A DNA stretch of 47,546 nucleotides, counting the filler, from Catajapyx aquilonaris (lineage: Eukaryota), in assembly GCA_000934665.2 (NCBI GenBank). It is 2 parts of 2 records of this genome, joined end to end, with 100 filler letters (N's around TTAATTAATTAA, not from the genome) between each part and the next. Parts side by side here need not be neighbours in the genome. Positions count along the whole stretch, not along the records: positions 23,672 to 47,546 come from JYFJ02005660.1; 1 more part is not named here. The stretch is one strand, 5' to 3'. A program made the position numbers and the translations under genes. Under the pieces are notes generated by a model that was not told the DNA's origin, made no database searches, and saw only the letters and a program-made list of their open reading frames with translations. Shown piece by piece: positions 1 through 47,546 of the stretch; the first letter of the stretch is position 1, and every line of letters begins with the position of its first letter.

Positions 1-100
1 CGGCCCCAGACTCTATGGATCTGGGAGCCGGACATTGTTGGTTTGTTGCCCACAGGTGGTAAGGCCTCTTTGGCTAATTACACCTGCAATTCCTTTTTAT

Positions 101-530
101 CTATTGAGATACAAGTATCGGGACGGGGGTCCGGATACGGCGAGCCATGAGCAGCTCTGCAGGGCTGTGGCCGTTGCTCAAAGGAGTCGCTCTGAATGAC
201 ATGAGGGCGAAATAGGGATTAATAGATTTACGTATCAATGCCTTTGTTATCTTCACAGCGGCTTCGGCTTTTCGGGAATTTGGAGCTGGAAGTAATGTTC
301 TGGAATCCATATTCCCTCGCAAATGTCGTAAACTCGGAAGTCCTCAGTGGCTGGAACTGTGGTCCGTTGTCGCTCCGGACTGACTGAGGAACTCCGTGCC
401 GGGCAAATATTGATTTGCAGTGTTGTATGACGTGGGCTGCAGTCAGAGACTTCAGGAGAGCGACTTCTGGATAGCGTGAGTAGTATAGTCGGTGATTCCC
501 AAATACCAACTCCCTCCCTTGGCTCTTGCG
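101..530 (-). mobile_element. Ty3/Gypsy integrase core fragment, frameshifted
   Basis: Two overlapping ORFs read YYSRYPEVALL...IFARHGVPQSVRSDNGPQF...EFTTFAREYGF, then AEAAVKITKALIRK...LMSFRATPLSNGHSPAELLMARRIRT. This is the typical rve integrase core, split by a frameshift near 270-290. Confidence 0.9.
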
Positions 531-1336
531 AGGGTCCGTGGCTAAATCACTTGATGCTATAGTAGTATTGTGTAATGTACATGGCTGGACATAATAATAG
601 CAGTCCCTTGGACATTTTTCCATTTGCATTGTGCCCATGTAGAAATTGTTAAAAAAAAATGTAACTTATGCACTGAAATGAAAATGGACATGCTGAAATA
701 AATTGAACAAGTCTGGAAATTATTCTCCACTGTCCCCATACTTTGTTTCATACTCCAGCTTAGTCATTTTTACTTTAAACAGGTCCATCTGCTTTATAGT
801 TCATGTGCCTCATAGTTTCTGCAAAAGAGATGCAGAAATGTTCGCAATCATCAAGGTTAGACAGTTATCATGACATTGACTTGTGTGAGAATAGCATCTT
901 CTATTACGTCAAGCTTCTTTTACTTAAAGGCATGTTGACGCACTCACGAAATGAGCCAAATTCGCACGAGAAGACGCTTTGCGAACGAGAAAAGGAGGTT
1001 TCCCTAGGTTTTCTCGTACGAGCTCCAGCACTTGCGACCATATCTGTTTGGTAGAGGTTTTCTCGTCTTGGAAAGCAGGAATTCGTATCCATTGCTCCCC
1101 CGCTTTTCCCCTCTCACACTTCACCTGGGCCAATCCGAGCCTTCCCCCTCTGCCAACTCTCCAAGGCGGGTCTCGCCTGATGCATGAGACTTCCATTTGA
1201 GGGCTGAATCTGTTACGTTCTGTTGAATTTGCGAGTCGTTCATTGCCAGGTTCAGTAGTGTTCCGGCTTTAAGGATGTCTCCATCATCATCATACCAGCT
1301 TTCACCATCATCCCGGCTCCTGTCGTCATCCCACCG

Positions 1337-1657
1337 CTATCATTGGCCTCGTCGTTATCTGACCTATTTGGCCGTCACTCTACTGGAACAATCTTGTTCA
1401 GCTGTTGATGATGTGACAAATTCAGTCGCGATTTGGTGTTGCAAATAAGGGACTTTGTCTGAGCAGTTAATGTGTTGCCTGACACCATTCCTCATCAGTC
1501 ATCAGGTATCCAAGCAAGTCCGTCATGTTGCGACAAATTTTCTATTGTTGTTACTACAGTATTATCGTTATTCATAACTTGCCTGGTGTATCTTGTCGTA
1601 GGAATAGTCTACTAGGGATCAGCTTGGTTTACCCCGCAGCCAATTGCTTGTATTATG
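1337..1657. repeat. Dispersed ~320-bp repeat, copy 1 (probable decayed retroelement segment)
   Basis: Near-identical to 8959-9288 from CTATCATTGGCCTCGTCG to GCTTGTATTATG, with small indels. Confidence 0.9.
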
Positions 1658-4600
1658 CCACAACTAGCGGACAGTTGCAGTACGCTTTCCCGAAATTTCT
1701 TCGTCTGTGATTTGAAGCCAAACTACATGATTGTGTTAAAATCGACCGGAACTCGGTGGGTGTGTATTGTTAGTTTTATACTCACTGTGATCTTACGACA
1801 ACAGTCGTCATTGACAGTCAGCTGTCATTTAGAGGCCATTTTACTTGACTCGACCAATACAAACCAACAAAAGAAATATATGCAGTTGTTTAAAAAAAAT
1901 TCTGAACCAGTTTTATTTCAATTTCATTTTTATATTAATTAAACACGGATATTTTGTATGCGTCATTAAGTATGACCAGTATGCTGTCATCAGAATAATA
2001 TTTGATAGTGACATTACCTATTCCCTGGTGTTCACGCACACTACGCCTCGCGCGCAGATAATACGGCAATAACTTACTGAATGTCTGAACTTTTTATTTG
2101 TTTCTACAAAAGGGATAACCCATTCAGCCTAGGTAACCCGCCTTAACAATAATTAACGGGACTTTTACTTTCTAATTAGAATTTCCCTTTGGTATTATAG
2201 GGCATCGAGGGTCTCGGGATATTTCCAATTCTCTTCGTCATTTGACATCATTTGGACGATTCAGCAACAGTGGGGTTTTAGCCCTGTTTCTAATCCCATA
2301 ATGTTTTGAATACCCGGACTTATTGAGAGCCAACCCCAGCACTATACGTCTGTCGTTACTGATCTTCAAAAATCAACAACTCACACACAGCTAGTAAAGT
2401 TGTTGCATAGTTGGGAATGTTTGTCGTCACATTTCATCTGTGCTTCTCAGTGTAGCCTTCCTTTGGCACCCTACCAGCATCGATTATTATATGTGCTGCT
2501 ACGTGCTACCTAATTGCATAAAGTGAGCAATTATAACAACAGAGAAAAACTTCATGGTTACTTTGTGCACAGTGACTTACTCTTGCTGGGAAATGATGCT
2601 GTGACAGGATTTATCACGGTAACATTTGTGTCACCACAATCTAGACAAATATTAACTGCATTTCTTTCCTCTTTGTTCTTGTACTGAATTCCATTAGCAA
2701 TGACCTGTCTCAGGTACATGATCACATTTCGTGTTGGAATGATTCGCGAGATGTAATTTTTTAAAGTCACCAGCTTCCCCGTACTTTCACACGATAATTT
2801 GATGTAACATTTGTCGGCGTTATTAGGGGTGAGGTCTACTTTCTCGTCTAGTCCGTCATAAGCTAGCTCACAACCACCTGCCTAATATACATCCTGTAAA
2901 AAGTACTTACAATTTTGTGTTGGTATTTGTCAAGGCAAGATGAAGCATGGACCTGTACATATTGCATGTGCGCTATTACTGTGTTATTGTCAGTAAATAA
3001 ATAAATAAGGAATTATTGCAAAATTTTGTCACCCTTCCTCACTGCTTAGCAGTTGTTTGATGTGAGTCTAAAGCATTAAGCTCGATTGTAAGCTCAAGCC
3101 ATAGGTCCTCCCCGTTCGAGACGGTTATGCGAGGCGAAAGGTCTGCTCACGCTTTTCCTGGTCAGGGTTGCGCTCCATGAGCTTCAACTTGCAGAGGTTT
3201 TGTGTGGATAGGGGCTGATCCCCACCCTTCGTACCATGCAGTTTGAGAATGATAGTCATTTTGCATTTTAGTGCGATAATATTTAATGTCTTGCAGTTGA
3301 TTTTTCACATCTGGTAACATGCCATGACATCAGCCTCCTCCAGTGAATGGCTTCTTCTTCATGAAATTGGCACCATTTTATTATAGGAATACCTGAAGGA
3401 TGCCAGGTGTGCTCTAAATCTATTTTTATGGCAATCGTGCGGAGTCCTTAGGCAATGAAATAATTTATGCAAATGACTGATCGCATGTCAATCAATGGCT
3501 TTATTTATCTTAAGTTGGTCGGCCTGCAGCAACGGCCACTTTGCCGACCAAGTACAAAATCATCATCATAATCTTAATCTGATCGCATGTTGTTTCGTGT
3601 TCTACGAGTCTACGATGCGATGTAGTTGTTGGGTTCAAATGTTCAAATTCTTGGGTGCTCAGAGCATCCTGCATAATTATCTGGATGCAGTAGCCATGGG
3701 GGCAATTTTACTCATGACATTCCTGAGGCGTAGTTGTCTTTGGATAGCTTGGATGTGTATGGTGTGAATATGCGTTAGGTGAAAATACATACCTGCACTG
3801 ATTCGTTCTGCAACATATGCAGTGGCTTCAGTATTAAGTGGTGTGGCATGCTGGCCCCCAACGATTGCAGATTCTAAGGAGTTCCTCAAGAGCTTCCATG
3901 GCATCTCCATATGCTATCACAGAGATAAAATTTCTGGAGGTATCCAATTGTGCTTTGCCAATTGTTAGGTCCTAAATTATGTGGTTATTATTATTATGCA
4001 CCTTTTACACTTATGAGTCATTGTTTTAATCATTAAGTCAGACTACTACTCTTGACTGAATAATGTAACTGGCAATATTTATGCAATATGATTGTATGTC
4101 ATCTACAGCTGGGAAGTTATGCCAATATTTGGTGGGGTCAATACATAGCACAATGTAGCAACAATGCTGAGTACTGTCTACATGTGGTATCTCACATTTT
4201 TCTTCCAGTTCGGTGACAATTTACTCACCTGTTTGTCTCGATTATATTCGTTTCCCATAGTGCGAAGTCCATTGTTCTTCGCACACGACGCAGTATGCGT
4301 GCTGGGGCTGTACTGTTTGTGACATTCTGGCCGGCAGAAGCAGATGGAGAGTTGGTGGCAGTGTCCATAACAGCCCACCTCAACTCGCTCTCTTTTCCCG
4401 TGCTCTTTTAGCTGGCCCGCTATCCCCGGGTGGGCAGTGTTGCCGAATTTTGGGAAGAGTTCACTAATAATAATAATAAAAAATTTCAAACTAATCTTAG
4501 GAGGGCTAAACAACCTGCATGGCGTTGCTCTTGACCATTTTAAATGAATTTATTTATTTAAATGGGGCTACTTTAGTCCCAACGATGAATGGTAAACTTC

Positions 4601-5818
4601 ATGTCATAGGATTGCAACTGACGCGTCAATCTATCACATTTTGTAGAATTAAGGTTCACTCTTATAGTCGTCGGAGACTATCTTCCTTGAGTGCAGGGCT
4701 TCCAGTCTTACTACTTTTTGCAAAAGTTCACTGCATATGTAAGTATATGAGGTGAATATGACTGGCATTGCATGATCCACATCAAAAGTTATCGGAATAA
4801 CTATAATGCCGAGGAAGGGATATTATTTCTTTAATGCGTATGTATTTTTTATTAACAATTTATGGAGTTGGCATTATTATGATATGTAGGTTGTGAGGAA
4901 TTAATATCGAGATAATATCCCCTGACTCGTAGGTGAGTATCTGATCCCTTTCGCGTAAGGAGGGTGAGAAACTTAAAATGGAATTGTTTCTTCAGCAGGG
5001 GAAGGGATCTACCTCTTTCAAAGGGTCAGAGGGCAACACGTGACATCCTGAGAGTAATGTTGTGCACGTTCAGGTGCATCAAAACATAAAGATATGAATA
5101 ATATTTGGTCCCTGACACCCTGAGGCCACAAGTGAAAATTCCACTCGTGAAAACTATCTTGTTATTATCGATTTAGCCAATGGATATCCCACACTTGAAG
5201 TGAGCCTGGAACTGCAGTCCAGGTACAGATTGTAGTAATCACATACCTACTTATGTACACTGTAAAAGTGTTTTAACAACACTCGTTTTTCATGCAATGA
5301 TGCACATAGTTTTCACACTCACCTGGACACGGGTACTGGTGCTGCCTGGACATGGCTGGCGCATGGCTCCTTACACACCTGTGAGTTTGCTGGTCCTGAC
5401 TGAGGTCAGGGGTAACATCGGTTCAGTTGAGTTGTGGACACAATTTGGGCGTCCTCTGTTTTTCCATGGTATTTCTGCATGAGTCATGCCTGGCTGCATT
5501 TTTGTCGCAATATTTTACATAGTGCATGACACTTCGTTCATTCATTCATTCATTTATTTCCTTCACGGCATATTCCCATCAAGATGGGGTTACCAGCGAT
5601 GACCAGGTAGGCCTTACAGTCCACCTGGCCATCTCGAACGACCAGTATAATGAATCCTCTGGTGACTGGTCAGGCCACGCAGAGGATATAATGAATAGGA
5701 TGATAATGAAAGGGATGACATGAATACATACAGATACACAAACACACACACAATACACACATATAAATATACAAAAAACCATATAAAACTATGTAAAATC
5801 TGTGTAAAAATGAGTCTC

Positions 5819-6347
5819 CGGTGCTGAGCCATGTTGGGGATGGAACAACCACTCTTGTGACCTTCCAGTCCAACAGCCAGGCACAGAATGGATTGTTGAT
5901 GGCGATGTAAACAACGAGAACACCCAGGAAGACTCCATCCAAAGAGTTCTGCTATATTATATATACACCTAGAGGAGGTACTCGACCTGAAATGTGAGGC
6001 AGGCAACAATGCAGGCAACAATATTACCTCCAACAAGATGGCGGACGCCTGACACTATTTGAACTAATTGTCGCCCAGTTGTCATTATTGGTGGTTGTCC
6101 CAGTTGCTAGACAACTGTCAGAACAACAATATTACCTCCAACAAGATGGCGGCTACCTCAGCCTGTCTAATGGAAAAGGATAGGGAGTACCTCCTCTAGG
6201 TATTATATTATATAATAGCAGAACTCTTTGACTCCATCTCACCAGGAGGTGCTTGTTGACAGATGTCTCCTAGGCGACGGTGTTGAGCCATGTTGGGGTT
6301 GGAACAACCACTCTTGTGACCTTCCAGTCCAGCAGCCAGGCACAGAA
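5819..6347. repeat. Two ~70-bp direct repeats (5819-5888 and 6278-6347), separated by a MITE insertion
   Basis: CGGTGYTGAGCCATGTTGGGG...CAGCCAGGCACAGAA occurs twice. Confidence 0.85.
5940..6230. mobile_element. MITE with CAAAGAG termini and 8-bp TSD (P-element/hAT-like)
   Basis: ~44-bp TIRs CAAAGAGTTCTGCTAT...GGAGGTACTC / GAGTACCTCC...ATAGCAGAACTCTTTG. TSD ACTCCATC at 5932-5939 and 6231-6238. An internal repeat AACAATATTACCTCCAACAAGATGGCGG occurs twice. Confidence 0.85.
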
Positions 6348-7199
6348 GGTGCTTCGAACAATTAAGACAGAAGAGAGATTTTAGGTGCAAAAGCTGTAGG
6401 GAGGAATATTAAGAAATCAAAAATATACACGATCACATGGAGTTGAAGAAAGTGTTACAATATTTTTTAATTCATCCGGTTTCGTCACGTACTCCGCAGG
6501 GATGCAATTACTTAATGCATCCAGTGATGTCGCCTAAGAGCCCGTATGTAGCAAAGTAACAGTCATTAAGTTTCCAATATTGGCTGACTGTGATCTCACA
6601 TGAAATGCTTTTCTGGTAGGGCTATATTGTCTCCAGTCAGCATGAGGTGGTCCTCGACACTTAGGGGATATATCCAATCCAAATGCGAATCAGTTTGCGA
6701 CCATCTGCGCAGCCTGAGTCAAGCTGTATTCCTCGTAGCTGTTATAATAGTGTCCACCAATTTAGCTGCTTCATCTCTCTCTCTTCTCCCTATTGACTTG
6801 GTTGTCTTGAGTGTTGAATATGTGAGTATTTCATGGAGTAATCTTTTAATTTAATTACTACGAGAGCCCAGTATGACTCTTTCCAGCATTCGCTCGAATT
6901 ATTACGCGGTCTTAGGTATGTAATCTTTTAATGCTATGTACAAAATGGTGCTCTATTGTCAGGTGGAATTGCTGCTATCGTAACTAATTACCAATCGGTG
7001 TGTTGTTTGCATTGCAGATTATTAGGTCATGACCTTATTTGTAGTTATTGACCCGTGAGAGAGCATGTAGGAAACATGATCGATTTAACAATGAGCATTC
7101 ATGTCAGCCCCGCATCGCTGATGACACGCAACACCTCTGATATTTTTGGAATTCCGAGCCATACACCAGATAACGTCCCAATCCAGATCACAAGTTGTG

Positions 7200-7280
7200 A
7201 AAATATTTCATTACCTTGTCCATGAGACGGGTGAAAGTAGCCGGCGAGTTGCAGAGCCCAAAAGGCAACCTGTTAAAGCT
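7200..7280 (-). mobile_element. Gypsy reverse transcriptase fragment
   Basis: Translation FNRLPFGLCNSPATFTRLMDKVM matches the conserved (M/L)PFGLxNxPxTF RT motif. Confidence 0.75.
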
Positions 7281-7764
7281 ATCTCCTGACGATCCTCCTC
7301 GGCTGCTTCCATTCAATGACAAGGAAAATCTCAACATTAATACTCTATTTGCCATTCGCGTATTTTTTTTTGGTGACATTTTCTAAATACCTGGTGTCAA
7401 ACTATGCACTGGCCGGAAGAATAAGGCAATAATGTATCGTAGTGCATTTTTTTTTCAAGTTACTCCGGAATCCTGCCGATCTGAATGTCCTCCGGGTTGT
7501 ATCAAATGTCCGAGTCTTGCATAAACGGCATCCTTTGAGTTTCAGGCCAAGTACGTAGATTATTCCGGTATTATGGTACAGCACTTGGGCTACTGCTGTG
7601 CATTTGAAATACAACTTCTAAAAGTAAAATATTTTTGCGTCACTGTTTGTCGTCATTAAATGTGGCGCAGTTTGCTTCGAAAAGCCTAGTTTTATTGATC
7701 CGTTACCTCACAGTACGACGTATAATTTAAAGCAGTGGCCAACAAGAGATATGTATAGGATGAT

Positions 7765-8053
7765 TATAATAATAATAATATCATACCCCATTGAAGCCGT
7801 TCTGGCTTTTTAGGGGGGAGATTTGTTTTTTTTTTGGGCTGGAACTCTTGTAAACTTTATTTCGCTTTTTGGGACGGGATAGGGATGGAAGGAGGCGGCT
7901 GTGGCCTATTAACTAGGAAACAACTCCGGTATTCACCTGGAGGAACCGTGGAAAACCACGGTCAGAGTTGCCGGCACCGGGATTCGAACCTCGAACCCAG
8001 GACCTCCCGATTAGCAGGCTGACTCCATATCCACTACACCAACCTGCTTCGGT
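7765..8053 (-). mobile_element. tRNA-derived SINE, family A
   Basis: Minus-strand head ACCGAAGCAGGTTGGTGTAGTGG (A box) ... GGTTCGAG (B box), central GGCCACAGCCGC motif and TTA-repeat tail. TSD GTATAGGATGAT at 7753-7764 and 8055-8066. Homologous to 37266-37494 and 40791-41210. Confidence 0.88.
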
Positions 8054-8189
8054 AGTATAGGATGATCATGCAGTATTAAATTATTCACTACATGTCTAAT
8101 GCAAAGGTACCAGTTCACGAAAGGGATTTGTTTAACTAGGCTTATTCTGTGAAGGTATGGTCACTTGCAACTGGCGACGGGTCTTCAGT

Positions 8190-8430
8190 GAATATTCCAA
8201 AAGACATGTGAACTTTTGATGATCCTGGAATCAGTCATTTCCTGTGGGCATTACGCGGACAGTGTCAGCGGCTGCAACAATGCGCCCAGTCAGTTCCTCT
8301 GATGAGGATACCGGATCTTCGTAGACCAAGGTACTCCGTTGACCTCAGAAAAAGAACCGACGGGGGTCATGTCTGGTGACCGTGCAGGTCATGCGACGGG
8401 TCTACCGCGTCCGATCCTGGTCTGGAAAAA
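8190..8430 (-). mobile_element. Tc1/mariner transposase C-terminal remnant
   Basis: Translation RIGRGRPVA*PARSPDMTP...LVYEDPVSSSEELTGRIVAAA matches WIGRGG..WPARSPDLTP..VY; contains a stop and a frameshift. Confidence 0.75.
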
Positions 8431-8958
8431 TGTTTTCAACTGAAAGAGATATACAAAGTGTACAAACAATGGAAACACTTACCCAAATATATGTTCATCC
8501 TTCATTTGGTAAATTGGGATGGAGGAGACAGATAAAAACTTGTTGAAAGACCACTGGCAGCTCTCTTGTTGTTGGCATGGTCTTCCTCAACAAGGAGGTC
8601 AGGATGTTCATGACAGAAGCAGGATACTTGGAGGCGAAATGAATGCAGCTAATCATGCTATTGATGAAGGTGTAAGCTTCCAAAACTCATAAGCTGTAGG
8701 CCGCTGTACATTCAAAGGCACGCAGTCTTGTTTGTTGGAACATTAGCATGTTGGAGTGCAGTGATCCAAGAGTAATTTGGCAGAAAATTGTGGAAGATGC
8801 TGTGTTGTGCCAGGGATAAAGGAATTAAACTTATGCCATTAGAAGTGTTCGTCGAATGTCTTGAAGTATCTTGGTCGTTTTTTGTTGTTATGATTGTAGG
8901 TTTGCAGCTAACGGATGGGATTGGTTTTGGACCCACACTTGGGTATCTTGGTTCACCT

Positions 8959-9288
8959 CTATCATTGGCCTCGTCGTTATCTGACCTATTGGGTTGTGTT
9001 GTTCTCCTAGCCTTCACTCTACTGGAAAAATCTTGTTCAGCTGTTGATGATGTGACAAATTCAGTCGCGATTTGGTATTCGGAATAATGGAGAGCTTGTC
9101 TGAGCAGTTAATGTGTTGCCATTCCTCATCAGGTATCCAAGCAAGTCCGTCATGTTGCGACAAATTTTTTATTGTTGTTACTACAGTATTATCGTTATTC
9201 ATAACTTGCCTGGTGTATCTTGTCGTAGGAATATAGTCTACTATAGGGATCAGCTTGGTTTACCCCGCAGCCAATTGCTTGTATTATG
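8959..9288. repeat. Dispersed ~320-bp repeat, copy 2
   Basis: Same orientation as, and near-identical to, 1337-1657. Confidence 0.9.
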
Positions 9289-9899
9289 GTCATAATGAAC
9301 TTTTTTGGATGGTGGAGCGCATTCTCATCGTTTTGATGTCCTTTTTTGTGATCCACCTACTGTTTGGGGCAATATGAAAAGGAGGTCGGCAATGTGGGGA
9401 TCTTGCTTGTCTTTGTCTTTTGTATACATATTTGCTATTGAAGGCCTAATTTCAGGAGGTTAACAAGTTGTTACCAGTTATATTGTAATATCATCGCGGT
9501 TTTGTCTTTAATAAGGCAAAGCTCCAAAATGCTTTCTGGAACATTCTGCCGTGGTGTAAGATCCTGAACAATAAAACAGGTTGTGTACAGCATTTCACTT
9601 ATTGTATCGTTATGCAGTTTCAAGTCGGCCTACTTGTTCAGAGGTCCATTCCATGGTGTCGACGCAAGGGCAGGTTGACCTGCATCCAGCACGAGAAAGA
9701 ATCACCTGACAGCACTCTGGCCTGGTGATGAGCAAAGTTCCCCCTTTTCAAAGGCATTTCCGTGGATATCAGGCAGAGTCCCAGGTACGCTTAATTGTTT
9801 TCAGGCAATGACAAAAGATAGCAAAAATGTCTGTTCGCATGACGTCTTGTGCTCCGTCTGTAGATTATATGGTTGGGTTCAAACGTTCTTGAGTGGTAT

Positions 9900-12800
9900 C
9901 TGAAAAGGTGGGGTCAATCCACCACAAAAACTATGAAGTCAGGCTTAGGGTTGCAGAGGTTATGGATGTTTACAGATTTTTGCAGTTAAGAGGTGGCCAG
10001 TGAAAAACTTGCTCTGTCGTCTCATTCCAGTCACGTTGGCTGCCAAGGTTTTGCATACATACTGTGATAATATTGTCATAGAAGGTTGTCTGCGTGATGT
10101 CCAGTGCGTGGCACTTATGCTGGGACCTCTTGTGTTTCACAGGTTTTTATTTCCTTGTCTCATTGAAATCTTATCTGTCATGTTACGTCCAACGGGGCAT
10201 AAGTACTGGGCATGAGCGACATTGTACATTATTGTGTAAATGAGGGTGAACTAGTTAAGACTAGCCTTGAACTCATAACAGTATGGAGCAGTCTCTATAG
10301 CCCCAGTTACACATATTACTGAAAGATTTCACGCCACACAGTGGATTGTGAAGAAGGAGCTCTCGTTGTCAGGTTTATTGGAAGTGTGTGGTGCTTTATG
10401 ACGCGGCGATATCCCATAATAATTGCTTAGGTGTTATTTTCAAATTATTCCCAGGCATTTTCATGTTGTCTTGAAATATATGCGTGGTGCGTGAGTGAGC
10501 ATGTACAGTACAACAGTCCACTATTACTTTTTTTTATATTTCTGTTTCTGTTCATGGTAGGCAATTGTGCTCTAAACCTAATGACATAATTATGTACAAC
10601 ATGAATACCTGACAGTACTTTCATCGAAATGTCCATGTAATTTATATTTTATTTAAATACTTTTAATGCTCACAATTGGGCCCTTCTGGCATTGCATCGT
10701 TCCTGTAGCTTAAATATGGCGAAATATACCGTCTTATTAGGGGTCCTTCAGGGGGGAGAACAACTGTGTCAGCCCAACCCCCTGGTGAGTGGGACGTCAC
10801 AAGTAGATGCAGCTAGGATCACCGGGGACAGTGCTCAACCAAACCATGGGCAGCATCCTGACTTCTATATTGTATGAAAAATATGTAAGATAAAATGAAT
10901 GAATGATTTATGATATACAGGAGACACATTATTCACTTCAGAGTAATTACACATTATGTTTAATTATATTTAATGTTTTTTTTGGTATCCCATGTCACCT
11001 AGGTCTACCTCATAAAGTAGCAAGTGACCAATATAAATACAGATACACAAGCATTATCCGACGAGTTGTGCAAAATCCACAGCCTGTGCAAAACCATTTA
11101 AAATTCACCATGGCGCAATAGCTATCAAGTGGGGCTCAAAGGAGTAATTATATCGTCTGCAGAAAGGCGGAATCCACATGTGAATGACTTCCGCTACTGA
11201 ATGGCTTGATGTGAAGGGCCTTCAATGTGATAGGTAGGTGCCGTCAAGGTTCTCATTCTTGCGTCTCTGCTCCGACGAAGGAATGCAGCGTGGGACCTTT
11301 TCCCCCCCCCAGGAGTGACCTCCAGCCATCATGTGCATTGATTAATGTAGGTTTTGATTAAGAGTAGTCTTCGAACTGAATTATAATTTATACAATCTTG
11401 CCCCAGGTGTGCGTAGTTTTGCAGGTTTTTAGGCAGGATTTTTCTACTGAAAGTCTTATCATTTGATGATCTATTCAACACCAACATTGTTTTCATTACA
11501 CGCTATTAGTGGGCGGACTGGAGAGTGGGGCGTCTTAGAGTGCGATGTTGGTCAGAAAAATATTCATAGAGTAGCAGATAATGCTGATTACATGAATAGA
11601 AATTTCACATTAATTTCTGTCTGCCTTGAAAAACTCTCTTCTGTTCTTGACAGAGCTTTGCAGAATACTTTTGAAATCGCGAGACATAATTTCGGCAATA
11701 TTTTGTTAAAAGTGGCACTTAATGTCATTGAAGATTCCTGCCATAGTATACTCATTCTAATACCATATTTGCAGGGAAGAATCGATCAAGAAAAGGCAGG
11801 CTTAACATGGTCTGAGATATTGTTTTGTTACATAATTATGTGATCGTGGCATGCTGGCAAATCAGTAAACCAAGTTTATTTCAACACGTCTTTTTAGGTG
11901 GGTAACAAGGTTTTAACAACTGCAGGCGCCACTCATGAAAACCAGTAATTATTCAATTTTGGTAAGCTTCATGATCTGGTAAGACTCCTCGCGGCGAGGG
12001 TGTCGCTGCTCCCATTCACTTCGGCATCGTCTGATTTATTGCTTGATTGTTGGCACTTCCGCAACAAGGATATTGTGCAGATTTGGTTAGGTCTGGTCGT
12101 CTGTGGATGCTGATATAATATCCCCGTCAGTTTCCTTGCTCAAGATCACAGGATCTCAATATGGCAAGAAGTTCAAAGCTTCAATTGGATATAGTGCTCC
12201 CATTTGCTCATTCTTCATTGTCAACATTTGTCACAGTGAGGGAAAGGGCCAGAAAAACTATAACCACAACCGAGGCTTTGTGAAGATGACCCAAGGAGCC
12301 AAATGAAAGCATATCCGATTCACCTTCTTAATTACAGTAAGATTCAATCAATGGCCTTGGTTTCATTATTTATTAGTGCCATTGGTTGTGACGTGGGCGG
12401 CATACCATTCTCTGGTTCACAGTCCATCAAATTTTTGCAAGACCTTCCTTCTTCTTATCGTTCTTCCACAGAGTTTATCATCTACCGTCGCTCTTAGTGG
12501 TCGGGCAGTTTGCTTTCTTTCTCATTCGGTCCACCCCTAAGGCGAACTCGGGCCTTTAATATGGTGTCGTGTGGATCCTGCAGTAGTTTGTTTGAATTTT
12601 TGTTGATTTCGTTGGCCATAAGGTATGCAATATTATTGTTGCAATAACGCACGCATGGTTGGTGAAGAAAGAGGAAATGTATTGTCTTTATACGTATATT
12701 CTTTGGCTTGTTCCCACACAAAAAGTCCAGTCACATGGATTGTGTCACTTCGGAGGTCTATTGGAAACAGACCTCCACATGCATGCTTCTTTCAAGGAAA

Positions 12801-13140
12801 AAGGTTGAGGGCGTGTGGCCCACTACATCTTCAGCAGTCGTCATCCTCCCTTCTTCTTGGCGGCCTCCTGGTTATTGTCGACGAAGGTTGCGTGGTGGAA
12901 TGTTTTGGATGTTCTCGGTAGGAAGACAGTTCCTCAACTGGCTCTCGTCCTGTGTCTGTCGGCGGCCACCACACCTAGTCTGTCCTGCTTTCTTGGTATC
13001 CCGGGAGAGAGCAGCTCATGTGAACATATCCCTGCACAACAGTGCAATCATCATACTGCCAGTTTTCATAGTTCCTCGTAGCTGTAGGTGATAGGTGAAG
13101 GTTCCAACATCTGCCTCAGCAACACCAATCAAGTGCCCCA
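9900..13140 (-). mobile_element. Highly decayed non-LTR retrotransposon sequence, possibly RLE type
   Basis: Only scattered degenerate motifs in the expected order on the minus strand: NKPKNIRIKTI (like PxNYRPIT, ~12700), a GVGL (GGLG-like) motif (~10780), CET..FYDNII (CCHC/RHD-like, ~10100) and KPDFIV (~9940). There is no continuous ORF. Confidence 0.35.
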
Positions 13141-13160
13141 ATGCATAAGGCTCATTCTCA

Positions 13161-14834
13161 CAAGCAAAGTAACTTTTCTTACCCTCGTGGATTTTGATAA
13201 TTTTTATAAATTAAATTCTGCTTGGCCTGTAGTGTTGGGAAAACATCACCTCAGCTGCTAAATTCCACGTTAGCAGGGTGAAAATCCAGCCTAAAGGCGA
13301 TGTTCCGTAAGCCACAACACCAGCGTTCGGTCGCGAGGCGCTTTCCAGGCTGCCCGGTCGCGGTCGGCTTTCACCGCGTCTGCAGCTCAGTCTCTCCGGT
13401 GCCACTAAGGAGAAGGGTCATCTCGCACGCTTTGCAGTCGAAGGCGATTATAATAATGGAGAGCCAGGACAGGGGGCACAATACTACATAAGAGGCGCAA
13501 ACATTCGATTCGCCTGTCTCTGTTTGATGGGGCCAACGGTGGCGGCCATTTTGAAGAGAGGCCAACGAGGTGTAAATATAGGGTACAGGCAGGCCAAAGG
13601 TCTGCCATCTTTGATGGTTTTGGCGGCTGAATTCGAATCTTTTTGCCGTATGAGCTCCTTTAATGCACTTTTCTACGTATTAATTCCGTAAGTACGGCAA
13701 AAATATTCAAATTCGCCCGTGTTCTTGCCGTGAAGTGCCATGGCCGCCGCCAAAACAATCAAAGATGGCGAAGCTTTGGCCTGCCTGTACCCTATTTACA
13801 CCTCGTTGGCATCTCTTCAAAATGGCCATCACCGTTGGCCCAATGTTGACTCCATGGTTGGCCCCATCCAGCTCCCTGACACAGCCCACCTACATGTATG
13901 ATGACGGTAGGTTAATAACTGTGTCCTGGCCAGGCGGCGCTGATGGCGGAAAATGGCGGATGTCCCTCCAGTGTCTGCCGCCATCTTGAAGGCCCATTCC
14001 GGTTGGCTGGCAAGTCAATCTGCCTGCGGGTGGGTGCCAAAAAAAAAACAAAACATGCCGAAAAATAAGTACGGTACTGCTCGGTACTGCTAGCTATCTT
14101 TAGTGATGTCTAAATGAAATAAATAGTGCACTTACAATGCTCTTTTACAATCACCTCCTGCTCGCTTGACATTTTTGGTGTGTCCAGGAATGCCTTCTGC
14201 ACATTTACCGAGCATTGTAAGTGTACTATTTATTTTATTTAGACATGACTAAAGATAGCTAGCAGTACCGAGCATTACCGTACTTATTTTTCGGCATGTT
14301 TTTTTTTGGCACCCACCCGCAGGCAGATTGACTTGCCAGCCAACCGGAATGGGCCTTCAAGATGGCGGCAGACACTGGAGGGACATCCGCCATGTTCCGC
14401 CATCAGCGCCGTCTGGCCAGGACACAGGTGTTAACCTACCGTATTCGAGGAGTGTCATAGGCCTGGCCCCATCAAACAGAGACAGGTGAATCGAATGTTT
14501 GCGCCTCTTATGTAGTATTATGCCCCCTGTCCTGGCTCTCCATTATTATAATCGCCTTCGACTGCAAAGCGTGCGAGATGACCCTTCTTTTTAGTGGCAC
14601 CGGAGAGAGCTGCAGACGCGGTGAAAGGCGACCGCGACCGGGCAGCCTGGAAAGCGCCTCGCGACCGAACGCTGGTGTTGTGGCTTACGGAACATCGCCT
14701 TTAGGCTGGATTTTCACCCTGCTAACGTGGAATTTAGCAGCTGAGGTGATGTTTTCCCAACACTACAGGCCAAGCAGAATTTAATTTATAAAAATTATTA
14801 AAATCCACGAGGGTAAGCAAAGTTACTTTGCTTG
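13161..14834. mobile_element. Non-autonomous foldback DNA transposon with CAAG...CTTG termini, 3-bp TSD and two internal hairpins
   Basis: Outer inverted arms 13161-13535 / 14464-14834; TSD TCA at 13158-13160 and 14835-14837. Inner inverted repeats ~13530-13627 / 13746-13841 and 13904-14142 / 14210-14442. Confidence 0.92.
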
Positions 14835-15840
14835 TCAGGTGGATATAAATAGAATACAGATGTGTATTATGTGTAGAAACTTCCCACTGCTCTGTAGCCA
14901 ATCAGGGTTCGATAGGGCTAGAAGTAGGATCGCACAAGTTTTATTTGCACTTTTATTTACCAGTCTTGTAAATTTTTTAAAAAAGGGCAAGTCACGTGTA
15001 TTGGGGACCCCTTTTTCTGGGTCCGTGATTGGCGTCCCACTTTCATCCCCCACTGTTTGCATGTGGGGGGCAAGCAACCTTTGGGAATTTTACACTTATT
15101 TTCAAAGGAGATGGGCATAATTATGTCCTGAAACCTCAAGGATTAAATTAATTTGTTAACACTATAACGCTCAGTTGGTAACCCGCCAGCATGGGGGAAC
15201 AAAATATTCTAATTTCCATACAAGAGGCGCCCGGTGCCAATTCACTTTTATCCCTTATTTCAGATCAATGGCATCTGGATCCGTTATTATCACCCCGGAA
15301 AGGTCCCTTGTGAGGACTTAGGTTTATGCACAAATCCTCTAGTTCCTTATAGGTACACGTGAATGTCTCCTCTTTGCATTGTGTATACCAATTCAAGCTC
15401 GAGTTGTCCGGGTTTGCCAAATTGATGAATATCATTTTCTCTTCTTTTTAGTCGCAGTCCATATTTCAGGGAGTGCGTCGAGGATAACCCTATTCTATAT
15501 GCGCACTGTTTCTCATATTTACTTGCTGTTCCTGTGCGTTTGGATTGCCTGTATAGAGCTACTTGTTATTGTGCGTCTTGCGTGTGTACGTACTTTCGTC
15601 TCTTGTCGTCAGAATTGCAATATTCGGTGATGAAAATGCGAGTTTTTCAGCGAGTTTTTGACCACAATGTAATCCTTTCAATGTCTCCCCCACCAGGTAA
15701 TCCTTGTACAAATATTCAGCTTTATTCCTTAACAATATTGTGGAATTAGGCAAATTGTTGCCACTAAATCAAGAGATGTAGTTTCCAAAAGGACCTTTTG
15801 TTACGACTTTTATGTCGAGTTCTAAATTGCATTATTGGCC

Positions 15841-15981
15841 TTAAAGAGTCTTGGTGAACAGGCGCCGGCTGGCATGAGTTAACTCTTTAATCCCAGTGGC
15901 GTTGGCTGCGCTGCTTGCACGAAGTTCCGCTCCCTTAAACTGTGCCAACACTATGATGTAGGTTGTGATTGCTCCTGTAAT
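15841..15981 (-). CDS. Gustatory receptor (7tm_7), exon 4 (terminal)
   Basis: ttgtccag| acceptor. Translation ITGAITTYIIVLAQFKGAELRASSAANATGIKELTHASRRLFTKTL* contains the Gr signature TYhhhhhQF. Confidence 0.93.
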   Translation of the reverse strand: MTGAITTYIIVLAQFKGAELRASSAANATGIKELTHASRRLFTKTL

Positions 15982-16039
15982 CTGGACAACGAGGTCAGGT
16001 AACGAGATGACACTATAACTTCTAAGTATGGAAACTCAC

Positions 16040-16129
16040 CGAGGTCAGAAGACGGCGGCTTATGGCGAAGAAGTTGGCAGCTGTGATCTGGACAGGTGGG
16101 CCACTCATCGCATGAACCAGGGATAGAAC
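16040..16129 (-). CDS. Gustatory receptor, exon 3
   Basis: 90-nt phase-0 exon, gacag|...|gtgagt. Translation VLSLVHAMSGPPVQITAANFFAISRRLLTS has the Gr ITAxxFFxI motif. Confidence 0.93.
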
Positions 16130-16330
16130 CTGTCATGTGTTGCGATAGAATAATTGCATTTCCTCAGTACTTCTACTGCGACACTGTTGATCAAACGATC
16201 AGGAACAATGAGTAGGCTATTTATTTAGCCACTTACTTATTAGTATTACAAGACAGTGATAGACAATTCCAGACAATTCGTTCCTGTTTGCTTGCATCCA
16301 TTGTCATTATTATGTGCTTTATGATCTGAC

Positions 16331-16399
16331 CTGTTTTTTGCAGGTTGGATTCCTTACAAAAGGTATAACCCATATCAGATCCTTCAGAGATGCCGATGC
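16331..16399 (-). CDS. Gustatory receptor, exon 2
   Basis: 69-nt phase-0 exon, tttacag|...|gtcaga. Translation ASASLKDLIWVIPFVRNPTCKKQ. Confidence 0.85.
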
Positions 16400-16543
16400 C
16401 TGTAAAGAACACATAACACCAAAAATATTAATACACATAATAACGTAGGCTTATAATACAGTAATGTAGTATCTCTATTCATAAGAATGGGTCAAATTAC
16501 GTATTTTTTATAGGGAACTCTAGTAACACATTGGCGCACTTAC

Positions 16544-17509
16544 CTCATCGGTAACTTCACTTAGAGCAATGGTAAAGGCGGAGATTGTCGTGGCCTTACT
16601 GATTGCAAGACTTATTAACAGTCCATAATCCAGAGCATTTCCCTCCGTGTAATCCATCAAAATGGCAAGGAAGATGTTGCTAGTGATGGACACCAACGAA
16701 ATGAAGTACAGCACAAGGATGGGGACTCCGTACACTCTATTTACCTTCCCCACCATGTCAAACACGAAGCGAACCTCATTGGACATTCTTTTTATCCTGT
16801 ACTCGAACCCTGACTCGCTCCCCTGGGTCTGAATCTCCTGGCATGCTTTACCTAAATCGCGATTGATGGCCTTCATCATCTGGCATATGAAGTTGGCCAG
16901 GGTGGCAATCTGAGCCAGGACCGTGTTGTAGATGAACTCGACGTGCCATGTGAACAGTATGAACACAATGGCGGATGGTCGGGTGAGTTGGTTTGTCAAG
17001 AGGGCATCGACAGTCGTGGATGAAGAGAGGATGCACGGCATGATGAGACACACCACGGCCACTGTCATGGAGCGTCTCCTCATTCTGCGCCAATCCAAAT
17101 GGACCGGGAAGGCAGCCATATCCCTCATGACTTCTTCAGTCCCTCCCAACTTGACCTGCATTATGGCAAGCACCAGCCAAGGCCCGCATCGAGTCATCAC
17201 GTAGTAGATTTTGAGTGTCCCTTCCTCGGTCGACCCCATGTCCGCCAGCCTTTCCAGCTGAGGTGGCAGGTAACATGTTACCACCCCGATGTGTACCACC
17301 ACCAGCAGCAGGAGGTGGAAGGAGCCTATCAGAAGTGTCCACCACGTTCTGTTGTTGTCCGGAGGACTCAACACTCCGGCTGCCACGCACAGAAAGGACA
17401 CTGGTCCAAAAGCAGTGTGGAAGTCGGCGGGCTTCTTGTCTACCCAGCCTACCTTGCCCGTTGATATGACTTGACTAACTTTGGGCATGTTGCGGCAAAT
17501 ACTGCTCAT
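16544..17509 (-). CDS. Gustatory receptor, exon 1 (322 codons; full protein about 421 aa)
   Basis: Long ORF with several hydrophobic segments and a VNRVYGVPIL motif, ending GAG|gtaagt. A long first exon followed by three C-terminal phase-0 introns is the usual Gr architecture. The first in-frame ATG is at 17509, with an in-frame TGA just upstream. Confidence 0.92.
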
Positions 17510-17630
17510 CTTGTGTACGCCCACTCACCTGGACGATGCGTCTTTGATGCCTGTGGTGCAAGTGATATAGCCGTACGGTTGTAGTCATTCATTATTTACT
17601 GTGACAGTTGCTTTGTACCGGAGCCCATAC

Positions 17631-17637
17631 TTTTATA
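17631..17637 (-). promoter_or_regulatory. Putative TATA box of the Gr gene
   Basis: TATAAAA on the minus strand about 120 nt upstream of the ATG, with an Inr-like TCACAGT about 30 nt downstream. Confidence 0.5.
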
Positions 17638-18019
17638 ATAGAGTAATGTATCTCAGAACGTGGCACAATACTCCAAGTTTTTTTTTTTTGCAAAGTCATG
17701 GACATATTGTAAATGCAAAATAATAACTAAAAGCTCACCGAGCCCACTCAACTTTTCCTTTGTCATCATCGATTTGCGTGCTAGATGTCATTTCTCATAT
17801 TCTCCGCCGTAAGAAGACGCTATGAATCGCTTGTCAGCGAATTCAACATACGCAGATTGAAAAATGTGACAGCATTTGCTTTCACTTGCACACCAGGCCT
17901 TATAACCTATCGCAGGGTTCCTTACTTATCAAGCAAAGACACACAAAGCCTTGTTGACTACTTACGTTTTATTCAGTCTTTTCCCAGGGAATACACACAC
18001 GTCTTACTCAATGGCAGGC

Positions 18020-18650
18020 TTCCCTCTCTCCCCCCGGCCCGTGGGACCAACCGCCCACCCCCGGCCCGTTAAACCATGGTCGACTCCGACACCTCCTGAC
18101 CAGGCACGGAGCGCTCGGAACGCCCGCCTCTCCTCAGGACGAACCTCTTCAGGTCCTCCACATGCGTCAGGACCTTCTCGACTTTCCCCTCCAAACAGGC
18201 CAGCCGATAGGTCACTGCTGACACCTGCTCCGCAACCTTATAAGGTCCGGTGTACTTTCCTAGCAAGGAATGTACGACCCCTTTCACCGCGTCAGACAAG
18301 CGACGTTCTTTACGAAGAACTAGCATGCCTACGGCGAATTGCACATCTCTACGGCCTTTATTAAAACTCCGCATGTGCCTGTCGCGTGCCCGCTTCAAGT
18401 TTTGCGTGACTAACTGAAGCACAGCATCCCGCCGGTCCCGCATCTTCCCCAGATACGCAGACTGCGTGGTTGGGAGCTCATTCTCCGGGAAATAATTCCA
18501 CTCCCCAGGAGCTGCGACATGTCTCCCATAGTGAAGGAAGCTTGGGCTCACTTTTGATGTCTCCAGTTCTGAATTGTTGAGAGCATGGAGCATCTGAGGC
18601 AACAATGAGTCCCAATCTTTGTGAGCCTTAACCCAGATATGCCGAGTGTA
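18020..18650 (-). mobile_element. Gypsy integrase C-terminal fragment (GPY/F region) plus polypurine tract
   Basis: Translation HKDWDSLLPQMLHALNNS..SPSFLHYGR...FNKGRRDVQFAVGMLVL...KYTGPYKV...TYRL...HVEDLKRF, followed by the purine tract GGGGGGAGAGAGGGAAG at ~18020-18035. Confidence 0.88.
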
Positions 18651-18731
18651 CCCTATAGGGGACACCTGCACAGTTGTCGGTTTTAAATGTATTGTGTAGG
18701 CTCTACTGCTGCTCTTGAGTTGGCAACAGTC

Positions 18732-19213
18732 TGTGACAGGATGGACACATAGACACACGTCTATGTCAGGAGCGAGGGGATGCTAAAGCAAACAGAGGCT
18801 TACGTATGATCTGGGTATTTATTCACTGCGAGGAAGGAGAGAGGGATAAACTTAGGAGAGGGAGAAGTTGTGACCAGAGGCATGCCGACAGTTCATGGCA
18901 GCCCTAGGTCTGGCCAGTGGTTTCCCCGGCAGGGGAAAAACCCAAGGCCCCGACCTCCCGGCCTGGATATTCTCCAAGACCAGAAGAGGTCCTCGACCAC
19001 CCCAGCCAGGATATTCTCCTGGACCGGGAGAGGCCTCGAATGACAGGCTCCCGAGGTTTATATAGTCCCCAGACAACCCCACAGCATGATGGGACTGTCG
19101 ACAGTAACCAATCAGAGATGGGCACATTCAAAGTGTCGTAAGATGAGGGGAGGAGCTTACAGTAATATCATTCAAGGCGGGAAACACAATATGGTTTAGC
19201 TGGTACTGTCACA
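18732..19213 (-). repeat. 3' LTR (482 bp)
   Basis: TG...CA ends with 8-bp inverted termini; nearly identical to the right LTR once that LTR's two insertions are removed. Confidence 0.9.
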
Positions 19214-19742
19214 CACCTCACCAGGGAGATTCCGCCAAGGATTTGTACAATACGAAGGCGGGAGGAGAAGAAAATGGTGAACAAAACGTGGAAATGCATA
19301 GTTGGTTCACCCAACACAAAAGCAATGAATACGCAATGAATAGAATCATACACAGACATACAGTATGACACATGGTACAAACAAAACAAAAATTAGGGTA
19401 TGAAAGTCTTTCAGTTCACTCAAAACAAAATTAAATCCATGTGTCAAAAGAAAAGCAAGAGGTACCAACATAAGTAAGTGGGGAGTTGTGGATGGTACCG
19501 AATATACAGAGTGCACAAGTGATGCTAGAAAAATGCATCCAAACATATGAACCAGGCAATGGAAATAATCAAACCGGGCTTCACACATAGTCCAATACGG
19601 CCCGAAACACTCAAAACAAAAATAACTTTTTCTTCCACTGTTTTCGCACTGTCTGGACACAGAGAGGAAGTGTCACTTGTGTGGGAATAAAGAAAAGAAC
19701 AAAACAAGGGAGAGGGACACTGAGGCAAAACTCGTGACATAG

Positions 19743-20333
19743 TTACATGAGGTAGTCGGGTGTCTCTTCTTCTGACGAGCTAACAATCACGACATCATCT
19801 GTCCTCTGTGGTGGTGCTGACTGGGCTAGGCGTTCCTGGGGGTTGGCTGCCTCCGGTGTTGATTGCTCCAGGACCCGTAGGGGCGTTTCGAAGTAGTCCC
19901 GAGGAGCTGGATCAGAAGCTGGAGCGCAGCCTATCAGACATCCGCGATGAAAATCCAACATGCAGTGGTGGGACGCAAGGAAGTCGGCACCCAACACTAC
20001 GGAGGTCACGGAGTAAGGGATGACCCAAAACGGATGTGGGAGTAAGGCTCCTCCGATCATCACTTCTGCTTCGCACCGGCCCACCGGACGAACCAGTTGA
20101 CCATCACACAAGACCAACCTGGGTAGGGGCTGGTTGGGCAGGAGTGCAGGGCGATGTACTTCGGGCATAGCGGCCAAACAAGAGGCGGCAATGGAAGAAA
20201 CGGCGGCTCCGCTGCTTACTAGGGCTGTCAACTGTAGTCCTCCAATGGTGACTGGCGTGGTTACCGCAATAACCAGGTCTGCGGTTGGGTTGTAACAGGC
20301 CATCGGGGCTGGTGCTCGGGTTGCGCTTCTCAA
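19743..20333 (-). CDS. Retropepsin-like aspartic protease ORF with the catalytic Asp replaced by Ser
   Basis: Translation VTIGGLQLTALVSSGAAVSSI...LVLCDGQLVRPVG...FWVIP...VVLGADFL...LDF follows the Gypsy protease pattern, but with LVSSGA instead of LVD(S/T)GA. The start is uncertain (TTG at 20333 or ATG at ~20303). Confidence 0.75.
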   Translation of the reverse strand: MRSATRAPAPMACYNPTADLVIAVTTPVTIGGLQLTALVSSGAAVSSIAASCLAAMPEVHRPALLPNQPLPRLVLCDGQLVRPVGRCEAEVMIGGALLPHPFWVIPYSVTSVVLGADFLASHHCMLDFHRGCLIGCAPASDPAPRDYFETPLRVLEQSTPEAANPQERLAQSAPPQRTDDVVIVSSSEEETPDYLM

Positions 20334-20583
20334 GGGTGACGGCAGGACTGCTTTCTGGTTGTGAGAACCTCACGACCCAATCCGGGAATTTATACCCGTG
20401 GAAAATATCCATCATGCACTTGGATTTGGATTCGAGGTCAGACGAGACTGGGTCTGATACAGTCCGATCCAAATCAGGTGTATGGGGGCATTTGACCGTA
20501 AGAGTCAACACTGAGTTTTTCAAGAGGGACTGTACGCACAGCACGTTATCAGTATCAAGTTTTTTCCAGATACGACACCACAT
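20104..20583 (-). CDS. Unknown 159-aa ORF in the gag position of the LTR element
   Basis: ATG-initiated ORF upstream of, and overlapping, the protease ORF in another frame. No recognisable gag motif. Confidence 0.3.
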   Translation of the reverse strand: MWCRIWKKLDTDNVLCVQSLLKNSVLTLTVKCPHTPDLDRTVSDPVSSDLESKSKCMMDIFHGYKFPDWVVRFSQPESSPAVTLEKRNPSTSPDGLLQPNRRPGYCGNHASHHWRTTVDSPSKQRSRRFFHCRLLFGRYARSTSPCTPAQPAPTQVGLV

Positions 20584-20663
20584 ATAATGTCAGATGACGA
20601 CGGGATTATCTATGCACGGAAATCAAACGTACACTCCGAATTGCTGCAAGTAGACTTACTACA

Positions 20664-20888
20664 ACGGGGTCGGCTCTCCTGGGTACGACTAGGAGTCTTC
20701 TGCTCTTCTGACTGCTCGTAGTCTTACGTAGACAGGGCGGATACTTCCGGTTGCGGCTCGGCGGCATCATCGCGACGGACTGCTCGTAGTCTTACTATTG
20801 ACGGGGTCGGCTCTCCTGGGTACGGCTAGGAGTCTTCTGCTCTTCTGGCCTCTCGTAGTCTTACGTAGACAGGGCGGATACTTCCGGT
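20664..20888. repeat. Tandem duplication (~137-bp period) in the LTR-element leader
   Basis: ACGGGGTCGGCTCTCCTGGGTACG...GGATACTTCCGGT starts at both 20664 and 20801. Confidence 0.88.
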
Positions 20889-21554
20889 CACTGCTAGGCG
20901 TCTTTGCGAACATCCCCGCATTTAAGGGGTGTGGAGTGGTCGATGTAGCGGTGTGTCCAACAATTCTCTCGTAATGATTTCTTCTCCATCCATGAGGGTC
21001 TTACATGGAGGGAAGGATTGAAATGGAATGGACAACGAACAGGATTGTGCTCGTTGGGGAAAAAAGAGGTAGGGAAGAGCATTTGACGCTCAAAAGGAAG
21101 GACGAACGTGGTGGGGTAACGTCCTCCAAACGACTAAAACGTGTTGGGATGTCACGTAGTCGGATACTTAAAGGGTTCCGTATACGGAACGCATGACGAC
21201 CATAGACTGCTCATACTCACGGTATGGTGTCGTCAAAAGGGGCCAACGACGCAGGGTAAGGCGTCTGACCACCAACATCTGTTCCTCTGTCCATGTGGAA
21301 GGCATAGACAGAACGGAAGGAAACAGGTTTGCGAGCTATGCGGCTCAAAGGAAGGGATTAGGGTAAAAGGGTAGAGGGGTAAAGGTATGGTTAAGAATGG
21401 CTCACCAACGATGCACGTAGGCCCACCAAGGCACCTGAACGGAACATGTTCAGTGCTCGTGTGGCTGCTCATAGAGCTGCACGTAGGGCACTGAACGCCT
21501 CTTAGGTTCCGTGTTCAATACAGCACTACGTACTGTAAGAGCACATACTTTAGC

Positions 21555-21572
21555 ATCCCACTTCTGACACCA
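21555..21572 (-). promoter_or_regulatory. Primer binding site complementary to the tRNA-Leu 3' end
   Basis: The minus strand reads TGGTGTCAGAAGTGGGAT 4 nt inside the 5' LTR, complementary to ...ATCCCACTTCTGACACCA of eukaryotic tRNA-Leu. Confidence 0.85.
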
Positions 21573-21889
21573 CTTTTGTGACAGGATGGACACATAGACA
21601 CACGTCTATGTCAGGATCGAGGGGATGCTAAAGCAAACAGAGGCTTACGTATGATCTGGGTATTTATTCACTGCGAGGAAGGAGAGAGGGATAAACTTAG
21701 GAGAGGGAGAAGTTGTGACCAGAGGCATGCCGACAGTTCATGGCAGCCCTAGGTCTGGCCAGTGGTTTCCCCGGCAGGGGAAAAACCCAAGGCCCCGACC
21801 TCCCGGCCTGGATATCCTCCAAGACCGGAAGAGGTCCTCGACCACCCCAGCCAGGATATTCTCCTGGACCGGGAGAGGCCTTCGAATGA

Positions 21890-22209
21890 TTGGTTTGGTT
21901 GGTTGGTTGGTAGGAAGGGTTACCCAGCTTGTATGGCTCTGTCTGAGTCGAGCCTTGGCAGCCGGGGGTAGGAGAGGAAGGTGTGGGATTGCAAGGTAGG
22001 GGTGGGTGAGAAGGGCGGGGGAGAGGAGGGCTGGCCCCAGCTGTACTGCAATGCCGGGTCCAACCCAGGGACGGGGGTGGGATATTCTCCCAAGCACCCC
22101 GTCCAACCAAGAAATGCGAGTCAGGTCCGAGGACCGCTCGAGGAAGAGAGTACCGTCGCTGGCGAACCAGCCGCGCCTCATACAACCATTGGTTATTATA
22201 TTCATTTTA
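21890..22209 (-). mobile_element. 5'-truncated retroposon with (CCAA)n tail inside the LTR
   Basis: Flanked by the direct repeat CCTTCGAATGA (21879-21889 and 22210-22220), with a (TTGG)n microsatellite at the left end. Confidence 0.7.
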
Positions 22210-22275
22210 CCTTCGAATGACAGGCTCCTGTGGTTTATATAGTCCCCAGACAACCCCGCAGCATGATGGGACTGT

Positions 22276-22594
22276 GTCAGAGTTACGGCGACCCGACCAT
22301 AAAGGCCCCGCGCCAATGTATCTCATCATCCACAATTATTCAAAGGCTAATCAAGAACAAGAATTTACATTTACTGTCCTCACAAAAGGAACTCCAATCA
22401 AACGATTAATAGAATTTACGTCAGAGAAATTACATTTGTATTTTAAAATGAAGCTGAGCCAAATAAGATCTGAAAAGGTGATAGTTCACAACAGTTTAAT
22501 TTTAATGTACATTTAATGCAAGTTTTCGGTAAATTTATGCAAATTTAAGATTTCTAAAAGCAAAAACAAGTATGGAAGGGAAAAAAGGGAAAAA
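22276..22594 (+). mobile_element. 5'-truncated retroposon with A-rich tail inside the LTR
   Basis: Flanked by the direct repeat AGCATGATGGGACTGT (22260-22275 and 22595-22610); the 3' end is A-rich. Confidence 0.7.
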
Positions 22595-22809
22595 AGCATG
22601 ATGGGACTGTCGACAGTAACCAATCAGAGATGGGCACATTCAAAGTGTCGTAAGATGAGGGGAGGAGCTTACAGTAATATCATTCAAGGCGGGAAACACA
22701 ATATGGTTTAGCTGGTACTGTCACACTAGCAAAGCAAAGTCAGGAGTCCCTGGACAGAATTCGTCAGGCAGACGCTGCAGCTCATCGCTTAGCACTCCAT
22801 CCTCTAACC

Positions 22810-23461
22810 CAGCGGTTCCCAACCTTTTTTCACTTACGTATACCCTCTGGCGGCCCATTCCCATAAATTGTACTGTACCCCTTATCCCTAATGGAGAATG
22901 TTTGTAATAAATACCTGCTGTTATTTAAAATATAGGCTGTAACTGGAAATAAATTAATCAGTAATGGGATAATAATGCAAAGCAACAATAAGATATACAA
23001 AGCATATATTTTTACATTCAAATTCAAATGATACTTAAAGATTAACATGTAATTATTATTAATGGTTAATATGCGCACACACTTCCATATATTTGGAATC
23101 TTGTTTCATGAATAACATAACACACAGGAAATGTTCAGTGAGATCCTTGACCTTGTTTTGAAGCACATAATTTCTGGAAATCTGGTTCAATTGATGTCAG
23201 ATACAGTCTCAAATCTGGACTTGCACTGAGCTTATTGCGGTATTTATTTTTTATAAATGTATAAGACGAGAAAGCCCTCTCCACCAGCTCCGTACTGGTA
23301 AATGGCATAAGAAACTAAAGCGCCTTGTCGCTCAGCTGTTCATATTCTCTGCTGATGTCTGCCCAAAAGCTAATTAAGGATTTCCCTTTGTAGTCAACTC
23401 TTAAAGTAGTATCAGTCGAAAGTTCGATCAACATCTCTTTTTCTATGATTGATAATCTGGC
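22810..23461 (-). mobile_element. hAT (Buster/Charlie-type) transposon 3' remnant
   Basis: TIR CAGCGGTTCCCAACC at 22810. The minus strand 23461-23135 translates LIELSTDTTL...SFWADISREYEQLSDKAL*FLMPFTSTELVERAFSS...KNKYRNKL...DLRLYLTSIEPDF...KQGQGSH*, the hAT dimerisation domain with one internal stop. Confidence 0.9.
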
Positions 23462-23571
23462 TGTGTGACGCCAAGTTTAGAAGTAGTTATAGGTAAAGTT
23501 AAAGGTGACCAAAGAGTGTGGTGTTGTTGGTGCACCTGCCCCGATTCGGGCTTCCGCTAACCTTGGGCTGG

Positions 23572-23671
23572 NNNNNNNNNNNNNNNNNNNNNNNNNNNNN
23601 NNNNNNNNNNNNNNNTTAATTAATTAANNNNNNNNNNNNNNNNNNNNNNNNNNNNNNNNNNNNNNNNNNNN
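23572..23671. other. Assembly gap with artificial six-frame-stop linker
   Basis: 44 N, then TTAATTAATTAA, then 44 N (100 nt in total). Confidence 0.97.
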
Positions 23672-23829
23672 TCCTCACACCAATGCAATGAATTTCAAAG
23701 GTGTCGAGTCCTGAGGCACGTCTTTCCTCGGCAGTCATATGACTTCCGTGGCCCTCAACAGGTTAAGAATAAACTCATAACTTCCCCTACATAAATTGGC
23801 TGACTAGCAAATTTACATTTGCTTTTTAA

Positions 23830-24303
23830 CCCTTAACTACGTAGGTGGAGCCTGAGAGGCTCCAAGCACTATTTAAACACATGTAACTTTTTAATTGAAT
23901 TTTATTTTCCCCTGTCCTTCCGTGACTTTGTCAGAAAAATCTTCCTAAGCATGAAAAGGAAAGAAAAAAATTTTTAGTCCCTATTCTTTGGTTTAAAAAA
24001 ATTCGTAACGAGGAACAGGTCCCTCCTGGAGCCGCTCAGGCTCTATATCTCAGGTGAAGCCTGAGCGGCTCAAACACATGATGTAACCTTTTAATTAAGA
24101 ATTTTTCCCTGTCGGAATATGCTGACTCAGCGTGATTTTTACGTTTTCGGAAGCCTAATGATCTGAACTGCACTTTCTGTATGTGAAAAGTCCAATGTAA
24201 CAATTTACTTTAGTTGATAAGCAGAAATTTAAATATACCGTTGGAGCCTCTCAGGCTCCACCTACGTAGTTAAAGGTGTTTAACCCACCTACGTAGTTAA
24301 GGG
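23830..24303. mobile_element. piggyBac-type MITE
   Basis: TTAA|CCCTTAACTACGTAGGTGG ... CCACCTACGTAGTTAAGGG|TTAA, with subterminal palindromes GGAGCC...GGCTCC. The right TIR is partly duplicated. Confidence 0.88.
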
Positions 24304-24351
24304 TTAAAAGGTTTGAAAATCAGTTTTATTTCAACCACTTAAATGCAACAC

Positions 24352-24352
<1 letters not shown>

Positions 24353-24402
<50 letters not shown>
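24353..24402. repeat. (TC)n microsatellite
   Basis: About 25 TC units. Confidence 0.97.
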
Positions 24403-24879
24403 NCCCCCCCCAAGTTAAAGGATATACTTGGCATAATTACAACCCTTCACACAGTAAATGCTAATCTTAGAATGTTCATATCAGGAATTGCAGTGAAGCA
24501 GCACATCCTAGGCCCTAGGCTATGACCTCGTACTGTGTGCCCTCTTTGAAAATAGTGTGCTAGATCATTTCAAGGTATCATGGCGCTCCCTTGGCCACAT
24601 CCCCATCCTACAGTACAAACAAAATTATGCAGTTGGTGAGTAATGTTGGTGCACATGAGAATAACCGCCACATTGCCACGCTACACCGCTTGCGAGTGCG
24701 TGTGTATGCCTGTATCTAAAATGTATACCTATCAAAGCTGTCCGTCCAACTTACCAACGCTGGTAAAAGTGTAGTCATAAAACAAAATCGACGTTTATAT
24801 TGCTAACACGAGGTACTCAAGAATATGACGACAATGCGCCATGCATCTGATCTTACGATAAACAAAATATCGACCTTAG

Positions 24880-25175
24880 TATCGATAATGATATCAAGTA
24901 CTGTATAATTCAAATAGGTATTGGAATTTATTTTTATCGATATGTTGGAATATCGATATTTGGTGAGCAACTTCCACATCCGCTGGCATGTGACCTGGCT
25001 ACCTTGTAGCAGGTCAGTGCCTTGCAGTCTGTAACAACTAAAGAAACCGTTAGTTTTTAAAAATAACGTTTGTCTTCAGAGATGAGGTAGAAATAAAAAT
25101 AAATTTCTTACTAAACATATAAAAATACATTTATTGATCGAAATTCGAAAGGACTTCATGTTGTCGGCCATCTTG
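24880..25175 (+). promoter_or_regulatory. Housekeeping-type promoter of the RBM18-like gene: three DRE motifs plus a YY1/Pho-like motif
   Basis: TATCGATA at 24880, 24935 and 24951; CGGCCATCTTG at 25165-25175; CpG-rich sequence up to the ATG at 25352. Confidence 0.65.
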
Positions 25176-25351
25176 GATGGCTTTGGAACTACTTGCTCGG
25201 GGGCCCTTTGTTTCGAAGAACTCTCCGTCATTTTCCACGTTAATGCGATTAATTTATTATATTCATTACACTTTTTACACGCTCAAATCCGCCTGCGAGC
25301 TTTGGGGAGGGAAGATCGGCACCGGATCAGACGGAATTTGCTGATCATACA

Positions 25352-25357
25352 ATGGAA
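25352..25357 (+). CDS. RBM18: RNA-binding protein 18-like, coding exon 1 (ATG GAA)
   Basis: ATG GAA|gtaagt is a phase-0 donor that matches the phase-0 acceptor at 26406, and it lies just downstream of the DRE promoter. Confidence 0.7.
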
Positions 25358-26405
25358 GTAAGTTTCAGGTTTCGAACGCCCAACAAATAACAGTAGATAT
25401 GACATATGTAGAAAAGAGTTTGTCGAATGACGTATTTAACCCTTGGGCAGAAAGATAGTGAAAGCCCTACACTCATACTGCTCACTCAATATCATGACAT
25501 TCCCATGATTTCACTTTGGCATGTGAACAGCCCTGCATCCAACTGCACTCAGCAGAATCCCCATTGTGTGCATCAGAGTTGTATGGAATTATTGCAAACT
25601 CTGCTTTTGATATAGTCAACAGACATCCTAGATTGCATATACGGAGCTTTCAACTTTTCATATTTCCATGCCCTCAAAAAAGGAGTATACAATGTCAGCA
25701 AACAACACTGTTTACCCCTTTTGTTGAGGACATCTCCATGGAAATTTTGGACCTGTTCCGTTAACTGCACGCAAGTAGCATAACAATAACGGTTACCTAC
25801 AGGATTGTAGTCCGGGAAATAGCTCGCCAGCGCCAAGCCAGCGCTCAACTAATAACTAACAAAGGGGGGTGTTTCGCAAACAATCAACTACTGTTGTGCA
25901 GATAACAGAAAAGTAGGCTGACCCCAATTTGAAAAGTGCAAAGAGTGAGAAGTGCATTCTAGGATCTCTGTTGACCATGCATTATTCCTTCAACCCATAC
26001 CCCCAGGTCTCTCATATGTCATACCCTATCTTCCCCACTAACCCTCTCTCTTCTCCAACACCAAAAATATGATCCTCGACCTGAGTGCTAGAGATGGTGG
26101 GTGAGTTTGAAATGTACACCCTCCATTTACACAAACTCAGCAGTACAATCCCAAATATTCCTCTCTCTGGTGGTGGGGAGTCGGGGCAGGGAAGATGATT
26201 ACTGCCAACTAGCTGGGGTGCTAGCCAGGCAACATCACTTGGGCACGCCATGTATATTGAAATATACATATAATGTGTCTTCTACATTATTAAAAAGTTA
26301 CAAAATAACAGGAAAGGGTCATTTTGACAATTTCAAATTTGAGGTTTTATAATTGGTTTTCTCTGAAATCATATGGAAACTCTGTCAATAATATGTATTT
26401 TCCAG

Positions 26406-26509
26406 AACAACTGCCCGTCATTGGTTCCTGTTCCACTGCAGCCCCTTCCAGCAGAAGCCAGGGAAGAGAGGCGCTTATGGGTTGGGAATCTCGACTTGAG
26501 AGTCACTGA
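26406..26509 (+). CDS. RBM18: RBM18-like, exon 2 (RNP2)
   Basis: ttttccag|...GA|gtaagt. Translation NNCPSLVPVPLQPLPAEAREERRLWVGNLDLRVTE resembles RBM18 RLWIGNLDPKITE. Confidence 0.92.
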
Positions 26510-26744
26510 GTAAGTCCACACTCCAGGGGTGCTTCTGAAAGACTATTAGTGCATCACTTTTCCAATAATTTGATGAATGAAAAAGTCAATGGGTGCATTT
26601 TTTAAAAATTCATCAAAAATATATACAAAAAGTTACGGGAAAAGGAGAAATGTATGTGACATTGACATGTCATGCCAGTATTCTATTCCTTTAGTGCTTC
26701 CCAATGTGAGAGTAATAGTATATGGGATTACCAGTAAATATTAA

Positions 26745-27599
26745 CCCCTTCGCTACCAGATCGGCTCTGAAGGTTAGCACAAGATATTTTACAAATAATA
26801 ACAGCTCTACTTACCCAATCAGGGAAAACACTACGAATGTGTGTGGAACATTTTACTCCTCTGGAAGTCCCTAAATTAATTTCCCCAAAAAAAGAGCCAT
26901 AAAAACTCGAAATTGGAGTACTGCCGACCAACTGTTAGGCTGATTTAATTATGAAATATATGAAAATATGCGAAATAACAACCTTGAGAACTATGCCAGA
27001 CGAATTTGCTGAACTCATTGTTCTTTGCGAGAAATAAATTAATACTTATTTGCGGCAGCCGATCAGAACTGAACCGTAGAGTACCAGCTGTACTGCCATC
27101 GCCTAGATTCTAGGTGGCTGTGCCCGAAGGATTAAAATGATGAAATGCTTTAAAATATCCTGAATATGTACCTTGAGAACCACTTGGAGAACCGTATGAG
27201 ATGAATTTGCTGAAATTGTCATACTTCGTGAGAAGAAAATAAATTTTGGAGTTTTCCGAAGTGCTAGAAAGCTGCAAATAAGTATTAATTTATTTCTCGC
27301 AAAGTACGTCGATTTCAGCAAATTTATCTGGCATGGTTCTCAAGGTTGTTATTCCGCATATTGGCATGCATTTCATAATTAAATCAGCCTAACAGTTGGT
27401 AAGCTGTACTCTTAATTTCGAGTTTTTATGGCCTGTTAATTTAGGGACTTCTAAACGAGTAAAATAGTTCAACACACATTCATAGTGTTTTCCCGGATAG
27501 GGTAAGGATAGCTTTTATTGTTTGTAAAATATCTTGTGCATATCTTCAGAGTATGTGTAAGCCAAAGCCGTGGTTCGGGACTATCTGGTGGCGAAGGGG
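26745..27599. mobile_element. piggyBac-type MITE with long internal inverted arms (RBM18 intron 2)
   Basis: TTAA|CCCCTTCGCTACCAGA ... TCTGGTGGCGAAGGGG|TTAA, with imperfect ~280-bp inverted arms (~26766-27055 / ~27280-27550). Confidence 0.88.
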
Positions 27600-28165
27600 T
27601 TAAAAACCGTTTTAAAGGGATTTCTTCCAGGATTGATTTTGCAGCGATCCATGATAATTTTTAGTGTAAGTTGTTACAAATAATATTAGCTGAAAAAGTG
27701 AGTCATTTTTTTGCCTATGTAGATTTCAGATTTAGTTAGACTAATCAGATTTCAAAAGTTAATCACATATGAAATTGAAAAGGGTATTCTAATTCTGTGT
27801 TACCACCTCTGAGGAAAGATTTGGCCCATTTTAACCCCTTTAGCCCCCATAGTAGGTAGGTCTACCAGGAAGCAAAATGATCCCAAACAGAAAGTATCTT
27901 GTTTTTGTGGAGTGTTTTTTTTCTGGATATCAATGTTTTAAAATCATAGTTTTCCCAACACAGAGAAGTGCCAGAAACAAGCCCACTAATTCAGGCTAAT
28001 ATTGCTGTTTTTTGCTCTTGTTGGAAAAAAAATGTGGTTAGTTTTCATAGCAAATGTAACATCAATGTAAAATGTCCAATCCAGTACAATTTTTAAAATC
28101 ATTACAGGGACAAATGCTGCATTAGGGATTTTTTATAATTTGGGAATACAACTAATGTATATATA

Positions 28166-28607
28166 GAGGGTGATTTTCTCGAATGGAAACCCAAACATTC
28201 CTCAATAACTTTTTAACTATGGTATGGTTCCCGATGAAAATTGACATGTACTTACCTTGTATCATGCCAAACAAGGTCTGATATACCAAAAGTGGTCCCC
28301 TCCAGCATCCAAGAATTTCTTAATGCGAGTCTGCATATTGCAGAAGACTCCTGCCGATTGAAGGCGGGCATGCCGTCCATCCCCACCCGCCCGCCTGCTT
28401 GGCGACGGAGCATCTCAAGGCAACGGACCTCGTTGCCTTGAGATGCCCGCCCTTGGATGCTGGAGGGGACCACTTTTGGTATATTCTTTAGTCAGACCTT
28501 GTTTGGCATGATTCAAGGTAAGTACATGTCAATTTTCATCGGGAACCATACCATAGTTTAAAAGTTATTGAGGAATGTTTGGGTTTCCATTCGAGAGAAT
28601 CACCCTG
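28166..28607. mobile_element. Tc1/mariner-type palindromic MITE
   Basis: TA|GAGGGTGATT ... AATCACCCTG|TA, with near-perfect ~150-bp inverted arms. Confidence 0.9.
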
Positions 28608-28609
28608 TA

Positions 28610-28905
28610 TTTGTAATACCCCTTGCCACCCCTTACGGGGTATTCGGGGAGGCCATATTAGAAGCTCCCGGGCCTACGGAGAGGGGGGACTGGGAGGGGA
28701 TGTGCAAGGTGCAGTGCATCGACTAGTAAGGTCATTTTGTGACCTCCCATGGGTGGCTTAGTCTGTCGGAAATACCACCCAAACCAAGCCAGAGACGACC
28801 CGAGAACTCTGCACGAGATGAAGGGGGTATCCCCAGATTGGGTTCGAACCCGGGACCTTAACATTCGTGGGCGCGTACGTTACCGCATCACCACTCCGTC
28901 TCCCC
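28610..28905 (-). mobile_element. tRNA-derived SINE, family B
   Basis: Minus-strand head GGGGAGACGGAGTGGTGATGCGG (A box) ... GGTTCGAACCC (B box). TSD TACAACTAATRTA at 28147-28159 and 28906-28918 also encloses the MITE. Confidence 0.82.
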
Positions 28906-29009
28906 TACAACTAATATAATTATGTGTATGTCCATCTTTAAATAACAACTGTTGCTTTATGCATACAAGACGATTTTCTGTCATCGACCCCCATTTGTCT
29001 CTCCCTCTG

Positions 29010-29300
29010 GTACAACCTCCTAAAACTGCTGCAACGACATGGGTCCATCTGCAAGCTGGACTTCCTGTTCCACCGCACGGGTGCCCTAGCAGGGCAACCC
29101 CGTGGTTATGCCTTTGTCACCTATGAGCGCAGGGAAGATGCCCTGTCTGCTGTGCAGGCGTTAGATGGAACCTGCTTAATGGGCCGAAGAGTGGCTGTCC
29201 GATGGGCTTCAGTCATGGTCACGGATGAATTAGAAAGACCAAAACAGCAGTTTCACATACCTGCACTGGCTGGGGCTAACCAGAAGAAGGCCACACTCAC
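29010..29300 (+). CDS. RBM18: RBM18-like, exon 3 (RNP1), preceded by a non-canonical TG acceptor
   Basis: Translation YNLLKLLQRHGSICKLDFLFHRTGALAGQPRGYAFVTYE...LDGTCLMGRRVAVRWA..., ending AC|gtgagt. It matches RBM18 YHLLKLLQ..DFLFH.SG..GQPRGYCFV. Confidence 0.93.
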
Positions 29301-29367
29301 GTGAGTTTCTTGTCAAACAACCCATTGTTTCATTTGTGACATCTATTAAGGCCTCTTGTTTCTAGGA

Positions 29368-29653
29368 CAATGGTTTCCAAACTTTTTTTTGGTCGCGGCC
29401 CACATCAGATAGCGAAAATACCTCGCAGCCCACCTAATGAGCCAGTTACACCTGGTCACCTCCCACGCAAAGAGTGCATGTGTATGCTTTCTGTGTTGAG
29501 AACTAAGCTGCATGCAGGATTTTTTTTTGTTCTTTTTTTACATACTGTGCTCTTGCTCCCCATTTCGCCAGATCACTTTATAGTTTACAAAAAAAATTTA
29601 AAGCTGGTGGCCCACTTGGAGGGGCCTCGCGGCCCCCAGTTTGGGAACCACTG
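29368..29653. mobile_element. hAT (Charlie-like) MITE
   Basis: TIRs CAATGGTTTCCAAACT / AGTTTGGGAACCACTG; 8-bp TSD TTCTAGGA. Confidence 0.92.
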
Positions 29654-29930
29654 TTCTAGGAGTAGGTTATGTGAATCTAATTATGAGTGGTGTTTCATAG
29701 CTCTGACTAAAAATACAGACATTTGATTACATCATTGGAAAGGGCTAATTACACTGATTACAATGAGCCATAAAATAATTGCTAGATGACTGGTGTTTTG
29801 AGAAAATTGCTTCCTAAGCTTTTAAAGCTAACCTATTGCCTGGGAATACCTAATATATATGTTTTGTGGCTGCAAAATGCAATGGAATGTGTATGCTGAA
29901 ATCAACTACCAACAACTAAATTAATTCTTG

Positions 29931-30055
29931 GGGCCGGTTTCACCGAGCTTGGTATATGATAAAACCAGGTTTCTTTAGGAAAATCCATACAAATAGATAG
30001 GGATTTTGAGAAATACCCTGGTTTTATCATATACTGAGCTCGGTGAAACCGGCCC
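29931..30055. mobile_element. Short PIF/Harbinger-like MITE
   Basis: ~39-bp TIRs GGGCCGGTTTCACCGAGCT... / ...AGCTCGGTGAAACCGGCCC; 3-bp TSD TTG. Confidence 0.85.
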
Positions 30056-30150
30056 TTGAAGAGTGAAGCAAATAATTGTTAACAGAGAATAATTTATTGG
30101 ATTTTATTGAAAACATTACACTATTCAACATACCGTATTGCCTCACTTAA

Positions 30151-30634
30151 GGGGGGATAAAGAGAATTTGGGAGGAAAATTCTCGCTAACTAACAACAGC
30201 AGAACCGAAATTTTTTCTGTGTAAGTGTAACTGACCTCTCTCTTACACATGTTGGTGGTACTTTTCCCATATTATTAATATAGTATTTTTAAAAGTCATT
30301 TGCATGCGGGAGTAATTTACATCGGCATGAAATTTTAAGTGATGTCGTAACAAGCACCCAAAAGTGCGGAAAAAATTGGTGCTCCAGACCTACGAAGCCG
30401 ATTTTTATGTTTAGCTATAGGTTTATGGCAAATAATAATTTTGTCAAAATTTGACTGATTTGTACACTGGCATGGGGTGGGAGAACCCTCATTTTAATGG
30501 TTTTTATTGTGACTAGAGGGAATGATCAACCGCAAACGCGACCCTTCTTTTATGTATGGAGGGTGGCATCGAGTGTCTCCTCTTTTTGTCAGAGTTGGAA
30601 CTCAAGGAAGGTACAAATTCTCTTGATCTCCCCC
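30151..30634. mobile_element. TTAA-targeting MITE (Kolobok-like)
   Basis: TTAA|GGGGGGATAAGAGAGAATTTG ... CAAATTCTCTTGATCTCCCCC|TTAA. Confidence 0.8.
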
Positions 30635-30744
30635 TTAAAGCAGCATGCCGGTGTAGTCGAGGTTGACCAGTTCTTAGAAATGCACAATCTGGTGGCTGTA
30701 CTGGTCTAAGTGAGGTATGCTGGTATAATGCAAGGTTTTCTTAA

Positions 30745-31244
30745 AGGGACACTCCACTCAAAATGCAAGTTGGGCTCTAAAAATCGGGCAAAAAATCCTG
30801 ATTCCGAAGGTGCAATCGGTTTTTTTCTACGCGGAACAGAAAAGCCAGGACGAGGCGTTAAAGACTCAGAATTTGCGTCGTCTGCTAATGAGCTGCCCCG
30901 CCAGCCCAGTCCGCCACCGCCGTGAGCGCCGCCACCGGGCACTAGGCGAAAGTGATACAGTGCTGAAAGTCGGGTCGGGTCAAGAGGTGGCGGGATAAAC
31001 CTGTGGGACGGACCAAAGATGGCGCGGACCATGGTGTGGATCAAGATGGCGCAAGAATATCCAAATTTCTGCCCAGTCGCGGGCAGTCCCGGAGGAGGCG
31101 CTGCTGTTTTGCGCCAGATTCGAATTGCCTAACTTTGACGGCTCGCTGACCGTTCGTCTCTCAGAAAAACTGCTGATACACTCGGAATCAGGATTTCTTG
31201 CCCGATTTTTAGAGCCCAACTTGCATTTTGAGTGGAGTGTCCCT
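30745..31244. mobile_element. Kolobok-like MITE
   Basis: TTAA|AGGGACACTCCACTCAAAATGCAAG ... CTTGCATTTTGAGTGGAGTGTCCCT|TTAA, with ~60-bp near-perfect TIRs. Confidence 0.88.
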
Positions 31245-32802
31245 TTAAGCACAGCATTATCACGATCTCTGTGAAAATTATTATTACCCAAATGAATGCA
31301 TTGCACCATGTTCTATGGTGAGGATACAGCCCAGGTCACTTCTATTGGCTGACACATCCCATAAGATTCGTTAAGTTCAAATTTCACGGCAACATTTTCA
31401 ATGAAAAGTGCAAGTTTGCAAGAAGGGAAGCATACCTACCAAGAGATTTCATACGTTGGGTTTGGATTTTATTATCTGAGTAACAAGGCTTCTCAGACAA
31501 ATAATATTATTGATACCACTACACAAAGTGATCCTCTGATTGCCAATGAGATCTGTGACCATCAAACTATTGAGCAAAACCAAGGACTGAAGGAATTTGC
31601 CTTGGTGCTTTGTAATGTTTAGGGCAGTTCCCCTCTCAGACCAGGCGGAATATGGGATTGGTCACACACTATGACTCTATGCCATGCGCAACAGATGAAC
31701 TTGCATATTCTCACAGCCCTGTAGGCACATTTTTAACAGAACATTATTTTAGTACAGTCCCATATGTATTTTTAAAAACTTGTCAAGGATCAAAATGATG
31801 GAAATCTACCTCGGTTATTGCGGCATGTCGGCCACCCCAGGGTTATATCGGCATGCTGGTCGACCTTGTTTTATACTGGTATGCTGCTTTAAGTGAGGCA
31901 ATATAGTAAGTTGTGCAAGAGTGATACGTAAGTTCAAAGTTAGGATTATTGAGGAAAAATGTTAGAATAATTTGAGGCCAATCAAGCATGTAATTTGAGA
32001 GAAAATCAATTTGTGAAGAGTTTTATCAGAAATGGCTGTGATCTAGTAGTTCTTGTATGGCATGTTTAATCAGTGCAATTAGCCCTTTCCAATGATGTAA
32101 TGAAATATCTGCTTTTTGAGTTTGATGTCTGAAACATTGGTTGTAGAAGTTACAGGATTTTCATGTGCCCAAATCTTGAACTAATTTTGATGCGACTATT
32201 TATACCAATCTGTCTCTGAAAACCATGGCTTTTGTTTCATTCCTGGTCTGTCCGGACACGAGCAACACGTTGAGCCTTTGTCAACCCCTTCCTCTTCCCC
32301 GACATTTAAAACTGTACTGAACAGTAAACTTGAAGGCAGGGCACCTACGAATCACGAGTCACAATCTTCTTGCCGCCATTCCCCCTCACCCTCAAATATC
32401 TTGAAGACCACTGGCTGATAGCAATTCCAGTAATTAGGAGACACGGTATGGTGAAAGGACGGTCCAAGAATGGTTACTCAGAGGCCTCCTGGGAGGCCCG
32501 AGAGTGAACCCGCCTGTAGTTTCTATTTTTGTGACTTGCAGGAGATAATGTGAACCTTTTGATTTCCGTTATGAATAGAGATTTTATTTGAAGGGAGACG
32601 AAAATCCCTTCTGTTTTTGCGTTGGGCAGGTTTCATAATATCCTTCAAAAAATTCATCCTACCCATATGCCCGTTCCCAGAAAAAATTCAGCTGTGGATA
32701 GGTTTCCGCTATACCCAGGGTCCGTAATGCCAGTTAATTTTAATGATGTCTTCAGGTTTGTGTGGCCTCTCAGGTTCATTATTAAAATTAATGTTCTACT
32801 AA

Positions 32803-34027
32803 CAAGGGAAGTGTCTGTAGGGGTATCGGCCCGAAAATGACACTTCCGGTAAATGGCAGGCCAGAAATTCATTGGTGAAAATAAAAAGTGCCACTAGCCA
32901 AGCGTTTTCGAGATATGAGCAATGATAGGTGCACGGCAAACCTGCGTGCAGGTCCCGTCTGTGGGTTGAATCCCACCTGTACACCTGCACCGAGTCTCCA
33001 AATTATATGCAGTGAGAAGTTGAGTGCGCATATTTATCATTTCGCCCTTCCCGGCTGTTTAGCAACACTGCAAACAGGTTGACGTTGATATTTCTTCTCT
33101 CATTTGTGTCCTTGTCAACTCACAATAACTGCTCAATGAAACCGCAACCGTAAATGAATGTGCAGGTAAACAAATAATTACGAAGGGACACAAATAATTT
33201 ATTATTTACTAAGCTTGTGACTATTCATTTTTCCGAATATGAAGCCATGGAGAGAGTAGGTAAGCATCGGCAGAAGAAAAAAATGTTATGCACTTCCCAG
33301 CAAGCTGTTTTATTCCTGTTGATTGAAAAGGGGAAGATATCCGGTGATAAACAGTATTGGGAAAAAAAGAAAAAGGAATCAATGCTCCGAGACCGGGGGG
33401 GGGGGGGGGGGNCGTCACTCATATCTCGAAAACGCTTGGCTAGTAACACTTTTTATTTTCACCAATGAATTTCTGGCCTGCGATTTACCCGAAGCGTCAT
33501 TTTCAGGCCGACTGGCCGATACGCCTACAGCAGTGGTTCTCAAACTTTGCCACATCGTGCCCCCCTACAAAGTAATTTCAGATTCCCCCCCCCCAACCGA
33601 ATAAGCCTGCTGCAGGGGATTTTTTGTTTTATTCAAGGTCACACAATCTTAGGTAAATGTAATAACTGACAAAGTACAGTGGAATCCTCCTATACTGTAA
33701 GCACATCGGATATAAGCAAGTAGAAAGATCGGTCTCTTCCAGCAGTGCCAATGTCCAAGCGCAGTTGAATCCAGATAATATAACAGACCTGTCTGCTATT
33801 ATCTGACTGCACAAATCCTTATTCAGAACTGCACATCTGGCTTTTAGAACTGCACGAATTGTGTAGAACTGCATGCTACAGTAAGCCCTGAGAAGTAGTT
33901 CTTACCTAATCAGTGCGACTTTTGTCCTGTTTCAAGTCACATCATTTTTGGATTCCCCCCACGCCCCCCCTGCCACCCCTTCGCGCCCTACAGTTTGAGA
34001 ACTGCTGCCCTACAGACACTTCCCTTG
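32803..34027. mobile_element. DNA element with CAAG...CTTG termini and 3-bp TSD (TAA), interrupted by a hAT MITE
   Basis: TAA|CAAGGGAAGTGTCTGTAGG ... CCTACAGACACTTCCCTTG|TAA, with subterminal inverted arms ~32829-32919 / 33418-33509. Confidence 0.85.
33531..34007. mobile_element. hAT MITE
   Basis: TIRs CAGTGGTTCTCAAACT / AGTTTGAGAACTGCTG; TSD (G/C)CCTACAG. It is inserted into the right TIR of the 32803-34027 element. Confidence 0.88.
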
Positions 34028-34685
34028 TAAGTAACATACAAACCTAGTGGCAGCAATTTTTACCAGACCCCACGGAAATTCACTGTCCAAGTGTAATCAT
34101 ATTTATGTCAGTTGTTAACTGTCAAATAAATTTCAACTTTGGTGTCCACCTAACTACATTGTTACGCTTCAGAATTATCTATTCTAAAGTCCAGATAATC
34201 TTAACAGTGATTTTTTATCACATTTTGTTTATTACCCCACCACTCCATTTTTTGGGGGTGGGCGAACGGCACTGGTGTAGGGCAAGTATTGTTGCATTGT
34301 AGAGATGTAGACTGTGTTACATTCAATTCTATCAATTTTTGATTTATTTCCCTTGATGCAAATGCATATTTGGGAAAGACTCTTCCCCTACATCACGATA
34401 TCACAAAATTGCAATTTATCTTTCATATGAACGAAAAAAATGTATAAAGAAAAAAGTTTACATGTGGGTAAATCAATAAACAATTCAAAAATCTTATCTG
34501 GGGGTACTCTTTGAAAATCACTAATACCTTGTCTAGCTTCATAAAAAAAATCACATTCAAATAAATAATGAAAAAGAGATGTCTGGACCAAATCATTACA
34601 CAAGGTAAAGTTTCACCTGTTTCTAGACTGTGTTAAATTTTATTAGATTTGTGATACTAACATTGCACCTCTTGTGACTTTTAAG

Positions 34686-34983
34686 GAGAAAGAGTCGCAT
34701 CCAAGCCATTGAAGAAAAGCTTCGAAACATGGAGAGAGATTCTGGACCAGAGTTTCAGCTCAGCAGTGCACGTGGTCATGTTAGGGAAGGTGGTGGGGCA
34801 GCAACTACCAGTTCCAGCAGTGTTTCATCATCTAGTTATCAACCAAGGGTTAACATTAGTTCAACAGTTGGAGCATCTCATCAACTCAGAAGAAACATTG
34901 ATGCAGCAGGACGCCACTCAGGAGGAAGGCAACATAATCAACATCGCCCATACCATAAACCATCAACTAGAAATCATAGGTGA
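34686..34983 (+). CDS. RBM18: RBM18-like, exon 4 (terminal)
   Basis: ttttaag|G is a phase-2 acceptor. Translation (T)RKSRIQAIEEKLRNME... resembles RBM18 AKIKAIEAKLKMM and is followed by an S/G/H/R-rich tail up to TGA. Confidence 0.9.
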
Positions 34984-35034
34984 AAACCAGCTGCCTTGAT
35001 TTGCTCTTGCTTTTCCCGGCTATCAAAGGTTGTA

Positions 35035-35040
35035 AATAAA
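35035..35040 (+). terminator. Putative polyadenylation signal of the RBM18-like gene
   Basis: AATAAA about 50 nt after the stop codon. Confidence 0.55.
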
Positions 35041-35894
35041 TATTGCATTATTATCAGCCGATTGTGTATTGAATGAAAGGAGTGCATTGTAAGGTGGTCA
35101 TGTCATACACCTATGAAGCTGAATGTATGTGCCCTTCACACCATGGCTGACTTACATGTTATGTGACTGGATAATATTAAGGCACACTAAATATGCAAAC
35201 TGAACCAATTTAGTGCCCTCCATGCTAGGGTTTTGTAACATATGTGTAATTTAAACCGCTGTTTGGTTCAAGTGTTCAGAAAGTTCTGAGATCTATTTTA
35301 ATTTATTACTAAAGTACAACCCTTTATATTAAAGTTGTGTGTCTATGCCAAAAGAGTGAACGTGCTGATCTCAGAACTACCCTTAACAGTTTTATTGGTA
35401 GTGTAGAGGAGTCCAGGAAATAAATTTTTAAATGTACCAGTAGTTAGTAATTATGCTAACAGTATATATGATGAATATCATAAAGTTTAAGATATTGAAA
35501 CAGAAGAAAAATAGTGTATTATTTCTAAATAGATTGGGATTGGAGGGACGGTGAACTTGACAAGCAGTGTTAAATACTGCTTGGTGCTATCTCTTTACTT
35601 GTATTCAGTTCATAAGTTTTATGAACTAAATACAAGTATAGGGATGGCACCAACTCAATCTTCTGAAGTCACATTTCATATGAAAGACAATTTTCCTGCA
35701 ATTACGTAGGTTGAGCCAAAAATCACGGCTTGATTTTTTATATTTAAAAATGGTAACACATGCCGAGATGCCTTTAGCCAACATAAGTTTAGAACCTCTG
35801 TGATTACAATTTGATATGGTATACATGGTGTGTGTGAAAAGTTTGTGGTGAATGTGACAATAAAAGCAGCAAAACAGAAGGTACCTAGGAATTA

Positions 35895-36327
35895 CCTTTA
35901 TATTGGCCTTCAAAATTATCTCCCATCAGACACAACACACTTTTGAAACTGTTCATAAAGCTTTTGAAATGAGTAAGAAAAATTTATCTTTGGACCCCCC
36001 TCCAGATCTGTAGGAACCCGGGCCTGAACTTCCACGTCCTCCACAAAATGTGATCCCTTCATGAATCCTTTATGGCTCAGTGTGGTCATATCACTGTTTT
36101 GGATCACCCACTGTACTCCCCTGACCTCCCTTCTGGAAACTTTTTCTGTTTCATCGCCTTAATGAGGGGCCACGCAATTGGGGATGTTCAGGCCCGTGCA
36201 CAGGCCGTGTGACAACTGATCTTGAGGGGGATCGAAAGAAAATTTTTCTAACTGTTCTCAGAAGCTTTACGAAATATTTCAAAAGTGTGTTGTGTTTGAT
36301 GGAGAGCACTTCAAAGGCCAATAAAGG
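35895..36327. mobile_element. Two mariner 3'-end remnants in inverted arrangement
   Basis: The minus copy encodes MKGSHFVED..FQKLYEQFQKCVVSDG. The plus copy has YSPDL (36114) and ends in the same FQKL..KCVV.DG region. Inverted arms are ~35895-35985 / 36240-36327. Confidence 0.75.
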
Positions 36328-36399
36328 TCATACGTACAGTACCTTCTGCTTTGTTGCTTTTATTTGAACATTCAATGAACTGTAGACATACCACATACA

Positions 36400-36943
36400 G
36401 ATGTCGCCCATATCGCAAGGGGGACCGGGGAACAAGGAGGATCGTGACCACACCATCACTCTGAAGACAGCCCGAACCTGACGTGCTTGGAGCTGTTGAA
36501 TATTACATGCAGGACACTGCAATGGACGACACATGAGCTTGATTTCGAGTTTGAGACAAGTCGCAGCACTATGCTTAGGACTCGGAAAGACTGAAAGGTC
36601 TCAGGATGTTGGGAGTCCTCACTGGCTCCTCACCATCTCTTTGAAGTGCAAAAGTGGCATTGCTTTGCCCTCACTGAAAAACATTCGAAACTATTGCAGT
36701 GAGGTAGATGGTTTTTTAAAGCTGATTGTGGATATGGATGATTTACATGGCTCCAGTCACAGTGCTTTGACTTGTCCCATACTCTACAGGAAGTTCCTGC
36801 GTTGTCGTCCATCACCGAGTGTCCTGCATGCAACATTCAGCAGCTCCAAGCGCGTCAGGCTCGGGCTGTCTTACGGTGATGGTGCTGTGGGGAGTTCACA
36901 ATCCCGTTTTGTTTCCTGGCCCCCCCTTGTGATATGGGTGACT
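36400..36943. repeat. Diverged inverted repeat (~135-bp arms)
   Basis: 36400-36532 is the reverse complement of ~36803-36943 (GTGTCCTGCATG...CAGCTCCAAGC.CGTCAGG...GATATGGG). Confidence 0.7.
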
Positions 36944-37265
36944 TATAGAGGGTGAAGGGATTTTGGTGCATAATCGCCAGGTAGACTGATAGTACTCGCA
37001 AAAGTAATCTAGGGATGTGCAAGACGTTGCTGACACTTCGGTTACAGTCCAATATTTCTGGGCACATGCTGTAATTATTCTTCACAGGAGATTGCACTAC
37101 AGCATGTGTCCAATTTCAGTAGACATTTCATGAAGTGCCCAATTTCGCTACGGGGCTACGACATATACATGAAGGCCTCTTTCGTGTCCTGAAAAGTAAT
37201 ACATTACTAAAAGCAGCATTTTGCACCAACACCCCTGAAACCTGCTTGATACAGTCTGCTGTTCT

Positions 37266-37494
37266 ACTGAAGCAGGTTGGCATGGTGGATAAGGCGTCCG
37301 ACTGCAAATCGGGAAGTCCTGGGTTCGAATCCCAGGGCCGGCAACCCTGACCGTGGTTTTCCGTGAATTTCCACGGTCTTTCTAGGATAATTCCAGGGTC
37401 GCTTCTGTATAATAGGCCACAGCCGCTTCCTTCCTTCCCTATCCTTGGAGGTTGAAATGCAATGCTGGGCCAACCTCCCTAATATTAATGATAA
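37266..37494 (+). mobile_element. tRNA-derived SINE, family A
   Basis: A box TGGCATGGTGG and B box GGTTCGAATCC; TSD AGTCTGCTGTTCT at 37253-37265 and 37495-37507. Confidence 0.88.
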
Positions 37495-37696
37495 AGTCTG
37501 CTGTTCTGTAAATAATACTTGTTCATTGCGAAATTATTAAGTTTTTATTTCAGTTTGCAATGCACTGATGTACAAGATTCACATGAATTTTTTGATTAAT
37601 CACAGTTACCGTAGATTTTGAAATTGTATGCCTCTTGGCATGTCACTTTTTAATTTAGATTCTGAACGAATCTAAATGCCAGCAGCTACTTTCCCT

Positions 37697-37793
37697 TCAC
37701 TTCTTACTTTTTCCTTTGTCAGGGCTTTTAATCCCAAGAAGCCGTCGGAAGGGTCCCATAGGTTTTGACTGAGCCGCTTTATTCTTGGATGGA
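37697..37793 (-). CDS. Putative terminal exon of the coiled-coil gene
   Basis: catttcag|T phase-2 acceptor, compatible with AA|gtaggt at 39616. Translation PSKNKAAQSKPMGPFRRLLGIKSPDKGKSKK*, with AATAAA about 150 nt downstream (37544-37549). Confidence 0.5.
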
Positions 37794-39615
37794 CTGAAAT
37801 GTAAGGTAAGGCATAGTGTCATTCATACAAGTCATTTGACATTGTGTAACAGCTATTTGAGGTAAAGAGTGCAGTTATGTGTGTTGTATAGCACATAGGC
37901 ATGCATGCAATTTCAGTCTCCTTTAAAGCAGCATACGAAGTGACAACATAAAATTATTACTCTACATTACAATGTAGTTACTGAATTTACACTCATAGAG
38001 TGGCATGCCAGTACAAAACCAGTGACCAACAAGCCAGTATACCTAGGGGGAGATGGTGATGTAAAGTGGAGTTTTACCTGATTTCCTCCTTCCCCTGATA
38101 ATTATTAGATTTGTCAAAAAATCAGTATTGAATGCCCACAAATGACTTGACTGGAGATGCAAAACGAATTGTAGATTAGAAAATAACGTGAACCCATGCT
38201 TATTAGTAATTATTATTATCATTAAACCTTGCTCAGAGAAGGGGAGAAAGTTATGATTTTTCCCGCTCATTCAAGGAAATAATTGACAGGCTATTGGAAG
38301 AAGTTGGTGAATATATGCAAAATGCCATGATTATCGGTGATTTCATGTGAGGATAGGAAGGAAGTGTGTACAGCTAGCTGTGATAATCGTTACTGAGAAA
38401 TAGACAATTTTGCAGAACACCATCAGTAATAGAGGTAGTTATTGTGCTCGTATCCTGCTCCCTAGGCAACTGGTGAGTGGGTCCATCTATCAGGTTATCT
38501 CCCCTGTACAAAAAGGTGTTGTGTGTGTTTCTTCCTGTGTCTAGGGGCAGGACAATGTATCTGGTCGTCTACCTTATTAACATTTGATCCCTAGACATTT
38601 CTCCTTCCTACATTTTGTAGATGTGCATGGTGTCTGGTCAGATGCAAACATTCCAGGATCTGCTACAGTACATACTCAGTAACTAGGCTGCAGACAGCAA
38701 ACGACATGTCTACATTGTGATCCACTGGTGCCCAGAAGGTTACCCCAGAAATTCGGTCAAATTATGAGACACCTTCACACTCTGATTTTCAAAGTCCAAG
38801 ACAACATAGTCACCCCTCCAATATTATTATGGTCTGAAAAGTGTGCATATATGTCTATTGAAAGTGAGCTGCTTTGTTGCATGTGAAAATTACTTTCCAG
38901 GTAGCCTACAGTACCTGCCACTACATCACTCCCCTTCTGCTTGCGCATTTCCAAAAAATAGTTTACAGGACAATGAATGTGTCATTTGTAACTTTTTACA
39001 AAATTCAGTCTAGATATGGATCTACGTACAGTTTCATCTCTAATGGATATGGAAACATGTCAGTAAACTCTGAGGTAATGGTTAGGTTAGGTTTATTAGG
39101 AAGGAGCCAAAGCAACTATGGCTGTCTCTTATAAGAGGACACAAAGGTGGGACATATGGATATGGAGACAGAAACAAAGAGAAAAAATAAGACAGGAAAG
39201 ACTGGTGTCTCTCTTACAGTCTGCCTCCTATCCCAAAGACCTGTTCGACTTGGATGGCCTCGGCCTGCCAATAGATGAAACTACTACAGGCATAGCTCTT
39301 TGGGTCATGGGGAATTGCAGGCCCTCCCCATCACGACAAGGTGGAGGTACATCGGGNNNNNNNGGGGGGCTCAGAGGTAATGCATTCTAGATTGTCGTCA
39401 TTAGATGCTGCTGCTCTCATTTATTACAATATTGTCACTTTTTATTCCACCTCTTGTGAATAAATTACGAATTATTATTTGTTTTATGTGAAGTTACTCA
39501 GAGCATTGAATTTGACACAGAATCTATGGCACGAAACTCATTTTGATTGCTAAGAGATAAGCTGAAGAGTGTACATATGTGGCAGTTTCCCTTTGTTAAT
39601 AAATCTGGTACCTAC

Positions 39616-40400
39616 TTGGCAGCGGTCACTTCATGTGACGTAGATGGTTGATTTCTCAGCTTCTCCTCTTCCAGACAAGTACAGAATTCTTGTCGTTTCT
39701 TCAACTCTTCTTCCAGCCTCTTCTGCCCTTCCCGAACTCTCTTCTGCTCTTCCTCATGTTTCTTCTGGTCCTCGAGCTTGCGTTTTTCATGCATATCTTG
39801 CAGGTGCTGGTTAATGTGCTGGAGGTCAGACATGTGCTCCTGGAAGCGACAAAGCTGGTCTTTCAGTGCTGCTGCTGCTTGGTCCTTCTCTTCTAGCTGC
39901 GACCGCAGGTATTCCATTTGCTGCTCCTGCAAGCTCTGCTCTACAGAGCACTTTTTCAGCTGTTCCTCTAAGAAGGCCACTTCCTGGTCATGGTCTCTCT
40001 TCCATTGGAGCTGAGCCATCAGCCGATCCCGCTCTCTGCAAGGGCGTGTTTATCATACATCATTGTCGGTTAAGATATTTGCAAGTTGTTGACAATACCT
40101 GTGCAGTTCTTCCTGAGCCATGGCAACCTCTGCTATTTGCTTTTGAATCTTCTGACACTTGTTGGTTGATTCCTGTGCATTTTTCTCTTGTGTAAGGTTG
40201 ACCTTGGATAGCTTGTTCACCTGATCCTGGACCCACATTAGCTTGTAGAACAGAATCTTAGACTTTTTCCACAGTGTGTTGTTCTGGCTCTGGAGCTCCT
40301 TCACACGCTTCATGAGGCTCAATGTGCTTGTTTCCTCACACTGTTTCTCATCAGTCTCTTCTTCACTCTGGTTATAAGTTGATGTACTGGGCTTGTCCAT
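39616..40400 (-). pseudogene. Coiled-coil protein exon interrupted by in-frame TGA-TAA (disrupted gene or assembly error)
   Basis: ORFs 40400-40053 and 40019-39612 are in the same frame and both are E/Q/K/L-rich with heptad character. They are separated only by TGA TAA plus 10 open codons. A donor-like AA|GTAGGT lies at the end. Confidence 0.6.
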
Positions 40401-40790
40401 TTCTTTGTCTTTTTAGGAAGCTTCGCTATTTTTAATAAAGGAGTTTATTAGACATATTGGACAAGACAGTTGTTGTGTTCTTCCCCATAAAGTCACTTTC
40501 TATCTTCAGCTGCAGTGAAGGTAGAATGAGACATTAATTACCTTCTGCTGCCTTCTCACAGTTTTCACCTAAGTCGTAGTTAAGTTGGCGGCTGTATTCT
40601 CTGTAAAATGAATTTGAATGGGCTTGTTAGTGTACAGTGGCAAACTAAAAGGCAATAATTTCCCTCTGTTGAAAGAAATTCATTCTATCTCTAGTAACAC
40701 ACTCAACATTACCAGTATTAGAGTGACAACATTATACAGGGTGAGCCTCATATGATCCTAATCACATTATTGGCTGATAAATTGTGAATT

Positions 40791-41210
40791 ATTATTATTA
40801 TTGTTGTTATTATTAGTTATATCCCGTGCTAGGGCCATAGGTCCTCTTAGGGGAGTGGAATACCACCATCGGTGCAGGGGACAGGGTAGGGATAATGAGG
40901 GGGGGACACTGGTGCAAGTGCAATGTAATCAAGTTGGGAGTCATGTGCAGTCCCTCAGGGGGCCCATTCGCCAAGATGACCCCCCTAGATGCAGGTCAGA
41001 AACTCCCCACCGACACCGCACCTCCTCCAGGGCAGGGTAGGGAAGGAAGCGGCTGTGGCCTATTTTGCAGTACAATCCCGGAATTTTTCCTGGGGCGACC
41101 TTGGAAAACCACAGAAAACCAAGGTCAGGTTTCCGGCCTCCGGGACTCGAACCCAGGACCTCCCGATTAGCAGTCGGACACCATATCCACTCCACCACTA
41201 CTGCTTCGGT
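40791..41210 (-). mobile_element. tRNA-derived SINE, family A (longer tail)
   Basis: A and B boxes on the minus strand, (TAA)n tail; TSD GATAAATTGTGAATT starting at 40776 and 41211. Confidence 0.9.
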
Positions 41211-41328
41211 GATAAATTGTGAATTATAGTAGTCATTGATTTGAACATGATCAATTATACACTATTACAGAGATCTCCATGCTTATTTGTTCAATGCACC
41301 CCTCCAGATTGATGTGTATAACTATATA

Positions 41329-41897
41329 CCATATTACCTCCCATAAAGCAGCATGCCCGTATAAAATGAGGTCCACCAGCATACCGGTATAACCCGGGGG
41401 TGGCCGGTATGCCGCAATAACCGAGGTAGATTTCTGTAAATTGGATCCTTACCAAATTTTTGGGAATGGTTCTGGTACCGTATTAAAATAATGCTACAAT
41501 GAATATGGGCGAGTGTACAGGCAAGTTCTATTGCACAGTGCATATAAAAAATGTAGAGTGTGTGACCAATCCCATCGTCAGCCTGCTTTGACAGGGGAAC
41601 CCCTGCTCCAACATACTGTTTAAATAGAGATTATTGCCAGATACTGCAATATTGAAAACAATATATGGGAAGGGTACCCTATTAGGAAAATGTGCTTTTT
41701 TGATAGCTTTTACGTCAATTTAGATTTTCAGGCAAATGTCAAGTTTGGAAAGGATAAGTAACTTACGTGAAAACCTCGCCTTATACCGGCATACCTCGCC
41801 CTTTACTGGCATGCTGGTATAGCCACCAGATTGTGCATTTCTAAAAACTGGTTGACCTCAGCTACACCGGCATGCCGCTTTATGTGAGGTAATACGG
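41329..41897. mobile_element. Tc2/pogo-like MITE, uninterrupted copy
   Basis: TA|CCATATTACCTCCCATAAAGCAGCATGCC ... GGCATGCCGCTTTATGTGAGGTAATACGG|TA. Confidence 0.82.
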
Positions 41898-42227
41898 TAG
41901 TGGCCTTCATGTCCAAAAGTGTCGCACTACTTGCTAATTGGTATACAGGTTTGAGGATTATGAGTTTTATTAAAAATTAACCAGCAGTGGTTACTGGCTC
42001 ATGTCATATGACAGAAATAATTAGAGTTAGGAAGAAATCCATATAGTGACAATTTTTTTGATGATTGCCTGATTTATAAGAATTCTTAGATGGTAATCCA
42101 AATTATTCTCTCCTGATTTTTTAAAATAGTTGAGCTATCTTGAAGAAGGAGTGTTCCAGAACAGACCTCAGGCAAGTTCCATATATATTTTTAAAAAGCT
42201 ATATATATATATATATATATTTAGTAC

Positions 42228-42404
42228 ATGGAGACGGCAGGCCCTCACCTTCGGCAGGCTGCTCTGCCAGTTGCAGCTATTACGGTATCAAATATACTGT
42301 CATAAATACACGAAAACACGCCTGATGCAGCTAACTCGGTCCCAAAAGAGTTCATTAATTTGAGTCGGATAAAGAAAGGTCAAAAAAGGGCCTGCCGTCT
42401 CCAT
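42228..42404. mobile_element. Small MITE-like element
   Basis: Perfect 17-bp inverted repeat ATGGAGACGGCAGGCCC / GGGCCTGCCGTCTCCAT; no clear TSD. Confidence 0.6.
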
Positions 42405-43502
42405 CTTTATGCTCGCAGGGGTACATGTATGATACACCAGTGACAATACATAGTGCTGCATAATATAAACTCACTTGATGCAGCTCAGTGGCCACTTTCA
42501 AAACGTAGCTATAACATGATTTGAAGTTACTTTCTTAGCATGAAAAGCCATTTCATTTTACCAGATTCAGTCATGATCTACAACACACAACTCTGTGCTC
42601 ATACTGGGAAGGGAATAATAAATGAATGTTACAAAGAGCTGCAATATTCTTGCAATGAACTGTGTCTTAAATTGAGCATAAATTGAGATTATCTCCAGGA
42701 AGCTTTGGTTATCTACTCTTCAGTGCTCTGTAATTATAATTTCCATTAACTTGACATGAATATTCATCACAGGAGGCTTATTCATAATATATCTAACCAT
42801 TTAAAGCAATAAATGATAGTGAAACTCTAGGCTGCAAAGGGAAAAGAGTGTGATACATGATGGCTTATAACTTCATACAACGGAATCTACTTTATTAAAA
42901 TCAAGATTTTTTTACTGCTTACCCCAGGTATTTGCATAACATTGTCAAATCCCATATGTGTCTAGCCCAATCAACTCACATGTCAGCCAGATATTATTGC
43001 ATCAAATTTGCAGGTAAATAGGCTCTGCAATAACATAAGTTCTACTGTATGAACAAATACCATACCATATGTTTTTAATTACCTCAATAAATATATGGTT
43101 GTTGATATAAGCATTTTAAAACACTTGATGTGAACTATTGATTTTAAGCAATGGTGTCATGCCTTCCAATCCTCACCAGTATGCCCACAAGCTGTTTTTG
43201 TGGCAATCTGCTGGCTTGTTCCTCCAAAAAGACCTCGCTTGGATTTTGACACCGTTCCGGGAAAAAAAAAGAGTAAATCTGACCACTGTTATGCTGTTGC
43301 TATGGCATCAGTGGTGCCAATACATTCATTGTCATTTACATAATAATTGTGCAGGACGTATTAAGATGGAAATCAATTATTTATCCTTTACTAACTAACA
43401 ATTATTATACATAACTTGGGTGGTCCTAAATTATTCACACTTAGGATTAGTTGCACCATTGTCAGGAACCCTTCTCTGGAATTTTATTTAATTAATTAGT
43501 CT

Positions 43503-43652
43503 ATTTATTTATTTAGCCCTTTTAGGGTGGTGGCATACCACCGGCAGTTTTCTTCGATTTTTCTGACTCATACTTCACACATGGGTCGGGCCAAGGATAG
43601 GGATGAAAGGAGCGGCTGTGACCTATTTTTAAGGAAGCAACCCCGGAATTAT
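43503..43652 (-). mobile_element. 5'-truncated SINE, family A
   Basis: GGATAGGGATGAAAGGAGCGGCTGTGACCTATT matches the family A body; a (TATT)n tail lies at the left. Confidence 0.7.
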
Positions 43653-43682
43653 CCTATCTTTTTTTCCCAATATACTCGTACA

Positions 43683-44270
43683 GGTGGCCCTAAAGTCTGG
43701 ACACATAGGTAATTGCTGGCACTCCGAGATTGGTGCCGAAATCTGGTGTCATCGGGCGAGAATCAAGAGGATCTACAAGCCGCCTTGCGCCCATTCCTGC
43801 CTGCAGCAGTCACGAGGACATATAGGACGACACCAAACCATCTCCTTTATGTCCTTAGTGGTATCCTGCCCCCATCGTTGCAGGCCATAGCCATTTGGGA
43901 AGGTCAACTGACATTTAGATCTCAAAACGAGCAGGGACTGGCGAGATTGCCTGCTCCCGTGCATGATTCGTTGCCACCATGGGAGTGGATGCGGCCCACC
44001 ATCAGTGTTGGATGAGGATGGAGATGATGGTAAGCGAGTGACTTTGGTGGGCGGCTGCTGCCAGTGCTGTGGTGGCATCCAGGACGCAGCACACATTATT
44101 TGGAACTGTATCCTTCCAGAAATAGCCGAACCTCGAAGAGACGTGCGTCCAGTCGTCGTGTCCAAAGGCCTGGGTTGGCCCTGTTCTAGGGCAGCTCTGG
44201 TGACGATGGTGTTCGCAACATTCAATAAATTTTGTCTGGAGGCGGACAGGGTATTATCTCAACTTAATGC
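43683..44270 (+). mobile_element. LINE (R1/LOA/I-group) ORF2 C-terminal remnant
   Basis: Post-RT motif TRTYRTTPNHLLYVLSGILPP and CCHC knuckle CQCCGGIQDAAHIIWNC, in different frames. Confidence 0.78.
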
Positions 44271-45020
44271 AGGGAGAATCCCGGGGTCCTTCCAGCATAC
44301 AGTTCCTGATTCTGGCTGAAGCTGCATGCAACCATGGCAACAGAAGCTCCAGAACCACCTGTTTCAGATTATTCTGTTGACAGTCAGAGGCTAGACTGAT
44401 CACAATACTAAATTAACTTGTTTTGCATCTATCACTTGTCAAGAACTATTTGTTTTGTGGTAGATCAGATGATAGCTTGAAATCAGCAAGTTTTTAGAGA
44501 AATACTCAATCCAGTTGCACCTGCACATAGCCACTCATAGATGATGATGCCCAAACATTTATCTAGGATTTATTGGGTTTTGGAAGAAGGTGCCTCACAT
44601 GTAAGATACCCCCACATGCTATTGGTTACATTCTCCCATAATTCACTACGGTACCATCATCTATGATTTAAAAAATTGCACTAACAATCAATAGCAGCCA
44701 GCTGCTCTGTCGACATTGTCACTACAACCCAGTGCAGTGGCGGATAATATGCAGGGAGGGGCAAGATGGATCATGATCTAGCTTCTAGCACATGGTCACT
44801 GGGAAGTGTCACCTATGTAATTCCACATCAGTTCAATACAAGATCAGCCCTTAGTATGAGATCTCAGATTTTGTCCAAACTTTGTAAAATGGAAGTACTT
44901 AACCCTAAATAAACATGCCTGTGGGCATTCATCTACAATAAATTTTGTAACGGAGTTACATAAGGAGGATGAAAAATTGCTAATTTAGGCAAAGTCTCCC
45001 AGGATGATATTTTTAGTCAT

Positions 45021-45376
45021 GGGGAGGTGTAGATGGCCGAGATGGTAACATCTCGGCTTGCTGAGTGAAAGGCCCCAGGTTCGATCCCCGCCTGGGGAAC
45101 TTTCCTTTAACCTGCGTCAGGAGGGTCTCTGACCTGCACCTTGGAGGTGTCTGGCAACCTAACCTCCTGGGGAACAGCACATGACCCCTTTACCGACATT
45201 GCACTTGCACCCATGTTCCCTCCCCAAAAATCCCTTTCCTTTCCCAATGTCCCTGTTTCCTTGCACCGGAAAACGAAGTAGAAAAAATTTATAGAAAACT
45301 GATGGTGGTGTGCCACCCCCCTATAGATCCCGTAAGAGACATCATGGGGTATTTAAAAAATTAAACAAAAAAAAAG
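45021..45376 (+). mobile_element. tRNA-derived SINE (related to family B)
   Basis: GGGGAGG head, A box TGGCCGAGATGG, B box GGTTCGATCCC. The 3' end CCCGTAAG...GGGGTATT is shared with 28610-28905, followed by an A-rich tail. Confidence 0.8.
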
Positions 45377-45899
45377 TGGAAGCTGTTCATAATAATGTCA
45401 GATTAAAAAGTTTTGTTCTACTTGCCCAGTCCCAAAATAATTTGCTCACCCCAAAAAAGTGGAGTGGTGGAGGTTATGAACAAAATGTAATAAAAAATAA
45501 TAATTAAAATTATCTGGACTTTAGAATATATAGATAATTATGAATCACGACAACAGAGCTAGGTGGATCCCAAATTTCAAGTGAATTTGACAGTTAACAA
45601 CTGAAATATGATTACACCTTGAAGCATGAACACTGAATTTCTATGGGGTCTGGTAAAAATTGTTGCAAAGAATATTTATTTGTTACTTAGCAGGCCACGC
45701 AAACCCAAGGCCTGGATTGAAATTACTTCCAACTTACACTGAATTTTAAAATGTTTAGAGTGAGTAGGCATCTTGCTGCACGTTGCTGTACCATATTTAA
45801 CAGTGTTATTTCTTAATTTTAAAAAGTGTGATGACACTCTATTTAGACTTGTCCAGTGCACTATGAAAAAAAAATCTCAATGTGAAATGGTTTTTAAAA

Positions 45900-46290
45900 T
45901 CCCTGGGCGCACCCTGTTCCCTCGTATCTGAAACCTCCGCAAGTGTCCACATGTACCTCAGAATTCAGTGTTGCGACTGGTCAGGAACTTGATGTGCATA
46001 ACATGTTGACTGTTTCAAGAGTTATTGACATATTCTCCAGAGACTCAAATTCCCCGTACTTCCTCGTCCAGCGTTCAGTCCACATCTTGTGCCCTGCGAC
46101 TTATATCTTTTCCCAAAAATGAAGACACACCTGAAGGGCCATTGGTATAGCTCCAATCCAGAAATTGAGGCTGTTGTTCGTGCTTGGTGCCACTCATGCA
46201 GCCCTGAGTTCCATGCCAACGAGAGGAAAGAACTTGTACATCATTGGTGCAAGTGTATTGCTGTAGGTGGTGATTACTTAGAAAATGTAT
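45900..46290 (+). mobile_element. mariner transposase C-terminal remnant
   Basis: Translation PRPAFSPHLVPCDLYLFPKMKTHLKGHWY...EIEAVVRAW...LVHHWCKCIAVGGDYLE, a degenerate HPPYSPDLAPSDF..KC...GDY. Confidence 0.85.
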
Positions 46291-46329
46291 GGTTTTGAAG
46301 AGGAGATTCCAGGATTTCATTGGCTAGGC

Positions 46330-46610
46330 TACAGTTTATCCGCACCTTAACAATGAGGCCGGGGTTGGACGGGCCTCCCGACAGTTGGCGACGGTGCGTC
46401 TCAAACAATCGGGTGCATTGATACTGCTGCCAAATTCGAGCAATCAAGTCGCAATGGCACCCCTTGAAAGGAAAGGAAAGCAGGAAAGAGTGCCCACTTT
46501 TTTTCCTTCACTTGGCCGAATGTCTGTGGCGGAGGGAGATGGAAAGGACAGGAACTGATCCGTTCATGGGATTCGTGTCTGTTTGCTTGAAGCTGTATTC
46601 TGTTTGTTAC
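46330..46610 (+). mobile_element. Merlin/ISXO2-like transposase C-terminal remnant
   Basis: Translation IKSQWHPLK...FLHLAECLWRREM...DPF resembles IESxW...HLxEFxWR...DPF. Confidence 0.55.
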
Positions 46611-47546
46611 ATGGAACTGTGCTTTATTATTCTTTTCGGGTCTTTGGGGGATTCTATTCGGGACAGATTTTGAGGTGATTATAGGATGGAATAACCCTTT
46701 GTCTTGGTGATGCTGTATGGCTTTTTGTTACTGCAACAGTACTGTCCACTGCTGTGGCCCTGCCAGGCATGGTACGTCGCCTGTGTATGAAATTTGTAAT
46801 TTTTGAGGTACGACAGTGGAGCTGGGCGCTTATTGTGGGCTTGTATATGCCTACAATGCAGTCCTCATTATGCGCTGCAGGCCAATGAACAATATGACGT
46901 CATGATCCACCCGCCTACACCTGGCTCGCCCCTCCAATCATGTCCACAACTCACTCTGCAGACATACTACTGCACATGCTCAGAAAACACGGCTGGTGTG
47001 ACATCACGTCATTCTTAGGGTTAACAAACTGCATCAACCATCGTGGTGTTTAAATTTGCCACCACCTTCATTAAGTCTTGCACTTGTCTGATCGGTTCGC
47101 GTGGCAGGGGTAAGAAGACGCCCTTTGTTGTGCTATCCCGGCAACCAATTGTTTGCGACCCATAGCCAACATGTTTGGAGCCCACCCCGCCGCGTCGCTA
47201 GGTACGGATAAACGATATGACTTTCCCTTTCATTTGATGTTACCCACATTGTCCTGTGACGTGTATTACACATTCTATGTACAGTATACGACATATAGTT
47301 TCATACACCCCGCAAACGAGCTTTATCCTGGCTATCCTAAGCAACCCACACGGCATGATAACAGAACCGAGTCAGCGGCAACAGGGCTTGGGGGGTTGGG
47401 CTGGCTACGGAACCAGGTGGGGGGGTCGCTGGGCTGACCTTGCGTACCGCGTAAGCGATAAACCCTTTTTTTTGACATTTTTTGACTTGCCCATGCCGGA
47501 GGAAAAATAACCATCGTCGCCTTTCACTAAATGCGCGCATACGAAC

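Follow-up and report, generated by a model that had tools for sequence, protein, structure and literature searches.

The second intron of the RBM18 gene of Catajapyx aquilonaris ends in TG instead of AG; this TG is genuine, and the intron is spliced at it. The same intron has a non-AG end in other arthropods, and a weak non-AG acceptor has probably long been maintained at this position among insects and their relatives, where it would form a conserved, regulated bottleneck on RBM18 output. We describe here the gene, as found in a stretch of 47,546 nt (hereafter the window), the evidence for splicing at TG, the state of the same intron in other species, and the alternative readings that were weighed.

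The window contains, on its plus strand, an intact RBM18 gene of four exons encoding 232 amino acids (Table 1). The assignment to RBM18 was based on three observations: the product is a single-RRM protein with the PF00076 domain in exon 3; the metazoan matches of its paralog in the same genome (see below) were either named RBM18 or unnamed; and in a phylogenetic tree the window gene grouped with this paralog among RBM18 proteins. Apart from the end of intron 2, the gene had been described as intact in the original prediction. This held for the other introns, which are GT..AG, and for the open frame, and the three TATCGATA candidate promoter motifs, which we take to be of the DRE type, were located by motif scan. 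The AATAAA at 35035 did not stand as the sole 3' end, because an RNA-type contig (see below) passes it and extends 306 letters beyond 35200; a further AATAAA is present at 35419.

Table 1. Features of the RBM18 gene and of the repeats in its second intron (positions in the window).
Feature	Position	Strand	Remarks
Three TATCGATA candidate promoter motifs	24880..24958		motif scan: 24880, 24935, 24951
Exon 1	25250..25357	+	aligned part; ATG at 25352; RNA-type contig adds 79 letters 5' of 25250
Intron 1	25358..26405	+	GT..AG
Exon 2	26406..26509	+	last two bases are the start of a Glu codon
Intron 2	26510..29009	+	2500 nt; U2-type donor GTAAGT from 26510; TG end
Nested inverted-repeat element, intron 2, high copy	26765..27551		inverted-repeat pairs I1 and I4, and depth
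Second inverted-repeat element, intron 2, high copy	28158..28615		pairs I2 and I11, and depth
SINE-like high-copy repeat	28740..28905	-	limits approximate; depth and loose contig ends
AG-free zone around the acceptor	28970..29053	+	between the AGs at -40 and +46
Candidate branch-point A	28983	+	27 nt from intron end; placed by eye
Polypyrimidine tract	28988..29007	+	18/20 pyrimidines
TG acceptor	29008..29009	+	sole acceptor yielding the full-length protein
Exon 3	29010..29300	+	most of the RRM (PF00076)
First downstream AG (+46)	29054..29055	+	out of frame; same position used in other insects
Intron 3	29301..34685	+	GT..AG
Exon 4 and 3' UTR	34686..35200	+	stop at 34981-34983; UTR continues beyond 35200

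The sequence around the acceptor leaves TG as the way to a full-length product. The nearest upstream AG (28968-9, at -40), predicted to be out of frame, indeed shifts the frame and gives an ORF of 88 aa rather than 232 aa, and use of the AG at +46 also shifts it, giving an ORF of 47 aa; the earliest in-frame AG downstream of the TG acceptor lies at +123. The tract preceding TG is richer in pyrimidines than those before the AG ends of introns 1 and 3 (12/20 and 14/20). Shifting the joint between exons 2 and 3 by 0 to +3 nt leaves the mRNA identical, and a GT donor is present at the 0 position only; the slid junctions TA..GG, AA..GT and AG..TA, which are without a donor, were rejected. The donor had been called U2-type and not U12, and GTAAGT confirmed this: with the pyrimidine tract and the joining exactly after TG, intron 2 fits the U2-type class.

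The stretch is contained in five public sequencing runs, four from one sample and one small run from a second sample and study. Contigs were compared from four of the runs, X1, X2 and X3 (DNA, one sample) and X5 (the second sample). X1, X2 and X3 each yielded one contig over ~28845-29443, with T at 29008, no other letters, no gaps and a depth of 29-41. T, not A, was thus found at 29008 in 3/3 DNA runs compared, so that the predicted TG end of intron 2, without AG, is borne out and a base-call or assembly error, one of the options left open at first, is excluded; the three runs perhaps represent the source sample of the assembly, yet they were assembled separately, and we give an error at this base practically no chance.

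Record 25 of X5 is a 1403-nt contig of depth 24 that carries the four exons in order, with no other letters and no gaps. It is composed of 25250-25357, 26406-26509, 29010-29300 and 34686-35200 without the letters between them. For the bins holding exon 1, exon 2 and the end of exon 3, the depth of X5 equalled the exon share alone; X5, whose kind of run is listed as '?', was therefore taken as a transcript assembly. Its contig joins 26509 exactly to 29010, with no other acceptor and no micro-exon, in favour of another of the initial options, a functional GT-TG intron. X5 is from a different sample than the DNA runs, and the genotype at 29008 is that of the DNA sample only; contigs can also mask second alleles, as seen at 27734, where X1 and X3 differ from X2. 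We considered and rejected an identical collapsed or processed copy as the origin of the X5 contig: protein and DNA searches of the organism's own genome found this locus and a 75-78% identical paralog only. The DNA contigs are unbroken across both exon ends, and depth there is single-copy. A form joined to the AG at +46 was not seen in this organism in the X5 contig, contigs being prone to drop rare forms.

A scan of metagenome contigs returned 14 loci: 11 without an intron here (L006-L016), one spliced contig and two with the intron (L017 and L018). The 11 are RBM18 genes or transcripts, ten of them closely alike, and carry no information on the acceptor. In both loci with the intron (2/2), it lies at the same codon position, begins with the GTAAGT donor and has a non-AG end. 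The intron of L018, whose protein is 87% identical to termite RBM18, is 325 nt long and ends in CG, with the nearest AGs at -37 and +43, the downstream one out of frame. In L017, an unplaced arthropod-like sequence, the intron is 78 nt long and ends in GG, with the nearest AGs at -34 and +83, the downstream one again out of frame; the next intron of L017 is GT..AG. The window, L017 and L018 thus share the absence of any AG within 33 nt upstream and a first downstream AG that is out of frame, and the -2 base is T, C or G but A in none of the three genomic loci. A comparison of the orthologous intron, proposed as a check, gave CG and GG, and judged from these sequences the TG end is not a private mutation. 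In the first five exon 3 codons, 4/4 residues shared by the window and L018 were identical versus 12/34 later, an excess too weak for use, and none was clear in the other four pairs compared.

Traces of the same intron end are found in public protein models. Of 392 stored proteins, 301 passed a pattern filter. At the junction, 213 of these were normal and silent on the acceptor, 18 carried W, 25 R and one S, one was a fragment, 28 had deletions or other spacing, and 15 started after it; the read-through models are a biased sample, arising mostly at odd acceptors. Gene callers unable to use a non-AG end often read the intron tail into exon 3, so that a single codon arises from the final two bases of the intron and the first of the exon. 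Since the W codon is TGG alone, the 18 W read-throughs mean TG/G (the slash marking the intron end). Nine named W models come from four insect orders: Pediculus (louse), Bemisia, Ranatra, two Diabrotica, and the bees Anthophora, Habropoda and two Melipona. Three of the taxa with a W read-through (Bemisia, Diabrotica virgifera and Habropoda) have a clean, full-length predicted model as well. Among the R models, 21 are insect-type (crickets, mayfly, beetle, mosquito, sawfly, ant and 14 drosophilid-type); R is compatible with CG/R or AG/R, and CG itself is established for L018 and, via FlyBase, for the fly gene only. W or R is preceded by Y or N, i.e. A at -4, in 39/39 insect-type read-throughs. 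A is also found at -4 in both L017 and L018, and T in the window. The A at -4 of the insect read-throughs suggests selection on the intron end; it may be a docking aid or the branch point for the downstream AG. Five read-throughs, which we take from their sequence type to be of vertebrates, show neither W nor a preceding Y or N; an ordinary AG would agree with this but is not proved by it. Many public insect RBM18 models are broken here, with insertions, deletions or late starts, a systematic annotation fault resulting from the non-AG end.

One such intron is already catalogued in Drosophila. In File S4 of the FlyBase survey (PMC4528330, as far as accessible), CG14414 has a coding GT-CG intron, entered with an RNA-seq junction id, and a similar GT-AG splice is recorded as low-frequency. 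A CG14414-named protein shares 90% identity with a Drosophila protein that bears the RBM18 annotation. Fly models indicate the junction at which intron 2 of the window lies, and from the R read-throughs we infer that the two introns are the same. The fly case is like that of the window in gene family, in the coding position of the intron and in a non-AG main form, which in the fly is accompanied by a low-frequency AG form, but its end is CG, not TG, and it is one row of 79. According to the accessible parts of that survey, 79 of ~60,000 Drosophila introns are non-canonical, and a similar alternative splice accompanies 22/23 fly GT-TG introns; its main text, to the extent available, does not mention CG14414 or discuss conservation.

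The downstream AG is used in other species. In L005, exon 2 is followed directly by exon 3 without its first 46 nt; read from the first ATG, it runs into a stop at 73 aa. Back-reading of peptides showed that five fly models (Bactrocera oleae isoform X2, Zeugodacus isoform X2, Glossina pallidipes, D. subpalustris and D. obscura isoform X1) read exon 2, frame-shifted, into the +46 position. The alternative AG form thus has a premature stop, predicted after 47 aa in the window and after 73 aa in L005. The codon at +46 is AAG in the window and in L018, not in L017. In Bombus models 9 aa are missing in frame, and in those of D. simulans and D. yakuba 8 aa are added in frame, so the competing site differs among lineages. 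An AG is thus used besides the non-AG end in L005 and, by this back-reading, in fly models; in the organism of the window, the X5 contig shows the full-length form only.

The sole other copy in the genome (G000:C422, locus L002:1231-1899, minus strand, 222 aa from the first ATG) is intact, has no intron where the window gene has introns 2 and 3 and is 78% identical over exon 3; it is probably an old retrocopy. It is flanked by the end of a DEAD-box-like gene and a MOCS2-like gene (names by eye). Being intronless, L002 escapes the non-AG acceptor. The X5 contig matches the window exactly, so L002 is not its source. Between the window gene and L002, dN was 0.15 and dS ~2 (near saturation), with dN/dS ~0.075 over 156 codons. 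In the tree the two copies paired with support 0.995, with branches of 0.16 for the window gene and 0.32 for the paralog. The low dN/dS and the shorter branch indicate that the window gene is not decaying, and by this comparison it is under purifying selection. The pair, and also L017, were placed outside the winged insects with weak support.

High-copy inverted repeats fill introns 2 and 3 of the window gene (26765-27551, 28158-28615, 30740-31249 and 32826-33511), whereas the introns on the contig of the paralog are only 55-81 nt long; intron size therefore varies widely within this genome. A SINE had been placed about 100 nt upstream of the acceptor. A high-copy repeat is present there, with a depth of ~40,000 in the bin 28570-28901 versus 25-50 in unique DNA; its tRNA origin was seen by eye only, and ARAGORN and Rfam gave no tRNA or Rfam match for it. 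No link between this SINE-like repeat and the acceptor was found. Elsewhere in the window, ~17950-22730 is a decayed LTR-retrotransposon-like region with repeated ends (by eye), in which an integrase C-terminal domain match lies at 18072-18782 on the minus strand, and a 334-aa open frame at 16520-17524, also on the minus strand, matches 7tm_7 chemosensory receptors (E 1.5e-7).

How might such an intron be removed? We propose that the donor, branch point and pyrimidine tract would define intron 2 without an AG. In the second step, the spliceosome would dock on the first BG, where B stands for T, C or G; its final G is still able to pair with the G at the start of the intron. In yeast without Prp18, BG sites were among the commonest non-canonical sites and depended on strong poly(U) tracts, and the last G of BG was proposed to contact the first G of the intron (Roy 2023, PMC10711555, accessible parts). 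Alternatively, the next AG would be used, leading to a premature stop and probably to decay. The share of useful mRNA would then be set by the strictness of the cell for AG. The weak non-AG site, the only full-length exit, would compete with an unproductive AG and probably act as a regulated bottleneck. That the -2 base has taken three values, and never A in the three genomic loci, suggests that the weakness itself is kept.

The main alternative to a regulated bottleneck is that the non-AG acceptor, though real and old, plays no part in regulation: the strong tract and the AG-free zone would have made up for a mutation in an ancestor, splicing would be sufficient, and downstream-AG transcripts would be noise. 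This would agree with the single X5 contig, which represents the full-length form only, with the low frequency of the AG form according to FlyBase (PMC4528330, accessible part) and with the variation of the competing AG across species. We nevertheless consider it rather unlikely, since the -2 base has switched among T, C and G, while reversion to A, a single step that would be neutral or favoured, is found in 0/3 loci. Far less probable still is that the TG belongs to an allele that is broken or heterozygous and for which the intronless paralog compensates, with the spliced contig derived from an AG allele of the second sample. An intact intronless paralog does exist, RNA and DNA are from different samples, and contigs can mask a second allele; but T is present in 3/3 DNA runs and in the assembly, other arthropods have non-AG ends at this intron, and of the two copies that in the window shows the shorter branch and a low dN/dS. 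The loss-of-function allele initially offered as an explanation is thus very unlikely in view of the spliced contig, the purifying selection and the non-AG ends elsewhere.

A generally relaxed spliceosome that accepts any NG, with this site as one of many, is highly improbable, because 7/7 other introns end in AG (two in this gene and five in neighbours of the paralog, a small control of which five were hand-placed by seeking AG), the second intron of L017 is GT..AG, and the same site is odd in Drosophila, where non-canonical introns are so few. Equally improbable are splicing of the intron by the minor spliceosome (U12), its removal without any spliceosome, and editing to AG before splicing. 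U12 introns do include GT-GG and GT-TG ends (Table 2 of PMC1557818, accessible part), but the donor is GTAAGT in 3/3 genomic loci, unlike the U12 donor in FlyBase File S4 (PMC4528330, accessible part). The U12 donor consensus was absent at all three, and no U12-like branch motif was seen by eye near their acceptors. With pyrimidine tracts and lengths of 78-2500 nt, the introns agree with the U2 type. The RNA at the acceptor showed no stable fold (z -0.86 and 0.07, no better than shuffles). As for editing, T, C and G alike would all need conversion to A, and no editing is known to do so.

On the reading that RBM18 output passes through a regulated bottleneck, a bolder extension can be put forward, tentatively and with considerable doubt: RBM18 might help the spliceosome to enforce AG, its own intron serving as a feedback sensor. 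Under strict AG-checking, RBM18 mRNA would be sent to the out-of-frame AG and destroyed; under slack checking, TG, CG or GG would be used and more RBM18 made. An analogous case is eIF1, which keeps a poor start context in its own mRNA. If true, this would be a fidelity sensor common to insects and their relatives, and RBM18 would be a new 3' splice-site fidelity factor and a natural fidelity reporter.

Several known systems resemble the site in part. The human TG/AG tandem acceptors of GNAS, ARS2 and RYK (Szafranski 2007, PMC2374985, accessible parts here and below) are likewise U2-type, with a GT donor and a TG 3' splice site. All human TGs in that survey lie 3-28 nt from an AG, and constitutive TG acceptors were not found according to its authors, who also speculate on a regulatory bottleneck. 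The RBM18 site differs from such a tandem, in which an AG lies within ~28 nt, in that the flanking AGs are at -40/+46 in the window, -37/+43 in L018 and -34/+83 in L017; moreover, without its TG the gene in the window yields no full-length protein, and the intron end changes between TG, CG and GG from species to species. Yeast without Prp18 shares UG, CG and GG ends and a strong pyrimidine tract with it, but those are errors of a mutant, whereas BG in RBM18 is productive in normal animals (PMC10711555, accessible parts). SMNDC1 is also an RNA-binding gene with a conserved choice between productive and stop-containing forms; there, the choice concerns a poison exon and feedback has been shown, whereas in RBM18 it concerns the acceptor and feedback is hypothetical. 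In the accessible parts of the same report (PMC11357089), an Arabidopsis gene called an RBM18 ortholog showed no poison exon.

GT-TG introns and the catalogue row of fly CG14414 are thus already known, and we found no published account of the conservation of this site. Among the matches listed, in a coverage that leaves out most subscription journals, none dealt with the conservation of the site or with a role of RBM18 in splicing. RBM18 was absent from three supplementary files of a human survey (PMC4176328, represented by these files) and from the table of a 2022 review, and none of 19 PDB matches was named RBM18.

The reference survey of TG acceptors held that a nearby AG is needed (PMC2374985, accessible parts); here, a conserved gene depends on a non-AG end without a usable AG near. 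The non-AG end also accounts for the breaks at this junction in many public RBM18 models of insects. Over insect evolution the site has moved among TG, CG and GG, which makes it a natural and editable test of the checking of the last two intron bases in animals, and the fly gene is suited to a one-base edit. The unusual intron end is a first lead on the role of RBM18: a weak splice site may control the amount of this little-studied protein.
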